From contig JANWLD010000001.1 of assembly GCA_025451045.1 (NCBI GenBank), positions 407,468 through 471,467 of the forward strand: a stretch of 64,000 nucleotides of DNA, read 5' to 3'. The position numbers were made by a program, and so were the translations under genes. The notes under the pieces are model-generated. The model made no database searches, was not told the origin of the DNA, and saw only the letters and a program-made list of their open reading frames with translations. Shown here piece by piece: positions 1-64,000 of the stretch. Position 1 is the stretch's first letter. The number at the start of each line of letters is the position of its first letter. The stretch is from Candidatus Saccharimonadales bacterium. Lineage in GTDB: Bacteria > Patescibacteriota > Saccharimonadia > Saccharimonadales > 2-12-FULL-41-12.

Positions 1-1854
1 GCGGAAAAAGCTCAAAGCTCAAAGCTCAAAACTCAAAGCGATGAATTGCCGCTGGAGGTTGTGAATGAGATTCCAGAGCTGGTGCCGCGGTTTTGCATGG
101 CTACGGTTTCAGACGTGAAAGTCGCTACGAGTCCGGTATGGTTGCAGGCCGCACTTTCCAAGGCCGGGATCAAAGCTGTTAATAATATCGTCGATCTTAC
201 CAATTTCTATATGTACTACACCGGCCAGCCGCTACATGCTTATGACTACGACAAAGTGGCCAAGCTAAGCGGCAAAAACGCCCAAATCAAAGTCAGAAAA
301 GCCAAGCAAGGCGAAAAACTTAAACTGCTAAACGGCAAGGAAATAACCGCTGAAAATGGCGATATTATGATTGCCACCGACAAAGTACCGGTTGGCATCG
401 GCGGAGTAATCGGCGGCGCGGATACGGAAGTTGACGCTTCAACCAAAAACATCATATTGGAATGCGCCAATTTTGACAGCTACACGATCCGGCGGACCAG
501 TATGCATCATGGTATTTTTACCGAAGCCGTAACACGCTTTACCAAAGGCCAGAGCCCGCACCAAAACCTTGCGGTCTTGACCAAAGTCGTCGGCGATACG
601 GTAACATTTACCGGTGGCAAGATATCCGGCACTACCTTTGACTTAAAAGGCAGGCTCACTGGCAATAAAACGATAGAAACTTCACCGGAGTTCATAAATT
701 CGCGATTGGGGTTGAAACTGACTTCCGAGCAAATAAGTTCAATCCTGAAAAACGTTGAATTTATAGTAGACAGCTCAAAAGACGAGTTGGAAATAACTGC
801 ACCGTTTTGGCGGACTGATATTGAAATCCCGGAAGACATCGTCGAGGAAGTCGGCCGCCTTTACGGCTACGACCATCTGCCGCTAAATCTGCCTAAGAAA
901 ACCATGACAGCCTCAGTGGTAAGCGACGAGCTGCGTCTTAAACAAGAACTCCGCGGGAAACTGGCTGCGCTGGGGGCAAATGAAGTATTGAATTACAGTT
1001 TTGTGCGCAGCGAACTGCTTGAAAATGCCGGTCAGGACAAAAACGATTCATATAAGATTAAAAATGCTTTGAGCCCGGACCTGCAATATTACCGCCAAGC
1101 CCTGACTCCAAGCTTACTTGAAAAAGTTCATCCGAATATAAAAGCCGGCTTTTCTAACTTTGCATTATTTGAACTGGGTAAAGTCCATATCAACAACAAG
1201 ACGACGGGCGGATTGCCGGATGAATTCGGGCGGCTAAGTCTGGTAACGGCTTCCAAAAGCAAGCGCGTAGCGGCATTTTATACGGCTAAAAAATATTTGG
1301 TCGAATTGCTAGCTGGCTTGGATGTTGATGAAAGCGAACTTTCCTTTGAGCCGCTAGGTACGAAGAAAGACGCGTCAACAACGTACTATGAACCGGGCAG
1401 AGCGGCGAATATCAAACTCAATAATGAGCCTATCGGCTACATCGGCGAATATACTAAAAAAGCGGCGTCAGGCCTTAAACTGCCGGAATTTTGTGCCGGT
1501 TTTGAAATAGAGCTTGCTACTCTACTCAATCTTAACGCTGTAGCCTCTTCCTATAAACCGCTTTCCAGATATCCAAGTATTTCGCTGGATATCACTCTCC
1601 AAACCGATTCTAGTACCAGCTTTGCCGAGGTAAAAAACGCGTTGGTCGAAAGTATAGAAAGCAGTGCTCCGGAGGATTTAAGCGTGAAAATAGAATCTCT
1701 GGATGTATTCTCCAAAGATAGCAATCACAAGAATACTTCCTTTAGAATCGTAGCGACCAGCTATCAGCGGACACTGACCACGGACACATTGAATATCATT
1801 TTAGACAAGGCATCAGATCATCTGAACAAGACGATTAAAGCCAGCCGCGTATGA
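1..1854 (+). CDS. pheT: phenylalanine--tRNA ligase beta subunit, 5' end cut by window edge
   Basis: Frame 1 is open from nt 1 into the 46..1854 ORF. The translation resembles the B3/4-B5 core and C-terminal domain of bacterial PheT. TGA stop at 1852-1854. Confidence 0.9.
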   Translation, partial: AEKAQSSKLKTQSDELPLEVVNEIPELVPRFCMATVSDVKVATSPVWLQAALSKAGIKAVNNIVDLTNFYMYYTGQPLHAYDYDKVAKLSGKNAQIKVRKAKQGEKLKLLNGKEITAENGDIMIATDKVPVGIGGVIGGADTEVDASTKNIILECANFDSYTIRRTSMHHGIFTEAVTRFTKGQSPHQNLAVLTKVVGDTVTFTGGKISGTTFDLKGRLTGNKTIETSPEFINSRLGLKLTSEQISSILKNVEFIVDSSKDELEITAPFWRTDIEIPEDIVEEVGRLYGYDHLPLNLPKKTMTASVVSDELRLKQELRGKLAALGANEVLNYSFVRSELLENAGQDKNDSYKIKNALSPDLQYYRQALTPSLLEKVHPNIKAGFSNFALFELGKVHINNKTTGGLPDEFGRLSLVTASKSKRVAAFYTAKKYLVELLAGLDVDESELSFEPLGTKKDASTTYYEPGRAANIKLNNEPIGYIGEYTKKAASGLKLPEFCAGFEIELATLLNLNAVASSYKPLSRYPSISLDITLQTDSSTSFAEVKNALVESIESSAPEDLSVKIESLDVFSKDSNHKNTSFRIVATSYQRTLTTDTLNIILDKASDHLNKTIKASRV

Positions 1855-1919
1855 AATTGCCAATATCTTACGCCATAGCCTTGGGCGGCTGGCGAGCCGT
1901 GATATCATAGTTTTAGAAA

Positions 1920-2423
1920 ATGGGAGCAAAAAGCAAAGGTACCAGAATCTTTATCCTGACCATGGTCGGGGCTTTCGTGCTGTCATCGCTGGGTTTTTCA
2001 GCGCTGGTAATCTGGGACTTGGCGAAAAATAATGACGACCAGAACTCTTCCCAGACTGCCGATGTTCAGAAACAGCTGGAGGAACAATTGAACCAGCAAC
2101 AACAGAAACTAGAAACGACCGATATCAAAGTCGGCAAAGGCGCGGCGGCCAAAAGCGGCGATGAAGTAACGGTAGATTATGTTGGCAAACTTACCAACGG
2201 CAAGAAGTTCGATAGTTCATATGACCGCAATAAGCCGTTTTCTTTCATAATCGGCGAAGGGAAGGTCATAAAAGGTTGGGACCAGGGCATTGTCGGTATG
2301 AAGGTTGGCGGCGAGCGCAAACTGGTTATTCCGCCCTCTCTCGGCTATGGGGCCCAAGGTTCACCGCAAATACCAGCTAATTCCACCCTTGTTTTTGAAG
2401 TTAAGCTCCTAAAAATCCAATAA
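1920..2423 (+). CDS. membrane-anchored FKBP-type peptidyl-prolyl cis-trans isomerase
   Basis: N-terminal TM helix and Q-rich linker, followed by an FKBP domain (DSSYDRNKPFSFIIGEGKVIKGWDQGIVGMKVGGERKLVIPPSLGYG...LVFEVKLL). Confidence 0.9.
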   Translation: MGAKSKGTRIFILTMVGAFVLSSLGFSALVIWDLAKNNDDQNSSQTADVQKQLEEQLNQQQQKLETTDIKVGKGAAAKSGDEVTVDYVGKLTNGKKFDSSYDRNKPFSFIIGEGKVIKGWDQGIVGMKVGGERKLVIPPSLGYGAQGSPQIPANSTLVFEVKLLKIQ

Positions 2424-2692
2424 TAATTATTTGGGTCCTGTCACTTTTGGTATCCCATGAACTTCCACGATATTCGTTCATGGGAACCCTCCAAAAGAGC
2501 CGCCCAAACGGCCACAAGCATCCATTGAATGCAATATAAATAGGCTGGCTGGTGCGGAAATCGTGGGTAAAAACACAACATATAGTGTCTTGAAATATAT
2601 ATACCCGCTATATATACTAGTATTACCTCACTAATAAGTAGTTGAAAACTACTAAAAATCAACAATTAAACTAATAAAAAAGGAAAGAAACG

Positions 2693-2941
2693 ATGCCAAA
2701 GAATATCACCATCTTTACTACCAACACCTGTGCTTACTGCGTCATGGTCAAGAAATGGCTAGGCGCTAAGGGCTATAACTTTGAGGAGGTCAATATCGAC
2801 CAACAGCCAGAGCGCCAAAAAGACGCTTATGAACTTAGCGGCCAACTAGCTGTCCCGGTAACTGTTGTTACTAAAGAAGATGATACCCGCGAAGTTATTG
2901 TGGGGTATAACTTGGCTCGTCTCGCCCCCGCCGTCTCCTGA
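2693..2941 (+). CDS. glutaredoxin-like protein (NrdH/YruB type)
   Basis: 82 aa with a CAYC redox motif at residues 13-16 in a thioredoxin-fold context. SD AAAGGAAAG lies upstream. Confidence 0.8.
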   Translation: MPKNITIFTTNTCAYCVMVKKWLGAKGYNFEEVNIDQQPERQKDAYELSGQLAVPVTVVTKEDDTREVIVGYNLARLAPAVS

Positions 2942-2968
2942 GCACCACACCGTTTCGCCTGCTCAAGT

Positions 2969-2996
2969 GCGGAGCACCTGACTCCGCGAAACTTTT
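2969..2996 (+). terminator. putative intrinsic terminator after the glutaredoxin gene
   Basis: GCGGAG-7 nt loop-CTCCGC stem, followed by GAAACTTTT. Confidence 0.4.
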
Positions 2997-3151
2997 GGCA
3001 CAGTACGTTGTCAATTGCGTTACGATGCTCAATCAACGTATTACATATACGTTTCTTTCCGCTTCGCCGCACTTCCTAGTACTGTTCTCAAATGTGGCAC
3101 GCAGGAGAACTCTCTTAAAAAAGAAGAAATAATGTAAAATGGTAATTAACT

Positions 3152-4099
3152 GTGAATGAAAATGAAGTGCATGATGTGGTAACGATTGGCGCTGGTCCGA
3201 CGGCGTTGACCGCGGCTATTTATACTACCCGCGAAGATATCGAAACTTTGCTTTTAGACAAAGGTGCTATCGGCGGTTTGGCGGCTATAACCGATTGGGT
3301 GGACAATTATCCGGGCTTTCCGGAAGGCATTGCCGGCCTAGAGTTAGCCGATAGATTGCAAAAGCAAGCCGAACGATTCGGCGCGAAGATTGATTTTGCC
3401 GAAGTGAGTTCACTGGCCAAAAAAGGCAATGTAATAGAACTTGATACAACTGATGGCAAGATTGTCGCCAAAGCTGTGCTGATAGCTACCGGCAGTGACT
3501 ATAAACGCTTAGGGATCCCCGGCGAGGATGAATATTATGCCCGCGGCGTGCACTTCTGTGCTACCTGCGACGGGGCTTTTTATCGCGACAGAAAACTCGT
3601 AGTAGTAGGCGGAGGTAATTCGGCCGCCCAAGAAGCCGTTTTCCTTACCCGCTATGCCACGCATATAGACATGCTGGTCCGCGGCCCGAAGATGCGGGCA
3701 TCTGACGTACTGCAGAAAGAAGTTACCAAACATTCGGATAAGATTACAGTGCATTACAACACTTCGACAGATAAGATATTAGGCAAAGATTCCAAAGTCG
3801 TCGCTGTCGAAGGCACGGAAAATGCCAAAAAGAAAGTCACTTTTGAAACAGACGGGGTATTTATTTTTATCGGGCTGAAGCCGAACACCACGTTTTTAGC
3901 TGGCAGCGGCGTGGAGCTGGATGAGATAGGGCTAGTTAAAACGGACGAAGAGTTGCATACGAATGTAGCCGGAATCTTCTGTGCCGGTGATGTCAGATCC
4001 GGCGCGACTATGCAAATCGCCAGTGCCGCCGGCGAAGGCGCTACTGCGGCATTAAACATCCGCAAGTACCTCGAGGAATTGGAAAGAAACAACCCGTAG
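3152..4099 (+). CDS. trxB: thioredoxin-disulfide reductase
   Basis: GAGPTA FAD motif, CATC redox-active disulfide and GGGNSA NADPH motif. GTG start; an alternative in-frame GTG is at 3167. Confidence 0.9.
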   Translation: MNENEVHDVVTIGAGPTALTAAIYTTREDIETLLLDKGAIGGLAAITDWVDNYPGFPEGIAGLELADRLQKQAERFGAKIDFAEVSSLAKKGNVIELDTTDGKIVAKAVLIATGSDYKRLGIPGEDEYYARGVHFCATCDGAFYRDRKLVVVGGGNSAAQEAVFLTRYATHIDMLVRGPKMRASDVLQKEVTKHSDKITVHYNTSTDKILGKDSKVVAVEGTENAKKKVTFETDGVFIFIGLKPNTTFLAGSGVELDEIGLVKTDEELHTNVAGIFCAGDVRSGATMQIASAAGEGATAALNIRKYLEELERNNP

Positions 4100-4130
4100 T
4101 CCTATAATTAAAGGGCTAAGGAGGAAAGTT

Positions 4131-4598
4131 ATGAATAAAGTTGTTATTGCTATCGTCGCGGTTATAGTTGTCGCCGGAGGAGCATTTGTGCTTACAAAGA
4201 AGGACGATAAATCAACCCAGAGCCCTAATTCTTCCCAGCCGACAACAACCAATAGTGGCACTAACCCGCTTGACCCCAATAACTACACCGCGGGAGCAGA
4301 TATTGGCAACACGCTTGATGCGACGGATAAATCCAGCGTTAATGTAGTTATTGATGACTTTATCTTTCAAACTACCTATCTGAAGATAAAAAAAGGTACA
4401 AAAGTCACCTGGACCAACCAAGGACAAATCGGCCACACTGTTACATCGGATGACGGCAGTCCGCAAAAAGGCCTGGATAGCCAGCTGCTGAATAATGGCG
4501 ATAGCTATAGCTTTACATTCACCCAAGCCGGCACTTATGAATACTTCTGCACGCCGCACCCAACACAGATGAAAGCGGTCGTTACCGTAGTCGACTAA
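4131..4598 (+). CDS. membrane-anchored cupredoxin (plastocyanin/amicyanin-like blue copper protein)
   Basis: N-terminal TM helix and S/T/P-rich linker. Type-1 copper ligand pattern GHTVTS ... YEYFCTPHPTQM (H, C, H, M). Strong SD AAGGAGG. Confidence 0.8.
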   Translation: MNKVVIAIVAVIVVAGGAFVLTKKDDKSTQSPNSSQPTTTNSGTNPLDPNNYTAGADIGNTLDATDKSSVNVVIDDFIFQTTYLKIKKGTKVTWTNQGQIGHTVTSDDGSPQKGLDSQLLNNGDSYSFTFTQAGTYEYFCTPHPTQMKAVVTVVD

Positions 4599-5266
4599 AA
4601 CTTATCGTAATTTGGAAAGAAGTCGGTCCGGATTTTTGAACCGTCAATACCTCTTGTTTTTAAATCCTTTTCTATTGCCTCAGCCATCGGTTCCGGACCG
4701 GAAATATAAACCACTCGGTCTTTGATAGTTGTTTCGTAGCCTATGATGTCATCAGCGGTTAAACGGCCGATATGCTTTATAAATTTGGTCGCGCCTTTTT
4801 GCAAAATGTCTTCAAAAGCCAGTTCGCTTGCGTCAGCCAGGGCGTAAATCAAAGTTATATCTCGTTTTTCCCCGGTATCAATCAAAAATTTCAGAATACT
4901 GCGATACGGCGTGATGCCTATGCCGCCAGCTATAAATAGTAGAGGTATGGTCTTGTCCTTGGGTAAAACAAAATCCCCCATCGGCAGATGTCCCGATATT
5001 TTATCACCTATCTGGAGGTTTTTCAGGGCTGTCTTGAAAGTACTGCTGCGGTTTGTATTAAACTTAGTGGTTATAGCTAGAAATTCTTCGGTAGGCGAAT
5101 TGGACAAGGTGAACCAGCGTTTTTCTTTGCGATTGTCGGGATTATCATGCGGAATATAAAGTTCCGTGTACTGTCCGGCAATATTACGTACCTCAGACTC
5201 CGGTTGCCACCAAAACATGATGATATTTTTTGCTATTGGTTGTTTTTTGATAAGTTTAAATTTCAT
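4595..5266 (-). CDS. FNR-like FAD/NAD(P)-binding oxidoreductase
   Basis: RWFTLSNSP (RxYS-type FAD motif) and GGIGITP (NAD(P) motif), in a 223-aa two-domain layout. Confidence 0.7.
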   Translation of the reverse strand: MKFKLIKKQPIAKNIIMFWWQPESEVRNIAGQYTELYIPHDNPDNRKEKRWFTLSNSPTEEFLAITTKFNTNRSSTFKTALKNLQIGDKISGHLPMGDFVLPKDKTIPLLFIAGGIGITPYRSILKFLIDTGEKRDITLIYALADASELAFEDILQKGATKFIKHIGRLTADDIIGYETTIKDRVVYISGPEPMAEAIEKDLKTRGIDGSKIRTDFFPNYDKF

Positions 5267-5967
5267 TTTGATTTCTTTTTCTTTTTAAACCTTTGTTTTT
5301 TGACCTTCGGCGCGAAACGGTCGGGAAAATCGGTTGTTATCAGTACTTCCGGATAAAAAAAGTGTAGAAACCAGGCTGAAATAGGCCGGTTTACCGTGTA
5401 CATGGTCATTTTTAGTCCGGCTCGTTTGGCTAGAAAATACAACAGCGGATTATAGATAGGATAATGCAAGCATAGGCCGGAAAAACCTAGGGCTTTGGCT
5501 GTCTGCAGGGCGTCAAACGGTTTGGTAAGCTCGCTCAAAAAACAATCCGCCTCGGACCTCTTTTGAGAAAAAGCAAATAGCTGGCGGCTGTCAATCGAAG
5601 CCACTATCGGTTTCGGTCCGTTGAAACCTTCCAATGTCTTGGCCAGCGGGTCTTGCCAGCCGTCGCCTTTACAATCTATCAGAAGCGGTATTTTGTCGGC
5701 AGTTTTTAGGGCTTCTTCAAGCGTTGCTATCTTGTGCTGAGAGCTGCCGCTTTTTCTGATTTCGGCCAGGGTAGCGTCTTTGACTTTTACTTCTTTGCCG
5801 GATTTGGTATGAAATGTATCGTCATGAACCAACACCAGCCGGTTATCTTTTGTCCTCTGGGCATCGACTTCTATGTATTCCACCTGATAACGCAGGGCTA
5901 TTTTTATTCCAAGCAAGGTATTTTCCGGTGCCAGTCCGGCAGCGCCCCTGTGACTAATTATTTTCAT
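5263..5967 (-). CDS. glycerophosphodiester phosphodiesterase family protein
   Basis: HRGAAGLAPENT and EVDAQRTKDNRLVLVHDDT signatures of the GDPD family. Lys-rich C-terminal tail. Confidence 0.85.
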   Translation of the reverse strand: MKIISHRGAAGLAPENTLLGIKIALRYQVEYIEVDAQRTKDNRLVLVHDDTFHTKSGKEVKVKDATLAEIRKSGSSQHKIATLEEALKTADKIPLLIDCKGDGWQDPLAKTLEGFNGPKPIVASIDSRQLFAFSQKRSEADCFLSELTKPFDALQTAKALGFSGLCLHYPIYNPLLYFLAKRAGLKMTMYTVNRPISAWFLHFFYPEVLITTDFPDRFAPKVKKQRFKKKKKSK

Positions 5968-5991
5968 CTATGCTACATTATAAGGTATGCA

Positions 5992-6060
5992 AGGTTCTAG
6001 GTGATGGGTCTTAGGTTATAGAAAAATTCACTAGAACCTAGCCACTAAAACCTATAACCT
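5992..6060. promoter_or_regulatory. array of four 9-bp AGGTTMTAG motifs in a divergent promoter region
   Basis: AGGTTCTAG at 5992-6000 and AGGTTATAG at 6013-6021. Their reverse complements are CTAGAACCT at 6031-6039 and CTATAACCT at 6052-6060. Start-to-start spacings are 21, 18 and 21 nt. Confidence 0.4.
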
Positions 6061-6083
6061 GATTCGACAAAGGAGAATCTAAA

Positions 6084-6611
6084 ATGGCAGATTTTAATAA
6101 AGTTTTGACACCCGGCGACATTGATAATGGATTGGTAAACACAGTTGTTGAGATTCCGGAAGGCTCCATCAATAAAATTGAATGGGACAGAGAACGGGCA
6201 GTATTTATGTTGGACCGAGTTGAGCCGGCTATTTTTGCCAAGCCTTGCAGCTATGGCTTTATTCCTCAGACATTGGATGAAGATGGCGACGAGCTGGATA
6301 CGCTTATAGTTTGTGACGAGCCGTTGTCTACGGGAGTTTGGCTGGAGGCTAAAGTCTTGGGCGTTCTCAAGTTTGAAGACGACGGTGAAATGGATGACAA
6401 GATCGTAGTCGTGCCGGCTGATGACAGGAACACAGGCGATAGTATTCAGACATTGGATGATTTAGGCAAAAGATGGAAAGAAAAAATCGAATTTCACTTC
6501 AACCACGTCAAAGATTTGAAAAAACCCGGTTCAACGAAAGTACTTGGGTGGGGTGACACGGAAGAAGCCAAAAAAATCATCGGTGAATGTATAGCCAGAT
6601 ATAACAAATAA
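6084..6611 (+). CDS. ppa: inorganic pyrophosphatase (family I)
   Basis: EIPEGSINKIEWD, DEDGDELD and KIVVVPADD motifs. SD AAAGGAG. Confidence 0.9.
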   Translation: MADFNKVLTPGDIDNGLVNTVVEIPEGSINKIEWDRERAVFMLDRVEPAIFAKPCSYGFIPQTLDEDGDELDTLIVCDEPLSTGVWLEAKVLGVLKFEDDGEMDDKIVVVPADDRNTGDSIQTLDDLGKRWKEKIEFHFNHVKDLKKPGSTKVLGWGDTEEAKKIIGECIARYNK

Positions 6612-6675
6612 ATTGACCTTGAAAGGCGTTAAGCACAAACGCTATACTGTAGAAAAATCTAAACGAAGGATAAAG

Positions 6676-7698
6676 ATGAAGACACGTGTTGCAATCAATG
6701 GTTTTGGCCGCATCGGCCGAAGTGCTTTTAAGATAGCATATGAACGGCCAGACTTGGAGATAGTAGCTATAAATGATCTTTCCGACAGTGCTACTTTGGC
6801 GCATCTTTTGAAGCACGACAGCAATTATGGCAAATACGACAAAGAAGTAAAGTCCGATGAAAACGGTTTGATTGTAAGCGGCAAACATATAAAACTTTTA
6901 AGCGAAAAAGACCCAGCCGCGCTACCTTGGAAAGAGCTGAAGATTGACGTAGTGATTGAATGCACCGGCTTCTTTACCAAAAAAGAGGGAGCGGAACTTC
7001 ATATCAAAGCCGGAGCAAAACGGGTAGTTATATCCGCGCCGACCAAAAGCCCTGATCTTGAAACAATCGTGCTGGGTGCGAATGAAGACAAGCTGGAGTC
7101 TGCAGGAGAGATAATCAGCAATGCCAGCTGTACGACCAATTCGATAGCGATGGTGATGTCGATATTGGACGAAGCGTTTGGCATCGAAAAGGCCATGCTT
7201 ACGACAGTTCACAGCTATACTGCTAGCCAGAAGCTTCAGGATGCCCCGGCCAAGGACTTGCGCGAAGCACGCAATGCGGCTGAGAATATCGTACCAACCA
7301 CCACCGGCGCGGCAATCGCGGTCGGCTTGACTTTACCGCAGTTGCAGGGCAAGTTCGACGGATTAAGCGTCCGGGTACCGACACCGGTAGTATCACTTAG
7401 CGACGTGACTGTGGTACTCAAAAAAGACGCAACCAAAGAGCAAATAAATGATGTTTTCAAAAAAGCCGCTAAAGAGCCGTTCTATCAAGGAATCCTGGGA
7501 GTCAGCGAAGAACCGTTGGTCAGCGGCGATTATATCGGCAATAGCCATTCTGGAATCGTCGACCTGCTTTTGACCAACGTAGTTGGCGGCAATTTGGCAA
7601 AAGTGGTCGTTTGGTACGACAACGAGTGGGGATATTCCAACCGTCTGGTAGAAGTTGTTGCGGACGTCGGACGATTACTGCATAATAGCTCGAAGTGA
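6676..7698 (+). CDS. gap: type I glyceraldehyde-3-phosphate dehydrogenase
   Basis: Start moved from 6613 to ATG 6676 (SD AAGGA at 6666-6670). The protein then begins MKTRVAINGFGRIGR. Catalytic SCTTNS is present. Confidence 0.9.
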   Translation: MKTRVAINGFGRIGRSAFKIAYERPDLEIVAINDLSDSATLAHLLKHDSNYGKYDKEVKSDENGLIVSGKHIKLLSEKDPAALPWKELKIDVVIECTGFFTKKEGAELHIKAGAKRVVISAPTKSPDLETIVLGANEDKLESAGEIISNASCTTNSIAMVMSILDEAFGIEKAMLTTVHSYTASQKLQDAPAKDLREARNAAENIVPTTTGAAIAVGLTLPQLQGKFDGLSVRVPTPVVSLSDVTVVLKKDATKEQINDVFKKAAKEPFYQGILGVSEEPLVSGDYIGNSHSGIVDLLLTNVVGGNLAKVVVWYDNEWGYSNRLVEVVADVGRLLHNSSK

Positions 7699-8183
7699 GA
7701 ATAGCGCTTAGTACTGACCATGCAGGGTTTGAGCAGCTTAAACTGCTCAAAGAATTTTTAATATCCAAAGGCCATGAATCTGTGGATTTTGGACCAAAAG
7801 AATTTGACGCTGAAGACGATTACCCGGACTTTATTTTTCCTGCTGCCGAGGCCGTAGCTTCTGGTGAATGTGAAGCCGGGATTATCATGGGAGGTAGCGG
7901 ACAGGGCGAAGCGATGGCCGCTAACCGTATAAAAGGCGTGCGATGTATGGTTTATTACGGTCCGGCCAAAGCTGTGGGAGCCGTTGATGCTGACGGTAAA
8001 GAATCCGCTGATGAATATGAGATACTGCGACTTTCCAAACAGCACAATAATGCCAATATGATAAGTTTTGCCGCCCGTTTTGTATCCCAGCTTGAAATAG
8101 AAAAAGCCGTAGAAATCTGGTTGAATGAACAGTTCAGCGAAGTCGAACGCCATCAGCGCAGAATAGGAAAACTGGACAAATGA
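7695..8183 (+). CDS. rpiB: ribose-5-phosphate isomerase B
   Basis: RpiB/LacAB family N-terminus MRIALSTDHAGFE...GIIMGGSGQGEAMAANR. The GTG start overlaps the gap stop. Confidence 0.85.
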   Translation: MRIALSTDHAGFEQLKLLKEFLISKGHESVDFGPKEFDAEDDYPDFIFPAAEAVASGECEAGIIMGGSGQGEAMAANRIKGVRCMVYYGPAKAVGAVDADGKESADEYEILRLSKQHNNANMISFAARFVSQLEIEKAVEIWLNEQFSEVERHQRRIGKLDK

Positions 8184-8185
8184 GC

Positions 8186-8247
8186 CCCGTAGTGAGCCTC
8201 CTAGTTGCTTCGCAAAATAACCTAAGTTCTAGGAGGTCTACTACGGG
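8186..8247 (+). repeat. GTAGTGAGC-type palindromic element, copy 1 (MITE-like)
   Basis: Termini are CCCGTAGTGAGC ... GTCTACTACGGG. The 19-position stem has 16 Watson-Crick pairs, 2 G.U pairs and 1 A-C mismatch. Identical ATGAGC flanks it at 8180-8185 and 8248-8253. Confidence 0.75.
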
Positions 8248-8880
8248 ATGAGCATTGTTTGCCCGACAGTCCTGGCTACAACCGAAGAAGAATACAAGGA
8301 GCAGATGGATCGAATAGCGCCATTTGCCGCGCGAGTTCAGATAGACCTTATGGACGGTGATTTCGCCCAGCCTAAGTCAATTGATGTTGATAAAGTCTGG
8401 TGGCCGGAAGACGTAACAGCCGATATCCATATAATGTATCGCCGACCAGGGGAATATCTTGATACGCTTATTAAACTCAAACCAAGCTTGGTTATAATCC
8501 ATGCCGAAGCCGATGTAGACCACAAGTCATTTGCCGAAAAACTACATGTCGAAGCGATTTCTGCCGGTATTTGCCTGCTAGCCGATACGCCAATAAGCCA
8601 AATCAAAGATATTATTGATGAATTTGACCATGTATTGATCTTTGGCGGTACTTTGGGTAGCTTTGGCGGTAATGCCGATTTGGCCCAGCTGGAAAAGGCC
8701 CGTCAGGCCATAGAGCTGAAACCGACTCTTGAAATCGGTTGGGATGGCGGTGTTAACGACCAAATTGCCAAACAGTTGTCGGACGGTGGAATCGACGTGC
8801 TCAACGCAGGCGGTTTTATCCAAAAAGCCGAAGACCCCAAAGCCGCCTACGAAAAGCTATTGCAACTCATTGAACAATAA
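8248..8880 (+). CDS. ribulose-phosphate 3-epimerase family protein (divergent)
   Basis: Pattern PTVL...QIDLMDGDF...DIHIMY...VIIHAEA parallels Rpe PSIL...HvDvMDGhF...DvHLM...H.E. The first metal-binding His is replaced by Gln. Confidence 0.6.
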   Translation: MSIVCPTVLATTEEEYKEQMDRIAPFAARVQIDLMDGDFAQPKSIDVDKVWWPEDVTADIHIMYRRPGEYLDTLIKLKPSLVIIHAEADVDHKSFAEKLHVEAISAGICLLADTPISQIKDIIDEFDHVLIFGGTLGSFGGNADLAQLEKARQAIELKPTLEIGWDGGVNDQIAKQLSDGGIDVLNAGGFIQKAEDPKAAYEKLLQLIEQ

Positions 8881-8925
8881 AATACAATTTAGCTAGATAA
8901 TTAAAGCATAAGCTAAAAGGTAAAA

Positions 8926-9516
8926 ATGAAACTTTATAAAAACCAAAAAGGCTTTGGGGGAATCGAAGCCTTGATAATAGTAGTCATTATAGGGCTGATC
9001 GGAGGAGTTGGATATTATGTTTATAACAGACAGACCTCTAAAAATGAAGAACCACAAACAGCCGCGATAGTAAAAGAAGAAAATCCAAAAACAATAACAA
9101 AAGAGTCTCTCCCAGAACTTGTTGATTACGGAGAAGATGGCATTTCAGTTACTAAAAAATCGGACGCAAAAAAACTTTATGACACAAGCGAGTCGTTTAA
9201 GGCTTTTATAGCCTCCAGAGTTCCTGAAAAAGAAGCTCCCCTGGACCCTACTAAATGTAATGAAAGCCAAGGTTTCTATGTACGAAAAGTATACAAGGAT
9301 AAGTTTGCTATAGGAAATGCCTGCGCTGACAATATTGCCGGTTTTATTATATGGGCAAAAGAGGATGATCAATGGGGAAAGCTAATAGTAAGCTCCGAAC
9401 AACTGTCCTGTGAATTTATTAATAAGCATAATATTCCCGCTAAATTAGACAGTAATCTAGAAGCCTGTTATGTGGAAAAATCAGATGGTGATTTGGTCAA
9501 AAAGAACCTGAATTAA
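8926..9516 (+). CDS. type IV pilin-like (prepilin-type N-terminus) protein
   Basis: Class III signal KG|FGGIEALIIVVIIGLIGGVGYYVY: Gly-Phe cleavage site, Glu at +5 and a hydrophobic helix. Cys pairs occur in the C-terminal part. Confidence 0.7.
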   Translation: MKLYKNQKGFGGIEALIIVVIIGLIGGVGYYVYNRQTSKNEEPQTAAIVKEENPKTITKESLPELVDYGEDGISVTKKSDAKKLYDTSESFKAFIASRVPEKEAPLDPTKCNESQGFYVRKVYKDKFAIGNACADNIAGFIIWAKEDDQWGKLIVSSEQLSCEFINKHNIPAKLDSNLEACYVEKSDGDLVKKNLN

Positions 9517-9547
9517 AACCTGACTTCTTGGTATAATCATTAGCGTA

Positions 9548-10405
9548 ATGACGAAGAGTCTGAGTATTGCTGAATTGGAGCAAAAAGCGACCGAAATACG
9601 CGAAAGCATAATTCGGATGCTGGAACATGCCGGCAGCGGACACTCCGCTGGCTCGCTAGGACTAGCCGATATATTTACCGCGCTATATTTTGATATTTTA
9701 AAATGCGAACCGAAGAAACCGGACTGGGATGGGCGCGATATTTTGTTGCTTAGTAACGGCCACACCGTACCAGTCCAATATGCCGCTTTAGCTCACGCTG
9801 GCTATTTTCCCAAAGGAGAGTTGATTACCCTGCGCAGGTTTGGTTCACGCCTGCAAGGCCATCCCGAAAGAACCAAGCTGCCGGGGCTGGAAACTACCAG
9901 TGGCCCCTTGGGCTGCGGATTAAGCCAGGCAGCTGGGATGGCACTGGCGATGCGAATGGATAAAATTACTCATCGCTGGGTGTATGTAGTGATGGGCGAC
10001 GGCGAACTGGACGAAGGCAATATCTGGGAAGCGGCGATGCTGGCGGGCAAATATAAGCTCAGTAACGTTATAGGTATAATCGACAGAAATAATATTCAAA
10101 TAGACGGCCCTACGGAAAGCGTTATGCCGTTGGAGAACTTGCATGAAAAATGGGAAGCATTCGGCTGGCATGTACTGGAAATAGATGGAAACAATATGCA
10201 AGAAATCATTGATGCGTGTGCGCTGGCTCGTTCGATAATCGAAAAACCGGTTGTCATAATCGCCCATACTATTCCGGGCAAGGGCGTGGATTTTATGGAA
10301 TATGACTTTCACTGGCATGGCAAAGCGCCGAACAAAGAAGAAGCTAAGAAAGCTTTGAATGAACTACGTACGCTTAAGGGGAAAATACGAAGTGAACATG
10401 AGTAA
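9548..10405 (+). CDS. transketolase, N-terminal (TPP-binding) subunit
   Basis: GHSAGSLG and GDGELDEGNIWEA motifs. The 285-aa length is typical of split transketolases. Confidence 0.9.
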   Translation: MTKSLSIAELEQKATEIRESIIRMLEHAGSGHSAGSLGLADIFTALYFDILKCEPKKPDWDGRDILLLSNGHTVPVQYAALAHAGYFPKGELITLRRFGSRLQGHPERTKLPGLETTSGPLGCGLSQAAGMALAMRMDKITHRWVYVVMGDGELDEGNIWEAAMLAGKYKLSNVIGIIDRNNIQIDGPTESVMPLENLHEKWEAFGWHVLEIDGNNMQEIIDACALARSIIEKPVVIIAHTIPGKGVDFMEYDFHWHGKAPNKEEAKKALNELRTLKGKIRSEHE

Positions 10406-10411
10406 TCGTCC

Positions 10412-10510
10412 ATACTTTCATTCTAAAGGGCGCTCTTTCACCTATGAATTTCTTGCTTATGGCAGGAAATTCAAGGGAAGCGCTAGCAAACCCTTTAGAT
10501 TCGAAAGTAT
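10412..10510. repeat. 99-nt imperfect palindrome between the two transketolase subunit genes
   Basis: ATACTTTCATTCTAAAGGG...GAATTTC, a 13-nt loop, then GAAATTC...CCCTTTAGATTCGAAAGTAT. It is not related to the GTAGTGAGC family. Confidence 0.6.
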
Positions 10511-10532
10511 TCACTTTGGGAAGAGGCTATAA

Positions 10533-11504
10533 GTGAGGGAGCTTCATTTAGTTAAGGATGTATTGGCTAAGGACATCGTACTGGAGGCCAACCGAAAAGG
10601 TTTTGGCCGCGGCTTACTTGCCATAGGCAAAATTAATGAAAATATCGTCGCGGCTTGTGCCGATTTAACGGAATCAACCCAGATACACTTGTTTGCCGAG
10701 GCTTTTCCAGAGCGTTTTATAGAAGTAGGCGTAGCCGAACAAAATTTAGCGACTCTTGGTTCCGGTTTGAGCGCCATGGGTAAAATCCCATTTATCTCCA
10801 GCTACGCGGCTTTCAGTCCGGGTCGCAACTGGGAGCAGATAAGGACGACCATCTGCCTAAACGACCGGCCGGTAAAGATAGTCGGCGCCCATGCCGGACT
10901 TTACACCGGAGCTGACGGCGCGACGCATCAAGTGCTGGAGGATATCGCGCTGATGCGGGCTTTGCCAAACATGGCAGTTATCGTACCGGGCGATAGCGTT
11001 GAGGCTGAAAAGGCAGTTGCAGCGATGGCAAATGACCACCGCCCGAATTATCTTCGATTAACACGTGAGCCAACACCGGTACTGACCACAAGCAAAACAC
11101 CGTTTGAAATCGGTAAAGCCTACGTTTATGCCGAAGGAAAAGATTTGACTGTCATTTCTACCGGGGTAATGACTTATCAGGCTATGGTTGCGGCCGAGCA
11201 TCTGTTTAAAGAAGGGATTGACTTGGAGGTTATTCACGTACCAACGATAAAACCGCTGGATTCGCTTACTATTCTCCACAGTGTCCATAAGACTAAAAAA
11301 GTTATAACCGTCGAAGAACATCAAATAAATGGCGGGTTAGGCGGCGCGGTTGCTGAGCTTTTGGCCGAAGAATTTCCGGTACCTGTTAAACGAATCGGGG
11401 TGCGCGATAAATTCGGCCAATCCGGCAAACCCGATGAACTACTAGAACATTACGGGCTGACATCGAAACACATCATGGCACAGGCCCGCAAGATGGTAAA
11501 ATAA
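10533..11504 (+). CDS. transketolase, C-terminal (pyrimidine-binding) subunit
   Basis: EVGVAEQNLATLGSGLS and the C-terminal domain are present. GTG start with SD GGAAGAGG 6 nt upstream; the start position is uncertain. Confidence 0.85.
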   Translation: MRELHLVKDVLAKDIVLEANRKGFGRGLLAIGKINENIVAACADLTESTQIHLFAEAFPERFIEVGVAEQNLATLGSGLSAMGKIPFISSYAAFSPGRNWEQIRTTICLNDRPVKIVGAHAGLYTGADGATHQVLEDIALMRALPNMAVIVPGDSVEAEKAVAAMANDHRPNYLRLTREPTPVLTTSKTPFEIGKAYVYAEGKDLTVISTGVMTYQAMVAAEHLFKEGIDLEVIHVPTIKPLDSLTILHSVHKTKKVITVEEHQINGGLGGAVAELLAEEFPVPVKRIGVRDKFGQSGKPDELLEHYGLTSKHIMAQARKMVK

Positions 11505-11508
11505 CCAA

Positions 11509-12408
11509 ATGCCGCTTAGCATAAGAGAAATAAGAGAAAATACGGCCTCTGTCAGAAAACTGATGGAGCGCGCCCGGCGTGACAAATTCGCCGTTGGCGC
11601 GTTCAATCTGGATAATCAGGAGACGCTTAAAGCTGTTTGCCGCGCGGCATTGGCCAAGAAGTCACCGGTATTGGTCGAAGTCGGCCACGATGAAGTCCAG
11701 TCAATCGGCATAGAAAACATCCGTGATATGGTTGACAACTACAAACGAGAACTGGGAATTGAGATTTTTTTGAATCTTGACCACAGTCCTACGCTGGAAG
11801 CCGCTATAGCCGGGATTGAAAATGGCTTTGAGTTTATTCATATCGATATTTCAGGAGCCGATCCCAATGCCAGCGAGGAGGAAATAATTGGCAAAACCAA
11901 GATGGTCGCTGACTATGCCCGGTTAACTGGAGCAGTGGTTGAGAGTGAGCCGCATTACTACAACGCTAATAAGGCCAAAGTCGATTATGAAGAAATAAAA
12001 AAAACTTTTTCCAGTCCAAAAGACGCGAAAAGTTTCGTTCACGCTACAGGAATTGATACTTACGCCGCCTCAGTCGGTAACTTACATCACACGTACCCTG
12101 TGCCCAAGATTCTAGACTTGGAACTGCTCAAGCAGATTCGTGCCGCATTAGATTGCAATATCAGTCTGCATGGAGGCAGCGGCATACCGGCGCATTATTT
12201 CAAAGATGCAATCAGGCTGGGAGTGACAAAGATAAATGTTAACTCTGATATACGAACCGCTTTCCGACTCTCGCTAGAAAAAATACTTAAAGAAAATCCG
12301 GATGAGATTGCTGTTTCTAAGCTAATGGATGGAGTTATCAGCGCCGTACAAAAGATAGTGGAAGAGAAAATAGACTTATTCGGTTCCGTTGGCAAAGCAA
12401 AACCATGA
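11509..12408 (+). CDS. fba: class II fructose/ketose-bisphosphate aldolase
   Basis: AFNLDN, LNLDHS and LHGGSG motifs of the class II aldolase family. Confidence 0.85.
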   Translation: MPLSIREIRENTASVRKLMERARRDKFAVGAFNLDNQETLKAVCRAALAKKSPVLVEVGHDEVQSIGIENIRDMVDNYKRELGIEIFLNLDHSPTLEAAIAGIENGFEFIHIDISGADPNASEEEIIGKTKMVADYARLTGAVVESEPHYYNANKAKVDYEEIKKTFSSPKDAKSFVHATGIDTYAASVGNLHHTYPVPKILDLELLKQIRAALDCNISLHGGSGIPAHYFKDAIRLGVTKINVNSDIRTAFRLSLEKILKENPDEIAVSKLMDGVISAVQKIVEEKIDLFGSVGKAKP

Positions 12409-12477
12409 GCGTATTGCAATAAACAGTTGCCTTTGACAAAATATTAATGAATAACTAACAAACAGGTGGGCATTTGA

Positions 12478-13476
12478 ATGAGCCAAATTGATGTACTAAG
12501 TGTCGGGGATGTGGTAACGGATGCGTTTATCAAGCTTTTGAATGACCGGGCGGCCGTACAAAAGACCGAACGCGGACAATTGCTGACCATGCCGTTTGGT
12601 ACCAAAATTCCTTATGATCACACCGAAGTGTTGAACGCTGTCGGCAATGCGCCGAATGCGGCGGTAAATTTTGCCAAACTCGGGCTTAAATCCGGACTGG
12701 TTGCCAATGTCGGTGGAGATTCAGCCGGCCGGGATATCATCAACACTTTAGAACATGCCGATGTCGATACCCGCTACGTGCACATCAACCCGAAAAAGAA
12801 AAGCAACTACCACTACGTACTTTGGTATAAAGAGGAAAGAACTATTTTAATCAAGCACGAAGAATACGATTATCATTGGCCGCACCTGCCTGCAAAAGAA
12901 ATCCCAAAGTGGATTTACTTCAGTTCCATCAGTAAAAATGCTTTGGATTTTCATGATGATCTGGTTTCTTGGCTGGGAAAGTATCCTGAAGTAAAGATGG
13001 CCTTCCAGCCCGGTACTTTTCAGATGGAGGCTGGCGTAGAACGCATGAAGCGGGTTTATGCCCGCAGCGAACTGGTCGCCATGAACCGCGAGGAAGCGGT
13101 TTATGTGACCGGCGGTAAATATGAGGATATCAACGACCTGATGGATCAGTTGCACAGTCTGGGTCCAAAAATAGTAATGATAAGCGACGGGCCGAAGGGC
13201 AGTTATGCCAGTGACGGGAATAATCGTTTCAAGATGCCAATATATCCGGATCCTAAACCACCGGTTGAGAGGACAGGTGCAGGCGATGCTTTTACTTCAA
13301 CCTTTGTTGCCGCGATTGTAATGGGCAATACCGTGGATGGCGCGTTGCAATGGGCACCAATAAGCTCGATGAACGTAGTCCAGCACGTTGGAGCGCAGGC
13401 TGGCTTGCTCAGCGAAAGAGAACTGGCAGAATATCTTAAAAAAGCCCCGGCTCATTATAAACCGGAGCGATTGTAG
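12478..13476 (+). CDS. PfkB-family carbohydrate kinase
   Basis: Ribokinase-like fold signature with a C-terminal TGAGDAF motif. The substrate cannot be inferred. Confidence 0.8.
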   Translation: MSQIDVLSVGDVVTDAFIKLLNDRAAVQKTERGQLLTMPFGTKIPYDHTEVLNAVGNAPNAAVNFAKLGLKSGLVANVGGDSAGRDIINTLEHADVDTRYVHINPKKKSNYHYVLWYKEERTILIKHEEYDYHWPHLPAKEIPKWIYFSSISKNALDFHDDLVSWLGKYPEVKMAFQPGTFQMEAGVERMKRVYARSELVAMNREEAVYVTGGKYEDINDLMDQLHSLGPKIVMISDGPKGSYASDGNNRFKMPIYPDPKPPVERTGAGDAFTSTFVAAIVMGNTVDGALQWAPISSMNVVQHVGAQAGLLSERELAEYLKKAPAHYKPERL

Positions 13477-13488
13477 AAACCCTAAGCC

Positions 13489-14676
13489 ATGTCCAAACTA
13501 ATATCCGAAATACTGGGAATCTCCGGGCCTTCCTTCTTCTTGCAAATTGAGGAACTGGAACGTTTGAGCCATCGTCCCGGTGTGGATATCCGACTTTCCA
13601 GCGAGCTACAGCAACTTTTCAAAGAAAAGACCAGGCTCGTTGGATTGGACGAAAATGATACCACCGCCGAAGAACTATATTTTGCCACGGCCCGGCTTGC
13701 ACTTAAAGAATCCGACGAACTGGCCAAATCCATTGGAGTAGAGGAAAATGATTCATCCCGGCAAATGGTTGAGAAGTCAATCGGTTTCGTTGAAAAACGC
13801 CTTGGCACCAAAAACATATGGGCGCTCAAGCCAAGTGTGACCCGCAAACAATTGAAAGATAATCCGCCGAAGAAATTGATGAAAACTTTTGGCATACGTT
13901 CAATCGATTCGGTCTTAAAACGGGAACGCGTATCAATGCTTTACTGTTTCGCCAAATTCAGTGAACCGCCGTCTTGGTTTGCCAAATACTCAGCTCAGGC
14001 GGCAAAGCTTACTAACAGTGATTTTGACAACCAGATTCTGCAAATTTCTGTGGTGCCTGACGAGCGCTGTAACCAGTTATCCAAAACGGGTATAAAACTC
14101 AGCCAGATAATTTATTTTGACCAGGAATCGGCCGCTATAGAAGTGTGTCCGCCGTCGAAGCGGTTCAAAGGCGACGTGCTGTTTTTGATAGAGCATTTAT
14201 TTCAGCAAATTAAAGATATGCTCAGGCGCTCGGCTTACTATAAGACCCAAGGGTTAAAACCGGGGTTTTTTACCAAGCTTGGCAATATTCGCTCTAACGG
14301 CTTTGCGGCCGTGGAAACCGAGAACTATCCGTTTGACTGGCCAACAGTTGTATACGCAACTACCGAACTGGGAATTCCGGGTCTGATTCAGGCCGATGAA
14401 CCATTCTTGTCCAACGAGGAATTGATAGTACCCAGTCTGTCACAGCTTATCAATGCGGATTTTTGGAAACAACCCTTCGCTGTCTACAGGCAGTCTCCGG
14501 TTACCATACCTTTTAATCTTTCGGATATGGTCATCAACGCCATTAACAATACGCCGCCTGAACAAGCTTACATTGAAAATGCGAAAATAAATCTGAAAAA
14601 TGAACTTTTTGCCCGCTATTTGAAGCACGAACCGCTTCGCAACCACCTAGCTAATTTAAATGAATACGAAGCTTGA
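13489..14676 (+). CDS. hypothetical protein (395 aa)
   Basis: Long ORF tightly packed after the kinase gene (12-nt gap). No motif recognised. Confidence 0.6.
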   Translation: MSKLISEILGISGPSFFLQIEELERLSHRPGVDIRLSSELQQLFKEKTRLVGLDENDTTAEELYFATARLALKESDELAKSIGVEENDSSRQMVEKSIGFVEKRLGTKNIWALKPSVTRKQLKDNPPKKLMKTFGIRSIDSVLKRERVSMLYCFAKFSEPPSWFAKYSAQAAKLTNSDFDNQILQISVVPDERCNQLSKTGIKLSQIIYFDQESAAIEVCPPSKRFKGDVLFLIEHLFQQIKDMLRRSAYYKTQGLKPGFFTKLGNIRSNGFAAVETENYPFDWPTVVYATTELGIPGLIQADEPFLSNEELIVPSLSQLINADFWKQPFAVYRQSPVTIPFNLSDMVINAINNTPPEQAYIENAKINLKNELFARYLKHEPLRNHLANLNEYEA

Positions 14677-14677
14677 T

Positions 14678-15241
14678 ATGTATCAGATTTGCGTATCCGG
14701 ATCATCCCGCGGCAAGAGTGCTGAAGAAGGTAAAAAATTAGCTGCTGAAGCCGGGCAAGCAGTTGCAAAAACCGGCAATGGTTTGCTTACCGGCGCGACA
14801 ATCGGACTGCCTGAGCACGCCGCAAAAGCCTACATAAAAGCCGGCGGTAAAATATCGATAGGCATTAGCCCGGCGGCTTCCAAGATTGAGCACGTACTCA
14901 AATACAGGTTGCCGACCAAATCGTATCATTCCATCTTGTTTACCGGCTTGCATTACACCGGCCGCGATGTGTTGTTAATAAACTCATCGGATGCTGTAAT
15001 TTTTGTCGGTGGCCGGATAGGCACGCTGCATGAATTTACCATTGCCATGGAGCGGGACAAGCCAATAGCTTTTTTGCAGGGCGCAGGCGGAATTAGCGAC
15101 GATATCATGAACATTCTGCATGCCGCCGGCAAGCACCGATCGGACGACATATTGTTCGGCGAGGATGCCGATGAACTGACCCGCGCGCTGATAGATTTAT
15201 TGGATAAAAGACATAAAAAATACCTGAAGCTCTACGAATAA
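14678..15241 (+). CDS. TIGR00725/LOG-like Rossmann-fold protein
   Basis: ICVSGSSRG, LTGATIGLP and VIFVGGRIGTLHEF (GGxGTxxE-like) motifs. ATG 14678 lies just after the upstream TGA (TGATATG) and is preferred to 14660. Confidence 0.7.
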   Translation: MYQICVSGSSRGKSAEEGKKLAAEAGQAVAKTGNGLLTGATIGLPEHAAKAYIKAGGKISIGISPAASKIEHVLKYRLPTKSYHSILFTGLHYTGRDVLLINSSDAVIFVGGRIGTLHEFTIAMERDKPIAFLQGAGGISDDIMNILHAAGKHRSDDILFGEDADELTRALIDLLDKRHKKYLKLYE

Positions 15242-15276
15242 CGGATTGAAGATTTACCGACTGGTACAATTAATAG

Positions 15277-17235
15277 GTGAAGTTCGGACTTAAAAGTGAT
15301 TACAAGCCGACGGGTGACCAGCCGACGGCGATAAAAAAACTGATAGATGGATTGAAATCGGATAGAAAAGAACAGGTGCTACTTGGTGTGACAGGGTCGG
15401 GTAAGACCTTTACCATGGCCAATATTGTCGCTGAGTGCCAAAAACCGACCTTGGTACTTTGCCATAACAAAACTTTGGCGGCACAGCTATACAGTGAATT
15501 TAAATCGTTCTTTCCAAATAACGCTGTTCACTATTTTGTCAGTTATTTTGACTATTACCAGCCCGAAGCTTACATGGTTCGTTCTGATACGTATATAGAA
15601 AAAGATTCGCAGATAAACGAAGAAATCGATCGTTTGCGCCATGCGGCGACTTCGTCACTGCTTTCGCGCCGGGATGTCTTGATAGTAGCCAGCGTAAGCT
15701 GCATCTATGGCATCGGTTCGGTGGAAGATTACGGTGATTTGGCGGTAGAGATAAAAGCCGGAGAAACCCGAAAACGCGATAAATTGCTCCGGCATTTGAC
15801 AGATATCCAATACCAGCGCAACGATATCGATTTTCACCGCGGAACATTTCGTGTCCGGGGCGATGTCGTTGATATTTTTCCGGCTGGAGAAGAGACAGCA
15901 TACCGGATTGAACTTTTTGGCGACGAAATAGAAAAAATTACCAAAATAGAGCCGTTGACCGGAGAAATACTGGCTAATTTGAACAACATAAAGATCTATC
16001 CCAGTAGCCACTACGTCACACCCAACGAAAAGCTTAAAATGGCTTTAGGCAAAATAAGGACAGAGTTGGACGAACGGCTGGAATTTTTTAACAAAACCGG
16101 ACAATTACTCGAAGCACAGCGTATAGCCCAACGGACAAAATTTGACCTTGAGATGCTTGAGGAGACCGGTTTTGTTAAGGGAATTGAAAACTATAGCCGC
16201 TATTTGACCAATCGTGAGGCGGGGGAACAGCCAGCGACTTTGCTGGATTATTTCCCTGATGACTACCTGATGTTCATCGATGAAAGCCACATGACGATTC
16301 CGCAGGTCCGCGGCATGTACAACGGCGATAGGGCACGCAAGGAAGTACTGGTGGAACACGGCTTTAGACTGCCCAGCGCGCTGGATAACCGGCCGCTTAC
16401 CTTCAGCGAATTTGAAAAACATATTAATAAAGTAGTTTACGTCAGTGCCACACCGGCAGAGTATGAACTGACCCGCAGTCCAGAGCCAATACAGCAGATT
16501 ATCCGGCCAACCGGTCTGGTTGACCCGGAGATAGAAACCCGGCCTGTAAAAGATCAGGTAGATGATTTGATAGCCGAAATTCGTGCTACTGTGGAAAAAC
16601 ACCAGCGGGTTTTGGTTACGACGCTGACCAAACGCATGGCCGAGGATTTGAGTGAATATTTGCAGGAGCTGAATATGAAGGTCGCGTATCTACACAGCGA
16701 GATTGACACGCTAGAACGAACCGACATCTTGCGTGATTTGCGTTTGGGAGTATACGACGTTGTGGTTGGTATAAATTTACTTCGCGAAGGACTGGATTTG
16801 CCGGAAGTTTCACTGGTAGCGATTTTGGATGCCGACAAAGAAGGTTTTCTTCGCAGCGACCAGGCATTGATTCAGACCATCGGCCGTGCCGCCCGGCATC
16901 AAGAAGGAAGAGTTATAATGTACGCTGACAAAATTACCGGCAGTATGAAACGAGCGATTGATGAGACCGATAGGCGTCGCAAAATACAGGAAGACTACAA
17001 CAAGAAACATGGCATTACACCGAAAAGTATTGCCAAAAATATTGATAAAGGGCTAAGGCCGGACATGCCGGACAGCGAAAAATCAAAACTCGATTTGAAA
17101 AAAGTGCCGAAAGACGAGTACAAACACTTGATTCGTGATTTGAACAGGCAGATGGAATTAGCCGCGGCCAACTTACAATTCGAACGTGCTGCCGAACTGC
17201 GCGATATGATCAAAGAAATAGAGGCTAAGCTCTAG
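15277..17235 (+). CDS. uvrB: excinuclease ABC subunit B
   Basis: [15 protein letters not shown], helicase motifs and a C-terminal UVR domain ([11 protein letters not shown]). Confidence 0.95.
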
Positions 17236-18307
17236 CGGCAGCCAGACCGTAACCGGCTTTTATAATGGTGCTGAGACTTAGGTTGCCTAGCCTATTTGTT
17301 TTTTCACTTGGTGGCAAGTCAAGCTCTCTGACCTCTTGCAGCATGTCTTCATTAAAATCACCGTCGATTCCCCGCATTTCCGCCAGAGCATCAAACCTGT
17401 GGAATGGACCGGCCAATACTTTTGGATCCGGTATTCTCATATGCCGGCCTTTCATCATCTTGATAGTCATATTTGGCCTTTCATCTGTCATACCTTCCCA
17501 AATATCGGCCTGAGACCAGCCGTCTTTATCCAGCAGGGTAATATGGGTAGGTGTCTCATGATTGGTCCAAGACAGCCTGCCGGCATCGCCGTTCCAAAGT
17601 TTTGGAATCACTTTCAGGTAGTGTTGCCAGTCGGCCGGCTTTTTACTGAATGTTTTACGCTGGTTGGTTATTCCTCTAGGGCCTATACGAAGCAAGTGCC
17701 TGCCGAGTTCAACCGCTTCAAAACCGGCCTGAATGATAGTTTCCGGCAGTTCCTCGGCCTTGGGTGGACGGGGGAAACAAGGCGCAATGACATCAGTATA
17801 TTCCATGTTGCCTAGACCTAGAGCAATAGCTGCCGCTCGCGAAGACCCATAACCCAAAACCGATGGGCGCAAATCACTGTTTTTAAGAACATGACTGACA
17901 ATGTAGTCCATATTATGTACGGAATCGCGCAGGGTAGCGGCCAAGGCTTTATCAACCGGGCTGACAAAAATAGTTGGATAACCCATATCGTTGAATCGCC
18001 CGTTAACTTTGGCATTAAATCCTTCCCTGCCAACCAACCAGGGGGTGGTATCCACTATTGCGGTATCACTCCGCGGTTCACTCGGCTGGGTAAACTCCAT
18101 TTCATAAATGTTGCCGTCGGCCATGGTATAACGGTCAAGGCGTATCTGATGTCCATTTTGTAGGTTAGTATTAACTGGATCTATCACCACAATCCCACCG
18201 ACTAAAAAACCCTCAGATATCTGAGGGTCGGCTTCAAACTTCGGCTGCCCGGCTGTTATTTCCGGGCTTGCTACTCCTGTATGTAAGGTTGCAGCAGATC
18301 CTGCCAT
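17225..18307 (-). CDS. hypothetical protein, possible alpha/beta-hydrolase
   Basis: 360-aa [17 protein letters not shown] resembles a G-x-S-x-A nucleophile elbow. Its 3' end overlaps the uvrB 3' end by 11 nt (convergent). Confidence 0.5.
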
Positions 18308-18373
18308 TTCATTAACCTTTTTATTTAATAATTACTTAATCATAATGATATTGCTAAAACGAAGTGTTGTAAA

Positions 18374-18450
18374 CCCCGTAGTGAGCTTTCGAGACCGCCA
18401 CTTTGTGGCGCTTCGCTTCTTGAGCGAACAACTCGAAAGTCTACTACGGG
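18374..18450 (+). repeat. GTAGTGAGC-type palindromic element, copy 2
   Basis: CCCCGTAGTGAGCTTTCGAG ... CTCGAAAGTCTACTACGGG with two internal mini-hairpins. Flanked by GTAAA on both sides. Confidence 0.75.
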
Positions 18451-18663
18451 GTAAAGATAGATTATTAAGCTGTATCTTTGGTATACTTTTAACACTATAT
18501 GGCAAAAAGAACTCATCTGAACGCACTTTTTTATTTGCGAAACAATTATCTGACGCGAATAGCCAGCGTGTCAGGTGAAAAAGGCGTGTTAAGTAACACG
18601 CCGCTGAACAGCATATGCTGGATAACGTGTCAGAAATTGATGCAGCAGAAAGAGGTTGTTTAG

Positions 18664-18957
18664 ATGAGTTCTCTGACTAGAGAAGATGTCTTAAAATTGG
18701 CTCAATTATCTAAAATAAAGCTTACTGACGAAGAAATTGATAAGTTTGTCAGCGAGCTGGATGCCATAGTCAAGTATGTAAAGCAGATTGACTCGGTTGA
18801 TGTAAGCGGGCTTCGGCCCACTGACCAAGTTACCGGACTTACTAATGTCATGCGGCCGGATGAAAAAATTGATTACGCTACATCACCGAAAGAGCTTTTG
18901 AAAAACGCTCCGGCACTGGAAAAAGACCAGATTAAAGTGAAGAGAATACTTAATTAG
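18664..18957 (+). CDS. gatC: Asp/Glu-tRNA amidotransferase subunit C
   Basis: 97-aa GatC-like sequence directly upstream of gatA. SD AGAAAGAGG. Confidence 0.9.
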   Translation: MSSLTREDVLKLAQLSKIKLTDEEIDKFVSELDAIVKYVKQIDSVDVSGLRPTDQVTGLTNVMRPDEKIDYATSPKELLKNAPALEKDQIKVKRILN

Positions 18958-18960
18958 CTA

Positions 18961-20391
18961 ATGACAGACTTAACCTGGAAATCTATTGCTGAGCTTGCCG
19001 AAGAAGTAAGATCAGGCAAAACCAAAGCGATTGATTTAGTAGGGAAATCTCTCAAGCTTATAGATAAAGGTAAAGCATATAAACCGATAATCGCTACGCT
19101 GGAAAAAGCGGCCAAGAAACGGGCAGAGGAGATTGACGCTAACATATCAAAAGGGAAAGATCCTGGCAGATTAGCCGGTGTACCTTTCATCGCTAAAGAT
19201 AATTTCTTGGTATTTGGCGCCGACACTACCGCGGCCAGCAATATCCTAAAAGGTTTTGACGCGCCATACCAGTCTACGGCTATTAATAAACTGGAAGCCG
19301 AGGGAGCAATTTGCGTAGCCAAGGCCAACCTAGACGCTTTCGCCCATGGCAGCAGTACCGAAAACAGTGACTTTTTCACAACATTGAATCCGCACGACAA
19401 GACCCGAGTGCCGGGCGGTAGTTCCGGCGGGTCGACTGTTGCCGTTGCCTTATCCATGGCGCCTTTTGCTTTGGGGACGGACACCGGCGGCTCAATACGC
19501 TTCCCGGCTTCGCTCTGCGGAGTTGTCGGCTATAAGCCGACTTACGGGTTAGTTAGCCGAAGCGGGGTGATAGCGATGGGCTCTAGCCTGGATGTGATTG
19601 GCCCGATAACCAATGATGTCAATGATGCCGCGCTGGTACTGGATGTTATGGCTGGCAAGGATCCGATGGATATGACCACAATTGACAAGCCGGAAGAACT
19701 TTCTGATTTAGCTGACAGGGGAATCAAAGGCTTGAAAATCGGCATAGTCAAAGAATATTTAAGCGATGGCCTGGATGAGAAAGTTCGCGAAGTTACAGAA
19801 AATACAATTGCAAGGCTCAAAGACGCCGGAGCTGTAGTAAATGAAGTTTCCCTGCCCAGCTCCAAACTGGCCTTGGCTTGTTACTACATCTTGTGTCCGG
19901 CTGAAGTCAGTAGCAACCTCAGCCGTTACGATGGCCAGCGCTACGGCTATAACTACAAAGATGCCAAAGATTTGGACGAAAGCTATACGCTCAGTCGAGA
20001 CGTCGGCTTTGGCGATGAAGCCAAACGCCGCATCATGATAGGCACTTACGTACTCAGCAGCGGTTATTATGACGCTTATTACAAAAAAGCTCAGCTGGTC
20101 AGAACGAAACTAATAAAAGAAACGGCCGCCGCACTGTCGGACAATGATATATTGGTTGGGCCGACTTCGCCGATGACCGCATTTAAAATCGGCCAAAACG
20201 TCGGCAACCCTTTGCAGATGTATATGACAGATGTTCTCACGGTCAGCGCCAATCTATCCGGGAACCCGGCCATCAGTCTGCCGGCGGGCAAAGACGGCAA
20301 CCTGCCAATCGGCTTGCAGGTAATCGGTAAACAGGCCGGTGACAAAGAACTGCTTGATATTTCCAAGTCAATTGAAAGGATTTTAAAATGA
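18961..20391 (+). CDS. gatA: Asp/Glu-tRNA amidotransferase subunit A
   Basis: Amidase signature GGSSGGS and GTDTGGSIR. Confidence 0.95.
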   Translation: MTDLTWKSIAELAEEVRSGKTKAIDLVGKSLKLIDKGKAYKPIIATLEKAAKKRAEEIDANISKGKDPGRLAGVPFIAKDNFLVFGADTTAASNILKGFDAPYQSTAINKLEAEGAICVAKANLDAFAHGSSTENSDFFTTLNPHDKTRVPGGSSGGSTVAVALSMAPFALGTDTGGSIRFPASLCGVVGYKPTYGLVSRSGVIAMGSSLDVIGPITNDVNDAALVLDVMAGKDPMDMTTIDKPEELSDLADRGIKGLKIGIVKEYLSDGLDEKVREVTENTIARLKDAGAVVNEVSLPSSKLALACYYILCPAEVSSNLSRYDGQRYGYNYKDAKDLDESYTLSRDVGFGDEAKRRIMIGTYVLSSGYYDAYYKKAQLVRTKLIKETAAALSDNDILVGPTSPMTAFKIGQNVGNPLQMYMTDVLTVSANLSGNPAISLPAGKDGNLPIGLQVIGKQAGDKELLDISKSIERILK

Positions 20392-20819
20392 CGATTGCTT
20401 CAGCCCATGTTACCCCTGAGGCTCTGGTAGGCGCTATCGGCGGTATTTTAATACTGGTGTTGGTGGGAGGATTTATTATTCACAGGATTGTCCGCCATCG
20501 GGTAAAGCCAAAGAAATTTCAAGCCCGCTGGCGCAAATTGCAGAAAAAACTGCCGGATCAGGAAAATTGGCTGGAGGCACTAACCGAGGCCGACAATTTG
20601 CTAGACAGGGCAATGAAGAAAAAGGGGATAAAAGGTGACAGCATGGGGGAGCGGCTAGTCAACGCACAGGAACAATTCAAGGAAAACGACGAAGTCTGGT
20701 TCGGCCATAAGCTGTGCAAGAAACATCAGGAAAACCCCGAATTGAAATTGAAAAAAAATGATGTGAAACAGGCGCTTATCGCTCTGCGCCAAGCGTTGAG
20801 GGACTTAGGAGCCATATAG
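20388..20819 (+). CDS. hypothetical single-pass membrane protein inserted between gatA and gatB
   Basis: One TM helix (GAIGGILILVLVGGFII) followed by a basic helical domain. Start and stop both overlap the neighbouring genes (ATGA, TAGTG). Confidence 0.6.
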   Translation: MTIASAHVTPEALVGAIGGILILVLVGGFIIHRIVRHRVKPKKFQARWRKLQKKLPDQENWLEALTEADNLLDRAMKKKGIKGDSMGERLVNAQEQFKENDEVWFGHKLCKKHQENPELKLKKNDVKQALIALRQALRDLGAI

Positions 20820-22255
20820 TGAGTCAATATTTGCCGACGATTGGTATTGAATGCCATGTCCAGCTAAAGACCAAGACCAAGCTGTTCGCAGCTGTTTCCA
20901 ATGACGCTCGCGGCGCGGCGCCTAACACGCTTATTAGCCATATTTGCCTCGGCATGCCCGGCGCTTTGCCTGCTTTGAATGAAAAGGCGGTTGAGTTGTC
21001 CTGCAAAGCCGGTTTCGCGCTCGGCGTATCACCGCAGAAATTTTCCAAGTTTGACCGCAAGCATTATTTTTATCCGGATTTACCCAAAGGATATCAAATA
21101 AGCCAGTTTTCAGACCCCGTTGTCATCGGTGGTCATGTTGACATTGAGGTTGGCGGCGAAAAGAAAAAAATCGGCATCGTCAGGGCTCATCTGGAAGAAG
21201 ACGCCGGTAAAACCACCCATCCGGCTGGAGCTGACTACAGTCTGGTTGATTTGAACCGGGCCGGTACGCCCCTGCTTGAAATCGTTTCCGAGCCCGAGAT
21301 CCATAGTGCGCACGAAGCTAAGGCTTATGCCCAGAAACTTTATCTGCTGATGAAATATGCCGATATCAGCGACGTTGATTTGTATCACGGCAATATGCGC
21401 TTTGACGTTAATGTCAGCCTTAGCAAAGATGCCAAAAAACTTGGTACAAGAAGCGAAACCAAGAACCTAAACAGCTTTAAAGCCGTAGAAAAAGCCGTTG
21501 AGTATGAGATAAAACGCCAGGCTGAACTGCTTGAATCCGGTAAAGAGATAGTGCAGGAAACCCGCGGCTGGGATGATGCCAAGCAAAAAACTACTTCACA
21601 GCGAGGCAAGGAAGAGGCGCATGATTACCGCTACTTCCCCGACCCGGATATTCCACCGCTTAATCTATCCGATGAATATATCGACAAAGTTAAAAAAGAT
21701 TTTGAGAAAAAGAATTTCTACACCATTCGGGAAAAACTGGAAAAAGCCGGACATTTATCAGACGACGACTTAGACACGCTGTTTAATAATCCGGAAGCTG
21801 TCGATTTCGCCGTAGCTGTCATTGAGGGTGAAGATGCGAAGCCGGGCCCGGTTTCTAAATTATTCGACTGGCTGATTAATGTCATCCCAAGTTTCATTGA
21901 AGACTTTTCAGCATTAACCGAGGATAAAATAGATGGTTTGCTAGCGTTGGCCAAAGCGGTAGATGAAGATAAGCTGGTTTCAACTAAAGCTAAAGATGGC
22001 GTGAAACAATTGTTTCACGATACCTCTTTTAACGTTGAAAAGTTCATTTCGGACAATCAGACGCTCAGCGACGAGGGGGAGATTGAGGCGATAGTCAAAA
22101 AAGTAATTGAGAATAATCAAAAAGCGGCCCAAGATGTAGCGAACGGAGAGACAAAAGCCATAGGCTTTTTAGTTGGCCAAGTAATGAAAGAATCAAAAGG
22201 CAAAGCCAACCCTCAACTAGCTCAAAAACTTATAACTAAGCGGTTACAGGGCTAA
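20819..22255 (+). CDS. gatB: Asp/Glu-tRNA amidotransferase subunit B
   Basis: N-terminus IGIECHVQL, FDRKHYFYPDLPKGYQISQ, and a C-terminal GatB/YqeY domain. Confidence 0.95.
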   Translation: MSQYLPTIGIECHVQLKTKTKLFAAVSNDARGAAPNTLISHICLGMPGALPALNEKAVELSCKAGFALGVSPQKFSKFDRKHYFYPDLPKGYQISQFSDPVVIGGHVDIEVGGEKKKIGIVRAHLEEDAGKTTHPAGADYSLVDLNRAGTPLLEIVSEPEIHSAHEAKAYAQKLYLLMKYADISDVDLYHGNMRFDVNVSLSKDAKKLGTRSETKNLNSFKAVEKAVEYEIKRQAELLESGKEIVQETRGWDDAKQKTTSQRGKEEAHDYRYFPDPDIPPLNLSDEYIDKVKKDFEKKNFYTIREKLEKAGHLSDDDLDTLFNNPEAVDFAVAVIEGEDAKPGPVSKLFDWLINVIPSFIEDFSALTEDKIDGLLALAKAVDEDKLVSTKAKDGVKQLFHDTSFNVEKFISDNQTLSDEGEIEAIVKKVIENNQKAAQDVANGETKAIGFLVGQVMKESKGKANPQLAQKLITKRLQG

Positions 22256-22787
22256 CTTCTGTCTGGTCGTGTGTTGCAAGAACACCGAGATCCACAGCTT
22301 GTTTTTCTAGGCCTTCTAAAACGTCATCAATAAATTGAAATGCTTCGGTCTTAGATGATATAGCCATCTGCTCTGGCCCACGTAAACTATCTGGAAATAA
22401 AGATACTCCTTTTGCGGAACACTCGTTCTCGTCCTCGTTATGTAGGAATCTAACAAGCCCTATATCAGCAATATAAAAGTTTTGATGATTAGTTTTTGTA
22501 ATAAGTCCTAATTCTTTTATCTCTTCGCCGCCAATGTAGGTGCGGCCAGCTCTTCCTGTAAGCTGGTATTGAGGTTCATAAGTTGAGTCAACCTGATTAC
22601 CCTGCGGGTTTAACCAAGCATCCATGCCGGCTTTATCTAGTGCCTCAAATATACTCACAGCCCGGGCATGCACCTGCTCGTGGGCTCTGAGCTCAGTAGT
22701 TGTATCTCGCGCTTCCCAGCTTTCGCTTTTACTCATTACTTCTACTCGGTTTTTACCGATTAATGTTTCAGGAAATTTTAGGGCCAT
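22236..22787 (-). CDS. hypothetical protein (183 aa)
   Basis: ORF converging on gatB with a 20-nt 3' overlap. It contains HEQVH (HExxH-like), but no family was recognised. Confidence 0.5.
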   Translation of the reverse strand: MALKFPETLIGKNRVEVMSKSESWEARDTTTELRAHEQVHARAVSIFEALDKAGMDAWLNPQGNQVDSTYEPQYQLTGRAGRTYIGGEEIKELGLITKTNHQNFYIADIGLVRFLHNEDENECSAKGVSLFPDSLRGPEQMAISSKTEAFQFIDDVLEGLEKQAVDLGVLATHDQTEVSPVTA

Positions 22788-22885
22788 CAGATAACTCCTT
22801 AGTTCAATCTATATTTTATTTATATCACTGTAATAATTTTTTGTCAATATATCTATATCCAAAACTCGCGTGGTAATATCTTTGT

Positions 22886-23782
22886 ATGGCGAAAGTACGA
22901 AAAGCAGTTATCGCGGCGGCCGGTTTTGGTACGCGTTTCTTGCCGCAGACCAAGGCGATGCCCAAAGAAATGTTGCCTCTGGTGGACAAGCCGATAATTC
23001 AATATATCGTTGAAGAGCTGGTTGATGCCGGAATTGAGGACATCATAATGGTTACCGGCTATCACAAGCGCTCGATTGAAGACCATTTCGACCAGATGAG
23101 CGCTGATTTGCGTGAAAATTTGATACAGGGTAACAAAACCGAACTTTTGGAACAAACTAAGAAGATTTCAGATCTGGCTAACTTCACCTATATTCGGCAG
23201 AAAGGGCCATATGGCAACGCTACGCCACTTATAAACGCTGAACATCTGGTAGAGGGTGAACCTTTCATCTTTGCTTTCGCCGACGACTTTGTCGGGGCCC
23301 AACCCAGTCGGTTTAAGCAATTGGTTGAAGCCCACGAAAAAAATAGCGGCAGTATCTTGACATGTGTCGAGACGGACAACGAGGCCGACTATAGCAAATA
23401 CGCTTTTGTTACTGGCGAGGATAGGGGCGGTATTATTGCGGTTGATCAGATTATTGAAAAACCGGGCAATTATGAAGCGGTAAAATCCAAAGTCGCCTCT
23501 GTCAGCGGCTATCTGTTCGAACCTGCGCTTTTTAAGTATCTGCACGAAGATTTAACCAAGCTGGAAAAAGGCCGGGAATTTATCATGCAGCCGGCTTTGA
23601 ACCGGATGGCAACTGACGGCTTGAATGTCTGGGGCTTGATTATTAAAAACGGAAAATTTTATGATACTGGCAACAAACTGGAGTATATGAAAACGGTGAT
23701 TGACTTCGCGCTGGAACGAGACGATATGAAAGATGAGGTATTAGCACATATCCGCAAAAAGGTTAACAATTCTCAAGGATAG
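22886..23782 (+). CDS. galU: UTP--glucose-1-phosphate uridylyltransferase
   Basis: N-terminus KAVIAAAGFGTRFLPQTKAMPKEMLPLVDKP. Confidence 0.9.
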   Translation: MAKVRKAVIAAAGFGTRFLPQTKAMPKEMLPLVDKPIIQYIVEELVDAGIEDIIMVTGYHKRSIEDHFDQMSADLRENLIQGNKTELLEQTKKISDLANFTYIRQKGPYGNATPLINAEHLVEGEPFIFAFADDFVGAQPSRFKQLVEAHEKNSGSILTCVETDNEADYSKYAFVTGEDRGGIIAVDQIIEKPGNYEAVKSKVASVSGYLFEPALFKYLHEDLTKLEKGREFIMQPALNRMATDGLNVWGLIIKNGKFYDTGNKLEYMKTVIDFALERDDMKDEVLAHIRKKVNNSQG

Positions 23783-23797
23783 GCTATAATCTAAAAT

Positions 23798-24082
23798 ATG
23801 GACACCGTGTGGTTTGAGGTACTGGTTGTCATCTTGTCTGTGATGCTGGCTTTATTTCTGTTGCTCTCAATCATCCTGCTAGTCCGACTTATCCAAATCG
23901 CTAACAAGACTAAGCGAATCGTCGAACACGCCGAAGAAGCGGTCGACAAAGTCGAAGAGATAGCATCGTTCTTTGAAAAAACCGCAACACCGATCGCATT
24001 GATGAAACTAGTCGCCAATATAAGCGAGAAGGTCACTAGTGCCGCGGACAATATTAATAAACGGAAAAAGGGTAAGAAATGA
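23798..24082 (+). CDS. small membrane protein (DUF948-like)
   Basis: N-terminal TM helix followed by a helical domain. The family call is tentative. Confidence 0.5.
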   Translation: MDTVWFEVLVVILSVMLALFLLLSIILLVRLIQIANKTKRIVEHAEEAVDKVEEIASFFEKTATPIALMKLVANISEKVTSAADNINKRKKGKK

Positions 24083-24477
24083 GAAAAGAAGGCAAATGGA
24101 TAATCGGCGCGTCCCTCGCGGCGGGTATAGGTTATGTTGCGGGTATTTTGACAGCCCCGCGCAGTGGTTGGCGTACACGAAAAAAGATTGCTAAATCAGC
24201 CAGTAAAGCTCGGATTGACGGAGAGAAACAATTGAAAAAACTTTATAGTGAGCTTAGCGTCCAGTTGGCTGAAGCTGAAAAAAAACTTCAAAGCGCCAAA
24301 AAAGGCGCGGATAAAGAGTTGAGAAAACAAGTTGAATCGGCAAAAAAAACCAAGGAAAAGACCAAACTCCTGCTTAGTGCCTTGCACGACGGCGATGCCG
24401 AAGACCCGGATCTTAAGAAAATGCTGGCTGAGGCCAAAAATGCCAAAGCCAATCTAGCCAAGTTTTACAAAAAATAA
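24079..24477 (+). CDS. YtxH domain-containing protein
   Basis: GASLAAGIGYVAGILTAPRSGWRTRKKI matches the YtxH N-terminal pattern. Lys/Ala-rich coiled tail. Confidence 0.65.
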   Translation: MRKEGKWIIGASLAAGIGYVAGILTAPRSGWRTRKKIAKSASKARIDGEKQLKKLYSELSVQLAEAEKKLQSAKKGADKELRKQVESAKKTKEKTKLLLSALHDGDAEDPDLKKMLAEAKNAKANLAKFYKK

Positions 24478-24494
24478 AGCGCCAGGCTGAAGAA

Positions 24495-25205
24495 ATGACG
24501 GATAAAGAGCAACATCCTAACTTTCATAGTACTAATCAGAGTTCCAGGCTCAATTGGCTGAGAGCGGCAGTACTAGGCGCCAATGACGGTATCGTATCAG
24601 TTGCCGGCTTGGTAGTCGGTGTGGCAAGCGCGACAGCTAACAAAGGGATAATCGCTACGGCCGGGCTAGCCGGTTTGATTGCCGGCGCGATGTCAATGGC
24701 CGCCGGTGAATATGTCTCGGTCAGTTCACAGCGAGATAGCGAAAAAGCCCTTTTGGCCTTGGAAAAGTATGAGTTAAAACATTTCCCCAAAGAAGAGCTT
24801 GCCGAACTCGAAAATATATACAAAAACAAAGGTTTGAGCAATAAAACGGCTAAACAGGTTGCGAAAGAGCTCACCCGTCACGATCCATTCCGGGCGCATG
24901 TCGAGGCGGAGCTGGGCATCAACCCCGATGAACTGACAAATCCTTGGCATGCGGCTTTGGCATCGGCCGCGGCCTTTACGGTCGGCGCGACTATCCCTCT
25001 GGTGATGATACTATTGCCGCCAGAATCAATCCGGATATGGATAACTTTCATTTCCGTGATTTTTGCGCTGATGGTGACAGGTTATCTGAGTGCAAGGGCC
25101 GGCCGCGCTAAAGCCCGGAAAGCTATGCTCAGAGTAGTTATTGGCGGTGCTCTGGCGATGTCTATTACCTATCTGATTGGCAGGATTTTTGGAGTTTCGG
25201 TCTGA
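24495..25205 (+). CDS. VIT1/CCC1-family iron/manganese transporter
   Basis: LRAAVLGANDGIVSVAGLVVGVA signature and a multi-TM C-terminus. Confidence 0.8.
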   Translation: MTDKEQHPNFHSTNQSSRLNWLRAAVLGANDGIVSVAGLVVGVASATANKGIIATAGLAGLIAGAMSMAAGEYVSVSSQRDSEKALLALEKYELKHFPKEELAELENIYKNKGLSNKTAKQVAKELTRHDPFRAHVEAELGINPDELTNPWHAALASAAAFTVGATIPLVMILLPPESIRIWITFISVIFALMVTGYLSARAGRAKARKAMLRVVIGGALAMSITYLIGRIFGVSV

Positions 25206-25287
25206 CACTTCACAACTTTTTAACAACAGCCAAAATCCATTGGTTTAGCTATAATTAAGTTTATAAGCAACGAGGTTCGAGGTTATC

Positions 25288-28200
25288 TTGTCAGGCAAGA
25301 AAGATTTAAACAAAAAGTCTAAAAAAAGCACAGCGGCCAAACTAAGTCCGTCTGACTTCGTGCACTTGCACAACCACACCCAATATTCCTTACTCGACGG
25401 GCTGACAAAAGTACCTAAGCTGATATCTCAGGTCAAGAACCTGGGGATGGAAGCAGTCGCCATGACTGACCACGGTACGCTTTCCGGAGCGATTGAGTTT
25501 TATACCAAAGCAACGGAAAACGGCATCAAACCGATTATTGGCATAGAGGCTTATATAGCCCCAAGGAAACACACCGAAAAAGATCCGGCCAAGGACAAAC
25601 AGTATTTTCATCTGACAATACTGGCGATGAACAACCAAGGCTACGGGAACCTGATGCGTCTTTCCACTATTTCCAACCTTGAAGGTTTTTATTACAAACC
25701 TCGGATTGACCGCGATCTGCTAAAGAAATATAACGAAGGGCTAATAATATTGTCTGGCTGTATCAACGGAGAGTTTAGTGACGCGTTGCGCCAAGGCCAG
25801 ATTGAGCAGGCCAAAAAAACCGCTCGCTGGTACAAAGAAACTTTTGGCGATCGGTATTACATAGAGATACAGGACCACGGCCATCCGCACCATACCAGCG
25901 CCTGGGACGAACAGATAAGAGTGACTGATCTGAGCTTTGAAATAGCCAAAACTTTGGATATCCCGACAGTAATTACCGGCGATGCGCATTATCTGACCGC
26001 TGACGACCAGGATGCCCATGAGATATTGCTCTGTGTCCAGACTGGTGCTTTTTTGGCCGATGAGGACAGGATGTCGTTGAAAGAATTCGAACTGTATGTT
26101 GCAGACCCGAAAGACATTATCAAACGCTGGGGCAAACAACATCCGGACTCCATAACCAATACCAAGGCTATTGCCGACCGTTGTGATGTCAAGATTAAAC
26201 TGGGCGAATATTTGATACCGAAGTTTCCGGTCCCAAAAAACGAAACCGAAAAAAGCTATCTTGAGCTCCTTACTTTTCAGGGATTGATTCAACGCTATTT
26301 GCCGGATGTTAAGGCCAAATCGGATGTAGCGGGTATGAAAAAGCAGCTTGATGATGAGATTCTCAAACGCGCTGAGTACGAACTTGGCGTAATAGAGAGT
26401 ATGGGCTTTGACGGTTATTTCTTGATAGTCCAGGATTTTATTAATTGGGGCAAAGACCAGGGCATTGTCTTTGGACCGGGCAGGGGAAGCGGCGCCGGTT
26501 CGATAGTTGCCTACGGTCTGCGCATAACCGAAATTGATCCCCTGAAATACGATTTACTATTTGAACGGTTTTTGAACCCGGACCGTATCAGCATGCCGGA
26601 TTTCGATATCGATATCCAAGACACCCGCCGCGATGAGGTCATAAAATACTGTGTTGAAAAATACGGCGAGGACAGGGTGGCCAACATCGTGACTTTCGGT
26701 ACCATGGCGGCTCGTAATGCCGTTCGCGATGTGGCTCGGGTTCTGCAAGTCCCTTACGCTGAAGCTGACCGGCTGGCCAAGATGATTCCCCCGCCAATCC
26801 AGGGGCGGCATATCCCGCTTTCCGAGTCTCTTAAGAACAATACCGATTTGAAGCGCGAATACAAAGACAGTGAAGACGCAAAAAAAGTGTTTGATTTGGC
26901 TATGGATTTGGAAGGCACTATCCGAAGCCATGGCGTGCACGCCGCCGGCGTGGTTATTGCGCCGGATGACATAGTCAAGTTCACGCCGCTCGAAAAAGCC
27001 CAGAAAGGCGTTATCGCTACCCAATATTCAATGGGACCGATAGAAAAAATCGGCTTGCTGAAAATGGACTTTTTAGGACTTTCCAACTTGACCATTATCA
27101 ACAATACGCAGCGGATAGTAAAAAGGGTTTACGACAAAGATATCGACATCAGCCAAATACCACTGGATGATGAAAAAACTTTCAAACTATTACAGCGTGG
27201 CGACACCACTGGTGTTTTCCAGCTGGAATCGGCTGGCATGAAACGTTATCTCAAAGATTTGAAGCCGACAATATTCGCTGACATCATCGCTATGGTGGCG
27301 CTGTATCGTCCCGGCCCGATGGCGGAATTTCCACGTTTCATCGCCGGAAAAAATAATCCCAGTTCCATATCTTATCCGCATCCTTCGCTGAAAGAAGTGT
27401 TGAAAGGCACTTACGGCGTGATTGTCTTTCAGGAGCAGATTATCGAACTACTTCAGCTGTTGGCCGGCTACATGCCCGGTGAAGCTGATCTGGTGCGTAA
27501 GGCTATCGGCAAGAAAGACAGAAGTATCATGGAAGCGGAAAAGCCGCGCTTCATCCAAGGTTGCGCGCGCAAGGGCCTAAGCAAAGCCGAGGCTGAGAAA
27601 ATCTGGACGTTAATCCAGCCATTTGCAGACTATTCATTCAACAAGGCCCATGCCGCTTGTTACGGCCTGATAGCTTATCAGACTGCTTATTTAAAGGCTA
27701 ATTTTCCCACCGCTTTTATGGCGGCGCTGATGACCAGCGACTATGATGACACCGACCGGCTAGCTATAGAGATTTCCGAATGCAAGGCTATGGGCATCGA
27801 GGTTTTGCCGCCCGATGTTAACCAATCGTTCGGTGAATTCGCGGTGATAAAGGAAAATAAAGACGAAAAGATACGTTTCGGAATGAATGCCATTAAGAAT
27901 GTCGGTACCGGTACGGTCGAAGAGATTGTCAATACACGGCAAACCTTGGGCGGCTTTGCAGATTTGGAGACTTTTCTTTCAAATACCAATTTAAGAGCGA
28001 TTAACCGCAAGACCTTGGAAAGCCTTGCCAAAGCCGGTGCACTGGACGGCTTTGCCACCCGCGAAACAGTTGTTGAAAACATCGACGGCATATTGGCTTT
28101 TGCCGGCCGTCGCCAGAAAGATATGCTCAGTGGCCAGACGGATTTGTTCGGGGCGAAGGGCGATAATAGCCAATTAAAAGTCAAGCTCAACCTAGCGCCG

Positions 28201-28881
28201 GCTACGCAAGAACTGACGCCTCGGCAAAAAGTAGCATGGGAACGCGAACTGTTGGGGATATATCTATCCAGCCATCCTTTAGCTGATTACGAAGACCTGT
28301 TAAACGAGAGGACAGTCAAGATAGCGGCTGTCTTAAATGAAAAAGATGATAAGCGGGTAACTATCGGCGGTTCAATAACCGATGTTCGTGAAATAACAAC
28401 CAAAAACGGCCGGCATATGGCTTTTGTAAAACTAGCTGATGCATCCGGCGATATCGAGCTGGTTATCTTTCCTGGGGTTATGGATTCTACCTCTGGGCTA
28501 TGGAAACGTGATTCAGTGCTGATTATAAACGGCAAGATTTCAAAAAAAGGCAGAAATGGGCAGGAAAGCGAGGCAAAAATTATTGTCGATAGCGCCGAAG
28601 AAATCAACTTGGACGACGCGGATAGAGCAATCAAGACAGCGTCTGATAAAAAGGCCGAAGCGCGGGTATATGTACGTATTCCTAATACCGAAGATCAAAA
28701 TGCCTTGGCAAAACTTAAAAATGCTATCGACAAAACACCGGGGCTAGTGCCGGTAGTGCTAGTAGTGGGTCCGGATGATGACAAGCAGGTTATAAAGATA
28801 CCGACACTGGTTGAACCCAGTGATGAATTTTTGAGCGAAACCAAAGAAATATTCGGCGAAGCCAGTATAAGATTCCAATAA
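25288..28881 (+). CDS. dnaE: DNA polymerase III subunit alpha
   Basis: PHP domain (FVHLHNHTQYSLLDG), polymerase core and OB fold; 1197 aa. TTG start with tandem GAGGT SD. Confidence 0.95.
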   Translation: MSGKKDLNKKSKKSTAAKLSPSDFVHLHNHTQYSLLDGLTKVPKLISQVKNLGMEAVAMTDHGTLSGAIEFYTKATENGIKPIIGIEAYIAPRKHTEKDPAKDKQYFHLTILAMNNQGYGNLMRLSTISNLEGFYYKPRIDRDLLKKYNEGLIILSGCINGEFSDALRQGQIEQAKKTARWYKETFGDRYYIEIQDHGHPHHTSAWDEQIRVTDLSFEIAKTLDIPTVITGDAHYLTADDQDAHEILLCVQTGAFLADEDRMSLKEFELYVADPKDIIKRWGKQHPDSITNTKAIADRCDVKIKLGEYLIPKFPVPKNETEKSYLELLTFQGLIQRYLPDVKAKSDVAGMKKQLDDEILKRAEYELGVIESMGFDGYFLIVQDFINWGKDQGIVFGPGRGSGAGSIVAYGLRITEIDPLKYDLLFERFLNPDRISMPDFDIDIQDTRRDEVIKYCVEKYGEDRVANIVTFGTMAARNAVRDVARVLQVPYAEADRLAKMIPPPIQGRHIPLSESLKNNTDLKREYKDSEDAKKVFDLAMDLEGTIRSHGVHAAGVVIAPDDIVKFTPLEKAQKGVIATQYSMGPIEKIGLLKMDFLGLSNLTIINNTQRIVKRVYDKDIDISQIPLDDEKTFKLLQRGDTTGVFQLESAGMKRYLKDLKPTIFADIIAMVALYRPGPMAEFPRFIAGKNNPSSISYPHPSLKEVLKGTYGVIVFQEQIIELLQLLAGYMPGEADLVRKAIGKKDRSIMEAEKPRFIQGCARKGLSKAEAEKIWTLIQPFADYSFNKAHAACYGLIAYQTAYLKANFPTAFMAALMTSDYDDTDRLAIEISECKAMGIEVLPPDVNQSFGEFAVIKENKDEKIRFGMNAIKNVGTGTVEEIVNTRQTLGGFADLETFLSNTNLRAINRKTLESLAKAGALDGFATRETVVENIDGILAFAGRRQKDMLSGQTDLFGAKGDNSQLKVKLNLAPATQELTPRQKVAWERELLGIYLSSHPLADYEDLLNERTVKIAAVLNEKDDKRVTIGGSITDVREITTKNGRHMAFVKLADASGDIELVIFPGVMDSTSGLWKRDSVLIINGKISKKGRNGQESEAKIIVDSAEEINLDDADRAIKTASDKKAEARVYVRIPNTEDQNALAKLKNAIDKTPGLVPVVLVVGPDDDKQVIKIPTLVEPSDEFLSETKEIFGEASIRFQ

Positions 28882-28882
28882 T

Positions 28883-29758
28883 CTATAGGGTAAAACCGAC
28901 TGTGGTCGAAAGGGCTATCATCAGCACAAGCAAGGCCATCAAAGTTACATCCAATACCGGATGGGCCATTATATAATTCTCGCCCCGCTTGATTTTTTTT
29001 CGCAGTTTCAATGAATGGGTAGTAGCCAAATACATCGCGATTATACCTATGGCAGCGCCTAGAATAAAGTTTATCCAAGGCGAGTTGCCTTCTGTCAGTA
29101 ATTGTCCGCGGCTTATGCCGCTGGCCTGCCGCTCGGAGAAAGAAGAATTTACTTTAGCCAGATTCGGCGCGGCGGGACTAGCGTAAAGCGCGACAACGAC
29201 AGTTTCCGGCCCGTGGCCTTGATAATCGGGTGAGTTAGTGATACCGAAGCCGACTTCGGAGAAAGCTTTGCCCAGCATGGCTGCTTTGTGTTCCGGGCTG
29301 TTCATCCAGCCATTGATGGTATCTTTGCTTGAAGTAAAGCCATAAGCCAGGTTTTCGGCGGCGGCGCTGTAGCTATAGCCTGATTTTTGAATGAAATACC
29401 AGGGCTGTTTACCATCCGGCGTGACATGGGACCAATAGTTCTTTGAAACCATGTCATCGGCCTTCAGCTGGGCCGCTTTTGACAGCTCGCTATCAGACTG
29501 AAGGGCAGGTATATTATTTTCGGATCGGCGTTCATTGGTCGCAGAAAGCAGACTGTCAGGAGTTGATGTGCCGTAACTGAGGACTGATTTGGACGGCTGC
29601 GAAGAACCGGACAGCAATATGCTGGCCCCTGCTATCAGCCCGATGACAGCCGGCAAATACGGCGCGTACACTTTGGCGTAATGTTTAGGGTGGCTTTTAA
29701 AAGTAGTTCGCCGTTTAAGCGGATATTTGCTGACTATCTTGGTTTTTTGTTTTGTCAT
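28883..29758 (-). CDS. CAP (SCP/PR1-like) domain membrane protein
   Basis: NYWSHVTPDGK and GWMNSPEHKAAML CAP motifs, between an N-terminal TM helix and C-terminal TM helices. Confidence 0.75.
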   Translation of the reverse strand: MTKQKTKIVSKYPLKRRTTFKSHPKHYAKVYAPYLPAVIGLIAGASILLSGSSQPSKSVLSYGTSTPDSLLSATNERRSENNIPALQSDSELSKAAQLKADDMVSKNYWSHVTPDGKQPWYFIQKSGYSYSAAAENLAYGFTSSKDTINGWMNSPEHKAAMLGKAFSEVGFGITNSPDYQGHGPETVVVALYASPAAPNLAKVNSSFSERQASGISRGQLLTEGNSPWINFILGAAIGIIAMYLATTHSLKLRKKIKRGENYIMAHPVLDVTLMALLVLMIALSTTVGFTL

Positions 29759-29792
29759 TGCCGGTTAAATATTAACGCTTATATTTTAACAT

Positions 29793-30296
29793 TTATCCGC
29801 TTCCGAAGCGAAAGCTGTATAACGCCATTGCTGCCGCTTGGACAACGTTGAACGATTCTTTTTTACCGAGCATCGGTATTTCCAGGATATATTTGACGCT
29901 AGAAAGCACTTCCTCATCTATACCGCCTACCTCACTGCCGATTATAAGCGCTACTTTATCAGGTGCTTTGAACTCTTCCAGCCGGATGCTTTTCTTTGAT
30001 TGTTCCAGCGCGCAGACGGTGTATCCTCTGGCGCTCAAATTTTGCAAAACCGTATTTATATCGGCCTGAGTTTGCCATTTTTGGAATTTTTGGGCGCCCA
30101 GCGCCGTTTTATCTATCTGTTTGTCAAGCTTTCGGGCTAAATGCGGTAGCCGCGGGTCATTTGCTTTGCTTGGGTAAGGCGTGTAGCCGCTGAAAATTAC
30201 TTCGCTTACTCCCAGGCCTTCACAGGTACGCAGTAAAGAGCCGACATTATGGGCGCTTCTTAAGTTATGTGCCACTATAATTATTTTTCGCCTCAT
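29793..30296 (-). CDS. SpoU/TrmH-family RNA 2'-O-methyltransferase
   Basis: HNVGSLLRTCEGLGV, ALIIGSEVGGI and LNVVQAAAMALY motifs. Confidence 0.85.
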   Translation of the reverse strand: MRRKIIIVAHNLRSAHNVGSLLRTCEGLGVSEVIFSGYTPYPSKANDPRLPHLARKLDKQIDKTALGAQKFQKWQTQADINTVLQNLSARGYTVCALEQSKKSIRLEEFKAPDKVALIIGSEVGGIDEEVLSSVKYILEIPMLGKKESFNVVQAAAMALYSFRFGSG

Positions 30297-30342
30297 AAGA
30301 ATAAGTATACAAGGCCATAATCCTTGTGTTTAAATAGTATGG

Positions 30343-31941
30343 ATGAGCGAAGACGCACGTGCCGACGAAGAGCGCGCAACCCAACGCCGCGCCCAGATAC
30401 TGGGCATGAGTTATACCGATACCTCGGGTTCTGAAAAGCCGCTTTATAAGGAATTGCTGGTCCCCGATGAAATGCGCGAGAACCATTCTATTCCGATTTA
30501 TGCCGATGAACACCATATAAATTTTGGGGTAACGAACACTACTTCCCAGCAGACGATGCAGGAATTGCGCAACCGTTTCTTGGACCAGCGGGTCTCATTC
30601 ACGCTTATTTCCGACACGGGCTTTAAAGATTACATGTTGCTTTATGACCCTCCGAAAAAGATTGAATATCAAGATGTGGAATTATCCAAAGAAGGCGACA
30701 TTGACTTATTTTCAGAGGTCAGTGAAACGCTTGAAAAAGTCCTGGCTGATGACATCTTGGCTTATCTGGTAAAACAGACCTACCAGCTGAAAGGCTCCGA
30801 CATCCACTTGGAGAACCAGAAAGAAGGCGTGCGGGTCAGGATAAGGGTTGATGGCGTACTCCATCCGGTAGCGGCGCTTAGCCATGAGAAATATCATCAG
30901 TTGCTTTCATCTATCGCCATTGCCGCAAATGTATCAACTGCCGACCCCAATCCGCAGACCGGGCATATCAACAACCAGTATAAGCTGGCTACCGGCGAAG
31001 AAGTAACTGTAAACTTGCGTGTCGAGACCGTCCCGACAGTCTATGGCCAAGACGTGGTCATGCGGCTTTTCAACCTGAAGATGGAACTGCTTAATTTGGA
31101 CAAACTGGGGCTTTCCGAGCGTGAAAGAGCTCCGGTTGACGATATCATTACCCACCCCAGCGGTATGGTGCTGGTGGTCGGGCCGACCGGTTCAGGAAAG
31201 ACAACCACGCTTTATTCGCTGATAAATACCTTGAATTCATCAGAGCGCAAGATAATAACCTTGGAAGACCCGGTAGAGTATTTTCTGCCCGGTATCGTAC
31301 AGATTCCGGTAGCCGGCGATCAGGATGCCACTGGCTTTGCTGACCATTTAAGGGCGGTGCTGAGGCTGGACCCGGATGTCGTCATGGTCGGTGAAATCCG
31401 TGATCAAGATACTGCTCGCACAGCGCTTCAGGCCGCTTTGACCGGACATTTAGTACTGTCGACTTTCCACGCTTCATCCGCCGCGGCCGCTTTGACCAGG
31501 ATGCTGGATGCCATCGGCATAAACCCGCTGTTTGCCAGCGCCATGCATCTGGTGATGGCCCAGCGTCTGATTAGAAAACTGGATGACGAAACTAAAGAAG
31601 CGTTCAAGCCGGACAAAGAACTTAAAGACCAGTTAAAAGCCGTAGTCGACACGCTGCCGCCGAATATGAAGAAACCCGATTTAAGTAAATTAACCCTGTA
31701 TCGGGCTAAGCCGAACGCCAAAAACCCCTTTGGCTTCAAAGGCCAGTTAGCTATCCGCGAGCAACTGGTAATGACCCCGGGTGTTCAACAGCTTCTGCGG
31801 TTGCCGCCGAATGAGATAACTACGGATATATTGGAAAAGAAGGCTGTTGAAGACGGAATGTTAACCATGCTTCAAGACGGCGTACTGAAAATAATCAACG
31901 GCGAAACTACTTTAGAAGAAGTTTACCGTGTAGTAAGTTGA
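30343..31941 (+). CDS. pilB: type IV pilus assembly / GspE-family secretion ATPase
   Basis: Walker A GPTGSGKTTT and Walker B/Asp and His boxes (DPDVVMVGEIRD, GHLVLSTFH). Confidence 0.9.
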   Translation: MSEDARADEERATQRRAQILGMSYTDTSGSEKPLYKELLVPDEMRENHSIPIYADEHHINFGVTNTTSQQTMQELRNRFLDQRVSFTLISDTGFKDYMLLYDPPKKIEYQDVELSKEGDIDLFSEVSETLEKVLADDILAYLVKQTYQLKGSDIHLENQKEGVRVRIRVDGVLHPVAALSHEKYHQLLSSIAIAANVSTADPNPQTGHINNQYKLATGEEVTVNLRVETVPTVYGQDVVMRLFNLKMELLNLDKLGLSERERAPVDDIITHPSGMVLVVGPTGSGKTTTLYSLINTLNSSERKIITLEDPVEYFLPGIVQIPVAGDQDATGFADHLRAVLRLDPDVVMVGEIRDQDTARTALQAALTGHLVLSTFHASSAAAALTRMLDAIGINPLFASAMHLVMAQRLIRKLDDETKEAFKPDKELKDQLKAVVDTLPPNMKKPDLSKLTLYRAKPNAKNPFGFKGQLAIREQLVMTPGVQQLLRLPPNEITTDILEKKAVEDGMLTMLQDGVLKIINGETTLEEVYRVVS

Positions 31942-31957
31942 AAACTTTACTACTGCG
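31927..31957 (+). repeat. 31-nt mini-hairpin related to the GTAGT element family, overlapping the pilB stop
   Basis: CGTGTAGTAAGTT-GAA-AACTTTACTACTGCG, flanked by GTTTAC(CG) at 31921-31928 and 31958-31965. Confidence 0.5.
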
Positions 31958-32051
31958 GTTTACCGCGTCGTCAGCTAACCTTCACTTTTCTAACAGATGT
32001 GGTATACTTAAATTTAACTTTCAATAATAAATTAAGGTTATATAGAATCAA

Positions 32052-32600
32052 ATGTCTGTTATTCACGCTATTGAAAAGAAGTACAAAAAGCCGCATGTCG
32101 TAGATGTGAGAAGCGGCGATACGGTTAAGGTTCACCAGAAAATCCGCGAAGGCAATAAAGAGCGTGTCCAGATATTTGAAGGATTGGTAATCAGAACATC
32201 CCGAAAAGACTCGCTTTCCGCTTCAATTACCGTACGGCGCATTGCCAGCGGGGTAGGGGTGGAAAAGACTTACCTTATCCATAGTCCGCTTATTACCAAA
32301 ATACAAGTGGTGAAACGAAGCAAAGTCCGTCGTAACTACCTAAGCTATATGCGGGAAAGAACCGGCAAGTCAGCCCGGCTGTCGAGCGTTGATTTTGACC
32401 AGGAAGAAGTAAACAAAGTACCTGAAGAAGCTAAACCCAAACCAGAGCCAAAAGCCGAAAATAAGGCTGATACAAATGACAGTGCCGAAGAACTAAAAAC
32501 AGAGGCTAAAGAGCCAAAACAAACCGAAGAAGAAAAGCCGGACAAAAAGAAAGAAGAGCCGCAAAAAAGCGACTCTTCCGAAGAGAAAACAAAAGCTTAG
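32052..32600 (+). CDS. rplS: 50S ribosomal protein L19 with K/E/P-rich C-terminal extension
   Basis: L19 core (VRSGDTVKVHQKIREGNKERVQIFEGLVI...GVGVEKTYLIHSP) plus a low-complexity tail of about 65 aa. Confidence 0.9.
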   Translation: MSVIHAIEKKYKKPHVVDVRSGDTVKVHQKIREGNKERVQIFEGLVIRTSRKDSLSASITVRRIASGVGVEKTYLIHSPLITKIQVVKRSKVRRNYLSYMRERTGKSARLSSVDFDQEEVNKVPEEAKPKPEPKAENKADTNDSAEELKTEAKEPKQTEEEKPDKKKEEPQKSDSSEEKTKA

Positions 32601-33061
32601 TTAACCGTACCTAAAATAGCCCCGATAGCAAGCAGCGTAATTAACTGATTGCCTAAGTTGATTTTTAGCAGTTCCATTGAACCTTTTTCGAAAATCGCTT
32701 TGGAAACAAGCGCCGGAACTATTAAACCGACAAAAGTCCAAAGCCCGGTAAGCAAACCGACTGAAAGACCGCTGTAGTCAGGGTAAAAATAACCTACATA
32801 AACGATGAAATGAGCTACCACGAAAGCTTGGATTATCGCCAGACCTAGCATTACCAGCATCGGTCCGGTAGGGCTTGATTCGCCGCGTTTTAATCCGACC
32901 AGCTTCATCCATTTTTTGCCGAACAACGGTCCGTACCAGATTGAGCCGATGGCCATGGCGGCGACTACGGCCAGGAAGATTCCCAACCAACTGACCGACA
33001 CGCTAAGACTGCCGGATGAGTCTATGGCAATTTTGTCCATATGTGCAAAAATATTTAACAT
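32597..33061 (-). CDS. DUF1761-like membrane protein
   Basis: Four predicted TM helices and IGSIWYGPLFGKKW. Confidence 0.6.
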   Translation of the reverse strand: MLNIFAHMDKIAIDSSGSLSVSVSWLGIFLAVVAAMAIGSIWYGPLFGKKWMKLVGLKRGESSPTGPMLVMLGLAIIQAFVVAHFIVYVGYFYPDYSGLSVGLLTGLWTFVGLIVPALVSKAIFEKGSMELLKINLGNQLITLLAIGAILGTVN

Positions 33062-33144
33062 TTTTATTCCCCCGCTTAATTAATGCTTTGATAATACTCC
33101 CACCGGCTTGTTTTTGGCAATCACTATTTTGCTACAATAAGCTT

Positions 33145-33714
33145 ATGGCAACGATGCAGGGAATCTTGGGGATTGATGAGGTTGGCAGAGGCGCATGGGC
33201 CGGACCGTTGGTCATCGGCGCAGTTATACTCAGCGATCACAATATAAAAGGACTGACCGATTCCAAGCTGCTCTCAAAGCCACAGCGCGAAAATCTAGCC
33301 GCTGAAATACATAAAAGCAGCGTCTTTGCCGGACTGGGCTGGGTGACGTCTCTCGAGATAGACCAGCTGGGTTTGACTAAATCAACGGTTTTAGGCATAA
33401 AACGCGCGATTACAAGTCTAAAATATAAAGAAATAGAGATAATAATCGACGGAAACATCAATTATCTAAAGAACTATAAGAATTCACGCTGTCTTATAAA
33501 GGCTGACCAGACGGTTCCGGCAGTCAGCGCCGCCGGGATAATAGCCAAGGTAGCCCGCGATGAATATATGGCAAAATTGGCCGTGAAGTTCCCCAGTTTC
33601 GGCTTTGACAGCCATGTCGGATATGGGACAAAGCGCCACGCTGATAATTTAAATGAATACGGTATCTGCGCTGAACACAGAATTTCATTTAAGCCGGTTT
33701 CAGTTTTCGCCTGA
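33145..33714 (+). CDS. rnhB: ribonuclease HII
   Basis: Start moved to ATG 33145, giving GIDEVGRGAWAGPLV near the N-terminus. The upstream 43 codons of the ORF overlap the divergent gene and look non-coding. Confidence 0.9.
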   Translation: MATMQGILGIDEVGRGAWAGPLVIGAVILSDHNIKGLTDSKLLSKPQRENLAAEIHKSSVFAGLGWVTSLEIDQLGLTKSTVLGIKRAITSLKYKEIEIIIDGNINYLKNYKNSRCLIKADQTVPAVSAAGIIAKVARDEYMAKLAVKFPSFGFDSHVGYGTKRHADNLNEYGICAEHRISFKPVSVFA

Positions 33715-34055
33715 TGGCACAACATAATCAAAGCGGCTCCGAGGCGGAAGAACGCGTCGCCGGTTATTTAAGGCAAAACGACTATAAGATTATTGGCCAA
33801 AACTGGAAGACCAAGTGGTGCGAAATAGATATAATCGCCAAAAAAGACAATTGTATGCATTTTATCGAGGTAAAATACCGAACTTCAGATACACAAGGCG
33901 GAGGTTATGACTACATAACACCGCAAAAATTGCGCAAAATGGATTTGGCGGCTCGTAGTTGGGTTGAAATGAACGACTGGAATAAGGAATATGTTTTATC
34001 TGCCGCAGAAGTATCCGGACCGGATTTTGACATTGAATTTATTGAGCAAGTTTAA
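33714..34055 (+). CDS. yraN: YraN-family (UPF0102) endonuclease-like protein
   Basis: EIDIIAKKDNCMHFIEVKYR core. TGATG overlap with rnhB, a commonly observed gene pair. Confidence 0.8.
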   Translation: MAQHNQSGSEAEERVAGYLRQNDYKIIGQNWKTKWCEIDIIAKKDNCMHFIEVKYRTSDTQGGGYDYITPQKLRKMDLAARSWVEMNDWNKEYVLSAAEVSGPDFDIEFIEQV

Positions 34056-34102
34056 GCTTAAGTAGCATAAATCTATTAATTATTTTATAATTTATTTGAA
34101 AT

Positions 34103-35077
34103 ATGGATTTAGGACCAAGAATAAATTCTCCTATGTCACCTGAAGCTTGGAGCGAAGTGCGCGGGCTTAGCCAGCGTCTGGCTGACACAGCCGGCGGCCG
34201 GTTTAGGTTGATGAACGAGACTGCAACAAATCAAGAAGCCATGACATCTCTTTATGTGCCTTGTCCTGAGTTTGAGGCTGCACTCGTTGATAATCTGGCT
34301 GCCAGCCTGGAAGATAAATACAAACCGGGCAGATACCAGGAAATGGTCGAGGAAATGCATAGCGGCGGCAGGGAAATTGTCGTGAATAACATTGCTAACG
34401 ATTTGGAATCAGGCAAAAACATAGCCGTTAATATGAACCACGCCAGTTTAGTCCGCTCTGGCATTGGTTTTAGATTATTAAGCAGGGCGCTGGAAGATAA
34501 AGGAGTTGCTTTTGACAAAGCTATTATCGGCGGCGCCGCACTATTAAACGTTGAAGTCAGACTTGATGATGACGAGGTTTCTCAAAGCAGTTCGGAGCCT
34601 GAGAACGAAGAAGGCTTTATGCCTGCTTATGATGCAATCGGACTGGTCAGCAACCATTTTTTTGTCAGCGTACCTAATACTAAACGAGCCGAAAATCTTC
34701 GTGAAGATTACGGCGAAGAAGTTAAACAGCACAACGAACAAATGAAACAAACGTTAGCAAAGTTATTAGAAAGCGATGAAGGCGTTCTATTAATGATGCT
34801 CGGCAGCGGCACTCACGATAGGCCGCGCGAGGGAGATCCTACTACCATTGAGATGTCTGCTATTAGTGACGGTACCATTGAGATGATTATTGAAAATAAA
34901 TTAGGTACAGTTCAGGCTGCCTTATTGGACCTACCCGGCAAACCAATGGAATTTTACTTATTAAGCGGTCCCGGTTCTTTGAGCAGCAAAGATCAGATGC
35001 ATAGCGAGATGGGCCGTACTGCTCGCTTTTTAAGCCAACATGCTCCGGGCGCATTTTATATCTATCAGAAGCCTTAA
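34103..35077 (+). CDS. hypothetical protein (324 aa)
   Basis: Long ORF with an acidic central segment. No motif recognised. Confidence 0.5.
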   Translation: MDLGPRINSPMSPEAWSEVRGLSQRLADTAGGRFRLMNETATNQEAMTSLYVPCPEFEAALVDNLAASLEDKYKPGRYQEMVEEMHSGGREIVVNNIANDLESGKNIAVNMNHASLVRSGIGFRLLSRALEDKGVAFDKAIIGGAALLNVEVRLDDDEVSQSSSEPENEEGFMPAYDAIGLVSNHFFVSVPNTKRAENLREDYGEEVKQHNEQMKQTLAKLLESDEGVLLMMLGSGTHDRPREGDPTTIEMSAISDGTIEMIIENKLGTVQAALLDLPGKPMEFYLLSGPGSLSSKDQMHSEMGRTARFLSQHAPGAFYIYQKP

Positions 35078-35078
35078 T

Positions 35079-37793
35079 TTAGTCTAAAAAATATTTTTTA
35101 AGCTTTGGTTCTTCGCGTTTGCGCCATTCTATACGCGCGCCTATTTCGGAAAAACCTATCTTGATATTGCGCTCCAACGCTAGGTTTGACAGCATCGGCG
35201 TGAAAAATTCTTTATATTTTTTCTCCCACGCAGCAGTTGATAGGGGCGCAGCGGAATAAACCGGCATGTAATCCAATGTCTTGCTGCCGCCAAACACTTC
35301 GCTTATCCGGTCCCAATCCGCTGTCAGCCAACTCCAAGCCAGGTGTCGGGTATATTGGTTGCGCATCAGATACGCGAACCAGCGGAAGATGTCCTGCGGC
35401 CGTACAAAACCGCCATCGCCTATGGAGCTTTTAATTATTTTCTTGCCAACCGCTTCATCGCGCACCTCGGTTACGCCGCCGCAGATGGAGCTTTTCAGGT
35501 CGGCGTTGTTCGTCTTTTCATAGATGTTTAATAGTTTGTCCACTTCTTTAACGTCCCCGAACCTGACTACGGCGGCCAGGATTGTGGTACGCAGTTCTGC
35601 CGGCAAATCGGCCAAGTCCTTCACCGATTTATACAGCTCAAGCAGTTTGTCGATAGTTTCTTTGTCTTCGCCGGCCAAGGAGACACTAATGATGGTTTGT
35701 CTCAACAGAGTGTCGTTTGGGTCCTCGTCCGGTTTTTTCTCCCAGCCCAGACGCGCTAGTGTAGGTTTTGCCAAACCGCGTTGGAATTTTCTGATATTTT
35801 CCTCAGCCTGTTTATCACCCTCGACGAGCATTTTTGCCAGTCCGATTACCCGGCTCATCATGCTCCATACCGCTTCGCGCGGCTCAGCTTGGCATTTTTT
35901 GACTATGTCCAAGGCTTCGCTCAGCGAACTTCTGTCGGCTTTGGCCAGCAGGATTATGTCATTAAGCCGGATAATCCGGCCTTCGGTTGGAATGGATTGT
36001 TGGGCGATAGCCTTTGCTAGTTTTTCCCTAGTAGCCTTGTCGTTATAGTCCACTAGGTAGTGTCCGCTGCCATGGGTGTTGAATAGCACCGGTTCTTTTG
36101 ATTCTATTTCAACTGATTTTTTGTCAAATAATTTGACTGGCAATTTTTTATCGGCTAGCAAAGCTATCGGCCAGATTGGTTCTTCATCTTCTCCGTCGAG
36201 CAGAAACCGTTCTTGGCTCAGCTTAATTTTGCCACCTTCTTTGGCAACTGATAAAACCGGCATGCCAGCCCGTTCAATCCAAGGCGTCATCAGGCTGGAA
36301 ACATCCGATTTACTACTGGCCGACAATGCTTCCCACAAATCACCCCGCTCAGCGTTTTTATAAGCATTTTTGGCAAAATACTCTTTGACACCGCTTCGAA
36401 AAGCCTCTTCGCCGATAAATTCACGCATCATTTTGAGTAAGCGGCCGCCTTTGGCATAGACTATTGCCGGGTCGAAAAGCGTTATGATTTCGTCCGGATG
36501 CCGAACACCTGTGCCGACTGGCTGAACGTCTTTATATATGTCGCGGTTGGCACATGCCAACACGTCGGAAATCACGTAATGTTCCCACCAATGCCAATCC
36601 GGATGAAGGGCATTGAGCGCGATATGTTCGACGAAGCTGGCAAAACTCTCGTTCAGCCACAAATCATCCCACCATTTCATTGTCACCAAGTTGCCGAACC
36701 ATTGATGCGATAGTTCGTGGGCAATTATCATCGAAATATATTGCTCGCTGCTTAGCGAGCGGTTGTCCGGGTCGGTCAGCAGAGCTACCTCGCGGTAGGT
36801 TATAAGCCCCCAGTTTTCCATGGCGCCTACTTCAAAATCCGGCAAGGCAACTTGGTCGCACTTGCTTAGTGGATAAGGAGTTTGGAAATACTCGGTGAAA
36901 AATTCCAACGTTTTTACGGCTTCGGCATTGGCATACTCCATAAATTTCTTCGGCTGGGCGACCGTAGCCCAAGTGTTTATGACAGTTCCATCTTTGGTCT
37001 TGGCTGAGATATTATGGAGTTCTCCGGCGACAAAAGATAATAGATAGGTACTCATTATCGGCGTTTCCTCAAATGATGTAACCAAACGATTACCCGTTTT
37101 TTCCTGTTTTTCAGATGGCGTATTGGACAATACCGTCAGGCCGCTTGGAGTATCAAGCTCCAATTTGAAAGTAGCTTTAGCTTCCGGTTCGTCAACGCAA
37201 GGGAACACTTCACGGGCATAGTGGCTTTCGAACTGCGTTGCCAGCATCACAGCGTCACGCATCGCAACGTCCTGCTTTCCGGCTGAGCCGGAAACTCCGT
37301 CGCTGCTCTCAGCGGATTGCTGTGTTGACGGCTCCGCTACTCGTTCATCGTATGCCTGATACGACTCACTCCGTTGCTCGCCGTCGCCTTGCACTCCATC
37401 TGAGTGCGTGAGCTGTGCAGTTACTGGAACTTTAAAGTAGCAGGGATAAAGGCCGTGCATCGGCTTGGTAATTTTGGCGTTAAATGAAATCTCCGCTTCG
37501 TACTCACCCGGATAAATCATTTCATCACTATGCAAACGTAGTTCATCCAAGCTCTTTTGGCTGTTAATCCGCGCCAGTTTAACTTCTTGATTTTTTGACA
37601 AGTTGGTTAGCTTAGCAGTTTTAATATTTAAATCTTTTTGATGAAACGTTACGCGCTTGCTCGGCCGGCCGGTTTTATTGAATTTTATTTTTACCGTTCC
37701 GGAAAAAGCCAATTTGTCGATGTTCAGCTCAAACCTCAAGTCGTAATGGCTTGGTCTTATCTCCTCAAACAATCTCTTAACATTTTTACCCAT
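35079..37793 (-). CDS. pepN: M1-family aminopeptidase N
   Basis: GAMENWG and HELSHQWFGNLVTMKWWDDLWLNESFA (HEXXH-X18-E). Contains an extra segment of about 55 aa in the N-terminal domain. Confidence 0.9.
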   Translation of the reverse strand: MGKNVKRLFEEIRPSHYDLRFELNIDKLAFSGTVKIKFNKTGRPSKRVTFHQKDLNIKTAKLTNLSKNQEVKLARINSQKSLDELRLHSDEMIYPGEYEAEISFNAKITKPMHGLYPCYFKVPVTAQLTHSDGVQGDGEQRSESYQAYDERVAEPSTQQSAESSDGVSGSAGKQDVAMRDAVMLATQFESHYAREVFPCVDEPEAKATFKLELDTPSGLTVLSNTPSEKQEKTGNRLVTSFEETPIMSTYLLSFVAGELHNISAKTKDGTVINTWATVAQPKKFMEYANAEAVKTLEFFTEYFQTPYPLSKCDQVALPDFEVGAMENWGLITYREVALLTDPDNRSLSSEQYISMIIAHELSHQWFGNLVTMKWWDDLWLNESFASFVEHIALNALHPDWHWWEHYVISDVLACANRDIYKDVQPVGTGVRHPDEIITLFDPAIVYAKGGRLLKMMREFIGEEAFRSGVKEYFAKNAYKNAERGDLWEALSASSKSDVSSLMTPWIERAGMPVLSVAKEGGKIKLSQERFLLDGEDEEPIWPIALLADKKLPVKLFDKKSVEIESKEPVLFNTHGSGHYLVDYNDKATREKLAKAIAQQSIPTEGRIIRLNDIILLAKADRSSLSEALDIVKKCQAEPREAVWSMMSRVIGLAKMLVEGDKQAEENIRKFQRGLAKPTLARLGWEKKPDEDPNDTLLRQTIISVSLAGEDKETIDKLLELYKSVKDLADLPAELRTTILAAVVRFGDVKEVDKLLNIYEKTNNADLKSSICGGVTEVRDEAVGKKIIKSSIGDGGFVRPQDIFRWFAYLMRNQYTRHLAWSWLTADWDRISEVFGGSKTLDYMPVYSAAPLSTAAWEKKYKEFFTPMLSNLALERNIKIGFSEIGARIEWRKREEPKLKKYFLD

Positions 37794-37823
37794 AGATACC
37801 TATTGTATAGCAAATACCGGGGC

Positions 37824-37852
37824 TTTACATATATATGAATCTGCGATAAAAT
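37824..37852 (+). promoter_or_regulatory. candidate sigma70-type promoter upstream of nusA
   Basis: TTTACA (37824-37829), a 17-nt spacer, then TAAAAT (37847-37852). Confidence 0.35.
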
Positions 37853-37915
37853 TAATTAGTATTAGTCGGCCGGCAGGTCGGCTTTTTTCATGAACAGCCT
37901 AGCGGCTGAAGTTAC

Positions 37916-37978
37916 TAGTCGTTAGTGATGAGTGATTAGCATACTGGTTACGATAGGTGAACTAACTACTAACGACTA
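37916..37978 (+). repeat. diverged GTAGT-type hairpin in the nusA leader
   Basis: TAGTCGTTAGTGATGAG ... CTAACTACTAACGACTA. It has the same GTNAGTGA / CTACTA core with G.U and A-C at equivalent positions. No clear flanking repeat. Confidence 0.45.
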
Positions 37979-38015
37979 AACACTAACAACTATTTTCAAC
38001 GAAGGAGAAAAAACA

Positions 38016-39245
38016 GTGGAGTTGGATTTTAAGCAACTAGCACAGGTAATCAAATCGATTGCCGAAGAAAAAAACTTACCGGAAGATTCGGTTAAAGAAG
38101 TGGTCGAACAGGCCTTGGCTGCCGCATATCGCAAAGATTTTGGCGACCGCGAGCAGGAGATAAGGACCGAAATGAACCTAAATACTGGCACTATAGATAT
38201 ATACATATCTAAAGACGTTGTCGAAGAAGTAGGCGATGAACGCTTTGAGATAAGTCTTGAGGACGCCAAAAAGAAGAAAAAAGATGCCAAAATTGATGAT
38301 GTAATTGAAATCCTGGAAAAACCGGAGACTTTCGGCCGTGTAGCCGCCCAAACTGCCAAGCAAGTGATTTTGCAAAGACTTCGTGAAGCCGAGCGTGAAA
38401 TCATTATGAATGAATACCAGGATAAAATTGGCACCGTAATTAACGGAGTAGTTTCCCGCGTGGAAGGCCGGCTTATCCGGTTTGAACTTGGGAAGGCTCA
38501 GGCGATAATGCCGGCCAGCGAGCAGATTCAAAACGAAAGATACCACCCCGGCCAACGGCTAAAGGTATTTTTAAAAGATGTTGAACGCGGTTTTCGCGGC
38601 CCGCAACTGGTCGTATCTCGCGGTAATACCGAGTTTATGGAATGGCTGTTTCGCGCTGAAGTGCCGGAAATGGAAAGCGACGCAGTGACTATAAAAGCAA
38701 TATCCCGTGAAGCTGGTGTCCGTAGCAAGATTGCCGTAGCCAGCACTGTGCCCGGAGTTGATCCGGTCGGCACATTTGTCGGCGGCCATGGCACCAGAGT
38801 CAATGCGGTAATGAGCGAAATCGGCGACCAGGAAAAGATAGACATTGTTGTTTGGGACGAAGACTCCAAACAGTTTATCGAAAACGCTCTAAGCCCGACC
38901 AAGGTTACAGCCGTTGAATTAGACGAGGCTAACAAAAAGGCAGTTATCAAAGTACCGGAAGACCAGCTGAGTATTGCTATCGGCAAGAACGGACAGAATG
39001 TCCGGTTGGCTAGTAAATTAACCGGTTACGAGCTGGATATAGTTTCAGAAGAAGGCGGCGATAAAACCAAACCTGAACCTGAAACAAAGGAACCGCAAGT
39101 CAGTACCAGCAAACCTTTAGGCGGCCAGAAGTTGAAGAAAAAAGAACAGCTTGAGTCAAGCTTGCTGGAAGCGATTGAAGAACACGGCGACGAAGGCGGG
39201 GAAGAAAAACCTGCCGAAGAAACTTCTGATAAAAAAGAGGACTAA
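38016..39245 (+). CDS. nusA: transcription termination/antitermination factor NusA
   Basis: N-terminal, S1 and KH1-KH2 domain order with an acidic/Lys-rich tail. GTG start with SD AAGGAG. Confidence 0.9.
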   Translation: MELDFKQLAQVIKSIAEEKNLPEDSVKEVVEQALAAAYRKDFGDREQEIRTEMNLNTGTIDIYISKDVVEEVGDERFEISLEDAKKKKKDAKIDDVIEILEKPETFGRVAAQTAKQVILQRLREAEREIIMNEYQDKIGTVINGVVSRVEGRLIRFELGKAQAIMPASEQIQNERYHPGQRLKVFLKDVERGFRGPQLVVSRGNTEFMEWLFRAEVPEMESDAVTIKAISREAGVRSKIAVASTVPGVDPVGTFVGGHGTRVNAVMSEIGDQEKIDIVVWDEDSKQFIENALSPTKVTAVELDEANKKAVIKVPEDQLSIAIGKNGQNVRLASKLTGYELDIVSEEGGDKTKPEPETKEPQVSTSKPLGGQKLKKKEQLESSLLEAIEEHGDEGGEEKPAEETSDKKED

Positions 39246-39494
39246 ATGGTCTGGCAAGATTATGTTATTGCGCTGGTCCAGATAGGGTTGGTCATTGCGC
39301 TTATTCCGACGCTTCGCGGCAAAGATAAGCCAGCCTTATCTACCAGTATCATGAACACTCTGTTGCTGGGCATCATAACATTCTGCTTTTTTACTCTTGA
39401 GTTATATTTTGCAACTTGCACAGTTCTCGCTACCGCTTTAGCATGGGCTGTCTTGGCAGTTCAGAAGATGAAACAAGAAAAGACAGAAAACTAA
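39246..39494 (+). CDS. small hydrophobic protein (82 aa)
   Basis: Starts one nt after the nusA stop. Three predicted TM segments. Confidence 0.5.
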   Translation: MVWQDYVIALVQIGLVIALIPTLRGKDKPALSTSIMNTLLLGIITFCFFTLELYFATCTVLATALAWAVLAVQKMKQEKTEN

Positions 39495-39573
39495 TATTAA
39501 GTTATATGATTGACTAAAACACAATTGTCACGTACATTAAATTAATTATAGATTTTAGGATTAACGGGGTTTT

Positions 39574-40236
39574 ATGAAGACATTTGAAAAAGCGAAGTCG
39601 GGAGCAGAGAAAATACTTAAAAATGGCGGTTTGGCCAAGGCTGGCGTGGTCGGAGCATTAATGTTGGCAGGTTGCGGCGAAGCTTCCGAGCTGGCTCAGC
39701 AGCCGCTTAAAGCAGAGAATCCTCTATCCCAATCACTGAATGATTATAGGGATAGGGTGAACCTTAGTAAAAAGGCTCGAGTAGTTCTTAACACCTGCGT
39801 GGCATGGGGGAATGTTAGCGGAGGTATAACTGTTACCCGGAATCCGGGAATTGATACTGTTCGGTCAACCGAGGGAACTTACTCGTATTTTGTGTTTGCA
39901 TATCCCGATAATGATAAGAAGTTTCCATTAATCCAGCAAAATAATGGACCCCAAGCAAGAGTGACTGAAAACGGAGATGTTTATGGGGGCGGGCCTTCAG
40001 GGTCTCTGCTAACGATTGATCTGGAAAAACAGAAAGGCTATTTAGCACACGCCACCAACCGTGCTTTGGCTGACCAACCGACTTTTGCTGATAACGGGCA
40101 GGTTTACCATACGGATGCGCAGACTGGCGTTCCGGTGATGAATACCGCAATAACAGACGGACCGTTTACCGACAAAAGAGTCAATTCTGTATGTGATGCG
40201 CTTAAAACTGGCGCTCCTATAGACCCCTTCGGTTAA
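39574..40236 (+). CDS. putative lipoprotein
   Basis: Signal peptide with lipobox LMLAGC. No other motif recognised. Confidence 0.6.
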   Translation: MKTFEKAKSGAEKILKNGGLAKAGVVGALMLAGCGEASELAQQPLKAENPLSQSLNDYRDRVNLSKKARVVLNTCVAWGNVSGGITVTRNPGIDTVRSTEGTYSYFVFAYPDNDKKFPLIQQNNGPQARVTENGDVYGGGPSGSLLTIDLEKQKGYLAHATNRALADQPTFADNGQVYHTDAQTGVPVMNTAITDGPFTDKRVNSVCDALKTGAPIDPFG

Positions 40237-40257
40237 ACCGTTAACTTAGAAACAAAG

Positions 40258-40284
40258 TTAGCACTCTTGACCATTGAGTGCTAA
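40258..40284. promoter_or_regulatory. CIRCE operator (HrcA binding site) upstream of clpC
   Basis: TTAGCACTC-TTGACCATT-GAGTGCTAA matches the consensus TTAGCACTC-N9-GAGTGCTAA exactly. TTGACC in the spacer, a 16-nt gap and TGCTATAAT (40286-40294) form a promoter. Confidence 0.85.
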
Positions 40285-40333
40285 TTGCTATAATAGTTTT
40301 AGTGTATTAAAAACCACTAGATTGGAATAATCC

Positions 40334-42817
40334 ATGCCCCCTTCAGCAGATTTTCAAGACTTTTTGAATCACTTAACTGAGAATGCTCTGGCCAGTCTGC
40401 GCCATGCGGACGGTATTGCGCGAACCAGCGGCAGTCCATATGTAGGCACTGAACATCTGTTATTGGGATTGTTGGCTCAGGAGTCATCTATCGGCGCGAA
40501 AATGCTGGATGGCGCTGGCGTAACACTCCAAAAAGCCAAACTGGCTTTGAACGTTAACCCTGCCCCAATCAGTTCGGTCGGTTCAAAGGGCCTTAGCGAA
40601 GTCGCGAAACTTACGCTTAATATGGCTTATGAGATAGCCCAGGACTTCAACCAAGAATACTGTGGAACAGAACACATATTATTCAGTATCTTAAGTCAGA
40701 AGAATGCCCGGGCCAGCGAAATTCTGCGTTCAATGGGCGTAGCGATTGAACCGTTGATTAACGAACTTGAACAGTTCCTCAATCGGCAGCAAGGCAGCGG
40801 CGGACAGCTGGGTGCCAGCCGCCGGCAAAAAAAGGGCCGCAAGACCGCGCTTGATTTTTTTGGAACCGACCTTACCGCCAAAGCCCGTCAAGGCGGGTTG
40901 GACCCGGTTATCGGCCGTGACGCACAACTTGCTAGAGTCATAACTATACTGAGCCGCAGAACCAAGAATAACCCTGTACTTATAGGAGAACCCGGTGTCG
41001 GTAAAACCGCTATAGTTGAAGGTTTGGCCGCCCGTATTATCGCCGAAGACGTACCAGACAACCTTATTGGTAAGCGGCTTATTATGCTTGATTTGGCCGG
41101 TATGATTGCCGGTACTAAATACCGCGGTGAATTCGAAGACCGGCTAAAAAAAGTCATGACCGAACTTGAACAAGACAAGAAAGCTATCGTCTTTGTTGAT
41201 GAAATTCACTTGGTAGTCGGTGCCGGTGCCGCTGAAGGCGCGATGGACGCCGGTAATATGCTCAAGCCGGCCTTGGCAAGAGGCAAAATCCAGCTTATCG
41301 GTGCAACGACTACTGTTGAATACAGCAAACATGTCGAAAAAGATGCGGCCTTGGAGCGGCGTTTCCAGCCGGTGATTGTACCGGAAGCAACCAAGACCGA
41401 AACCGTCAGTATCCTGCGCGGGCTTAGAAAACATTATGAATCATTCCATAATGTCAAAATCAGCGACGAAGTGATTGATGACACAGTCCGCTTTGCTAAG
41501 CGTTATATCAACGACCGGTATATGCCCGATAAAGCGATAGACTTGATTGATGAAGCTTCAGCGCATGTGCGTGTTGGGAAAGGCAAAACACCGCCGGAAC
41601 TAAGAAAAGCCCAAAAAGAGCTACGCTTGCTTCAAGTACGGATTGAAGATGCCGCAACCGCTGAAGATTATGAAACAGCGGCTACTCTCAAGACCAAGGC
41701 CAGTCGCTTGAGCGAAGAAATTATCAAGCTTCAAGCCAAATACAACGACGGCAAAATTATCAAGCTAACCAGCGATGACGTAGCCGAGGTAGTGGCTAGG
41801 ATTACCGGCGTGCCGGTAACCAAAGTTATCCGCAGCGAAGCCAAATATCTTTTGAATCTTGAAAAGACTTTGAGCAAATACATTATTGGCCAAAAAGAAG
41901 CAATCAAAGCTGTCGCCACGGCCGTTCGGCGCAGTCGAAGCGGTATCAGCGACAGCCGCCGGCCTATCGGCTCGTTTGTTTTCTTGGGCCCGACGGGCGT
42001 GGGCAAGACCGAATTAGCCCGGATTTTGGCCAGAGAATTCTTCGGGAGTGAAGATAATCTGGTGAAAATCGATATGTCCGAATTTGGCGAGCATCACAAC
42101 GTTTCACGATTAATGGGGGCGCCAGCTGGCTATGTCGGTTATGATGATGGCGGCCAACTGACAGACAAGATACGACGCCAACCGTACAGCTTGGTGCTAT
42201 TTGATGAGATTGAAAAGGCCCACCCGGACGTGTTTAACATGATGTTGCAAATACTTGAAGATGGCCGGCTGACCGACGGCAAAGGCCGGGCGATTGATTT
42301 TAGTAACACCATCGTGATAATGACCAGCAATATCGGCGCTGAGAAATTACAAAAAGAATCGCAGTTTGGTTTTTCTGTCAGCTCGGCCAAAGAGAAGGAA
42401 GATCTGGCCGAACTTCATGAAACCAACAAACAGAACGTATTGGATAGTTTGAAAAAAATGATGCGGCCTGAACTGCTCAATAGAATTGATAAGACAATTG
42501 TTTTTAGGGCTTTGACCAAAGCCGAAATAGCCGAAATCCTGGAATTGCAGATTAATGAGTTAAATGAACGCCTAGTCCGCCAAGGGCTGGTAGTTAAGCT
42601 TAGCGGCACTGCTAAAGACTGGTTGGTCAAAGAGGGCTATGACCCGCAAAACGGCGTACGGCCGATGCGCCGTTTGCTTCAGGAGACATTGGAAGACAGT
42701 ATCTCCGACGGTTTGCTGTCCGGTGAATATACCAAAGGCACCGTAATAAATGTTGGTGTTCGAAACGGCAAGCTGACTTTTGAGGGCAAAAAAGAAGCCG
42801 CAGCAACCATAGCTTAA
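40334..42817 (+). CDS. clpC: ATP-dependent Clp protease ATP-binding subunit ClpC
   Basis: Two Clp_N repeats, two AAA+ modules ([16 protein letters not shown]) and a UVR-like linker. Confidence 0.9.
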
Positions 42818-42850
42818 GACGCTTGTCTTGTTTATACTGTTAAGTAATTT

Positions 42851-43822
42851 ATGAAAAGTAGAAGTGCCATACGTTTGTTGGTTTTTACGGTGTTAATAGC
42901 CGGTTTGGCCGTGATTGTAGCAAATATGCAGGCTGTCAGCGATTGGTGGATGTTGCATAGTTACACTCCCGACCAGAGGGTAGTCCAGCTAGCTGACGAA
43001 ACCACCATGAAAAGCGACACGCGGCGGGTGTTTTACATCAATCATCCGCAGCTTGATGATAAATCGGAATTCAACGGACATTGCCGGACAGTGGAACAAA
43101 CCATTGTGCTGGGCTGTTTTATCGACCATGATGGGATATATTTGCTCAATGTTACTGACCCTAGGCTGGATGGAGTTGTCGAAGTAACCGCGGCTCACGA
43201 GACTTTACATGCTATGTACGCCCGCCTGGATGATGCTGAGCGGGCTAAAGTAGACAAAATGACCGCAAGTTTCTTTGCTACGCTTAATAATGAACGGATA
43301 AAAAAGACGATTGCCGGTTATAGGGCGAAAGATCCTTCTGTAGTGCCGAACGAGCTTCATTCTATTTTAGGGACTGAGGTTCGCAACCTAAGCCCGGAGC
43401 TGGAGAATTATTATAAGCAATATTTTAGCGACAGGACAAAGATAGTCGACTACTCTGATAAGTACGAACAAGTCTTCACCAGCATTGAAGTAAAAGCCAA
43501 AAGTTTTGACGACAGGCTGACCGCTTTAAAGCGCACTATAGACGCGAATGAGGCTGAAATTGAATCAAAGACCGCGGCTTTGGACAATAAACAACGGGAA
43601 CTTAACGGGCTGCGTTCAGCCGGCAATATAGATGAGTATAACCGGCAGGTACCGGTATATAATGCAATGATAAGAGATTATAACGGATTGATAAACCAGA
43701 CCAAGCTACAGATAGATGAATATAATGCGCTGCTAAATCAGCGCAATCAGCTGGTTATTCAGCAACAGCAACTGCATAAGTCTATAGACAGTAACAGTAT
43801 TAACGAAAAAAGCAGCAGATAA
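42851..43822 (+). CDS. membrane-anchored HExxH protein with C-terminal coiled coil
   Basis: N-terminal TM helix, AAHETLHAMY motif, and a Q/N-rich heptad-like C-terminus. Confidence 0.55.
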   Translation: MKSRSAIRLLVFTVLIAGLAVIVANMQAVSDWWMLHSYTPDQRVVQLADETTMKSDTRRVFYINHPQLDDKSEFNGHCRTVEQTIVLGCFIDHDGIYLLNVTDPRLDGVVEVTAAHETLHAMYARLDDAERAKVDKMTASFFATLNNERIKKTIAGYRAKDPSVVPNELHSILGTEVRNLSPELENYYKQYFSDRTKIVDYSDKYEQVFTSIEVKAKSFDDRLTALKRTIDANEAEIESKTAALDNKQRELNGLRSAGNIDEYNRQVPVYNAMIRDYNGLINQTKLQIDEYNALLNQRNQLVIQQQQLHKSIDSNSINEKSSR

Positions 43823-45169
43823 ATGCCTAAAATGAAACAAAGATATATATGCACAAACTGCGCGGCGCAGTATCCGGTTTGGTCAGGCCGTTGCAATAGT
43901 TGCGGGGAATGGAATACGCTGGAAGAAGAACCGGAAATCGTAGTCGGTAGCGGCAAGTTGAGCACAGGCAAGGCGCTTAAAGCTGTCACTACAAAAAATA
44001 TTAAACTAAAAGACCGCCAAAAAAGATTGCCGGCAGGAATCGATGATGTCGACAATGTTTTGGGCGGCGGCTTCGTGCCCGGCAGTATAACGCTGATTGC
44101 CGGACAGCCCGGAATCGGCAAAAGCACCCTATTGCTTCAGGTCGCGGCTAATGTCGCGAAAAATCAGTCAGTGCTTTATGTCAGCGGCGAAGAATCGGCG
44201 CATCAGATAGGTCTGCGCGCCCAGCGGCTGGGCGTGGCCGACTCCAAGTTAGATCTCGCTACTTCTACCAGCGCTGATGACATAGCTTCGACCATTTCTG
44301 GCGGTAAATACTCAGTTGTATTTGTTGATTCTATCCAAACCATGACAGCCAGCGCCGTTTCATCCGCGGCTGGCAGCGTAAGCCAGATTACCAATAGTAC
44401 CCACCTTATAATGAATGCCGGCAAACATACGGATACAGCAGTGATTTTGGTCGGTCATGTAACTAAAGAAGGCTCAATTGCCGGACCGAAGATATTGGAA
44501 CATGTGGTTGATGTCGTACTGAACCTGGAAGGCGATCGTTATGGCGGTTTTAAGTTACTGCGCAGTGTCAAAAATCGTTTTGGTTCCACTAACGAGGCTG
44601 GTATCTTTGAAATGCAAAATGAAGGCTTAGTCCAGGTTGAAAATCCATCTGCCAGCTTGCTGGCTGAGCGCCAAGAAAGCGACGGCTCCGTAGTACTGGC
44701 TACCATGGAAGGCATGCGGCCGATATTGGTTGAGGTCCAGGCGCTGGTCAACAAGACTTCATACGGTTATCCCAAACGTGCCGCTAGCGGCATAGATCTT
44801 AATCGCGTTAACCTGCTGGTTGCCATGCTGGAGCGCCGGACTAGATTGAATTTAGCTGACCAGGATATTTATATCAACATAGTCGGCGGTATAAAAATCA
44901 GCGAGCCGGCAGCCGATTTAGCCATTTGTATGGCAATAGGCTCGGCGGCCAAAGGCCTTCAGCTGAAAGGCAATGCCGTGGTTTACGGCGAAGTAGGCTT
45001 ATCGGGCGAAATCCGCCGGGTGAATTTCGCAGAAAAACGCATCGCCGAGGCAAAGAAGCTTGGTTTTGACACTGTTATAGGGCCAAAATCGGCTGGTAAA
45101 CCAACAGATAAACTACTAAAACCGGTTACTAATATTAAAGATGCCCTTAATTTATATTTAAAGAAATAG
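43823..45169 (+). CDS. radA: DNA repair protein RadA
   Basis: C4 zinc finger CTNCAAQYPVWSGRCNSCGEW, Walker A GQPGIGKST, KNRFG motif and a Lon-like C-terminal domain. Confidence 0.95.
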   Translation: MPKMKQRYICTNCAAQYPVWSGRCNSCGEWNTLEEEPEIVVGSGKLSTGKALKAVTTKNIKLKDRQKRLPAGIDDVDNVLGGGFVPGSITLIAGQPGIGKSTLLLQVAANVAKNQSVLYVSGEESAHQIGLRAQRLGVADSKLDLATSTSADDIASTISGGKYSVVFVDSIQTMTASAVSSAAGSVSQITNSTHLIMNAGKHTDTAVILVGHVTKEGSIAGPKILEHVVDVVLNLEGDRYGGFKLLRSVKNRFGSTNEAGIFEMQNEGLVQVENPSASLLAERQESDGSVVLATMEGMRPILVEVQALVNKTSYGYPKRAASGIDLNRVNLLVAMLERRTRLNLADQDIYINIVGGIKISEPAADLAICMAIGSAAKGLQLKGNAVVYGEVGLSGEIRRVNFAEKRIAEAKKLGFDTVIGPKSAGKPTDKLLKPVTNIKDALNLYLKK

Positions 45170-45176
45170 GATAAAC

Positions 45177-45866
45177 ATGAAAACTATAGATATTATTCAA
45201 ACTATACTGTTGCTGGCTATAGCTATGCTGGTAATTTTCAAACAATCGGCAGTTAACTTCGGGCGAAAAAGTAAAAAACTTATTTTGGACAGCTGCGCAT
45301 TGATTGACGGCCGGATAGTCGAGCTGGTAAATGCCGGATTTATCCAGAGAGAGCTTGTTATACCGCGCTTTGTATTAAAGGAATTACAATTACTGGCCGA
45401 CGGCAGCGATTCCCAGAAACGCGAACGGGCCCGTTTTGGCCTTGATATTGCCAACGCCCTGCAAGCTAATAACAACTGCAAGGTCACTATAAATACCCAG
45501 AGTTTTTCAGAAGTTAAAGCAACTGATGACAAGCTGGTGTTACTCGCCAAAAAGATTTCAGCGGACCTATATACTACTGATTACAATCTTAACAAAGTCG
45601 CCACCGTAGAAGGCGTGAAAGTGCTGAATATAAACGAATTGGCGCTCACCATGCGCCCGCAGATTTTGCCGGGAGAAAAAAAGAAGGTAAAGATAGTTCA
45701 AAAGGGCAGCGGGCGGAACCAAGGCGTCGGTTATCTTGAAGACGGCACAATGGTGGTCGTCGAAAATGCTATACGATTAATCGGTAAAACGGTTGAAGTA
45801 GAAGTCAGCCGTTATCATCAGACCGAATCCGGCAAGATGTTATTCGCTGGCCTAGCCAAAGAATAG
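45177..45866 (+). CDS. PIN/TRAM domain protein (YacL-like)
   Basis: N-terminal TM helix, PIN domain (LDSCALIDGR) and C-terminal TRAM (GKTVEVEVSRY). Confidence 0.75.
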   Translation: MKTIDIIQTILLLAIAMLVIFKQSAVNFGRKSKKLILDSCALIDGRIVELVNAGFIQRELVIPRFVLKELQLLADGSDSQKRERARFGLDIANALQANNNCKVTINTQSFSEVKATDDKLVLLAKKISADLYTTDYNLNKVATVEGVKVLNINELALTMRPQILPGEKKKVKIVQKGSGRNQGVGYLEDGTMVVVENAIRLIGKTVEVEVSRYHQTESGKMLFAGLAKE

Positions 45867-45877
45867 TTTTCAAAAAC

Positions 45878-48800
45878 CTAAGGGCCGCTTACGGTAGCAG
45901 TAGATGATTTTTTACCGTTATCGTTGTTTTGCACGTAAACCGTAGTTCCCAGAGGAGCTTCCGCCGCACTTGTGGAGCAGGAACTGTTGCCGCTGCAGAG
46001 AAATGTTCCATCGGTCTTATAAACGCTCGCTGAGCCAGAGCTGCCACTCCACTTGAATTTCGTATTGCCGCCGTTGACTTGGGCTGAAGTAATACTTGGT
46101 TTTGATCCGCCGCCAAATGATATAGTTTTACTGCCGCTAGTGTAGTCATATAACACGCTATCGATAATTTGGACTTTGACTGATTGATTACCCGAACCCC
46201 CGCTATAGCTAAACGTTTTTGAACCGTCGCCGGAAACGTGTATAGACTGAACGACATTACCGCCAATTAACAAATTAAGCGTACCGGGGAATTGCGGATA
46301 GTCGCTGCTGGAAAGCGGGTGGGTACCGGCCTTGAACGATACCTTAATCTTACATGAGCCGTCGCAACTGGATGGCGCGCTGATTATCTGGGCAAATGGT
46401 TTGGCATCCTCACAACGGTGTACATCATCTTTCTCTTTACTGCTCGTCCCCGTAGTGCGTGTACCACCTCCGCCGTGGAAGATGTCCCCTGAGAATTGAT
46501 TCGCTTGGGCGTTGTTGGCATTCTGCCGAGCCAATGGCGGCGTACAGTCAGTAGCCAGTTTGTTAGATACCTTATCAATCACCGCATTGCTGTTGGTATT
46601 GCCTTTTTTGTACCATGATGGGAACAAGTCAACTGACGGGCTTGGTTCTTGCGAACCAAAACCGACATGGTTTCTTACCACAAAAGCCGGTAGGGTTTGG
46701 ATACCTGATGGCCGCGGCCGCTCCTCCGGTGTCAGACTGTCATGAACAGTATCCATGTATTCATCCCAAATCGGCTGGGTCATCGAACCGGTGTCAGTAG
46801 TAAAAGGCCGGCTGCGATTATGGTAACCAACCCAAACCCCGGTCGCGTAACGGGTGGAGAAGCCCATCATCCAACCGTCCTTGTTATCGTTGGTGGTACC
46901 GGTTTTCATGGAAAATTTCCAACCTTTATAGCGCTGGGATTTTTTGCTGAAATAGCTGGCTCGCGGGTCACTCATCATATCGGCTACGATATAGGCTGCT
47001 TCCGCACGGACGGCTTGTTTGCCAGGTGAAGGCTTCCAGGTCATATCCTTTATCTCTTTGCCTGCGGCATTTTCTACTTTCAATATGTAAGTCTGGGGGA
47101 TTAATTTTCCGTTCCGGGACAGGGTGGTATAGGCATGAACATGCTCATTAAGCTTCAAATAGGCACCGTCGCCAATAGCTGATGATGAATAACAGGGTTT
47201 TTCTTGCGTAAGTGCATTGTCAACATAGCATTTATAACCAGCGCCCTTTATCTGAGGGTCACCCGTGTCTTCCAGCCCCATCTTATCAGCAGTACCGATT
47301 GTTTTATCAATGCCGGCTATCAGCATGGCTTTAACAGCCGGAATGTTACGCGAACCGCCCAAAGCGTAGCGGATAGTTTCCGGCCCCGGTTGGCGGAAAT
47401 CATAATCATGCAGACAATTTCCGCCTACGCGAGACTTGTTGGTACACGGATAGCCGGGCAGCGGATCCTGGGTGTCATAAAGCACCGAACCGGCGCCAAA
47501 CTGGTCGGTATTGTCAATCAAGGAAGTATAGTCATATGGCTTAAAGCTGGAGCCAGGCGGTAATTTTAAGTTAGCGTAATTATTTTCACCGTAAACCGGG
47601 TTTCTGAAATCCGGTCCGCCGACTAGTGCGACCACCTGTCCGGTCTTAACATCTTCAGAAACCATGGATGCCACATCACCTCCTCGGGCAGTAACACCGT
47701 ACATGCCGTCTTTTATAGACTTTTCTGCTAATTTTTGTTTGTCCATATCAAGCGTGGTGATGACTTTCATCCCGCCGACTTTCACGGTCTGTGAAGTCAT
47801 TTTCTCGATCAGTTTTTCTTTGGCCGTTAGGACAAACCAAGGGGCGGTGATACCGGAGTATTTCGGTTTTCGCGGCTTGATTTTTTTAAGGGTATTTACT
47901 TTCTTGGCCTTGTCCCGCTGGGCCGCGGTTATATAGCCTTGTTGTTCCATCAGGTCCAAAACGTAATGCTGGCGGCCCACTAGCTCTTTTTTACTGTATC
48001 GGGCGCCATAAGGCGAGTAAAGTGTCGGCGATTTTGGCATTGCCGCTAAAAATGCCGCTTCGTCCAGCGTGGCGTCCTTAGCGCTTTTTTGGAAATAATC
48101 CCGCATAGCGGCTTCTACGCCATATTGGATGTCACCGTAGGGGGCAGTGTTAAGGTAACCGGTTAAAATCTGCTGTTTGGAGTATGTCCGTTCCAGCTCT
48201 ACGGAAATTATCAGCTCTTTGATTTTACGGGCGTAAGTACGCTCTTTTGTCCAGTCCTGGGTAAGTTTGACCAACTGCTGGGTTATTGTCGAACCGCCCT
48301 GCTGGCCGCCGTGTCCTAAGTAGTTGTTAACGCCGGCCCGGGCAATAGCCCTGACGTCGAAACCGCCATGTTTGTAAAAATCCTTATCCTCGACAGCGAT
48401 AGTCGCATCTTTAACATTTTGCGCAATGTCTTTGTCGTCAACCGGGTTGCGCTTGACGGCGTCATAATCTTCCCACAGCAGGGTCTTGCCGGTACGGTCA
48501 TAGTACCTGATTGAACCGCCGATGTTATTGCCTGATATATCGCGCAGGTTTGGCAGGTCTTTTCGGAAATAAGCAAAAACGCCGATAAGTAGCAGGAAAA
48601 CAGCCAAAATACCTATACCCATTAGTTTGAGCGCCATCAGGCCGCCTTCGCGGCTAAACCAATAGTGATAAAGCCGTTTCGGATGCATGCGGTAAAGAAA
48701 CCGTTTGACTGGATTTTTTGGCAAAGTTGCCAGATATGCTGCCCTATGCCGCGACCTAGCGTCTCGCTTGGCTTGCCACCTGCTCTGCAGGTTGCTGTTA

Positions 48801-48898
48801 AGCTTTATCCGATTGCCCTTTTTGGTTACATAGTGGCTGCGCGGTTGGTTGGAAGACTTGTTTATTCTCAGGCGTATCTTTTTTTTAGGTCCCGGCAT
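45878..48898 (-). CDS. bifunctional class A penicillin-binding protein (PBP1A type)
   Basis: GT51 motifs EDKDFYKHGG and GGSTITQQ. Transpeptidase motifs SSFKP and KTGTT. Basic N-terminal tail, TM helix and a Gly/Ser-rich beta-type C-terminal extension. Confidence 0.9.
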   Translation of the reverse strand: MPGPKKKIRLRINKSSNQPRSHYVTKKGNRIKLNSNLQSRWQAKRDARSRHRAAYLATLPKNPVKRFLYRMHPKRLYHYWFSREGGLMALKLMGIGILAVFLLLIGVFAYFRKDLPNLRDISGNNIGGSIRYYDRTGKTLLWEDYDAVKRNPVDDKDIAQNVKDATIAVEDKDFYKHGGFDVRAIARAGVNNYLGHGGQQGGSTITQQLVKLTQDWTKERTYARKIKELIISVELERTYSKQQILTGYLNTAPYGDIQYGVEAAMRDYFQKSAKDATLDEAAFLAAMPKSPTLYSPYGARYSKKELVGRQHYVLDLMEQQGYITAAQRDKAKKVNTLKKIKPRKPKYSGITAPWFVLTAKEKLIEKMTSQTVKVGGMKVITTLDMDKQKLAEKSIKDGMYGVTARGGDVASMVSEDVKTGQVVALVGGPDFRNPVYGENNYANLKLPPGSSFKPYDYTSLIDNTDQFGAGSVLYDTQDPLPGYPCTNKSRVGGNCLHDYDFRQPGPETIRYALGGSRNIPAVKAMLIAGIDKTIGTADKMGLEDTGDPQIKGAGYKCYVDNALTQEKPCYSSSAIGDGAYLKLNEHVHAYTTLSRNGKLIPQTYILKVENAAGKEIKDMTWKPSPGKQAVRAEAAYIVADMMSDPRASYFSKKSQRYKGWKFSMKTGTTNDNKDGWMMGFSTRYATGVWVGYHNRSRPFTTDTGSMTQPIWDEYMDTVHDSLTPEERPRPSGIQTLPAFVVRNHVGFGSQEPSPSVDLFPSWYKKGNTNSNAVIDKVSNKLATDCTPPLARQNANNAQANQFSGDIFHGGGGTRTTGTSSKEKDDVHRCEDAKPFAQIISAPSSCDGSCKIKVSFKAGTHPLSSSDYPQFPGTLNLLIGGNVVQSIHVSGDGSKTFSYSGGSGNQSVKVQIIDSVLYDYTSGSKTISFGGGSKPSITSAQVNGGNTKFKWSGSSGSASVYKTDGTFLCSGNSSCSTSAAEAPLGTTVYVQNNDNGKKSSTATVSGP

Positions 48899-49007
48899 AT
48901 CGGTTTACGAATTACTCCTTAGAAGCGATAAATTCATCATAAATAATGGCTTATATTATAGCATTTTTAACTAAGCACAACATTTATTTTCCGTTATACT
49001 GTCCATT

Positions 49008-50228
49008 ATGGATAAAAGCTTAACAGATGAGCTTAAGTGGCGCGGATTTGCATATCAGACCACGCTACAGCCGGGTGATTTGGATAAACAGAAGTTTACT
49101 TTTTACTTTGGTGTTGATCCCAGCGCGGATTCAATGACTATTGGTAATCTAGCGGCGGCGATGATGGTCAGGCATTTTATTGCACATGGCCATAAAGCGT
49201 TTCTCTTGGTTGGCGGTGCGACCGGTGTCATAGGTGACCCTGACGGCAAAAACCGCGAACGGGAACTTTTAAGCCAAGAAGAGCTGGAACGCAACAAAAA
49301 AGCCATAGCCGATCAGTATAAAACGATTTTTGCCGGCCAAGAGTTTGAAGTAGTTGATAATGCGGACTGGTTCAAAGATGTGAATTATATTGATTTTCTG
49401 CGTGATGTCGGCAAGCATGTGCCGATGCGCCAAATGCTAAATCGCGAATTCGTCCAAAGCCGGCTTGGCGAAGACAGCAGTGGCATAAGCTACGCGGAGT
49501 TCAGCTATTCATTGATACAGGGTTATGATTTTTTGCATCTGTTTAAAACCAAAGGGGCCACCCTACAAGTATGCGGTTCCGACCAGTGGGGTAATTCCAT
49601 CGCTGGTGTTGAGCTGATTCGACGGATAGAAAATAAAGAAGCCCACGTTTGGTCTGCTCCTTTGATAATTAATAAAACAACAGGCGAAAAATTCGGTAAA
49701 ACAGAGGATGGTGCCGTCTGGCTTGACGGCCAAAAGACCACGCCCTATAAGTTTTATCAGTTCTGGCTTAATGTCGAGGACGAAAATGTAGAACAATATT
49801 TAAAAATCTATACACTACTTTCTAAACCCGAAATAGAGAAAGTAATCGCTGAGTTCAAGGGTAACCCCGGCCAGCGCAAAGCCCAAAAAACACTAGCGGG
49901 GGAAGTTACGAAGTTAATTCATGGGGATGAAGCATTAAAATCAGTCAAGGAACACACTGAATATCTGTCAGTATCTCCAAGCCCGTCAGCGGCTCCTGGC
50001 ATTGAAGCGCGCTTAGGAGATAATTTAGTAGATCTATTAGCCCAGACAGAGTTAGCTGGCTCAAAATCAGACGCGCGTCGGCTCCTAGAAAGCGGCGGCA
50101 TATATATAAACGATAAACAAGTAAAAAAAGATAAATTAGATGAATCAGACTTTATTGATGGATATTTGAAACTGCGCCGAGGTAAAACGTTGCAAAATAC
50201 AGTATTTGTCGCCTTAAAAAAATCCTAG
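49008..50228 (+). CDS. tyrS: tyrosine--tRNA ligase
   Basis: Class I signature region PSADSMTIGN, KFGKT (KMSKS-type) motif and a C-terminal S4 domain. Confidence 0.9.
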   Translation: MDKSLTDELKWRGFAYQTTLQPGDLDKQKFTFYFGVDPSADSMTIGNLAAAMMVRHFIAHGHKAFLLVGGATGVIGDPDGKNRERELLSQEELERNKKAIADQYKTIFAGQEFEVVDNADWFKDVNYIDFLRDVGKHVPMRQMLNREFVQSRLGEDSSGISYAEFSYSLIQGYDFLHLFKTKGATLQVCGSDQWGNSIAGVELIRRIENKEAHVWSAPLIINKTTGEKFGKTEDGAVWLDGQKTTPYKFYQFWLNVEDENVEQYLKIYTLLSKPEIEKVIAEFKGNPGQRKAQKTLAGEVTKLIHGDEALKSVKEHTEYLSVSPSPSAAPGIEARLGDNLVDLLAQTELAGSKSDARRLLESGGIYINDKQVKKDKLDESDFIDGYLKLRRGKTLQNTVFVALKKS

Positions 50229-52259
50229 ATGGATCAAAAAGTTTCATCATTAAAAGGAGTGGGTGATAATGTCGCAAGCAAACTTCAGATATTGGGAATA
50301 GAGACCAAAGATGATTTGATTTGGAATTTTCCGCGCAAATACGAGGATTATTCCGAAGTTACTCCGATAAACCGGCTTAAGCCCGGCCAAGTAACCGTCA
50401 AGGTTAAGATAAAACAAGCTACGGGCCGCTATGTACGCCGCGGCATGCACATCACCGAGGCCGTTGCCTCTGATGAAACTGACAGCGTACGTCTCATATG
50501 GTTCAACCAACCGTATCGAGCAAAAGCGATAAAAAATAATCAAGAGTATTTCATTTCGGGCAACTACGAATTGTCTCGCGGGCGTTTTTCAATCATGAAC
50601 CCTAGCGCTGAACTAGCCAGTAATTTTCCGGTGAATACAGCCAGAATTATCCCAATCTACAAAGAGACAAAAGGCCTGAAGTCCTTCACTATTCGCAAGC
50701 TTATTGCCGGCTTGCAAGATGATATAAAACAAATTGACGAAGGCCTGCCAAAGTTCATAACCAAAGAGCAAAAGCTTATACCTCGCTTCAAAGCCCTGCT
50801 TAATATACATTTTCCGCCAAGCGCGGAAGCATTGGATGAGGCAAAAAAGCGTCTGGCATTCGAAGAAGTATTTACGCTCGTTTTGACATCGCTTATCAAC
50901 AAACAGGAAAATATACGCGCTAAATCCATCAAAATTCCTTTCAAGGAAAATTTAGCAAAAGAGTTCGTCGGCAAACTTCCATATAAATTAACTGACGCTC
51001 AGCGCAAAGCCGCATGGCAGATTTATAAGGACATCGAAAAGGACATCCCCGCCAACCGTCTAGTCCAGGGTGATGTTGGTTCCGGCAAGACTGTGGTTGC
51101 CGCGATGGCTGCCCTTATGGTCATGGAGGCTGGTTACCAGACAGCTTTTATGGCGCCTACGGAGATATTAGCCCGCCAGCATGCAAAGAGCCTTAGCGAG
51201 ATGCTCAAACCTCTTGGTATGGCAGACAAAGTGGTGCTTCTGCTAGGTTCCATGAAGCCGGCTCAGAAAAAAAACGCCCATGCGTCTATCAAATCCGGCC
51301 AAGCCAGCTTGATTATTGGTACCCATGCGCTTATCAGTGAGAAAGTAGACATGCACAAACTGGGCTTGGTTATCATTGACGAACAACACCGTTTCGGGGT
51401 TGAGCAGCGCAAACAGCTGCTTAAAAAGGCTGGTCATGTGCCTCATCTGGTGTCGATGACCGCCACGCCGATTCCGAGGTCCTTGGCCCTGACGGTTTAC
51501 GGCGAACTGGACGTTTCGGTGATTGACGAGATGCCGCCGGGCAGAAAGCCTGCCATTACCAAAATCGTTTCGCCCAATTCCAAAAAACAACTATACGAGA
51601 AAATCGATAAAGAGATAGCAACCGGACGGCAGATGTTCGTTGTTTGCCCGCTGATTTCCGAATCTGACAAATTTGATTATCTCTCAGCCGAGGAAGTATA
51701 CAAGGAACTGTCGAAAAAAGTTTTTAAACACCGAAAGGTCAGCCTGATACACGGCAAGCTCAAAACCGACCAGAAAGAAAAGATAATGTCTGATTTTGCT
51801 GCCGGCAAGATTGATGTTTTAGTTTCTACCACCGTTATCGAAGTCGGAGTAGACGTGCCAAATGCTACAGTCATGCTCATAGAAGGGGTTGAGCGGTTCG
51901 GTTTAGCCCAGATACACCAGCTACGCGGCCGTATTGGGCGTGGTCAACACCAGGGTTACTGCTACCTGATGACTGGCGATAGCAAAGCCCCTGGTAAACG
52001 CATCAGGGCACTAGAGCAGACCAATGACGGCTTTAAGCTGGCCGAACTGGACTTGGAACTGCGCGGTCCCGGTGCAATTTATGGAATTTCTCAGCACGGC
52101 GAGCTGGATCTTCGACTGGCTAATATCAGCGATACAAAGTTGATTGCTTCTGCCCGTACTTCTGCTCAGGAATTTCTGGACAAAGGTGAAAAACTTTCGA
52201 ATTACTCTTGGCTTGAAAAAGAAGTAGCAAAAAACCGCCTCATAACCACCCTTAACTAG
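50229..52259 (+). CDS. recG: ATP-dependent DNA helicase RecG
   Basis: Wedge domain plus helicase motifs GDVGSGKT and DEQHRFG. Confidence 0.95.
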   Translation: MDQKVSSLKGVGDNVASKLQILGIETKDDLIWNFPRKYEDYSEVTPINRLKPGQVTVKVKIKQATGRYVRRGMHITEAVASDETDSVRLIWFNQPYRAKAIKNNQEYFISGNYELSRGRFSIMNPSAELASNFPVNTARIIPIYKETKGLKSFTIRKLIAGLQDDIKQIDEGLPKFITKEQKLIPRFKALLNIHFPPSAEALDEAKKRLAFEEVFTLVLTSLINKQENIRAKSIKIPFKENLAKEFVGKLPYKLTDAQRKAAWQIYKDIEKDIPANRLVQGDVGSGKTVVAAMAALMVMEAGYQTAFMAPTEILARQHAKSLSEMLKPLGMADKVVLLLGSMKPAQKKNAHASIKSGQASLIIGTHALISEKVDMHKLGLVIIDEQHRFGVEQRKQLLKKAGHVPHLVSMTATPIPRSLALTVYGELDVSVIDEMPPGRKPAITKIVSPNSKKQLYEKIDKEIATGRQMFVVCPLISESDKFDYLSAEEVYKELSKKVFKHRKVSLIHGKLKTDQKEKIMSDFAAGKIDVLVSTTVIEVGVDVPNATVMLIEGVERFGLAQIHQLRGRIGRGQHQGYCYLMTGDSKAPGKRIRALEQTNDGFKLAELDLELRGPGAIYGISQHGELDLRLANISDTKLIASARTSAQEFLDKGEKLSNYSWLEKEVAKNRLITTLN

Positions 52260-52339
52260 CTCTAATGTCAATTTTCCGTCAAAATTTTGACGGCCGTTGG
52301 AAAATTGGCGGGGATTTTTTGCTGATATAATTTGGGATT

Positions 52340-52873
52340 ATGAGAATAATTGCAGGAAGTTTGGGTGGCAGGCAGTTTGACGCGCCGAAAGGGCATCGGA
52401 CGCATCCGATGAGCGAAAAAGCCCGCGGCGGGCTATTTTCCGCTTTGGGTGATGTTGAAGGATTGACGCTGTTGGACGCGTTTGCTGGCAGCGGGGCGCT
52501 TTCTTTTGAAGCTGTCAGCCAGGGCGTGAAACATGCGACCGCCATAGATATTGACATAAGTGCTATTACCACCGTTGTCAATAGTGCTGTAAAACTTGGA
52601 ATTAAGCCTCAAGTTAAGGCTATCCGAGCCAATGTTTCCGGCTGGAGCGACAATAACCCGGATGTGAAATTCGATATCATAATCTGCGATCCGCCATTTG
52701 ACCAGTTTAAGGTACAGCTTATCCAAAAATTAGTTAAACATCTGGTCAAAAACGGTGTTTTTGTCGTTAATATGCCGAGTTCCTCAGGCGAATCAGAGAT
52801 ACAAGGCTTAAAAATGGTTAAAACCAAAGTTTACGGAGACACAACTTTGGTTTTTTACAAAAGACTATCTTAG
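52340..52873 (+). CDS. rsmD: 16S rRNA (guanine966-N2)-methyltransferase
   Basis: MRIIAGSLGGR, DAFAGSGA and CDPPF motifs. Confidence 0.85.
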   Translation: MRIIAGSLGGRQFDAPKGHRTHPMSEKARGGLFSALGDVEGLTLLDAFAGSGALSFEAVSQGVKHATAIDIDISAITTVVNSAVKLGIKPQVKAIRANVSGWSDNNPDVKFDIIICDPPFDQFKVQLIQKLVKHLVKNGVFVVNMPSSSGESEIQGLKMVKTKVYGDTTLVFYKRLS

Positions 52874-53836
52874 TTTTTGGAAGCGGCGTATCAGTGGCAA
52901 TGACGTTCGGTAAGCCTTGAACCGGGCTTGATTGACGGGCAACTGCCAGGTGCCGCCAAGGGCTATTTCACCTCCGCCAAATTTGCGCTTAAAAGTGCTA
53001 AAACCGCTCCATGGGTGTGACGGCGATGCATCGGGCGGAGCCACGCCGAACAGGTCAAACCATCTCACCTTCCTATCTTTTGCATGTTGCATAGCCTGCC
53101 AGAGCAGGACGGTGCCGGCTTCTAGCTTGCGTGCTTCGGGATACGAACCGGCGTATGCATAATGGGCCACTTTATCATTTTGCAAAATTACTGCACCTGC
53201 TATCGGTTTATTCTCAAAATAAGCCAGTTCAAGCACTGCCGACTTTTGGGGCATCAGCACTTTGGCCTGGGCTTCAAAATATTTCCTGTCGTGAAGATTG
53301 ATTTTTTTTCGGTTTGCTACTTTATCAATCATGTCGGTAAACAGCTTGATATCATCCGGATTAGTACTGCTTTTAAAGCTCAGCCCGCGCCGCGCAGCTC
53401 TATTTATAAGATTGCGAAAAGTCGGCGATAAGGCGCTCCAGCGTTTGGTATCGTCAATTTTCAGGTCATTTACCACGGTATGCGAAGGGTTATAGGATTT
53501 CTCAGCCTGTTTTAATCCTAGCTTTTTTGAGTCGAATTTGAGGTTTCGGCCGAAAGGCTCAACCGTCACCCATGCCAGTCCTGCCTTTTTGGCTTCATCG
53601 GCGATTGTTTTAAGCGCCTTTGGCAAAGCTTTTTTATCGGTCAGAAATGGTCCGTAAGGCGCTAGCCAATAATCTCCCAATTTGGTCTGCTGGCGTATTA
53701 GCAGACAGTGCCAGCCGCTACCCTCTAGCCAAGTAACTTCTTTGCCGAGAGTTTTTTGAAACTCAGCCCATGCTTTGGTTTGGGTAATTGGATAATTATC
53801 CAAAAAGGGGTGGTTACTGGAGTTAAGCATTTCCAT
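52865..53836 (-). CDS. FemAB-family peptidoglycan interpeptide-bridge aminoacyltransferase
   Basis: Its length and sequence pattern (FLQ..WA.F, GAPRF-like C-terminal half) fit the FemAB/FemX family. Confidence 0.7.
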   Translation of the reverse strand: MEMLNSSNHPFLDNYPITQTKAWAEFQKTLGKEVTWLEGSGWHCLLIRQQTKLGDYWLAPYGPFLTDKKALPKALKTIADEAKKAGLAWVTVEPFGRNLKFDSKKLGLKQAEKSYNPSHTVVNDLKIDDTKRWSALSPTFRNLINRAARRGLSFKSSTNPDDIKLFTDMIDKVANRKKINLHDRKYFEAQAKVLMPQKSAVLELAYFENKPIAGAVILQNDKVAHYAYAGSYPEARKLEAGTVLLWQAMQHAKDRKVRWFDLFGVAPPDASPSHPWSGFSTFKRKFGGGEIALGGTWQLPVNQARFKAYRTSLPLIRRFQKLR

Positions 53837-53877
53837 AATTGTAGCAAATACGCTAGAATAGCCTAACCAAACTCTAT

Positions 53878-54135
53878 GGGGATGTGGTGGAATTGGTAGA
53901 CATTTACCTGGTAGTAAAGTTCTGGAGGCGCGGTGGTGGAATTGGTAGACACGCTAGTTTTAGGAACTAGTGCCGCAAGGTGTGAGAGTTCGAGTCTCTC
54001 CCGCGCCACCAAAACTTTTACTACTGGGCGCTAGTCCCAGCACTAAAGCAAAGCTTAGTGCTGGACTTTGCTTAGGAACTAGCGTGAAGGTTAGCTTGGT
54101 GCGATAGCCCAAGCGCTGTCCTTTCATCCCCACCA
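53878..54135 (+). pseudogene. disrupted tRNA-Leu-like gene enclosing the intact tRNA-Leu
   Basis: Acceptor 5' strand plus D-arm lie at 53878-53903. CGCTAGT (54029-54035) and TTAGGAACTAG (54072-54082) are anticodon-arm pieces. CATCCCC+ACCA (54125-54135) is complementary to GGGGATG at the 5' end. No T-arm is present. Confidence 0.45.
53927..54011 (+). tRNA. tRNA-Leu (anticodon UAG), type II, CCA encoded
   Basis: Manual cloverleaf: acceptor GGCGCGG/CCGCGCC, D-arm GTG-GAATTGGTAGA-CAC, anticodon arm CTAGT-TTTAGGA-ACTAG, 13-nt variable arm, T-arm GAGAG-TTCGAGT-CTCTC, then ACCA. Confidence 0.9.
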
Positions 54136-54137
54136 AA

Positions 54138-54167
54138 TTGACATAAGCGGATTAAGTGTGTTATAAT
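54138..54167 (+). promoter_or_regulatory. near-consensus promoter of the hisS/his operon leader
   Basis: TTGACA (54138-54143), an 18-nt spacer ending in TGT, then TATAAT (54162-54167). The predicted TSS coincides with the A of ATG 54174. Confidence 0.65.
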
Positions 54168-54173
54168 AAAATC

Positions 54174-54236
54174 ATGGTTATAAAGCTAACTAATCAGCAT
54201 CATATACATCTATCGCCGGAGCTGTCGGTTAGTTAA
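54174..54236 (+). CDS. candidate his leader peptide MVIKLTNQHHIHLSPELSVS (20 aa, leaderless)
   Basis: ATG lies 7 nt after the -10 box. Three His codons fall within four positions (54198-54209). TAA stop at 54234-54236, followed by a terminator. Confidence 0.55.
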   Translation: MVIKLTNQHHIHLSPELSVS

Positions 54237-54259
54237 CTTTTGTCTTAATAAAAACACAT

Positions 54260-54286
54260 AACGCCGGACACGCTCCGGCGTTTTTT
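54260..54286 (+). terminator. intrinsic terminator (attenuator) in the hisS leader
   Basis: AACGCCGGA-CACGC-TCCGGCGTT followed by TTTTTT. The upstream CGCCGGAGC (54214-54222) can alternatively pair with the 3' arm GCTCCGGCG (54272-54280). Confidence 0.75.
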
Positions 54287-54331
54287 ATAGATTTAATAAA
54301 TATTAGAATATACTTTAACGAAAGGAAAGTT

Positions 54332-55624
54332 ATGAAAAAGGGAGTTGAACCCGCAATTTTGAAAGGAACCAGGGATTTTCTGCCCGCTGATATGGCGCAG
54401 AGGAATGAGGTTTTGGCCAAAATAAAAAACACTTTTGAAAAATTTGGTTACCAACAGATAGAAACACCTATCTTAAGCTATGCCGAAACGATATTAGGCA
54501 AAGAAAAAGAGAACAGTCAGAAGATGGCTTATTCGTTCAAAGATTATGGCGAGCGCGATATTGCCTTGCCGTTTGACTTGACCATGCCTTTTTCCCGGTT
54601 TGTTGCGGCTAACTGGCGGGATCTGCCGATACCGTTCAAGCGCTTCCAAATCCAGCGGGTATGGCGCGCCGAACGGCCGCAACGCGGGCGTCTGCGTGAA
54701 TTTTACCAATGCGACGTAGATATCATCGGTTCAAACGAGCTGGTCTGCGAGGCTGAAATTGCCAAATTGATTACTCAGGTTTTCGATGAGCTAAAAATCA
54801 AAGATATAAAAATACGCGTAAATTCGCGGAAACTACTAAATGAAATATTGACTGGGTTCGGTGTCGAAAAAGATAACCTGATACCAGCTATACGGCTGAT
54901 AGATAAACTGGACAAAATCGACAACACGGCGGTAGTAGAAGGGCTAAAGAAGCTAGGTATAAAAAACGCCGCCGAGATTATCGGGGTACTCAAAACGGAT
55001 AAAGACAACCAAGCCACCCTGAAACAGCTTGAAGCATACGATACGACGGACTTGCAGGAATTTTTGCGTTTGAGCCGTGAATTCGGAGTTGATGAAACGC
55101 GATTGGTACTTGATCCCGGCCTGGCACGAGGGCTGGATTATTACACCGGAATAATCTTTGAAGTTGTTTCAAGCGATGAAAGCCTTGGTACTATCTGCGC
55201 CGGCGGCCGTTATGATGATTTGTCGGCGATGTTCTCAAGCAAGGAATTCTCCGGTATCGGCGTATCCTTTGGCTTCGAGCGAATCATGCTGTTTATGCAG
55301 GAAAACGGGCTTATTGCCGACGGCAAGCCAAGTTCCAGAGTATTGATAACGGTTTTTGACGAAGGTTCGCTGGATGGGTCGATAAAAATCTACAAATCAC
55401 TGCTCAAAGCCAGTGTTCCGGCGGAGATTTATCTGGATGAAACCAACCTCTCCAAACAGTTTAAATATGCTGATAAAAAGAATATACCGTTTGTCGTAGT
55501 GCAAGGCCCGGATGAGCTTCGCGACAACGAGGTGATTGTACGAAGAATGAGTAATGGCAACCAAAAGAAAATTCCTGCCAGCCAGCTTGCTTCCTACATA
55601 GCAGGTTATTATGAAGCGAACTAA
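54332..55624 (+). CDS. hisS: histidine--tRNA ligase
   Basis: Class II motif 2 (RVWRAERPQRGRLREFYQCDVDIIG), GGRYDDL, motif 3 (GVSFGFERI) and a complete C-terminal anticodon-binding domain. Confidence 0.85.
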   Translation: MKKGVEPAILKGTRDFLPADMAQRNEVLAKIKNTFEKFGYQQIETPILSYAETILGKEKENSQKMAYSFKDYGERDIALPFDLTMPFSRFVAANWRDLPIPFKRFQIQRVWRAERPQRGRLREFYQCDVDIIGSNELVCEAEIAKLITQVFDELKIKDIKIRVNSRKLLNEILTGFGVEKDNLIPAIRLIDKLDKIDNTAVVEGLKKLGIKNAAEIIGVLKTDKDNQATLKQLEAYDTTDLQEFLRLSREFGVDETRLVLDPGLARGLDYYTGIIFEVVSSDESLGTICAGGRYDDLSAMFSSKEFSGIGVSFGFERIMLFMQENGLIADGKPSSRVLITVFDEGSLDGSIKIYKSLLKASVPAEIYLDETNLSKQFKYADKKNIPFVVVQGPDELRDNEVIVRRMSNGNQKKIPASQLASYIAGYYEAN

Positions 55625-56237
55625 TATCCGAATAGCCATCCAAAAATCCGGCCGGTTGAGAGCAAAGAGCGAGAAGCTGTTAAATGAATGGGGCATTGAC
55701 TGTGAAGCCGATAATAAAGGCCGGTTGGTCATTCCCTGCAACGGAGGCGAATTTGAGATTTTGTTTGTACGTTATGGCGATATTCCGGAGTATGTAGCCA
55801 GCGGGGTGGCTGATTTCGGTATCGTCGGCCAGAATATCTTGTATGAAGACCGGTTTAATGTTGGCGTGGTCAAGCAGTTGGGCTTTGGCGAATGCCGTTT
55901 GATTGTTGCCGCTCCAAAGCGTTCATCGATAAAAACGGTGGCGGATTTGGAAGGCGAACGCATAGCGACATCTTACCCGAACAGCTTGCGAAAATTCCTG
56001 AAAAAAGAGCGTTTGGGCGCGACTATCATCAAAATCCGCGGCGGAGTGGAAGCCGCTCCGGCCATAGGCTTGGCTGACGCCGTGTGCGACCTTACCCAGA
56101 CGGGTAAGACTTTGGACGCCAACGGACTGAAAATAATCGCTACAGTGCTGGAATCCCAGGCTGTATTGATTGAATCCAAATTCTTATCGGCCAAAGCCGA
56201 AAAGTTCAAAGAAAAAGTGTTACAGGCCGCATCATGA
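55611..56237 (+). CDS. hisG: ATP phosphoribosyltransferase, short form
   Basis: 208-aa HisG catalytic core without the C-terminal regulatory domain. The ATG overlaps the hisS 3' end by 14 nt. Confidence 0.9.
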   Translation: MKRTNIRIAIQKSGRLRAKSEKLLNEWGIDCEADNKGRLVIPCNGGEFEILFVRYGDIPEYVASGVADFGIVGQNILYEDRFNVGVVKQLGFGECRLIVAAPKRSSIKTVADLEGERIATSYPNSLRKFLKKERLGATIIKIRGGVEAAPAIGLADAVCDLTQTGKTLDANGLKIIATVLESQAVLIESKFLSAKAEKFKEKVLQAAS

Positions 56238-56833
56238 TAGCCGTTGTTGATTATGACGCCGGTAATATCGGCTCGGTTGCCAATGCCTTAAAGCGTTTGG
56301 GGGCTAAGTTTGAAGTTACTTCCGATACCGACACAATACGCAAAGCCGACGGAGTAATCTTCCCCGGCCAAGGCAGAGCTGGGCCGGCTTTGAAGTCGCT
56401 TCAAAAATCCGGCCTGGACAAGCTGTTGCCAAGTTTAAAACAACCGTTTCTTGGAATTTGCCTAGGGATGCAGTTAATGGTTGAAAAACTGGAAGAAGAT
56501 AATCAAACCGGGCTGGGAATCGTTCCGGGCAAGTGCGAACTTTTTAAAGATATCAGTCCGGTGCCGCACATGGGCTGGAACAAAGTTAATATTGTGCAGG
56601 ACTCCAAGCTCCTTGCTGGCCTTAAAAGCGGTTCTTACCAGTATTTTGTGCACAGTTACGCTGTTAAAACCGATAAGGAGTTCACTGTTGCGGTTACCGA
56701 TTATGGCGGAGAATTTGCCAGCGCGGTTAACAGAGATAACTTTTATGGCGTCCAATTTCACCCTGAGAAGTCAGCAGAAGCCGGCGAGCAGATACTTAAT
56801 AATTTTTTAATAATCTGTGGAGAGAAAAGGTGA
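56234..56833 (+). CDS. hisH: imidazole glycerol phosphate synthase, glutaminase subunit
   Basis: Class I GATase with GICLGMQL and HSY..., then FHPEKS. Confidence 0.9.
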   Translation: MIAVVDYDAGNIGSVANALKRLGAKFEVTSDTDTIRKADGVIFPGQGRAGPALKSLQKSGLDKLLPSLKQPFLGICLGMQLMVEKLEEDNQTGLGIVPGKCELFKDISPVPHMGWNKVNIVQDSKLLAGLKSGSYQYFVHSYAVKTDKEFTVAVTDYGGEFASAVNRDNFYGVQFHPEKSAEAGEQILNNFLIICGEKR

Positions 56834-57540
56834 TCGTTTATCCCGCTATTGATTTGATAAATCGTAAAGCTGTGCGTTTGGAGCAAGGCAATTACGACAA
56901 AAAGACAGAATACTCTGATAACCCTATTGAGATAGCCCAAAAATTTGAGTCTGAAGGCGCTGAGTATATCCACATTGTTGACTTGGACGGCGCCAAAACC
57001 AAACGGCCCGTTAATATGGACGTGATTAAAGACATTGCAAAATCCATTAACATTCCTGTTCAGGTTGGCGGCGGTATCCGTACGCTACGCTCGGTCGAAG
57101 AGTTGCTTGAATATGCCAAAAGAGTGATTATCGGTACGATTGCGGTGACCGAACCGGAGGTGTTAGAACAGATGGTTAAAAAAATCGGCTCCGACAAGAT
57201 AGTCGTATCTGTTGACTACAAGAATGGATCGCCAGCTATAAACGGCTGGTTGGAAGAAGTTAAGTTAACCACAGAGGCCTTGCAGGTCCGTCTGAGCGGT
57301 TTAGGTATCCGAACAGTCATAGTTACCGATACGGATAAAGACGGCATCTTAAGCGGTCCTAACATTAAACTGATGAAACAGTGGAAACAAGCCGGGTTTG
57401 ATACGATCTGCGCCGGAGGGGTAACAACTGTCAATGATATAGCAGAACTTGCTGCAGCCAATATCGATGGTGCGATAATTGGCAAGGCGCTTTATGAAGA
57501 TAGGATAACTTTAAAGGAAGCTATAGATGCTGGCGAATAG
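56830..57540 (+). CDS. hisA: ProFAR isomerase
   Basis: YPAIDL...VRL.QG, HIVDLDGA and GGGIR motifs. GTG start overlaps the hisH stop. Confidence 0.9.
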   Translation: MIVYPAIDLINRKAVRLEQGNYDKKTEYSDNPIEIAQKFESEGAEYIHIVDLDGAKTKRPVNMDVIKDIAKSINIPVQVGGGIRTLRSVEELLEYAKRVIIGTIAVTEPEVLEQMVKKIGSDKIVVSVDYKNGSPAINGWLEEVKLTTEALQVRLSGLGIRTVIVTDTDKDGILSGPNIKLMKQWKQAGFDTICAGGVTTVNDIAELAAANIDGAIIGKALYEDRITLKEAIDAGE

Positions 57541-58384
57541 GATCATACCGTGCATGGACATCAAAGACGGCCGGGTGGTCAAGGGCACCCATTTCAAAGA
57601 TTTGGTTGATAGCGGCGATCCGCTAGAGCTTGCTAAGAAATATGCTGACCAAGGCGCCGATGAGCTAGTACTTCTGGATATCGTCGCTACTGTCGAGGAG
57701 CGCAAAAATCGGGCCGGATTGGTCCGGGCTGTTGCCGAGGCCATTGCCATTCCTTTTAGCGTTGGCGGCGGCGTAAGCGAGCTATCCCACATCAACGAAC
57801 TTTTAAATGCCGGGGCAGATAAAGTATCTATCGGCTCGGCCGCAGTGACTGATGCGGGCTTTGTTAAAAAAGCCTGTGACAGATTCGGCTCCCAAGCGAT
57901 AATTATCTCCCTTGACCCGAAAAGAGTTATTGATAGCGGCAATCCATTTGCTTCAACAGAGCGCTCTACAGGTGAGCCTACGGCTCAGCCTGTGGCGCTA
58001 GCAGACTCAATTGAAACAAACAGATTACCGCTTTTAAAGTGGGATGTTTATATAAAAGGCGGCCGTGAAAATACCGGAGTTGATGTGATAGAATTTGCCA
58101 AAAAAATGGAAAAATTGGGCGTAGGCGAACTTTTAGTCAATAGCCTTGACCGCGACGGTACTAAAAAAGGCTTTGACATAGAGCTTTTAGATAAAATATC
58201 AAAATCTGTGAATATTCCGGTGATTGCCAGTAGTGGTGCCGGCAGGATCGATGATTTTGTGGAAGTCTTTAAAAGAACCGGTGTCACGGCGGCATTGGGC
58301 GCGTCTGTGTTTCACGGGCGGCAATTTACAGTTGGGGACGTAAAGGCTAGACTAAAACTAGAGGGAATAGAGGTCAGACAATGA
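57527..58384 (+). CDS. hisF: imidazole glycerol phosphate synthase, cyclase subunit
   Basis: RIIPCMDIKDGRVVKG, DRDGTKKGFD and ASSGAG motifs. It has a loop about 30 aa longer than compact HisF proteins. Confidence 0.9.
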   Translation: MLANRIIPCMDIKDGRVVKGTHFKDLVDSGDPLELAKKYADQGADELVLLDIVATVEERKNRAGLVRAVAEAIAIPFSVGGGVSELSHINELLNAGADKVSIGSAAVTDAGFVKKACDRFGSQAIIISLDPKRVIDSGNPFASTERSTGEPTAQPVALADSIETNRLPLLKWDVYIKGGRENTGVDVIEFAKKMEKLGVGELLVNSLDRDGTKKGFDIELLDKISKSVNIPVIASSGAGRIDDFVEVFKRTGVTAALGASVFHGRQFTVGDVKARLKLEGIEVRQ

Positions 58385-58710
58385 GCCAAAAAACGAATAA
58401 ATTGGATTTTGCTAAAAACGGCGGATTGGTACCGGCAATTATCCAGGACAACGAATCCGACATGGTTTATATGCTGGGATACATGAACGAGGAAGCGTAC
58501 GCCAAAACTAAACAGTCTGACTGGGTACATTTCTGGAGCCGCAGTAAAAACCGAATTTGGATGAAGGGCGAAGAGTCCGGCAACAAACTAAAAGTCGTTT
58601 CTATATTTGAAGATTGCGACCAAGACACATTGCTTATAAAAGTAAAACTACACGGCGAAGCGGTTTGCCATACCGGACATCTGAGTTGTTTTTATGAAGA
58701 AATTAAATAA
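58381..58710 (+). CDS. hisI: phosphoribosyl-AMP cyclohydrolase
   Basis: GLVPAIIQD, WSRSKNRIWMKGEESGN and DCDQDTLL...CHTG motifs. Confidence 0.9.
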   Translation: MSQKTNKLDFAKNGGLVPAIIQDNESDMVYMLGYMNEEAYAKTKQSDWVHFWSRSKNRIWMKGEESGNKLKVVSIFEDCDQDTLLIKVKLHGEAVCHTGHLSCFYEEIK

Positions 58711-58719
58711 GGAGAAAGC

Positions 58720-58995
58720 ATGACATTGGACGAACTGTATAACCTAATTGAAGATAGAAAAAAGAATAAACCAACAGGCTCATATGTGGCATCTTTGTTT
58801 GAAGAAGGGCAAGACCGCATAACCCAGAAAGTCGGCGAAGAAGCGGTTGAAGTAGTGATTGCCGCTAACAGAGGCCAAAAAACCGAACTCGTAGCGGAAA
58901 TGGCCGACCTTTGGTTCCACTGCTTGATTTTATTATCATCCGCAGGTATTAAGCCCGAAGAAGTATTGGCTGAACTCGAAAAACGCAAGAAGTAA
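58720..58995 (+). CDS. hisE: phosphoribosyl-ATP pyrophosphatase
   Basis: SYVASLFEEG...KVGEEAVEVVIA...ELVAEMADLWFHCLILL (MazG-like HisE). Confidence 0.9.
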   Translation: MTLDELYNLIEDRKKNKPTGSYVASLFEEGQDRITQKVGEEAVEVVIAANRGQKTELVAEMADLWFHCLILLSSAGIKPEEVLAELEKRKK

Positions 58996-59034
58996 CACTG
59001 GTTTATCTGAGCCCATCTGTTATACTGGTTTGCT

Positions 59035-60321
59035 ATGCAAACGAGTATAACTAAGATTTCTGAGACTAAAGTAAAGTTGGTTATCAAAGCTACGGCGGAA
59101 GAGTTGTTGCCTGCCAAAAATAAAGTCTTGGCCAAACTCGGCAAAGAAGTTAAGCTAGCCGGTTTTAGAGCTGGCAAAGCTCCGCTGGAACTTCTTGAAA
59201 AAAACATCGACCAAAACCGACTGCAAACTGAATTTTTGGACGAAGCCATGACCGCGCTTTATACCCAAGCCGCTGAAGCTGAAAAAATCCGGCCGGTTGC
59301 CGGGCCGCAGGTAACGGTCAAAAAATTTGTGCCGTTCACTACGCTCGAATTTGAAATCACTACAGATGTTGTCGGAAAGATAAAATTAGCTAATTATAAG
59401 AGTATAAAGCTTGCCAAAACCAAGCCGGAAGTGGCAGCCAAAGACGTAAACGGCGTTTTAGATTCGCTAAAGCTCCGGCTGGCTGAGAAGACTGACGTGG
59501 ACCGGGCCGCTAAAGCCGACGACGAAGCGTTAATAGATTTCAAGGGCGTGGACGACAAAGGCGCGCCGATAAACGGCGCGGACGGCAAAGATTATCCGCT
59601 AGTTCTTGGCAGTAACAAATTCATACCGGGCTTTGAGGACAACCTAATCGGGCTTAAAGCAGGCGATGAAAAGACATTTGAACTGACTTTTCCAAAAGAT
59701 TACGGCGTAAAGGCTCTGGCGAATAAAAAGGTCAAATTTAGCGTTAACGTCAAGAAAATCCAGGAAATGAGCGAACCAAAGCTGGATGATGCTTTCGCGG
59801 CTAAAGTCGGTCCTTTCAAAACGCTCAAAGACCTCAAAGACGATATCAAAAAACAGCTTCTCACTGAAAAGCAAAGCGAAGTTAATCGAGATTTTGCAAA
59901 TAATCTGATAGAAAAAATTATCGATAAAAGCATATTGTCCCTACCGGATTCAATGATTGAACATCAGGCCGAACATAATTTTGAAGAGTTGAAGCGCAAT
60001 CTTGTTTATCGCGGGCAGACCCTTCAGGAGTTCTTGCAAGCCGAAGGTACCACCGAAGAAAAGTATAAAAAAGACATTCTATGGCCGCAGGCCGAAAAAC
60101 AAGTAAAAGGCAGCTTGGTTTTAGCTGAAATCGCTGAAGCCGAAGTGATATCGGTTACACCGGAGGAATTGGAAATCCGCCTCCAGATATTAAAGGGGCA
60201 GTACAAAGATCCGCAGATGCAGGCCGAACTTGATAAACCCGAATCCCGCCAGGATATCGCGTCTCGAATGCTTACCGAAAAAGTGCTTATAAAACTAGAA
60301 TCTTACACAGCCATACATTAG
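59035..60321 (+). CDS. tig: trigger factor
   Basis: N-terminal ribosome-binding GFRAGKAP motif, central FKBP domain and a C-terminal helical domain. Confidence 0.9.
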   Translation: MQTSITKISETKVKLVIKATAEELLPAKNKVLAKLGKEVKLAGFRAGKAPLELLEKNIDQNRLQTEFLDEAMTALYTQAAEAEKIRPVAGPQVTVKKFVPFTTLEFEITTDVVGKIKLANYKSIKLAKTKPEVAAKDVNGVLDSLKLRLAEKTDVDRAAKADDEALIDFKGVDDKGAPINGADGKDYPLVLGSNKFIPGFEDNLIGLKAGDEKTFELTFPKDYGVKALANKKVKFSVNVKKIQEMSEPKLDDAFAAKVGPFKTLKDLKDDIKKQLLTEKQSEVNRDFANNLIEKIIDKSILSLPDSMIEHQAEHNFEELKRNLVYRGQTLQEFLQAEGTTEEKYKKDILWPQAEKQVKGSLVLAEIAEAEVISVTPEELEIRLQILKGQYKDPQMQAELDKPESRQDIASRMLTEKVLIKLESYTAIH

Positions 60322-60377
60322 TTTAGACAAAAATATAAATATATGGTAATATAGGTTAGGTAAATTAATAAAATATC

Positions 60378-60731
60378 ATGGACGATTCACCTTCCCCGGA
60401 ACAAGATCCATTCCATCGCAGTATTAGGCTGCTTCACATTTGCCCTAAGTGTGACAGTAAATTAGTACAGCCGGAAAAATGGGAGCCTGCAGGTAGTAGT
60501 AAGGGTAGCTGGCAGATATGGCTAAGGTGTCCGGATTGTGAACATAGGACCGAAGGCGTGTTCGGCGCAGAGGTCATTGATGCCTACGACGAAGAGTTGG
60601 ATGATGGTACCGCCGAGCTTAACTACGTGCTAAAAGACCTTGAGAGGAAAAGTATGACTAACCTTGTTGAGGTTTTTGCGGTAGCTCTTGAAACAGACTT
60701 GATTCAGGCGGATGACTTTCGGCCTCGTTAA
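60378..60731 (+). CDS. hypothetical C4 zinc-ribbon protein (117 aa)
   Basis: CPKC...(26 aa)...CPDC followed by an acidic C-terminal half. Confidence 0.5.
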   Translation: MDDSPSPEQDPFHRSIRLLHICPKCDSKLVQPEKWEPAGSSKGSWQIWLRCPDCEHRTEGVFGAEVIDAYDEELDDGTAELNYVLKDLERKSMTNLVEVFAVALETDLIQADDFRPR

Positions 60732-60843
60732 AATTTATTTGACAGGACAGAGTACTTTTAAGTATAAAAGACAGCCAATGGCAATAGGAGAAATCGAAAA
60801 ACAAGACGGACACAGAAAAGTGGAAGTTGTCCGATAATTAATC

Positions 60844-61185
60844 ATGAAACTTGGTAAAACTAGCGAAACCGAATCAGGGCACAGATGTTTTTCGGTAAAT
60901 GCCGATAAAGGCATGGAGTTTGTTGGAGTCAACCTTGAAGGTATTAAAGTTACGACTGACTCTATTACTTTATCCGGCCGGGCTATCGGCCACCCGCCAA
61001 AAACCGCAAACATTGACACCCGCCAGGTTGGTCGGATAACCCGCAAAGCTCTTGAAGGATGGCTCAAGCAAGTGCCAAATAACGAATTGCATGTCTCAGA
61101 AGACGTAATCGTCGATTTGGGTAACGGCCATTATATCTGCGGCTCAGGCGACGGTTCCCTGCACGAAGCTCCAAAAGCCGATTAG
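60844..61185 (+). CDS. hypothetical protein (113 aa)
   Basis: ORF whose TAG stop (61183-61185) lies inside the left arm of the clpP CIRCE. No motif recognised. Confidence 0.4.
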   Translation: MKLGKTSETESGHRCFSVNADKGMEFVGVNLEGIKVTTDSITLSGRAIGHPPKTANIDTRQVGRITRKALEGWLKQVPNNELHVSEDVIVDLGNGHYICGSGDGSLHEAPKAD

Positions 61186-61208
61186 CACTCAACCTTGACG
61201 AGTGCTAA
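61182..61208. promoter_or_regulatory. CIRCE operator (HrcA binding site) upstream of clpP
   Basis: TTAGCACTC-AACCTTGAC-GAGTGCTAA is a perfect consensus. TTGACG (61195-61200), a 17-nt gap and TAAAAT (61218-61223) place the TSS at about the clpP ATG. Confidence 0.85.
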
Positions 61209-61230
61209 TTCGTTATATAAAATAAAGAAC

Positions 61231-61860
61231 ATGAGTGAACCGAAAAAATCTATTCTTATCCCGACCGTTATTGAGCAGGAAGGTCGGGTTGAGCGGGCTT
61301 ATGATATCTATAGCCGCCTGCTGAAAGACAATATTATTTTCCTCGGCACCGATGTAAACGAGCATACAGCTAATTTGGTTGTCGCCCAGTTGTTGTTTTT
61401 GGCTAATGAAAACCCGAATAAAGACATCAAGCTTTATATCAATAGTCCCGGCGGCAGTGTTTATGACGCCTTGGCGATTTATGACACTATGCAGTTTGTT
61501 AAAAATGACATCCAGACTGTCGGTATCGGTATCCAGGCCAGCGCGGCGGCATTTTTGCTAAGCAGCGGCACAAAGGGTAAACGCTCAATCTTGGAACACG
61601 CCTCGGTGATGATACACCAGCCGTCCAGCGGTACCCGTGGTAAAGTCACCGACCAGGAAATCGATTTGCGTGAAGCTCTTCGAGTTAAAAAACTGCTTGA
61701 AGAAATAATGGCCAAAAACACCGGCCAAAAACCTGACAAGATTCACCATGATATGGAACGCGACCTTTGGATGACAGCCGATGAGGCCAAGAAGTATGGC
61801 CTTGTCGACGAAATCATCACCACGAGCCCAGCAGCACGGCCAAAAACCTCCAAAAAATAA
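61231..61860 (+). CDS. clpP: ATP-dependent Clp protease proteolytic subunit
   Basis: Start moved to ATG 61231. [21 protein letters not shown], a [11 protein letters not shown] Ser site and MIHQP are present. Confidence 0.9.
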
Positions 61861-61940
61861 TCCATTTACAATAAAATCCTTACGCTTGCAAACAGACTGT
61901 CTTGATGATATTGTCGGAAGAATTAAGGAGTAATTATTTA

Positions 61941-63374
61941 ATGGCAGATTTAAACCCTGGTGAAGTTTTAGAACGTTTTAGAGAAGATTTGGACAGAGTA
62001 CACCAGGTCGAAGATAGTTGCGGCACAATCGAAGCGGATGCGCTAAATGCTGCTAGTGCTGCTTCCGAATTTGCTGAAAGTGCTAAAAGTATAATGGATA
62101 GCGCTACGAGAGATACGGAATCCGTTGTAAAACCGGCATTAGCAGCTATAGAAGAAGCTGCTGGCCGAAATCCCAGTAGCGATGAAGCGATAAGGGCTAT
62201 CATGTCCGTCAAAGGCAAGACAGATGAAGAGATAGAAGCCCATTTTGAGCATTTCGAGGCAACCAGTGAAGAAGAACAGCCGGTAATCGTCATAGGCGGC
62301 AGCGAGAAAGGACTTGGACTTGAAGGACTAATATCAGTTACTTATGGGCGCACAGCTACCAAAAACGAAATCAGATCTTTTCTCAAGACCTATACGGGTC
62401 ACGGAACGCATGTTGATAGCAGGAAAAGGGGGCTAGGGGAGCGTTATATTGGTATACTGGCGAAATCCCAAAGGGCATTCTCAGTCAGTACATCAGATGA
62501 GTATCCTATTGATTTATTTGCGGATCAACCAACTGCTGAGAGATTTTCTTTGATTTCAGCAAATTCTAATATGGCTGCCCATCCTTTTGAAGAGATACAT
62601 TTTGCTGGAAATGCGGTAGAGGTCAGAGATATGACTGAATCAATAGTAGGCGCTTATAGGAAACCGTCTGTAGCGGATGCTATGGCAGTCCAAAGTCTTG
62701 GCCTTCCAACCATGGTGGCATATGGAGAAGATGCCGTTTTAGAACTTTCGGCAAGAATAGGCGAAACAAATCCTCAGAGCAGAATTCTTGCCAGACGATG
62801 CATAGAAGGACTTGGCATAGACATGGAATATATTGCCGATGAGTTACCTGATGAAGACATTCCTAATCTATCTGAAAAGATAGTTTCAGACTTTGGTAAC
62901 CATTTGTTCGTAAAGTTTGACGAAGCTTTAACCGAGTTTTTGCGCCATGGCGGAACTCCCGCTGCTGATCATATTAGAACGTTGGCTTTTTTGGCTCCTA
63001 TGCAAAAGGCGATAGGTTATGCGCCGCCTACTGTACTTGATAAAATGGTTGGAGAATTGTCATCTCAAATAAACGTGAACTATTCTTTTGTAGAAGGTGT
63101 AGAAGTGACGGTTGCGGCAGTTAAGCCTTTGTCACCAACTGAAGCATCGGAGACTAAGTCAGTAAAAAGTGAATTGGAAAAGTTAATGGATAGAATGGAA
63201 GAATTAGGTATAGCCTATGTCCCTAAAGATGGCCTTGATATGGAAATGTTAGCAAGAAGGGTAGAAAGACCAGCAGTAAGAAAAGAGCTGGCAAATACAT
63301 CAAAAATACACTTTGCGAAAAGAGATGATCTTAAGGTATGTGTACGAGCCTTAACTCAAGAAGACCAAAATTAA
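61941..63374 (+). CDS. hypothetical acidic protein (477 aa)
   Basis: Start moved to ATG 61941 (SD AAGGAG at 61925-61930). No P-loop or other recognisable motif. Confidence 0.6.
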   Translation: MADLNPGEVLERFREDLDRVHQVEDSCGTIEADALNAASAASEFAESAKSIMDSATRDTESVVKPALAAIEEAAGRNPSSDEAIRAIMSVKGKTDEEIEAHFEHFEATSEEEQPVIVIGGSEKGLGLEGLISVTYGRTATKNEIRSFLKTYTGHGTHVDSRKRGLGERYIGILAKSQRAFSVSTSDEYPIDLFADQPTAERFSLISANSNMAAHPFEEIHFAGNAVEVRDMTESIVGAYRKPSVADAMAVQSLGLPTMVAYGEDAVLELSARIGETNPQSRILARRCIEGLGIDMEYIADELPDEDIPNLSEKIVSDFGNHLFVKFDEALTEFLRHGGTPAADHIRTLAFLAPMQKAIGYAPPTVLDKMVGELSSQINVNYSFVEGVEVTVAAVKPLSPTEASETKSVKSELEKLMDRMEELGIAYVPKDGLDMEMLARRVERPAVRKELANTSKIHFAKRDDLKVCVRALTQEDQN

Positions 63375-63527
63375 AGAATAATATTGAGACCTATGTTGCA
63401 ATGTAGTTGACACTTTGAATTTAGTGATATAAACTATAATTTAAGAAGTAGTGGTCGGCACTGTTGTATTGGCTCAAAATTTAAGACAATTTCACAACAC
63501 TGCACGCAGTAATCTTCGCGCGCTAAC

Positions 63528-63605
63528 CCTGTAGTGAGCTCTCTCTAGCATCGTACATAACGATGCATAATCTGCCAAAGGCAGATGAGAGAGATCTACT
63601 ACGGG
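63528..63605 (+). repeat. GTAGTGAGC-type palindromic element, copy 3
   Basis: CCTGTAGTGAGCTCTCTC ... GAGAGAGATCTACTACGGG with two internal hairpins. Flanked by GCTAAC at 63522-63527 and 63606-63611. Confidence 0.75.
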
Positions 63606-63715
63606 GCTAACAGATTAAACTAATGAAAAGCTAAAGCGTATTAAAGTACTGATACGTTTGCTAATTTTATAAAACATAAAATCTAAGTTCATAAGGGAGC
63701 AACACTACAAGTTCT

Positions 63716-64000
63716 ATGGCAAAGACCTCAACCTCAAGTAAGAAGACAAATACTAATAACAACAATCGAGTTTATTTCAGCGATACTAACCATAGCGTTG
63801 ATTTGCCTAATTTGGTCGACCACCAGAACCGTTCTTGGCAATGGTTCGTCGACGAAGGTTTGGGCGAATTACTGGCTGAAATCAGTCCGATTGATGATTA
63901 TACCGGCACAAAGCTAAGCCTTAAATTCAAAAAATATCACTTCGAAAAGCCAAAAATGAGCGAAGATGAAGCCCGCGAGAACAACGTCAGTTATGAGGCG
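63716..64000 (+). CDS. rpoB: DNA-directed RNA polymerase subunit beta, 3' end cut by window edge
   Basis: ATG 63716 (SD AAGGGAG) opens a frame that runs to the window end. The sequence ...LPNLVDHQNRSWQWFVDEGLGELLAEISPIDDYTG... is a typical RpoB N-terminus. It is absent from the ORF track because no stop falls in the window. Confidence 0.85.
   Translation, partial: MAKTSTSSKKTNTNNNNRVYFSDTNHSVDLPNLVDHQNRSWQWFVDEGLGELLAEISPIDDYTGTKLSLKFKKYHFEKPKMSEDEARENNVSYEA

Follow-up and report, generated by a model that had tools for sequence, protein, structure and literature searches.

The 64,000-nt stretch of DNA analysed here (the window) encodes rpiB and, downstream on the same strand, an rpe-like gene. 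Between the two lies a 62-nt palindromic element bracketed by identical ATGAGC repeats (Table 1). The element, written CCCGTAGTGAGCCTCCTAG…CTAGGAGGTCTACTACGGG by its ends, has the layout CCCGTAGTGAGC-CTCCTAG-…-CTAGGAG-GTCTACTACGGG. The preliminary description gave both the coordinates and the sequence of this arrangement correctly, and the stem it proposed (16 Watson-Crick pairs plus a G.U / A-C / G.U triplet) is reproduced by the minimum-energy fold of positions 8170-8265. As RNA this segment folds with -40.2 kcal/mol (z = -5.3; 0 of 200 shuffles were equally stable), the hairpin alone with -31.5 kcal/mol, and the composite pattern of the element is expected 0.00 times in shuffled sequence. 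Since the epimerase N-terminus MS(I/V)VCPT is conserved among relatives, position 8248 is taken as the true start of rpe.

Table 1 Features of the rpiB/rpe junction and the two further element copies in the window, with the evidence for each.
Feature	Position	Strand	Evidence or remark
rpiB (ribose-5-phosphate isomerase B)	7695..8183	+	Stop TGA 8181-8183; ORF call, Pfam PF02502 (LacAB_rpiB) E=4.5e-38, homologs
Left flanking repeat ATGAGC	8180..8185	+	Probable 4-nt target duplication TGAG 8181-8184
62-nt palindromic element	8186..8247	+	Covariance model match 8185-8248, 56 bits, E=9e-12
Conserved left terminal repeat CCCGTAGTGAGC	8186..8197	+	Identical across scanned copies, as the scan pattern itself required; position 3 is C or T
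Left arm of variable stem CCUCCUAG(U)	8197..8205	+	Anti-SD-like, pairs with the SD; fold and covariation of the family stem
Apical region	8206..8228	+	Shortened two-hairpin interior with UUGC-UUC-GCAA mini-hairpin
AGGAGG, the only Shine-Dalgarno-like sequence of rpe	8231..8236	+	11 nt 5' of the ATG, in the right arm of the variable stem
Conserved right terminal repeat TCTACTACGGG	8237..8247	+	Comparison of copies
Right flanking repeat ATGAGC	8248..8253	+	Duplication TGAG 8249-8252; ATG 8248-8250 is the rpe start
rpe-like gene (ribulose-phosphate 3-epimerase family)	8248..8880	+	Pfam PF00834 (Ribul_P_3_epim) E=9.4e-22
Second copy	18374..18451	+	68 bits; TAAA duplication 18370-18373 and 18452-18455; flanked by a minus-strand gene and the gatC operon
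Third copy	63527..63606	+	55 bits; CTAA duplication 63523-63526 and 63607-63610

We searched for RpiB homologs and compared the contigs of the closest ones at the junction. Two loci are empty. In L026 (RpiB 88% identical to that of the window, junction CTGGATAGATGAGCGTAG) and L027 (86%, junction TTGGATAAATGAGTGTAG) the TGA of rpiB directly overlaps the ATG of the epimerase gene, and a single ATGAGY (ATGAGC in L026) is present. These junctions, GGATAGATGAGCGTAG in L026 and GGATAAATGAGTGTAG in L027, match GACAAATGAGCATT, the sequence that remains when the element and one repeat are removed from the window, so that the empty ATGA overlap postulated in the preliminary description exists in relatives. 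The L024 junction (RpiB 86% identical) has five bases extra (AAATGATATGAGCG). In L025 (83%) the site holds a different hairpin, one that contains two internal hairpins, ATGAG/T-CCCGTTAGAGC…GCTCTAACGGG-A/TGAGC; in L025 and the window, two different subfamilies are inserted at one and the same rpiB/rpe site. Judged from these junctions, the 62-nt hairpin is a true insertion of a small mobile palindromic element, and comparison with the empty loci shows that it entered the ancestral rpiB-TGA/ATG-rpe overlap at A/TGAG/C. The 4-nt stop/start overlap was thereby replaced by a 64-nt spacer, and the duplication kept both TGA and ATG: because about 4 nt were duplicated, the upstream copy retains the rpiB stop and the downstream copy the rpe start.

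The termini of the 8186 copy are found again at 18375 without change and at 63528 with one mismatch, and a covariance model built from 20 copies and run with filters off finds exactly three copies in the window. At the second copy, TAAA/CCCCGTAGTGAGC-TTTCGAG…CTCGAAA-GTCTACTACGGGG/TAAA, the related locus L069 has the empty site GTTGTAAAGCTAGAT, where the window reads GTGTTGTAAA-element-TAAAGATAGAT. For the third, CTAA/CCCTGTAGTGAGC-TCTCTC…GAGAGA-TCTACTACGGGG/CTAA, the empty-site search found no homolog of the neighbouring 490-aa protein other than the protein itself. Scanning public collections for exact termini returned 23 genome loci and 41 metagenome loci, which reduce to 57 distinct copies; the exact conservation of the termini in these matches is imposed by the search pattern. 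Among the 23 genome loci, all records named to phylum are Patescibacteria, mostly Saccharibacteria plus Parcubacteria and Kerfeldbacteria. A copy found by the model only (L047, 196-279) carries CCCAG…CTGGG, in which the terminal stem has changed on both sides with pairing kept. Members of the family measure ~60-85 nt, have no coding capacity and occur in several copies per genome, e.g. three in 64 kb. Copies of one genome have only their termini in common and therefore give no sign of a recent burst.

Related subfamilies share the ends CCYGT…ACRGG. They comprise family B, (T)CCCGTTAGAG…CTCTAACGGG(A), an AT-rich subfamily of 128-162 nt in one groundwater genome, and short forms of ~30 nt that are tandem or nested. 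A 42-nt tandem array of one short form adjoins genes that look Bacteroidota-like. The main family is absent from the viral contigs scanned, which contain six family-B-like hairpins with weak or no flanking repeats. The family-B copies of L025 and L002 look ~88% identical by eye and occupy non-homologous loci of different genomes, which is direct evidence of movement; orthology of the two copies was rejected, as tblastn and ORF reading place the L002 copy at the start of gyrB.

Flanking direct repeats of at least 4 nt border 28 of the 37 independent copies, i.e. the set left once look-alike copies were removed, and 9 copies have no flanking repeat. Permuted flanks gave a mean of 3.2 and a maximum of 9 such cases in 2000 permutations. 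The empty sites, the further copies at two more sites in the window and at 64 loci elsewhere, and these repeats answer all three refuting conditions of the preliminary description in its favor, and insertion with target-site duplication stands as first proposed; the proposed length of 6 bp calls for refinement, the duplication proper being most likely the 4 nt TGAG. Wherever left and right 6-mers are not identical, C is invariably kept on the left and G on the right, so the simplest model is N-CCYG…CRGG-N' (C:G or T:A) with a duplication of 4 nt, occasionally 5 nt. Because the element ends in C…G, a length of 4, 5 or 6 nt is ambiguous; on the family model of a 4-nt duplication, the 6-nt ATGAGC identity includes element end bases and target context, and C8185 may be the first base of the element.

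The choice of target is biased. TTGA or TCAA makes up 12 of the 24 scorable duplications versus 1.1% of intergenic 4-mers. The full sites read GTTGAC or GTCAAC, and many are plausible -35 boxes. Promoter targeting as such was considered and rejected: the bias is one of sequence and only partly one of promoters, a TAnnnT lying at 16-18 nt from 6 of 11 TTGAC-type sites compared with 24% of all intergenic TTGAC. Some TTGA-type sites overlap the stop codon of the preceding gene (L049, L039), and two copies duplicate the TATAA of a -10-like box (L045, L046). Start codons of the form ATGAGY were hit by four independent insertions, namely the window copy, L025, and the family-B copies of L045 and L002 (gyrB). 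Many copies start 2-20 nt past a stop codon, in either orientation.

The terminal inverted repeat of the family is slightly imperfect, with CCCYGTAGTGAGC on the left and (G/A)TCTACTACGGGG on the right; the ends CCCYGTAGT…ACTACGGGG give 9 perfect base pairs, extended to 12-13 bp with fixed differences. GTAG stands at the 5' side of the stem (CCC-GTAG-TGAGC), with the variants GTTAG, GTCAG and GTGG. Inside the terminal repeat follow a 7-bp stem that is variable but complementary and, usually, two variable hairpins. In the RNAalifold consensus CCCYGUAGU-GA pairs with UC-(bulged U)-ACUACGGGG, followed by an internal loop of GC versus G/A and then by the 7-bp stem; the G.U / A-C / G.U triplet is correct for the 8186 copy, and the family consensus instead pairs GA with UC around a bulged U. 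Across 44 distinct sequences 99.2% of the cells of the variable stem are paired, versus 44-51% in slid controls. Double-change cells number 83 compared with 19.4 ± 3.3 in shuffles, a count reached in 0 of 500 shuffles, and the stem is nearly pure Watson-Crick with a single G.U in 308 cells.

The fold extends to the interior. A stem with exactly two hairpins is found in 33 of the 37 independent copies (mean interior z -4.2); the 8186 copy, with its short, weak apex, is one of the four exceptions without two clear hairpins. The two inner hairpins are unrelated in sequence, and neither is an inverted copy of the other. Between similar copies, most differences fall in loops or are compensated changes of a stem; the compensated kind affects all three helices in the comparison of L014 with L058 and also separates L025 from L002. 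On the element strand the inner hairpins contain 12 internal G.U versus 3 A.C mismatches, a small contrast that depends on the folding program, and the covariance model scores the element strand ~25-30 bits above its complement. Structure of this kind is not needed by a DDE-type MITE and suggests that a single-stranded form is under selection or that the host has a use for the element. So strict a fold is unusual in a selfish transposon of double-stranded DNA and suggests one of three causes: a single-stranded intermediate, a host function, or arm-to-arm correction of the palindrome.

Folding predicts that the only SD of rpe is buried within the variable stem, as the preliminary description had proposed. 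The AGGAGG is calculated to be paired at >0.99 with CCUCCU at 8197-8202 (P(unpaired) at most 0.001 per SD base), while the rpe AUG, which sits in a small internal loop, is predicted to be exposed (P(unpaired) at least 0.988). When the mRNA is masked up to 8196, as by a ribosome terminating at 8181-8183, the SD is still paired in a residual stem of -13.7 kcal/mol. The SD is peculiar to the 8186 copy and not general in the family: elsewhere the variable stem is usually TTTCGAG/CTCGAAA, here it holds AGGAGG/CCUCCU. As this pair occupies a stem that varies freely, the SD was probably gained after insertion, with compensation in the other arm. The empty, ancestral-type junctions have only a weak GGA-type SD-like sequence upstream, which argues that the ancestral epimerase probably depended on coupling. 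The SD/anti-SD pair may then have arisen by compensated change after the insertion and restored initiation once termination-reinitiation coupling had been lost. Translation of rpe would now be damped, or would rely on ribosomes or helicases opening the stem. From the modeled fold we infer a regulatory consequence for rpe, and the insertion predicts an altered expression ratio of two consecutive pentose-phosphate enzymes.

Our search for a mobilizing enzyme returned no candidate in the material covered. Pfam analysis of 46 window ORFs found no transposase, integrase or HUH gene; all are housekeeping or of unknown function. No autonomous element with the termini of the family was present in ~420 kb of related loci; every pairing of a left with a right terminus over more than 170 nt proved to consist of chance half-sites within genes. 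In L011 an ORF lies between elements; it was considered as a partner and discarded as a release-factor-like housekeeping gene. A tblastn search of 514 kb for a Y1 transposase gave nothing convincing, in a weak test with an IS200 TnpA sequence as query. No match to the family came from Rfam or from the papers searched: in the window only a tRNA reached the Rfam gathering score, the loci L005, L012 and L022 with typical copies had no relevant match at E<=1, and the literature searched yielded no paper with CCCGTAGTGAGC and none on MITEs or REPs of Saccharibacteria, Patescibacteria or CPR.

These data support, with a probability of roughly 0.75, that the hairpin is one copy of a very small MITE-like family of mobile palindromes of Patescibacteria (CPR), presumably moved by a trans-acting enzyme. 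Terminal repeats, duplication and empty sites make the family MITE-like by anatomy; what sets it apart is small size, a conserved fold and the choice of target. Insertion would proceed by a staggered cut, made by a trans-acting transposase that recognizes the conserved ends. The copies stand in both orientations relative to flanking genes, no sequence information and no conserved promoter were detected upstream of them beyond -5, and the hairpin is followed by AUGAGC, with four or more T downstream in only 2 of 36 copies. The free orientation, and the lack of a conserved upstream promoter and of a T-run downstream of most copies, point to an element of DNA that is not bound to a transcript.

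The reading that fares best beside mobility, and is compatible with it, holds that the palindrome arrived by insertion and was retained for its fold as a structured module serving the host. We consider it a real contender, though somewhat short of even odds. Candidate roles are protection of the 3' end of the upstream mRNA, stalling of terminating ribosomes, setting of the rpiB:rpe translation ratio, or provision of a processing site. The strong covariation and the two-hairpin architecture kept by most copies despite unrelated interiors both fit such a role, as do L014/L058, L005/L016 and L012/L031/L048, sets with conserved flanks whose members vary chiefly in their loops or through compensated changes of stems. 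The frequent position shortly after a stop codon fits as well; in E. coli, REPs within ~15 nt of a stop codon are reported to lower expression of the upstream gene (Liang, Rudd and Deutscher 2015). Occurring in both orientations to transcription, however, the family presents no single RNA sequence, and close relatives do well without the element. The helices themselves speak on both sides: the excess of G.U over A.C mismatches in the inner hairpins favors selection on RNA, within the limits of a small and program-dependent contrast, but the near absence of G.U from the variable stem would be unusual for a selected RNA helix and better fits a DNA palindrome.

The family might form a distinct CPR class of structure-constrained, three-way-junction mini-transposons of 60-85 nt, with ends conserved across the classes of Patescibacteria and with GTYRAC (-35-like TTGAC) and ATGAG stop/start sites as targets. 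The duplication would regenerate the disrupted signal, the mobilizing enzyme would possibly act on a folded single strand, and compact genomes would keep the copies as insulators of translation or transcription. We put this wider view forward tentatively, as a doubtful extension of the mobile-palindrome reading.

An unlikely alternative is that the elements are of REP/REPIN type, with a domesticated HUH tyrosine transposase (RAYT or an IS200/IS605-like TnpA) that would move them in the form of single-stranded DNA and recognize them by the conserved GTAG and the hairpin. GTAG, with GTGG and GTTAG as variants, does stand at the 5' side of the stem; the ~30-nt short forms are REP-sized and occur in tandem arrays or nested; fold is conserved rather than sequence, as for hairpin-recognizing enzymes; and the element strand outscores its complement. 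Insertion of the IS200/IS605 type, however, proceeds without target duplication and reads its target on one strand. Here the duplications vary between copies, and the same target is used in both orientations (TTGA and TCAA). The inner hairpins are not mutually inverted, so there is no REP doublet, and no Y1 transposase was found among the window ORFs or, in the weak tblastn test, in the 514 kb. The copy sequences were also read with an IS200-like guide model in mind, by which some variable segment would specify the flanking repeat; it was rejected, as the reading revealed no correlation of the duplication with any variable part of the element.

To read the element as a small RNA gene of its own, as an intrinsic terminator or as a palindrome that arose by chance beside a coincidental ATGAGC would suit the very stable hairpin and its intergenic position, but is scarcely credible, given that upstream information and Rfam matches are missing and T-runs rare as described above and that chance is excluded by the empty sites, the recurrent termini and the flanking repeats.

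Patescibacteria have very small, tightly packed genomes that are thought to be repeat-poor, and for this reason a conserved family of tiny mobile hairpins in them is of interest. The element lands in plausible -35 boxes and in stop/start overlaps, where it would survive through a duplication that rebuilds the split signal. Comparing occupied with empty sites offers natural experiments on how translational coupling and promoter architecture work in organisms that are difficult to cultivate, and the family could serve as a marker in population genetics at strain level. With duplications like those of MITEs, the size of a REP and a fold conserved as in RNA, it raises the question of which enzyme moves it and what maintains its structure.

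Several known systems share part of these properties. Members of the IS1380 family and piggyBac have ends of the form CC(C)…(G)GG, duplicate 4-5 bp at T/A-rich targets and leave precise empty sites. The likeness to our family in end bases, duplication length and empty sites is one of a few bases only; no such transposase was found in the window, and TTAA itself is never seen as a duplication. Integron attC sites are conserved in sequence only terminally and otherwise as a fold, with bulged bases, asymmetric strands and apices that range from a short loop to branched hairpins. The family similarly combines conserved ends with a fold-conserved interior, bulged bases and strand asymmetry. It differs from attC in having termini CCCGTAG…CTACGGG in place of RYYYAAC/GTTRRRY core sites, and it lacks cassette arrays and an integrase; its copies stand singly between housekeeping genes, with direct repeats on either side of the hairpin.

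With the REP/REPIN-RAYT system (Bertels and Rainey 2011, PMC3116915) the family shares the size of the hairpin, a GTAG-type motif, clustering in tandem, a long persistence within lineages and a location directly downstream of genes; both can also be drawn either as one long hairpin or as a 'clover'. REPINs of one genome form near-identical populations (PMC3116915), whereas the copies described here do not. The family also differs from REPs in its flanking target duplications and in inner hairpins that are not inverted REP copies, and no RAYT gene was seen.

Insertion at a stop/start overlap that preserves both reading frames has a parallel in the MIRUs of Mycobacterium tuberculosis, small repeats that lie in operons at overlapping stop/start junctions and leave both reading frames intact. 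MIRUs are direct tandem repeats with small ORFs that maintain translational coupling; the element between rpiB and rpe, in contrast, is a palindrome, breaks the coupling and carries an SD in its stem.

Among bacterial MITEs, the Correia elements (CREE) of Neisseria are short, non-coding sequences of ~100-400 nt with terminal inverted repeats and a TA target duplication; they form hairpins on transcription and can alter the expression of neighboring genes. The family resembles them in its many intergenic copies and in insertion polymorphism between relatives. It is smaller (60-85 nt), duplicates 4(-5) nt at TTGA, TCAA or TGAG rather than TA, and has no known parent IS. In contrast to Correia elements, copies in one genome share only their ~12-nt ends, while the interior keeps its two-hairpin fold through compensatory change.

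In locus L015, one of the DNA loci gathered from relatives or by termini scans, the loop of an inverted short hairpin copy contains a long copy (1185-1292), and in L040 (1850-1909), L043 and L044 one hairpin encloses a variant hairpin. This nesting suggests that the hairpin loop itself may serve as an insertion target. In the relative L024, the rpiB/rpe junction reads AAATGA-TA-TGAGCG (2484-2497) and is 5 bases longer than the empty sites. The extra bases could be an excision footprint, composed of a duplicated TGA(G) and the terminal T...A of a family-B-type element; alternatively, they could represent a simple duplication.

The ~320 nt preceding gyrB in L002 (2498-2971, minus strand) contain two elements that belong to separate subfamilies. 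The family-B copy is located between the original SD (GAGAGGG) and the gyrB ATG, which are now 77 nt apart, and the start-codon duplicate on its upstream side is GTG, not ATG. In L045 (downstream flank) and L046, the -10-like box itself constitutes the duplication of the element. The ATG in L046 follows just 6 nt after the TATAAT box (TATAATttaaggATG, 1960-1984), a spacing that suggests a leaderless mRNA for this gene. The leader preceding nusA in the window (37916-37978) carries an inverted repeat that is 18 nt long and imperfect (TAGTCGTTAGTGATGAGT / ACTAACTACTAACGACTA); this repeat does not belong to the element family.

The spacer between a tRNA gene and hisS in the window gave a fold z of -6.7 over all of its 323 nt. 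Within it, positions 54139-54290 hold a candidate small RNA gene of ~110 nt, proposed from the promoter and the GC hairpin with T-run listed below, for which no Rfam match was obtained at the gathering score.

Sequence features of the tRNA-hisS spacer
Feature	Window position	Placement
Long stable hairpin	54027-54086	Immediately 3' of the tRNA gene 53927-54008
Perfect promoter, TTGACA-17 nt-TATAAT	54139-54167	Between the tRNA gene and hisS
GC hairpin with T-run, AACGCCGGACACGCTCCGGCGTTTTTT	~54261-54287	~90 nt after the promoter

Next to hisS, consecutive homologs of hisG, hisH, hisA and hisF were found (window 55611-58381); histidine biosynthesis genes are not expected for a reduced Saccharibacteria-type genome. 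A 490-aa open reading frame (window 61902-63374) showed no Pfam domain, and its sole match in a collection of 5.8 billion proteins was itself.

The AT-rich subfamily, represented by L010, L011, L020, L023, L057 and L059 from one groundwater Patescibacteria genome, comprises elements 128-162 nt long that carry ~25-nt terminal repeats and have ATTCAT on their flanks. Its repeated occurrence at contig ends suggests a copy number high enough to break the assembly. Short hairpins are arrayed in tandem in L038 (12372-12598), where a 42-nt unit recurs 5.4 times; L053 and L067 show such an array as well. Each 42-nt unit of the L038 array consists of a short hairpin with the family termini, CCTGTAGTGAGC-GACGCAGGA-GCTCTACTACGG, and the spacer ATTGTTAAT. 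As the genes adjoining this array are Bacteroidota-like in appearance, the short-hairpin motif may extend beyond Patescibacteria.

Follow-up and report, generated by a model that had tools for sequence, protein, structure and literature searches.

Short foldback elements that probably form a new family of non-autonomous DNA transposons in Patescibacteria

Bacterial MITEs with conserved folds include the Correia elements of Neisseria, bcr1 of the Bacillus cereus group and the Rickettsia palindromic elements; the target-site duplication is TA for Correia elements and TTTAT for bcr1. The genomes of Patescibacteria (CPR) are very small and are generally regarded as containing little mobile DNA. 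In the IS200/IS605-type mechanism an internal guide recognises a fixed tetranucleotide and no bases are duplicated, and the known Y1 elements insert strand-specifically beside a fixed tetranucleotide, again with no duplication. IS1380 elements, as recorded in ISfinder, have CC ends and make 4-5 bp duplications. The ends of piggyBac elements start with CCC and their insertion duplicates TTAA, with the rare variants TAAA, CTAA and TCAA, and IS1380 is the prokaryotic outgroup of piggyBac (PMC10813416). Here we describe small dispersed elements that are probably non-autonomous DNA transposons of the foldback type, or MITEs broadly defined, and that we consider to be a new family of Patescibacteria.

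The whole stretch of DNA that we analysed (hereafter the window; 64,000 nucleotides) is Saccharimonadales housekeeping DNA containing uvrB, gatCA, rpiB, rpe, gap and a tRNA-Leu gene, with nearly all genes on the + strand. A first-pass annotation of this DNA had pointed to three copies of an element with the same termini, and we found these three in the sequence, all on the + strand, at 8185-8248, 18374-18451 and 63527-63606. Their termini follow the pattern CCCCGTAGTGAGC...(G/A)TCTACTACGGGG, with CCCCGTAGTGAGC / TCTACTACGGG ends in the copies at 8185-8248 and 63527-63606. By arithmetic, a match to the terminal 13-mer with at most one mismatch is expected ~0.08 times per 128,000 positions; three were seen, and a matching right terminus lies 39-55 nt downstream of all three of these left-end matches in the window. 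When up to three mismatches to the 13-mer were allowed, 10 matches were seen in the window against 9.1 expected, and as this is no excess, we conclude that only the three window copies are real. A covariance model search of the window likewise returned no copies beyond the three.

The copy upstream of gatC (18374-18451, + strand; 78 nt) contains a terminal stem, a variable extension of that stem and two hairpins, which together form a three-way junction in the order CCCCGTAGTGAGC, TTTCGAG, A.., hairpin, hairpin, ..CTCGAAA and GTCTACTACGGGG. Its left terminal inverted repeat (18374-18386, + strand) is CCCCGTAGTGAGC and its right terminal inverted repeat (18439-18451, + strand) is GTCTACTACGGGG, and the terminal stem contains a bulge because the right end has one additional T in comparison to the left. 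The 5' arm of the variable extension, TTTCGAG (18387-18393, + strand), pairs with CTCGAAA at 18432-18438, and the minimum-free-energy structure places the two internal hairpins at 18396-18410 and 18412-18428, both on the + strand. This copy scores 65.9 bits with the covariance model and folds at -44.9 kcal/mol (z -8.4); for the three window copies the RNA folds are -33, -44.9 and -45 kcal/mol, with z of -6.4, -8.4 and -9.8 relative to shuffles. We confirmed that each window copy extends the stem with its own complementary pairs and that two of the copies have two internal hairpins. The GTAAA reported to flank this copy on both sides is indeed present (18369-18373 and 18451-18455), but the second one overlaps the last G of the element, and the duplication is TAAA (left, 18370-18373; right, 18452-18455).

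The second copy (8185-8248, + strand; 64 nt) lies inside the ATGA stop/start overlap of rpiB and rpe, and its final base, an A, opens the rpe start codon. It is flanked by TGAG on the left (8181-8184), which includes the rpiB stop codon TGA, and on the right (8249-8252); alternatively, the duplication can be read as ATGAG at 8180-8184 and 8248-8252. The third copy (63527-63606, + strand; 80 nt) has the left end CCCTGTAGTGAGC and is flanked by CTAA at 63523-63526 and 63607-63610.

For two of the three window copies (8185 and 18374), we found empty sites in syntenic relatives that have the same gene order and whose RpiB and Rpe proteins are 75-87% identical (L048, L050/L051). Upstream of gatC, relatives L048, L049 and L050 have a single TTGTAAAG where the window has TTGTAAA, the element and TAAAG. 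The rpiB/rpe junction is empty in L048, L050 and L051, which carry GACAAATGAGCG with the usual ATGA stop/start overlap, and in the window it reads GACAAATGAG, the element and TGAGCATT. As the target duplication rebuilt both of them, the rpiB stop and the rpe start are intact beside the element. In L049, this rpiB/rpe position holds a different subfamily member (TCCCGTTAGAGC...GCTCTAACGGGA), again flanked by duplicated TGAG, demonstrating that one site can be occupied by unrelated family members in different lineages. An empty site was also sought for the 63527 copy and none was found; the protein adjoining this copy (490 aa) has no homologue except itself.

Outside the window, we scanned one genome per species with the exact pattern and obtained 47 loci, ~35 of which lie in Saccharibacteria/Patescibacteria assemblies and fold like the copies of the window. 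A metagenome pattern scan yielded 91 further loci, with 65 of 89 matches structured, and viral contigs scanned with the family pattern gave 0 matches. Matches outside Patescibacteria/Bacteroidota (Vibrio, Variovorax, Lachnospiraceae and others) had no fold and were set aside as chance level; arithmetic that assumes uniform composition allows tens of chance matches to the pattern. The collection of copies from this genome and its relatives that the first-pass annotation had proposed came, after pooling of the scans, to 114 structured copies at 96 distinct sites; nearly all of these copies are from assemblies of Saccharibacteria/Patescibacteria. Several MAGs have 3-4 loci per assembly, and the window has three copies in 64 kb. 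Copies of the main GTAGTGAGC family are ~60-85 nt long, subfamily members reach 173 nt, and no ORF fits within the element copies.

The terminal inverted repeats of the family are 13 bp long and imperfect, and all subfamilies have the superfamily signature YCCYGT...ACRGGR; the constancy of GTAGTGAGC/TCTACTAC in our copy set is in part a product of the search pattern. With a less strict search we recovered sister subfamilies with sub-terminal GTAGTGAAA, GTTAGAGC, GTGAAAT and GTCAGAA. These and the GTAGTGAGC subfamily have in common only the terminal YCCYGT...ACRGGR and the flanking 4-bp duplication, which is as expected of a transposon superfamily, and we file the family as a superfamily with several end variants. 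The absence of common sequence beyond the ends that had been described holds within the window, where none of the copies has an interior at least 75% identical to that of any other copy, but not across the family, where there is a weak interior consensus and where related interiors (76-86% identity) occur at different sites. In some genomes we also observed tandem arrays of short, 30-nt hairpins that have the same head as the element. Rfam gave no match to the element at gathering score, and by E-value the best hit (0.059) reached 25 bits against a 43-bit threshold. Full-text literature searches with the terminal sequences and with the topic found nothing relevant. Both lines of searching support the earlier view that the family is undescribed, as far as Rfam and full-text literature searches can test this.

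Exact flanking duplications of 4-5 bp are present at 49 of the 96 sites (4 bp at 40 sites, 5 bp at 9 sites), compared to 3.4 expected when the left and right flanks of different copies were paired; in the first copy set, the duplication was present at 19 of 35 sites versus ~2 expected. Several of the sites with no exact duplication have a repeat with a single mismatch, sit within another copy or fall in RNase P RNA. These duplications, the empty sites and the dispersal over many genomes strongly support the proposal, already made in the first-pass annotation, that this is a mobile element.

The preferred targets are T-rich tetramers such as TTGA(C), TTTA(C), TATAA, CTTG and CTAA. The commonest duplications are TTGA (10 sites) and its reverse complement TCAA (7 sites, plus one TCAAA), and as both are common, we conclude that the element inserts into duplex DNA in either orientation. 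Either element end can face the asymmetric target TTGAC, and among promoter-adjacent copies the end next to the promoter is the right one in 12 cases and the left one in 9, demonstrating that insertion is independent of orientation. Elements whose interiors are 76-86% identical occupy different sites with different duplications (L008 versus L039; L026 versus L039, in one genome). The repeated bases are therefore derived from the target and not carried by the element, which excludes an IS200/IS605-type mechanism. An IS608-like guide model, in which the tetramer is carried by the element, was ruled out on the same ground, closely related elements having different duplications; furthermore, the duplication shows no relation to the variable positions of the termini or to the stem extension.

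We observed that the landing sites are concentrated at the edges of promoter hexamers. At 21 of the 96 sites a complete outward sigma-70-like promoter (a TTGACA-like hexamer, 16-18 nt and TAnnnT) adjoins the element, with the -35 hexamer starting at the first base outside it, and the counts at the 29 other offsets tested were 0-3 each. At 11 further sites a hexamer that matches TATAAT at at least 5 of 6 positions starts directly at the element edge, in some cases 6-9 nt before an ATG. For the copy upstream of gatC, a promoter scan identified a promoter-like site (TTTACA-17-TATCAT; 18345-18373, minus strand; 10/12 matches) for the ORF at 18307..17225, with TTTACA at 18373-18368 adjoining the element as the -35 hexamer and TATCAT at 18350-18345. 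The first four bases of this minus-strand TTTACA are the duplicated target of the copy, and as relatives with an empty site have this hexamer too, it predates the insertion. Other copies lie away from promoters, at an operon junction, in the interior of RNase P RNA and at gene 3' ends. The simplest reading of this landing pattern is a preference for T-rich tetramers combined with loss of harmful insertions, as in compact genomes the preferred tetramers mostly coincide with the upstream edges of -35 and -10 hexamers. Insertions of this kind are tolerated and persist because the duplication regenerates the hexamer, or the stop/start overlap, on the gene-proximal side.

In bacterial RNase P RNA the element takes the place of helix P12 and is sense in L015 and L031 and antisense in L023 and L038; L123, judged by flank identity, also has an antisense element in P12. 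The element-bearing RNase P RNAs have Rfam scores of 260-266 bits, and there is no duplication at these element sites. A long self-contained hairpin is harmless at P12 whichever strand is transcribed.

The fold of the element is conserved by paired changes. Across 35 copies, 98% of the cells in the terminal stem and its 7-bp extension are paired, compared to 87% with shuffled partners, and sliding the partner lowers pairing to 41-48%. The covariation goes beyond that of shuffles: 61 double-sided changes were observed against 15.1 in shuffles, and 0 of 500 shuffles reached 61. Each of the 7 pairs of the extension has 2-12 double-sided changes, and at extension positions 1-4 the 5' arm is always a pyrimidine and the 3' arm always a purine. 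All of these counts cover the terminal stem and the 7-bp extension, the inner hairpins not being reliably alignable with MAFFT. When 20 nt were removed from each end, the interior alone had a mean fold z of -3.4, with 74% of copies below -2; two hairpins, and hence a three-way junction, are present in 69 of 93 scored copies, and the paralogous pair L008/L039 differs by a C-G to G-C swap in hairpin 2.

This conservation is neutral with respect to strand. Of ~1,715 interior pairs, 82 are G.U on the + strand and 81 on the - strand, and ~95% are Watson-Crick (first set: 31 versus 25 G.U pairs on the two strands). In tandem gene contexts, 19 copies are sense and 20 antisense to genes, and the earlier statement that all copies are sense holds in the window, as a small-sample effect of its + strand genes, but not for the family. 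The + strand is more stable by ~2.4 kcal/mol on average, as had been noted, and this is so in 29 of 35 copies; however, the advantage is due only to the fixed asymmetry of the termini (interior alone, -0.46 kcal/mol). The asymmetry consists of a constant difference of 1 nt between the two termini (left GTAGT-GA, right TC-T-ACTAC), which RNAalifold resolves into a bulged T and two Watson-Crick pairs, a better reading than the recurring G.U, A-C and G.U positions first proposed. The bulged T is also present in the GTAGTGAAA subfamily and is absent from the GTTAGAGC subfamily. From these data, we conclude that the element shows the pattern of a palindrome maintained on both strands of DNA and not that of an RNA.

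Several known classes of structured sequence were considered and rejected for the element. The junction strands are 1-3 nt long and not conserved, and no Rfam family matches, which argues against a hammerhead or other ribozyme core. An intrinsic terminator was rejected as the flanks (TAAAGATAG, TGAGCATT and CTAACAGA) have no T run after the stem, and the element is not listed by a terminator scan. The ends CCCCGTAG/CTACGGGG do not contain the RYYYAAC/GTTRRRY cores of an integron attC site, and the copies are dispersed singly and not in cassette arrays.

The element has the features of a MITE: it is non-coding and shorter than 300 bp, has terminal inverted repeats, makes duplications for which empty sites exist, and is present in dispersed copies. 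As a non-autonomous transposon, it would depend on a transposase that is supplied in trans and cuts with a stagger of 4-5 bp. Judged by the duplication and the end sequences, this transposase would most likely be a DDE cut-and-paste enzyme, with piggyBac/IS1380-type ends as the closest formal match, and if excision were precise, as for piggyBac, this would account both for the cleanly empty sites and for sites that are used again. The foldback of the whole element (terminal stem plus two hairpins) may be kept by selection on transposition competence, not on the function of a transcript, as an 80-bp duplex would be too stiff to join its ends unless it is folded back. In ~860 kb of flanking DNA around copies, we found no element whose family termini enclose a transposase gene. 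A partner search covered unpaired termini and also end pairs 200-5000 bp apart, the latter scored by end complementarity and duplication; it produced only two good candidates, and each proved to be two separate small elements, flanking prfB and a hydrolase gene in L019 and ligA in L117. An all-against-all BLAST of the loci found no IS-like repeat in common, and a Pfam scan of 16 window ORFs (six flanking copies, eight on the minus strand and two further ones on the + strand) found no transposase, including none of the IS1380/piggyBac family. We also note that the conserved bulged T, the GTAG motif, the near-perfect foldback of the whole element and the diverged interiors with intact ends are features more usual in substrates of enzymes that act on single strands than in those of DDE transposases.

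Two alternative explanations assign the conserved fold or its position to a function in the host. The first-pass annotation had read the element as a selected RNA structure, in which the three-way junction is selected in the + strand transcript as an sRNA, a processing site or a stabiliser. The strong covariation and the stable folds are real, the greater + strand stability in 29 of 35 copies points the same way, and the copies inside RNase P RNA are certainly transcribed. However, the annotation had itself named equal orientations relative to transcription as evidence against an RNA, and this is what we observed (19 versus 20). Outside the termini G.U is not in excess over A.C, interior G.U is equal on the two strands and makes up only ~5% of pairs, the + strand advantage comes from the fixed terminal asymmetry only, P12 of RNase P RNA tolerates both orientations at the same position, Rfam has no match, and as no T-run follows the stem the element is not an intrinsic terminator. 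We therefore view a structured RNA as extremely unlikely and already close to refuted. It is also very unlikely that the copies are DNA elements exapted by the host at promoters and conserved as an operator, an insulator or a supercoil-sensitive switch, in which the acting part would be the inverted repeat, or a cruciform formed by it, just upstream of the -35/-10 hexamers. The excess of complete outward promoters at offset 0 (21 of 96 copies, against at most 3 at any other offset) and the 11 more copies that adjoin a -10-like hexamer would fit this explanation, as would the occupation of one site by unrelated family members across lineages. In addition, orthologous copies are better conserved than the intergenic DNA that flanks them, with changes concentrated in loops, which could reflect a host-level function. 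Yet many copies are away from promoters, the promoter is faced by either element end, the same promoter exists in relatives that do not have the element, and a TTGA/TATAA preference with removal of harmful insertions suffices without function.

The remaining alternatives concern the enzyme. We consider it unlikely that the family is a REPIN-like element mobilised by a domesticated Y1 (HUH) RayT-like protein encoded between ruvA and ruvC, which would recognise the folded single strand with its GTAG and bulged T and then cut or join it. In L106, a gene 3 kb from an element copy encodes an intact Y1_Tnp protein (PF01797) with both the HUH and the Tyr motif. It has 6771 homologues at E<=1e-10; among the matches listed, identity is 54-81% and all those with a source name are from Saccharibacteria/Patescibacteria. 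In 6 of 6 loci examined, the gene lies between ruvA and ruvC on the opposite strand and is single-copy and hairpin-flanked, and RAYTs too are single-copy and hairpin-flanked at a constant location. The GTAG, the hairpin with its conserved bulge, the REP-cluster-like tandem arrays of 30-nt hairpins with the element head and the finding of no autonomous IS with the same ends argue for such a partner as well. Against it, the hairpins that flank the Y1 gene (TTCCAAG...CTTGGAA), which differ between genomes and match on both sides of the gene, are unrelated to the element family; they are found only beside the Y1 gene, nowhere else in the DNA examined, and are not dispersed. No members of the element family lie within 10 kb of the Y1 gene in five loci (L144-L148), the duplications of the element are variable, target-derived and orientation-independent, whereas known Y1 elements make none, and the copies favour neither gene direction, which served as a stand-in for the direction of replication. 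The Y1 gene is therefore a candidate partner, but one that fits poorly. We regard as distinctly unlikely a broader proposal in which the hairpins are substrates of an enzyme class not yet linked to target duplications and the hexamer-edge placement reflects targeting of promoter DNA, not mere sequence preference. The enzyme in this case could be the conserved Saccharibacteria Y1/HUH protein or an unknown junction-cutting enzyme that acts on the extruded foldback, and the target would be, for example, RNA-polymerase-bound or melted DNA.

If the family is, as we think probable on the evidence above, a transposon of 60-85 bp that is widespread in Patescibacteria, this would show ongoing or long-lasting transposition in this group. 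The element family would then be a marker for strain-level variation, and it would account for unusual insertions, among them the lengthened P12 helices of RNase P RNA and the interrupted stop/start overlaps. The placement at promoter-hexamer edges is a natural experiment on the insertions that a minimal genome tolerates and, if the placement is enzymatic, it would constitute a new targeting rule. The family also provides a clean case of strong covariation without a functional RNA, a warning for RNA-motif discovery pipelines.

Among known systems, two are analogous to the element in structure only. The AAV ITR (the T-shaped hairpin of a parvovirus) also has a long stem with two small internal palindromes, and integron attC sites also have conserved ends, a variable covarying stem and extrahelical bases; unlike the ITR, the element is not at genome ends, and unlike attC, it has no GTTRRRY core and is not found in cassette arrays. 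To our knowledge, neither system produces variable 4-bp duplications. With REP/REPIN sequences and their RAYTs the family has in common the GTAG motif, an imperfect hairpin with a conserved bulge, some tandem arrays of short hairpins and, in the clade that carries the element, a conserved Y1 gene present as a single copy. It differs from them in that its GTAG is inside the stem and in that the Y1 gene is flanked by a different hairpin, and from both REP/REPIN and the IS200/IS605 derivatives (PATE) in its variable duplications and its insertion in both orientations.

The likeness to piggyBac and IS1380 extends to the CCC...GGG ends, the short 13-bp repeat and the 4-5 bp T/A-rich duplication, and the rare piggyBac target variants TAAA, CTAA and TCAA are all seen in the present family. 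As the target is not TTAA, unlike that of piggyBac, and the repeats are unrelated beyond CCC, this is a resemblance and not membership. Similar to the Correia, bcr1 and Rickettsia elements, the present elements are small, non-coding and dispersed, have terminal inverted repeats and short duplications, can form a hairpin over their whole length, and insert close to genes and sometimes inside them. In contrast to those families, whose copies have a common interior sequence, only ~13 nt per end are common here, and the interior keeps its shape (two hairpins on a stem) and not its sequence. The present family further differs from all three in its targeting of promoter-hexamer edges and in its hosts, the Patescibacteria (CPR).

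The ATGAG site at rpiB/rpe was colonised independently in the window and in L049, one of the loci from other assemblies that are designated here by L-numbers. The L049 element (5363-5437) represents a sister subfamily whose ends, TCCCGTTAGAG...CTCTAACGGGA, are perfect and which also has members at L004:2497-2571 and L034:1368-1488, and it occupies a position identical to that of the window copy at 8185; we therefore conclude that this site was colonised independently. Members of the CCCCGTGAAAT...ATTTCACGGGG subfamily lie on either side of ligA in L117, with one copy at 1675-1770 and one at 3858-3951. A+T-rich members with ends TCCTGTAGTGAAA...TTTCTACTACGGGA (L018:7598-7926; L019:1-310 and 1915-2060; L034:720-1040; L047:6590-6905) are 130-165 nt long, are each flanked by TTCA, and are packed head to tail in one groundwater Patescibacteria assembly.

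In composite copies (L011:2289-2397; L024:1186-1292; L042:30-138), a second full element lies, inverted, directly within the two ends of the first, and the target duplication (TATG in L024) surrounds only the outer pair of ends. Where the duplication is the 5-bp sequence TATAA (L109:3927-3999 and flanks; L091; L120), TATAAT remains intact 6-9 nt 5' of an ATG, as in a leaderless-type promoter, and any -35 element is moved away by the whole element length. In RNase P RNA, helix P12 can likewise be made up by the element (L015:243-638; L031:4425-4862; L023:2073-2518; L038:1544-1968). Two of these assemblies carry it in the sense and two in the antisense orientation, each time without a flanking duplication.

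Short hairpins of ~30-42 nt, which share the family head CCTGTAGTGAGC...GCTCTACTACAGG and keep its bulged T, form tandem arrays with spacers of 4-7 nt at L072:12374-12600 (the same as L016:1-151 and L107), L030:4630-4758 and L040:2114-2190. Their hosts are two Bacteroidota and one Patescibacteria assembly; the array follows a 2-oxoglutarate oxidoreductase gene in Chitinophagales and adjoins a tRNA in Robiginitalea.

Unrelated to this family is a near-perfect 165-nt hairpin at window positions 18508-18672 (arms AGAACTCATCT.../...AGATGAGTTCT; -77 kcal/mol), which sits as an insertion after codon 3 of gatC; the sequence in relatives is ATGGCAAAAATAACCCGC (MAKITR). In the window, the original start now opens a 54-codon ORF, and the 3' arm of the insertion provides a new ATG at 18664 (MSSLTR). 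No second copy was found in the window or the collected loci.

Immediately upstream of the third window copy, a 490-aa ORF (61902-63374) yielded no Pfam domain and, among 5.8 billion proteins, matched only itself. Across Saccharibacteria, a Y1 (IS200-like/RayT-like) gene that is conserved and apparently present in single copy lies between ruvA and ruvC on the opposite strand (L106:7124-7753, minus strand; L144-L146:10001-10615; L147:3740-4354; L148:800-1414). A TTCCAAG...CTTGGAA hairpin, co-varying from genome to genome, borders this gene on either side, and the gene has the appearance of a domesticated HUH transposase.

Follow-up and report, generated by a model that had tools for sequence, protein, structure and literature searches.

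The 3′ end of pilB in an uncultivated Saccharimonadales genome carries a 37-nt insertion consisting of TTTA and a hairpin, whose left arm re-encodes the last residues and the stop codon of PilB, and a second, untranslated copy of the gene end lies downstream of it. The same hairpin arms bracket a tRNA-Leu gene, 22 kb away, that is nested inside a broken tRNA-Leu-like gene. The explanation that we favour, without giving it quite an even chance, is that illegitimate recombination added pieces of homologous but diverged DNA, bounded by hairpins, and left the resident copies behind as ghosts. The case comprises two loci of one genome, both within the 64-kb stretch analysed here (the window).

The two termini of pilB

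The pilB gene (30343–31941, plus strand, from the list of open reading frames) encodes an ATPase of the PilB/GspE family of 532 residues (Pfam T2SSE, 1.8e-90), which is 100% identical to a database protein (P0001) and 84–86% identical to the nearest other Saccharimonadales proteins. It ends at 31921–31941 (+) with V-Y-R-V-V-S-stop (GTT TAC CGT GTA GTA AGT TGA; GTTTACCGTGTAGTAAGTTGA); the tail, ...EEVYRVV(G/S), is almost invariant among 120 homologs. A second V-Y-R-V-V-S-stop, the ghost (GTT TAC CGC GTC GTC AGC TAA; GTTTACCGCGTCGTCAGCTAA), occupies 31958–31978 (+), starting 16 nt past the live terminus. All five differences between the two are synonymous (CGT/CGC, GTA/GTC, GTA/GTC, AGT/AGC and TGA/TAA). 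This pair of ends had been reported in a first-pass annotation of the window, and every detail of that report is right in the sequence. The offset of 37 nt puts the ghost in a different frame from live pilB and, because a TAA at 31934–31936 also shuts that frame upstream, the ghost belongs to no open reading frame and is untranslated. Beyond it lie a promoter-like site for rplS at 31981–32008 (+), found by a consensus scan (-35 TTCACT at 31981–31986, a 16-nt spacer and an extended -10 TG-n-TATACT), and rplS itself (ribosomal protein L19; 32052–32600, +; Pfam Ribosomal_L19, 2e-36).

In three relatives (L084, L085 and L087) the live pilB stop precedes the -35 box of rplS by 2–4 nt, the very position that the ghost has in the window (L087, ...CGC GTC GTC AGT TAA GC CCTTCACATTTTTAACAGAT; L084, ...AGT TAG GA CTTCACTTTTTTAACAGAT; the ghost, ...CGC GTC GTC AGC TAA CCTTCACTTTTCTAACAGAT). 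The CTTCAC...TAACAGATGTGGTATAC of the promoter-like site is kept in these three as well as in L015 and L016. Since the relatives are uninterrupted at that place, 37 nt (31922–31958, +) have been inserted here. The inserted unit is TTTA followed by a CC...GG hairpin, with its left arm at 31922–31939 (from 31922 on, this is the live terminus), its loop around 31940 and its right arm at 31941–31958; the boundaries slide within the 8-nt repeat GTTTACCG, and 7–8 nt of identity span the joints. The duplicated arrangement is found in none of the 46 orthologous loci, all of which lack a ghost of the pilB tail. On the strength of this comparison, there is good support for reading the ghost as the original pilB terminus, now displaced. 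A pilB that never received the unit would end with CGCGTCGTCAGCTAA only.

The annotation had also proposed that the live gene end folds back on the DNA that follows it, and a hairpin is indeed predicted at 31925–31959 (15 pairs, 2 bulges, -13.5 kcal/mol, z = -3.5). It does not appear to be an intrinsic (rho-independent) terminator, as a scan of 31700–32150 was silent and the stem is A+U-rich and followed only by UUUACC. Rfam recognised no family at the pilB end. Among the 46 orthologous loci, a terminus of the hairpin type is present only in L015, where pilB ends CGG GTA GTA AGT TGA AAACTT-ATTAG, which agrees with the window in the terminus, the loop and the first part of the right arm; the codons of L015 match the live terminus plus the next 6 nt. 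Several orthologs have hairpins with the pilB tail as 5′ arm, and L016 and L087 carry ghost-type pilB ends. Candidate decayed ghosts seen by eye in L015 and L016 (CGGTTCCGCGACCAG, CCGCAGAGGCTAACC) were not borne out: 84 tests, by ungapped profile or by alignment with gaps, gave no significant result (minimum p 0.047). A metagenome scan with the live tail plus loop gave 0 matches, and a degenerate scan for an E-V-Y/F-R-V-V coding tail duplicated within 7–37 nt gave five, none a true recurrence: four of them belong to unrelated exact tandem repeats, and the fifth, in a pilB ortholog, is a chance match in the rplS -10 region.

We asked how readily the synonymous pattern could arise by chance. The live/ghost pair is the only one in the window in which stops at most 200 nt apart share at least five preceding residues, against 0.03 such pairs in simulated sequence. 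A profile of 42 PilB tails gives 29.8 bits to the live tail and 27.8 bits to the ghost (z 8.7), with no third match above 12 bits on either strand of the window or of 579 kb of relatives. As 16 of the 63 possible single changes are synonymous, the probability that five random changes are all synonymous is 0.001, or by our own calculation about 0.01 if changes may also strike the selected live copy. The pair is more than a chance occurrence. The divergence between ghost and live tail (5/21) matches that of pilB as a whole between species (26%, with third positions about 55% different). Codon usage did not discriminate between the two tails as to which is the more native (-14.3 versus -11.8 bits).

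These numbers also weigh on the idea that the pilB end was duplicated locally in tandem and that the copies diverged in place, the live copy being partly selected to build the hairpin. Such an origin would account for a direct repeat with a spacing of 37 nt, and three of the five differences (A32, A35 and U38) do create hairpin pairs. However, the 16 nt past the two copies have essentially no relation to each other, being identical in register at 3/16 positions (best local alignment, p = 0.044), and the synonymous sites are close to saturation, with differences at five of seven, while the unselected ghost is undamaged at the other 14 positions. With an all-synonymous outcome at P 0.001–0.01, and with the arms at tRNA-Leu described below left unexplained, we find a tandem duplication barely credible. 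A diversity-generating retroelement was rejected too: with differences of T/C, A/C, A/C, T/C and G/A between live and ghost copies, neither is the template of an adenine-only process, and the repeat is only 21 nt long. Translational bypassing was set aside, since the protein is identical by both routes, and so were integron attC sites.

The tRNA-Leu locus

The annotation had recommended a search for other gene ends with duplicated tails beside such hairpins. In the window, the local repeats that duplicate a gene end are two (D7 and D12), exactly at pilB and at a tRNA-Leu gene, and the latter has the same hairpin arms. This second copy of the unit is 126 nt long (53903–54028, +) and is made of TTTA and the left arm (53903–53921), CTGGA, a tRNA-Leu(TAG) gene (53927–54011) and the right arm (54011–54028). 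Its arms match those at pilB in TTTACCGTGTAGTAAGTT and AAAACTTTACTACTGCGG and form a predicted duplex of -16.1 kcal/mol; a paired match in the same order and on the same strand around tRNA-Leu occurred in 0 of 150 simulated windows. The enclosed tRNA-Leu(TAG) is intact, being called by ARAGORN and scoring 58.6 bits with Rfam.

The unit interrupts an outer tRNA-Leu-like gene. The 5′ part of the latter (53878–53902, +) comprises the acceptor strand GGGGATG and the D-arm, and includes a 19-nt ghost, GTGGTGGAATTGGTAGACA, that is an exact direct repeat of 53933–53951. The 3′ part (54029–54135, +), recognised because a 7-mer (54029–54035) and the 11-mer TTAGGAACTAG (54072–54082) match the intact tRNA in colinear order, runs through CGCTAGT, a 36-nt hairpin insert, the anticodon loop CTTAGGA (TAG), ACTAGCG and an aberrant T-arm region to CATCCCC (54125–54131), which pairs with the outer 5′ part, and then ACCA. 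The closed outer gene has a predicted fold of -57.8 kcal/mol. ARAGORN called no tRNA in the reconstructed outer sequence, with or without the inner hairpin, and Rfam found no family in it. Both acceptor stems are compensated (GGCGCGG/CCGCGCC in the intact gene and GGGGATG/CATCCCC in the outer one), and 26 nt are identical between the tRNA copies.

The two loci are alike in several respects. At both, the insert starts with TTTA and a stem foot and stops at the opposite stem foot, and the differences between live and disrupted copy leave function intact, since the codons that differ at pilB are synonymous and the acceptor stems of the tRNA are compensated. As the same arms bracket the nested tRNA-Leu, the hairpin is a repeated unit tied to additive, ‘like-into-like' insertions. 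A bulged T is kept by both copies and the lengths of A/T runs co-vary between the arms, features that would suit recognition of the hairpin by a protein, as at transposon ends. The tRNA site shows no target duplication, no core repeat and 0 nt of microhomology at either joint; relative to the homologous segment, the insertion point is at the unit's 5′ end at pilB and 49 nt inside at the tRNA. An intragenomic template for the 16-nt spacer of the pilB locus was not found with three or fewer mismatches, the copy at the tRNA locus differing by an indel. A tRNA beside pilB in relatives could have explained the pilB-like arms, and none was present in 44 + 45 loci. The left arm at the tRNA locus resembles the pilB tail, TTTACC included. 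Matches of 10–12 nt between these loci and the window form a high background (about 20 per 111 nt), so that of the short inter-locus matches the arms alone can be relied on; the others include an inverted 13-mer, AGCTAACCTTCAC.

It might be argued that the assembly joined the alleles of two co-occurring strains end to end, since the source is a 538-kb MAG contig and each locus juxtaposes diverged versions of one gene segment. The identity at the joints is just 8 nt and 19 nt, which is below the usual assembly k-mers, so that reads must span the junctions. The inserts also end precisely at hairpin feet and leave one functional copy intact, an outcome that a random mis-join would not favour. An artefact at both loci is, therefore, very improbable. 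Campbell-type integration of a circle was rejected, being at odds with the order in which the segments follow one another at the tRNA locus.

Origin of the inserted DNA

According to the explanation that we favour, ancestral pilB ended with the ghost sequence, its stop preceding the -35 box of the rplS promoter by 3 nt. A 37-nt piece (TTTA plus a 15-bp bulged hairpin) then entered the gene end, with its left arm encoding (V)Y-R-V-V-S-stop in frame; because this arm re-encodes the tail, PilB keeps its invariant C-terminus, and translation no longer reaches the old one. As the incoming tail is set apart from the ghost by synonymous changes alone, a different lineage seems to have shaped it as a functional pilB end, and the native presence of both terminus and hairpin in L015 points to short homeologous DNA rather than to an unrelated transposon end. 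We infer a foreign but related fragment, bounded by a hairpin, that would find the matching resident gene through short homology and be joined illegitimately beside the resident sequence, without replacing it; the resident copy would be disrupted and the insert would supply the function. We read the pilB and tRNA-Leu loci as products of this same process. The sequences show the insertion, the ghost, the synonymous-only pattern, the paralogous arms and the nested tRNA, whereas the foreign origin of the fragment, the part played by the stem and the way of joining are inferred. Entry of the fragment would most likely be by natural transformation: Saccharibacteria are naturally competent (PMC10633639), and DNA diverged by 17–23% integrates via short micro-homologies by homology-facilitated illegitimate recombination (PMC6382021, citing de Vries and Wackernagel 2002). 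It is possible that the stem shields the ends of the fragment from exonucleases, and such protection would explain why the inserts end at hairpin feet.

Several findings speak against this explanation. Joints made by homology-facilitated illegitimate recombination usually have 3–10 bp of microhomology, whereas those at the tRNA have none, and the insertion points differ between the two loci. Moreover, the same window holds mobile hairpin elements (E1–E3, below), and the pilB insert can be read with their geometry, as GTTTAC + 31 nt + GTTTAC. The features that would suit a protein-recognised hairpin, the likeness of the left arm at the tRNA locus to a pilB tail, and the fact that neither a donor nor an empty-site strain was found, also count against the favoured explanation.

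One of the two readings offered by the annotation was the replacement of pilB by a diverged allele, the tail of the resident gene remaining as a ghost. Spelled out, pilB would have been exchanged entirely or to a large extent (or else, conversely, the rplS side would have been) through one homologous crossover, and the other joint would be illegitimate, out of register and placed just past the donor's terminator hairpin, leaving 21 nt of resident tail; the likeness to the flanks of tRNA-Leu would be secondary or coincidental. Replacement explains the synonymous-only differences and their between-species level of divergence, and agrees with the ancestral position of the ghost, the native hairpin-type end of L015, the ghost-type ends of L016 and L087, and the use of the pilB tail as a hairpin 5′ arm in several orthologs; competence is documented (PMC10633639), as is homology-facilitated illegitimate recombination (PMC6382021). 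It leaves unexplained, however, why the joint lies exactly at the hairpin foot (about 0.1, by our own estimate, if the position is arbitrary) and why there should be paired arms (0/150 simulations) and a ghost at tRNA-Leu, and a homologous crossover would be very inefficient at only 74% identity.

Sliding-window identity along pilB and the protein identity of seven neighbouring genes showed no switch against eight relatives; because every relative is about 74% identical at the nucleotide level, no mosaic or discordance is demonstrable, and the absence of a break along dnaE-CAP-spoU-pilB-rplS-DUF1761 counts against replacement only at poor resolution. Database searches with L19 and DnaE found no closer relative of either side: the nearest relatives of pilB, L19 and DnaE share only 79–86% protein identity, and neither a donor nor an empty-site strain was found. 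We consider replacement of a whole allele improbable. The evidence fits, instead, a blend of the annotation's two readings, in which a short, hairpin-bounded, diverged pilB end, and no whole allele, was added.

Hairpin elements and known systems

Three GTAGT-ended hairpin elements lie on the plus strand of the window, E1 (8186–8247, flanks ATGAGC/ATGAGC), E2 (18375–18450, flanks GTAAAC/GTAAAG) and E3 (63528–63605, flanks GCTAAC/GCTAAC). With their shared ends (CCYGTAGTGAGC/TCTACTACGGG) and flanking 6-nt repeats, perfect in two of the three, they are clearly mobile. GTAGT...ACTAC hairpins number 5 in the 64 kb, versus 0.5 expected. The annotation had likened the core of the pilB hairpin to the element termini, and GTAGT and ACTAC do stand near its ends (CGT-GTAGT on the left, ACTAC-TGCG on the right, one nt longer), the left half being also forced by the codons for R-V-V-S. 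The likeness holds only in part: a covariance model of E1–E3 gives 72–91 bits to its members and a noise-level 7.4 bits (E about 7) to the pilB hairpin (31927–31957), and leaves the unit at the tRNA site undetected. The pilB hairpin is thus not a demonstrable member of the E1–E3 family; the core motif of E1 is related, but the family is a separate one. Rfam has no family for the GTAGT elements, and scans of viral contigs with both repeat types gave noise only.

The annotation's other reading was a 31-nt mini-element inserted with duplication of GTTTAC, its end restoring the reading frame by luck. The luck is untenable, given five synonymous differences out of five (P about 0.001) and the native terminus of L015. 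The element itself stays as the main rival explanation, in the form of a MITE/REPIN-like, non-autonomous hairpin transposon, a short relative of E1–E3 that made a 6-bp target duplication in pilB. Its terminal repeat, C-nn-GTA-GTr-AGn, would happen to encode x-V-V-S, and either such an insertion would be the only one tolerated in the conserved tail, or the tail would attract the transposase by its likeness to an element end. Consistent with this are the ends and 6-nt flanking repeats of E1–E3, the excess of GTAGT...ACTAC hairpins, the perfect GTTTAC flanks of a 31-nt core at pilB with GTAGT 3 nt from the left end, as in E1–E3, and the recurrence of the unit, with its conserved bulge, at tRNA-Leu. 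The canonical element end also matches the ghost at 9/12 positions when aligned at the repeat boundary, and in Coxiella MITEs give the last residues and the stop to functional genes, all the affected functional genes carrying the MITE at the 3′ end (PMC5896051).

Nevertheless, the GTTTAC flanks are equally explained by homology of the tails (8 nt identical), and besides the covariance scores, which are at noise level for pilB and miss the tRNA copy, the latter lacks a target duplication although the same TTTAC stands before it, a sequence that its target cannot have supplied. The Arg codon (CGT) and the in-frame TGA need extra coincidences, as other ends of the family encode Pro/Leu and have no stop there, and the terminus shared with L015, which has neither ghost nor repeat, is left unexplained. 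For a copy carrying tRNA-Leu to hit an 85-nt tRNA-Leu gene has a probability of about 1e-4 per insertion in a genome of ~1 Mb (our own estimate), the window has no further copies of the unit, and no transposase is linked to it. A transposon of this kind, accordingly, appears rather unlikely. If it were the answer, the end of a hairpin repeat would be standing in for a conserved protein C-terminus and would be able to carry a tRNA.

A further possibility, which we hold to be quite doubtful, is that the TTTA-plus-hairpin unit is an undescribed small mobile cassette of Patescibacteria. Such a cassette would insert by homology into the gene, or part of a gene, whose working copy it carries, would be bounded by a protein-recognised bulged hairpin, and would spread as a self-compensating ‘replace by insertion' element. 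The working copy would be the pilB terminus in an arm in one case and tRNA-Leu in the loop in the other.

Among known systems, homology-facilitated or short-patch illegitimate recombination (Acinetobacter, S. pneumoniae, P. stutzeri, B. subtilis) shares with the two loci the integration of a diverged homolog where the resident homolog lies, one joint or more being illegitimate; at both pilB and tRNA-Leu, what was inserted is homologous to the resident sequence but diverged from it. In these systems gene function can be restored or replaced and substitutions are clustered with small insertions (PMC6382021), and the host group is competent (PMC10633639). Here, in contrast, the piece is added beside the resident copy, the same hairpin arms bound the inserts at two loci, one locus lacks microhomology at either joint, and no long homologous anchor is demonstrable. 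This points to insertion next to, not instead of, the resident copy, an unusual way of swapping gene parts. If our favoured explanation is true, the two loci are natural scars of one process in an uncultivated genome, and direct genomic evidence of the way in which Patescibacteria, competent and with reduced genomes, swap parts of their essential genes at divergences of the species level. Whether recombination or a transposon was at work, ghost gene ends beside hairpins mark recent insertions and reveal ancestral sequence, which is of use in annotation.

Integrative elements that target the 3′ ends of tRNA or protein genes, with a replacement 3′ end on attP, likewise carry the interrupted part, keep the gene intact and leave the displaced part at the other junction; at pilB the identical core GTTTACCG is present at both junctions. 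They differ in that only 29–37 nt (or 126 nt) lie between the junctions here, 29 nt being the distance between the 8-nt repeats at pilB, with no integrase, and that the tRNA locus has no core repeat, a duplicated 5′ rather than 3′ part and a complete tRNA on the insert. The MITE and REP/REPIN repeats at gene 3′ ends (Coxiella QMITEs, Rickettsia palindromic elements) are similar in that a palindromic repeat overlaps the stop and supplies the last codons, in the GTAG(T) near each stem foot and in the recurrence of the unit, of which two copies lie in the 64 kb. Unlike them, the pilB tail here is a synonymous re-encoding common to another species' native gene end, and the second copy carries a whole tRNA gene inside a homologous tRNA gene, with no consistent target duplication. 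REP sequences bear a GTAG head, and in the unit GTAGT is found in each arm of an imperfect palindrome, with the bulged T conserved in both copies.

The pilB terminus and its displaced copy

The ORF at 30343-31941 (+) encodes a PilB/GspE-type ATPase of 532 aa (Pfam T2SSE, 1.8e-90); the window belongs to a Saccharimonadales (Patescibacteria) genome, and by database protein comparison the closest named relatives of the window's proteins come from Candidatus Saccharimonadales MAGs. The first-pass annotation had stated that the pilB terminus is encoded twice, with five synonymous differences, a 16-nt gap and a hairpin at 31925-31959, and every detail proved accurate when we re-read the sequence. 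The live terminus, GTT TAC CGT GTA GTA AGT TGA (31921-31941, +), is followed 16 bases past its stop by GTT TAC CGC GTC GTC AGC TAA (31958-31978, +; hereafter the ghost), which reads the same V-Y-R-V-V-S-stop and differs at five sites, each a third-codon or stop position. The predicted hairpin has 15 pairs, two bulges of one base each and a folding energy of -13.5 kcal/mol (z -3.5). The offset of 37 nt puts the ghost in a different frame, shut upstream by TAA at 31934-31936, and the ghost is therefore untranslated. The boundaries of the 37-base insert can slide inside an 8-nt repeat, GTTTACCG. On the minus strand (31925-31962) both tail copies read L-T-T-R-stop, because third-codon positions of the two strands coincide; the shared reading is incidental and no ORF is involved.

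The sequence ...EEVYRVV(G/S) is the true family terminus, present at the end of almost all 120 homologs. Scored with a profile built from 42 orthologous tails, the live end reached 29.8 bits and the ghost 27.8 bits (z 8.7); no other site exceeded 12 bits on either strand of the window or of 579 kb of DNA from relatives. Among all stops on both strands of the window, live end and ghost are the sole pair at most 200 nt apart with 5-6 preceding residues in common; simulated sequence is expected to hold 0.03 such pairs for five shared residues. The possibility of a chance synonymous match, raised in the first pass, also fared poorly on codon counts: the seven ghost codons allow 63 single-base changes, 16 of them synonymous, and we calculate P = 0.001 that five random changes are all of this kind, or ~0.01 if the selected live copy may also change.

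Live end and ghost differ at 5 of 7 free positions. This matches near-saturated synonymous divergence between species of the group (74% nucleotide identity in pilB, ~45% third-position identity), the comparison suggested in the first pass. We therefore reject, as extremely improbable, an in-place duplication of the pilB end with later divergence: the divergence is near saturation, yet the untranslated ghost carries no damaging change; the all-synonymous pattern and the essentially unrelated 16 nt 3' of each copy also speak against it. Judging from these comparisons, the incoming tail had probably been a working pilB terminus of another lineage, and the insertion appears to be recent. The pilB finding is real and beyond ordinary noise: a hairpin of 37 nt was recently inserted, encoding the terminus anew and displacing the old one. 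We regard an assembly artefact as very improbable.

The pilB-rplS junction in relatives

We collected 46 orthologous loci, 39 of them from species-representative genomes, nine from Logan or JGI assemblies and one from a metagenome scan. By profile and alignment tests none of the 46 has a second pilB tail, so the duplicated arrangement sought across relatives is absent from them, and three close relatives (L084, L085 and L087) have the uninterrupted state. In L087 pilB ends CGC GTC GTC AGT TAA, then GC, then CCTTCACATTTTTAACAGATATGGTATAC; in L084 it ends AGT TAG GA CTTCACTTTTTTAACAGATGTGGTATAC, and L085 is similar. The window has CCTTCACTTTTCTAACAGATGTGGTATAC directly 3' of the ghost, and a consensus scan places a promoter-like site for the downstream gene rplS there (TTCACT at 31981-86 plus TG-n-TATACT, to 32008). 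Ghost and promoter context match the relatives' live termini, and the ghost therefore occupies the exact position where the pilB terminus belongs; the window reads as the relatives' arrangement plus 37 extra bases. A sole ortholog of the 46, L015 (4580-4610 of DASUOG010000011), shares the hairpin-type terminus (GTAGTAAGTTGAAAACTT and a partly conserved right arm). Its end, CGG GTA GTA AGT TGA AAACTT-ATTAG, has the insert's codons, loop and right-arm start; it has this terminus natively, yet has no ghost and is not the closest relative.

In three relatives (L086 4601-6027, L097 1490-2916, L222 3096-4564) pilB and rplS are separated by a malic-enzyme gene and a small ORF of 85-105 aa, both encoded on the other strand, and the junction is thus a recurrent rearrangement site in this group. 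Further downstream, an ORF of ~300 aa without Pfam domains separates the DUF1761 gene from that of RNase HII in L085 (2848-3741), L087 (5816-6736) and L088 (5779-6672); the window (33061-33016 region) lacks it, and there the two genes overlap head to head. The window's L19 (32052-32600) has 182 aa, with the Pfam domain at residues 3-111 only and then a Lys/Glu-rich C-terminal extension, which is also of variable length in relatives (L19 of 165-231 aa). No close relative of this genome was found in the collections searched (best non-self identity: PilB 86%, L19 79%, DnaE 80%).

A second insertion at tRNA-Leu

The window has 13 local direct repeats, and just two of them copy a gene end: one at pilB, the other at tRNA-Leu(TAG), the window's only intact tRNA (53927-54011). 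Arms of the pilB type flank this tRNA: upstream TTTACCTGGTAGTAAAGTT (53903-21) versus TTTACCGTGTAGTAAGTT at pilB, and downstream AAAACTTTTACTACTGGG (54011-28) versus AAAACTTTACTACTGCGG. None of 150 simulated windows contained a left arm within 3 edits together with a right arm within 1 edit. A bulged T is retained in both copies, and the A and T runs of the two arms grow longer in step. The 126-nt unit sits in a broken outer tRNA-Leu-like gene (53878-54135), which begins with GGGGATG and a D-arm (53878-53902; D-arm identical to the intact tRNA over 19 nt), continues 3' of the insert with CGCTAGT, a 36-nt hairpin and an anticodon loop CTTAGGA (TAG) within CGCTAGT/ACTAGCG, then an aberrant T-arm region, and ends with CATCCCC-ACCA (54125-35), pairing with the 5' GGGGATG. 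Neither ARAGORN nor Rfam called the outer gene. The 36-nt hairpin CCCAGCACTAAAGCAAAGCTTAGTGCTGGAC... (54036-54071) is inserted at the outer anticodon loop, with one arm resembling the tRNA's own ACTAGTGCC segment. The 13-mer AGCTAACCTTCAC (31973-31985, ghost end and rplS -35) has its exact reverse complement at 54084-54096, inside the outer tRNA, with E = 0.001 between the two regions pairwise, but in a comparison with the whole window ~0.2 such matches would be expected.

The search for further gene ends duplicated at such hairpins thus yielded one more in the window, a second, more elaborate instance of the same insertion type. Since gene ends are duplicated only at these two loci, both with arms, the arms and the ghost-forming insertions belong together. 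At both, live and disrupted copies differ in function-preserving ways (synonymous codons; compensated acceptor stems). Replacement of pilB by a diverged allele, with the resident tail left as the ghost, accounts for the synonymous pattern and for a ghost in the ancestral place; it leaves unexplained the insert's end at the hairpin foot and the presence of these arms around the tRNA insert, and we consider it improbable.

Our preferred reading, held tentatively at somewhat under even chances, is that related foreign DNA entered as short fragments bounded by hairpins, was brought by short homology to the matching gene, and was joined by illegitimate recombination next to the resident copy. Saccharibacteria are naturally competent (PMC10633639), which agrees with this reading, as does the documented integration of 17-23% diverged DNA via micro-homologies (PMC6382021). 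It leaves unexplained the likeness of the left arm at the tRNA site to the pilB tail, the zero microhomology there and the good preservation of the hairpin. The case is best filed with phenomena already known, either homeologous DNA integrated by illegitimate recombination or hairpin repeats located at the ends of genes; that the unit represents a novel, self-compensating type of cassette seems rather unlikely.

GTAGT-ended elements in the window

Three hairpins of 62-78 nt, E1-E3 (8186-8247, 18375-18450 and 63528-63605), share one orientation and the ends CCYGTAGTGAGC...TCTACTACGGG. They are probably MITEs, very stable in folding (z of -6 to -9), with a covarying inner stem in each and no Rfam family match; a 6-nt direct repeat flanks each of them (ATGAGC/ATGAGC, GTAAAC/GTAAAG and GCTAAC/GCTAAC, respectively). 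The first-pass annotation had likened the pilB hairpin core to such termini and offered a mini-element with GTTTAC duplication. The insert can be parsed with the elements' geometry (GTTTAC + 31 nt + GTTTAC, GTAGT three bases in), but a covariance model built from E1-E3, which scored these at 72-91 bits, gave the pilB hairpin 7.4 bits (E about 7), a value that does not support membership of the family. The ghost matches the element end as well as the live left arm does (9/12), and the likeness of the left arm is largely forced by the codons R-V-V-S.

A hairpin transposon inserted into the pilB end would account for arms that are both repeated and structured, and for how common such elements are in the window. 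We nevertheless hold it to be unlikely, if conceivable: the exact Arg and stop codons and the terminus common to L015 are hard to explain, the tRNA locus has no target duplication, TTTAC precedes both copies of the unit, and a tRNA-Leu cassette inside a tRNA-Leu gene has by our estimate a chance of ~1e-4 per random insertion. The covariance model of E1-E3 gave the 54036-54071 hairpin 11.9 bits, which is noise. An ATGA stop/start overlap is split by E1, with one copy of the repeat supplying the codon to each adjoining gene.

Follow-up and report, generated by a model that had tools for sequence, protein, structure and literature searches.

In the genome of a Candidatus Saccharimonadales bacterium, an initial annotation had placed an intact tRNA-Leu(UAG) gene inside the wreck of a second tRNA-Leu gene. 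Genomes of this phylum are tiny, and spare non-coding DNA is unusual in them. The nesting itself was confirmed. The question that it raises is what the outer gene is. This was explored in a 64,000-nt stretch of DNA, called the window here, and in relatives that were reached through protein homologs and contig look-ups (their loci carry L numbers). The preferred answer, with a probability of about 0.6, is that this is a layered locus, in which the working tRNA-Leu would have been replaced repeatedly within a tRNA-derived RNA shell kept by selection. The initial interpretation as a whole was partly supported.

An older tRNA-Leu gene around a working one

The locus sits on a 538-kb contig. Its neighbors, within about 5 kb on each side, are TyrRS, RecG, RsmD, FemAB-like, and HisS-like genes and hisGHAF. 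The inner gene (Table 1) is the sole tRNA called at the locus by ARAGORN and Rfam, also in the intron and relaxed modes of ARAGORN. It has the acceptor stem GGCGCGG/CCGCGCC, the T arm GAGAG-TTCGAGT-CTCTC, and an encoded CCA. No canonical cloverleaf was called for the outer gene by ARAGORN in any of these modes or by Rfam at E ≤ 10.

Table 1. Features of the tRNA-Leu locus, with positions in the window.
Feature	Position	Strand	Evidence
Promoter-like site TTTCCA-18-TAGAAT, 5' of the outer gene start	53830..53859	+	9/12 match
Outer 5' stump: acceptor 5' strand GGGGATG, TG, D arm to A24	53878..53902	+	25/25 vs L003/L004 tRNA
Leader of inner tRNA, including left clasp arm CCTGGTAGTAAAGTT (53907-53921)	53903..53926	+	Inverted repeats I1, I19; MFE helix
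Inner working tRNA-Leu(UAG)	53927..54011	+	ARAGORN; Rfam RF00005, 58.6 bits
Trailer of inner tRNA, including right clasp arm AACTTTTACTACTGGG (54013-54028)	54012..54028	+	MFE fold; inverted repeats; 12/20 vs L105 flank
Outer C25-G26, anticodon-stem 5' strand, C32 (CGCTAGTC)	54029..54036	+	8/8 vs L003/L004 tRNA
35-nt insert in outer anticodon loop: hairpin 54037-54064, then ACTTTGC	54037..54071	+	Fold -16.9 kcal/mol
Anticodon loop (UAG) of the outer gene with the 3' strand of its stem, TTAGGAACTAG, plus C	54072..54083	+	11/11 vs ortholog and inner tRNA
3' module type A, 52 nt	54084..54135	+	Model R1, 74.5 bits; alignment A1 and pair counts

Together, the five pieces of the outer gene span 72 nt; they have no mismatch to the intact tRNA-Leu(UAG) of L003 and L004 and 13 mismatches to the inner tRNA. 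Thus, the outer gene is the original tRNA-Leu(UAG) of the lineage; it has the GGGGATG allele and is intact in relatives. A mere local duplicate of the inner gene is refuted by these counts. In L003 and L004 the uninterrupted gene was found in the same place, 3' of the FemAB-like/RsmD genes and 5' of the his genes. The outer gene is orthologous to this resident tRNA-Leu(UAG), with the same sequence, promoter block, and neighbors. At position 32 it has C (in the piece at 54029..54036), as do L003 and L004, and not the T of the inner gene. That inner gene represents another allele (GGCGCGG), placed between A24 and C25 of the old gene. This supports the earlier proposal that DNA bearing a tRNA-Leu(UAG) interrupted an old tRNA-Leu between its D arm and anticodon arm. 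The annotated repeats were recovered as well. The 19-nt direct repeat (53884-53902 and 53933-53951) is 100% identical, and the sequence of the inner anticodon arm recurs exactly in CGCTAGT (54029-54035) and TTAGGAACTAG (54072-54082).

The outer gene had been described as decayed, with its T arm lost. This was not borne out. All four of its stems are intact, including the T stem, GAAGG (54086-54090) paired with CCTTT (54120-54124), and its 3' piece is a conserved module. The inserts are confined to loops or junctions. The halves of the anticodon arm are separated, as annotated, by a hairpin (54037-54064), which has 10 perfect pairs and was flagged as terminator-like. The T loop consists of TTA, a 21-nt hairpin, and GCTGT. 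The long, 10-nt variable arm TGCCGCAAGG, which both the ortholog and the inner tRNA carry, is deleted and 3 nt remain. The complementarity reported for the acceptor ends is present, TGGGGATG (53877-53884) pairing with CATCCCCA (54125-54132), and CCA follows.

The promoter-like site probably acts as promoter of the locus. Its block, cat ttccataattgtagcaaatacgctagaata, is identical in L003, where it lies 5' of an intact tRNA-Leu. A promoter of the inner tRNA itself (TTGGTA-16-TAAAGT, 53893-53920) was considered; it matches at only 8/12 positions, was unflagged by the promoter scan, and is kept as a weak possibility. The arms that bracket the inner tRNA (Table 1) exist as annotated. A 276-nt stretch folds with z = -5.2, and its MFE structure contains the inner cloverleaf, the helix of these clasp arms, and the outer stem.

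The arms had also been taken as part of an inserted cassette, with a core shared with the pilB end; a mobile, GTAGTA-armed cassette is not supported. The heptamers do occur in the window, GTAGTAA five times and TTACTAC six times. However, 5.7 are expected, and because the counts match expectation the shared core does not form a repeat family. No such inverted repeat flanks the nested tRNA in L038. The L105 contig begins within the tRNA, which leaves the left flank off the contig; the right-hand flank, the only one available, is similar in part. A cassette common to the pilB end was rejected: the left arm of the pilB hairpin is coding sequence (EEVYRVVS*), and the similarity consists of 13-nt and 11-nt matches (E = 0.26-4).

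Alternatively, the outer gene might be a functional tRNA whose three introns are unconventional, or a split or two-piece tRNA that its outer stems hold together, with excision of the inner tRNA as part of its maturation. It retains every stem, the anticodon loop with UAG, A73, and CCA, and the outer stem closes the MFE fold. When the three inserts are removed in silico, a 76-nt cloverleaf results that ARAGORN calls tRNA-Leu(tag) at its default threshold. Against this, the T loop after removal is TTAGCTGT, 8 nt, without C56 or A58, where a T54-Psi55-C56 plus A58 consensus in a 7-nt loop would be canonical. In the variable region, 3 nt stand where a class II tRNA has its long arm. The locus has neither a group I core (no Rfam intron match at E ≤ 10; the anticodon-loop insert is a 35-nt hairpin) nor any other Rfam match. 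In related loci with a larger T-loop insert (type B, below) U55 cannot be restored, and L001 and L106 have lost the outer acceptor pairing. Bacteria are not known to have a mechanism for such an excision. It is highly improbable that the outer gene matures in this way.

Known interrupted tRNA genes resemble the locus only in part. Archaeal multi-intron, split, and permuted tRNA genes carry bulge-helix-bulge introns. As in those genes, the inserts here lie at non-canonical positions (the D/anticodon junction, 32/33, and the T loop) and a cloverleaf can be rebuilt from the pieces. Unlike in those genes, the host is a bacterium, neither the T loop nor the variable region is tRNA-like after reassembly, and one insert is a complete tRNA. 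Some tRNA genes of the same phylum are likewise interrupted in the anticodon loop. Their introns are longer than about 200 nt, have a catalytic core, and occur in the anticodon loop only, whereas here there are 35-nt and 21-nt hairpins and a 127-nt tRNA cassette without a match to an Rfam intron. Candidate tmRNA and GOLLD/ROOL were also rejected; neither was found at the locus, tmRNA has no ARAGORN or Rfam call, and the outer stem has G3-C70.

The nesting in relatives

The closest view of the age of the nesting comes from L105 (HisS identity 78%). Its contig opens with the 3' end of the inner tRNA (29/29 identical), followed by a homologous flank, CGCTAG, a hairpin insert, TTAGGAACTAG, a variable arm, a T stem with type B, CATCCCCACCA, and module A. 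Thus, L105 shares both the inner allele and, behind it, the old anticodon arm with its hairpin insert, and the nesting is old, predating the split of the window and L105. The hairpin in the anticodon loop has the same position there and a different sequence, with a similar apex (GCCAAGC vs GCAAAGC). Between L105 and the window the tRNA-like pieces match at 18/19 positions and module A at about 46/53, whereas the spacers match at 12/20 and 22/43 (50-60%).

Other relatives show further layouts. GGGGATG...CATCCCC encloses a tRNA-Leu in L038 and L039, and in L001 and L106 the shell lies upstream of the tRNA. Six different acceptor stems were found among the tRNA-Leu loci of relatives, along with other nested or tandem layouts, and the gene content beside the tRNA differs between them. 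In L088, a serine integrase (phrog_95, 4e-72) abuts the tRNA-Leu, an IS is nearby, and the module is absent. The accessory ORFs beside the tRNA in relatives (209-aa, 168/194-aa, and small ones) gave no informative Pfam or PHROG matches except this integrase.

Two strain alleles collapsed by assembly into a chimeric nested order could in principle give such a picture, and metagenome contigs do break inside the locus (L001, L002, L005, L009, L105, and L106). However, independent assemblies (L038, L039, and L105) show nested or layered orders with unique junctions, the window comes from a 538-kb contig, and the junctions carry unique hairpins rather than simple repeats. An artefact is the most far-fetched of the explanations and can be given almost no weight.

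A 17-mer scan of genome contigs returned 76 loci, most of them set aside as 17-mers that matched by chance; on inspection, L033, L068, and L074 proved to be unrelated. A peptide-pattern scan of genome contigs with the FemAB-like protein gave no relatives. The inner allele was not found in viral contigs, and BLAST against phage GenBank records returned only generic tRNA-Leu matches. A generic tRNA-Leu core pattern matched 16 phage tRNAs in viral contigs, all unrelated.

T-loop modules derived from tRNA-Leu

The 3' piece of the outer gene, module A, is a conserved tRNA-Leu-derived module that consists of a T stem with a hairpin in place of its T loop, an acceptor 3' strand, and ACCA, and it is found beside tRNA-Leu across Saccharibacteria. 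In the window, the hairpin is GCTTGG..CCAAGC (54094-54114; 6+2 bp), the acceptor strand is CATCCCC (54125-54131), and ACCA occupies 54132-54135. Model R1 finds the module in the window, L003, L008, L038, L039, L071, L086, and L087 (58.9-80.1 bits), with one copy per tRNA-Leu locus that carries it and none elsewhere in the window; a ninth copy, in L105, was read by eye. It stands alone 3' of an intact tRNA-Leu in L003, L008, L039, L071, L086, L087, and L105 and flanks another nested tRNA in L038. Among the carriers, RsmD identity to the window is 46-76% where measurable. The spacing of tRNA and module is about 110 nt in nine loci, with no element or integrase between. The acceptor 3' strand of the module is always that of a real tRNA-Leu allele (CATCCCC, CATCCGC, or CTCGCCC). 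In L008, the module is present without any complementary 5' strand. It is absent from L004/L005 and L088 and is thus dispensable.

The T stem of type A is invariant, and 3/8 hairpin pairs have changed on both sides. The covariation score is 0.187 vs 0.073, and 0/500 shuffles reach the observed value, from a sample of only 8 sequences. Thus, type A recurs in diverged genomes with compensatory changes, as a conserved structured RNA does, in 8 sequences and with C.A mismatches on the sense strand. Nine of the 10 non-pairs in the hairpin are C.A or A.C on the tRNA-sense strand and G.U on the other, so the strand on which the module acts is ambiguous. The terminator hairpins that flank it cannot be aligned between loci. 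Inverted copies of the T arm (antiT, CTTGAAsCTTCA) adjoin module A. A search for a conserved 5' partner, or for a consensus fold of antiT and module together on either strand, gave nothing beyond the hairpin. A small minus-strand ORF in the module (MKGQR...) was rejected, as the position of its stop is not conserved.

A larger relative of the module, type B, has a T-loop domain of about 90 nt with three hairpins and occurs in four loci (L001, L039, L105, and L106; 114.6-128.1 bits), once per locus and not dispersed. The window has no match to it. Its 40 pairs are 95.6% paired, and 14/40 have compensatory changes; slid controls have at most 3 such pairs. All five measures exceed 500/500 shuffles, although the sample is small (4 sequences). 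The G-U pairs fall on the tRNA-sense strand. Type B, at n = 4 loci, also has the recurrence and compensatory changes of a conserved structured RNA. The 5' halves of the shells have no significant structure (z = -1.0, -2.0, and +0.2), and L001 and L106 no longer have the outer closing stem.

These findings bear on the reading of the initial annotation, in which an arm-tRNA-arm cassette recently jumped into an old gene that is now a decaying pseudogene, with the outer structure as a leftover. The old gene, being interrupted, indeed cannot score as a tRNA, the inner tRNA is bracketed by inverted arms, and zero substitutions in 72 retained nt would fit a very recent event. However, the nest is common to L105, where the spacers have diverged to 50-60% and the outer pieces are conserved above the spacer rate, which refutes their neutral decay. 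The 3' module has been kept, with compensatory changes, across RsmD identities of 46-76%. Every stem is intact, the inserts are hairpins in loops or junctions, and GTAGTAA is at chance frequency. A neutral wreck is improbable.

A second possibility is that the fragments are scars at the DNA level and have no RNA function, either as attL/attR-type sites or through repeated integrase or homologous exchange at the T and D arms. The integrase and IS in L088 and the varying gene content by the tRNA would fit this, as would the antiT copies and an acceptor 3' strand that always equals a real tRNA-Leu allele. It is common for att sites to hold tRNA fragments (PMC9897764). As with the partial tRNA genes of integrative elements at attL/attR (Williams 2002; PMC9897764), 3' fragments lie here in direct orientation beside a complete tRNA, and the present locus is a hot spot where one relative (L088) has an integrase. 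Unlike such sites, the fragments here lie about 110 nt from the tRNA, with neither element nor integrase between in nine loci; 5' fragments are also present, and the T loop holds a structured insert with compensatory evolution. No integrase element flanked by complete and partial tRNA repeats was found within about 5 kb of the window locus. Neither viral contigs nor phage records contain the module, it is single-copy at each locus and not dispersed, and the covariation of type B, including G-U pairs on the tRNA-sense strand, points to RNA. An origin as DNA scars alone is unlikely, if somewhat less so than the neutral wreck.

A layered locus and its possible meaning

The layered locus would have arisen as follows. 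The working gene may have been replaced through insertion of a foreign allele, either on an integrative element that carried its own tRNA or by uptake and illegitimate recombination. Because no integrase, transposase, or target-site duplication was found near the locus among the neighbor genes examined, this mechanism is only inferred. The replacement appears to have recurred in relatives, which could account for the six acceptor alleles, the nested and tandem layouts, and the serine integrase in one genome. In the window, a deletion that took out the spacer together with the variable arm and T arm of the old gene would have fused module A to the old anticodon arm. Transcription from the old promoter would yield the tRNA with the shell as its leader and trailer, and the shell would fold on itself and be removed by RNase P and 3' trimming. 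Selection would act on the RNA structure of module A and type B. Co-transcription of the tRNA and module A is uncertain, because in most loci a terminator-like hairpin separates them.

[quoted passage not shown] Here, too, the outer gene is interrupted and the inner one is a tRNA-Leu(UAG) of a different allele. Unlike in that system, the window locus has no prophage or integrase, and neither the shell nor the inner allele has a viral or phage match. The replacement lies inside the old gene and not kilobases away. Moreover, the arrangement is old, its flanking fragments are conserved, and its mechanism is inferred.

The best guess for the function of modules A and B is a cis-acting element for the folding, processing, or stability of the tRNA-Leu transcript. 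A broader proposal, held tentatively and at somewhat less than even odds, is that Saccharibacteria carry an undescribed family of tRNA-Leu-derived structured RNAs. In type A members a hairpin would stand in for the T loop, and in type B members a four-way junction with three hairpins, about 90 nt long. They would host or flank the working tRNA-Leu and be selected for a function of their own, and the outer tRNA of the window would be a reduced member and not a pseudogene. Candidate functions are a tRNA-like RNA released by RNase P/RNase Z, a decoy for factors that target tRNA-Leu, and a scaffold for precursor folding or processing. As in known tRNA-like RNAs (tmRNA including its two-piece form, mascRNA/MALAT1, and mitochondrial tRNA punctuation), an acceptor-like stem, a T-like arm, and a CCA end lie within a longer transcript, and by analogy cleavage of the shell by RNase P or RNase Z is conceivable. 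Unlike in those RNAs, there is no tmRNA call, no tag reading frame, and no G3-U70, and the T loop is replaced, not kept.

The layered locus would represent a mode of tRNA gene turnover in which an essential single-copy tRNA is replaced in place, repeatedly, by foreign alleles, and the nested layers form a readable history. Simple loss is not the fate of the displaced pieces; two or more derivatives with an expanded T loop are conserved and show clear covariation. Such covariation is the signature of a structured RNA class, possibly a new one that is missing from Rfam. If the modules are functional, they would be a tractable and directly testable example of a tRNA gene turning into a different RNA. 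The locus also matters for annotation: tRNA finders detect only the inner gene, and assemblies break here.

The resident gene and the inner tRNA

The tRNA region lies in the gene order TyrRS, RecG, RsmD, divergent FemAB-family gene, tRNA region, HisRS-like gene, and hisG/H/A/F. By its homologs, the window belongs to Candidatus Saccharibacteria / Saccharimonadales. The initial annotation's description of 53878-54135 agrees with the sequence. The 19-nt repeat is exact, the inner anticodon arm has exact second copies in CGCTAGT and TTAGGAACTAG, the outer stem pairs, and two arms clasp the inner tRNA. ARAGORN and Rfam identified a single intact gene, tRNA-Leu(UAG). No tRNA beyond it was found by ARAGORN in intron and relaxed modes, and no further match by Rfam at E<=10. 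A 276-nt stretch folds with z = -5.2, and its minimum free energy structure contains the inner cloverleaf, the clasp helix, and the outer stem.

Relatives were found through the FemAB-like protein (65-75% identity). At the corresponding place, their tRNA-Leu(UAG) is uninterrupted; in two related loci, L003 and L004, it has the sequence GGGGATGTGGTGGAATTGGTAGACACGCTAGTCTTAGGAACTAGTGCCGCAAGGCGTGAAGGTTCAAGTCCTTTCATCCCCACCA. The five outer pieces (72 nt) match this tRNA with 0 mismatches. They differ from the inner tRNA by 13, which fall in the acceptor and T stems and at position 32. Judged by these matches, the outer gene is the lineage's resident tRNA-Leu(UAG) and did not arise by local duplication of the inner gene. 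These comparisons answer the refutation test set in the initial annotation, namely that relatives might lack an outer tRNA or that the pieces might reflect mere local duplication.

Four changes separate the window from the ortholog: a 127-nt insertion after A24, holding the inner tRNA; a 35-nt hairpin after C32, in the anticodon loop; absence of the 10-nt variable arm; and TTA-hairpin-GCTGT in place of the T loop. The outer gene had been described as decayed and lacking its T-arm. However, all four stems are intact, the T arm has only its loop replaced, and the 3' piece is a module conserved in relatives. When the three inserts are removed in silico, a 76-nt cloverleaf remains, and ARAGORN accepts it. 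Its T loop is 8 nt long and lacks C56 and A58, and its variable region is 3 nt. An intron-bearing or split tRNA fails as an explanation because this T loop and variable arm are unfit; even if spliced, the predicted product cannot be a normal tRNA. The tRNA introns known from Patescibacteria belong to group I and interrupt the anticodon loop (PMC13011429).

A hairpin, GTAGTAAGTT-gaa-AACTTTACTAC, spans the pilB stop codon and resembles the clasp arms. The left arm of this hairpin is coding sequence for the conserved C-terminus of PilB (EEVYRVVS, then stop), and beside the hairpin lies a 13-nt match to the outer 3' piece. Both this match and the likeness to the clasp arms, which had been remarked on earlier, are within chance (E = 0.26 to 4).

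Coordinates of features at the window locus and in related loci
Feature	Location	Strand	Remarks
pilB-end hairpin	window 31927-31953
Match to module A	window 31973-31985		reverse complement of 54084-54096
Outer stem	window 53877-53884, 54125-54132		TGGGGATG with CATCCCCA
19-nt repeat	window 53884-53902, 53933-53951
Clasp arms	window ~53907-53921, ~54013-54028
Inner tRNA-Leu(UAG)	window 53927-54011		58.6 bits
Module A	window 54084-54135
Likely histidine attenuator	window 54138-54287
Promoter	window 54138-54167		TTGACA-18-TATAAT, perfect match
Leader ORF	window 54174-54236		MVIKLTNQHHIHLSPELSVS, stop
Antiterminator	window 54214-54222		CGCCGGAGC; competes with terminator 54260-54287
HisRS-like gene and hisG	window 54332-56237
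Type-B domain	L001 56-170	(-)	three hairpins, four-way junction
Type-B domain	L039 4310-4425	(+)	three hairpins, four-way junction
Type-B domain	L105 118-232	(+)	three hairpins, four-way junction
Type-B domain	L106 57-172	(-)	three hairpins, four-way junction
Integrase gene	L088 7570-9189		phrog_95, 4e-72
Inverted repeats, ~110 nt	L088 7290-7400, 8985-9095

Conserved T-arm modules

The outer 3' piece, module A, was sought by scanning for GCGCTGTCCTTTCATCC and then with a gapped pattern. It was recovered in genomes (L038, L039, and L071), metagenomes (L086 and L087), L003, L008, and later L105. It consists of GAAGGTTA, a hairpin, and (A)GCGCTGTCCTTTCATCC.., mostly ending in ACCA. A covariance model found exactly one copy per locus and 0 elsewhere in the 64-kb window; extra low-scoring matches were inspected and are unrelated. 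In most loci, tRNA-Leu is followed by a terminator-like hairpin, then by an inverted T-arm copy (CTTGAAsCTTCA), by GAGCrAAGCGArCGG, and lastly by module A. The genomes with the module are widely diverged (RsmD 46-76% identical to the window's), and its flanks are unalignable among them. The T stem is invariant across loci. In the inserted hairpin, three pairs have changed on both sides, with a covariation score of 0.187 versus 0.073 in shuffles (reached by 0/500). Of its ten non-pairs, nine read as C.A or A.C in the tRNA sense and would be G.U on the opposite strand. Most loci have CATCCCC as the module's acceptor strand; L086 and L087 (where the tRNA has GCGGATG/CATCCGC) have CATCCGC, and L105 has CTCGCCC. 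All three are real tRNA-Leu alleles.

CTTGAAsCTTCA corresponds, in reverse complement, to the 5' half of the tRNA-Leu T arm together with the loop. This motif was seen in L003, L008, L039 (4147 and 4581), L071, L086, L087, L105, L106, L001, and L006, in most relatives ahead of module A or of the working tRNA; the window lacks it. L039 has two copies of a 30-nt block that includes the motif, spaced 434 nt apart.

In L001, L039, L105, and L106, tRNA-Leu-like sequences have, in place of the T loop, a domain of ~90 nt with three hairpins, closed by the T stem (type B). Across just these four sequences, 95.6% of 40 pairs are paired and 14/40 have compensatory double changes. All measures exceed 500/500 shuffles, slid controls give <=3 compensatory pairs, and the G-U pairs are on the tRNA-sense strand. 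A type-B model gives these loci 114.6-128.1 bits; it found no match in the window, and no Rfam family matches the domain. The 5' halves of these shells, as the split outer genes are termed here, have no significant structure. The type-B-bearing sequences are no random wreckage; selection on structure has kept their T-arm halves, if not more, and the domain is a candidate new structured RNA. Searches of a paper library turned up no account, for this phylum, of nested tRNA-Leu genes or of tRNA-like RNAs with an expanded T loop. We put the probability that the shell modules form a new structured RNA class at a little under one half.

Age and recurrence of the nesting

The nesting is common to the window and L105, a contig whose HisS is 78% identical to the window's. 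It begins within a tRNA, the last 29 nt of which equal the inner tRNA. There follow a homologous flank, CGCTAG, a hairpin insert (different in sequence, similar at the apex), TTAGGAACTAG, a variable arm, the T stem with a type-B domain, CATCCCCACCA, a terminator, the inverted T-arm copy, and module A. Since the inner tRNA end and downstream layout are shared, the nest predates the window/L105 split. Identity between the two is 18/19 for the tRNA-like pieces and ~46/53 for module A, versus 12/20 for the flank and 22/43 for the insert. The window looks like an L105-type layout after one deletion, from the variable arm up to the start of module A (junction ACTAG/CGTGAAGGTTAGC). A neutral recent wreck is contradicted by the L105 nesting and by the conservation of module A.

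Other loci have related arrangements. In L038 (RsmD 50%), GGGGATGTGGTG is followed by an inner tRNA of another allele, GCCGGGA, and by module A, and the fold is closed by the outer stem. The L039 layout starts with a 5' fragment, continues with tRNA-Leu(CAG) and module A, and finishes with a type-B 3' part; over its full 523 nt the fold has z = -8.2, with GGGGAUG/CAUCCCC as the closing stem. In L001 and L106, the shell is upstream of the working tRNA. Misassembly could be suspected, as contigs often break at the locus, but is unlikely given that the assemblies are independent. Six independent metagenome contigs (L001, L002, L005, L009, L105, and L106) end inside the D-arm or T-arm sequence of tRNA-Leu. 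The locus is rich in repeats and assemblers break there, so its layered structure is probably under-reported.

Possible origin, role, and neighboring operon

Working tRNA-Leu genes among relatives have the acceptor alleles GGGGATG, GCGGATG, GGGCGAG, GCGCGAG, GGCGCGG, and GCCGGGA. Foreign alleles, inserted into or beside the resident gene, have probably taken the place of the working gene more than once. Disruption and replacement of a tRNA gene, leaving tRNA fragments, is an already known kind of event. In the closest documented process, integration destroys the host tRNA and the element supplies the same isotype (PMC10865867), and integration-derived tRNA fragments are common (PMC9897764). 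In L088, a phage-type large serine integrase adjoins tRNA-Leu(UAG) and is flanked by inverted repeats, one of which runs into the tRNA 3' end; an IS is nearby, with a DDE transposase between the integrase element and hisS. This integrase, and acceptor strands that match tRNA-Leu alleles, would also suit a rival reading of the tRNA-like pieces as DNA-level att scars. However, no element lies between the repeats, the module was not found in the viral data searched, and the covariation includes G-U pairs. Because no element remains at the window locus, uptake with illegitimate recombination and element integration are equally open routes for the replacement. The viral contig L094 (- strand) has an odd ~120-nt stretch, ~20-140 nt downstream of its tRNA-Leu, ending in T-arm-like GAAGGTGCAAGTCCTTC.

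The promoter-like block upstream of the outer gene is shared with L003. The shell would be transcribed together with the tRNA from this old promoter and fold on itself, and RNase P and 3' trimming would release the 85-nt tRNA. The modules may be retained for an RNA-level role, our best guess being cis-acting folding, processing, or stability in the tRNA-Leu transcript. Against a required role, module A is absent from L004 and L088, L008 has it without the complementary 5' strand, and terminator-like hairpins often lie between the tRNA and the module.

Downstream, a histidine leader-peptide attenuator likely precedes the hisS-like/hisG operon. Rfam His_leader did not match this region. Conserved leaders are present in L038 (MCEIINQLHLHIPPERLG, stop), L105 (MVKQLTDQHHTHLLPERVG, stop), and L106 (MVKQLINQHHTHLLPELVG, stop). 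The HisRS-like gene is full-length (430 aa, including an anticodon-binding domain) and overlaps a short-form hisG (208 aa) where the latter begins. Because short HisG normally requires HisZ, the HisRS-like protein may act as HisZ, HisRS, or both.
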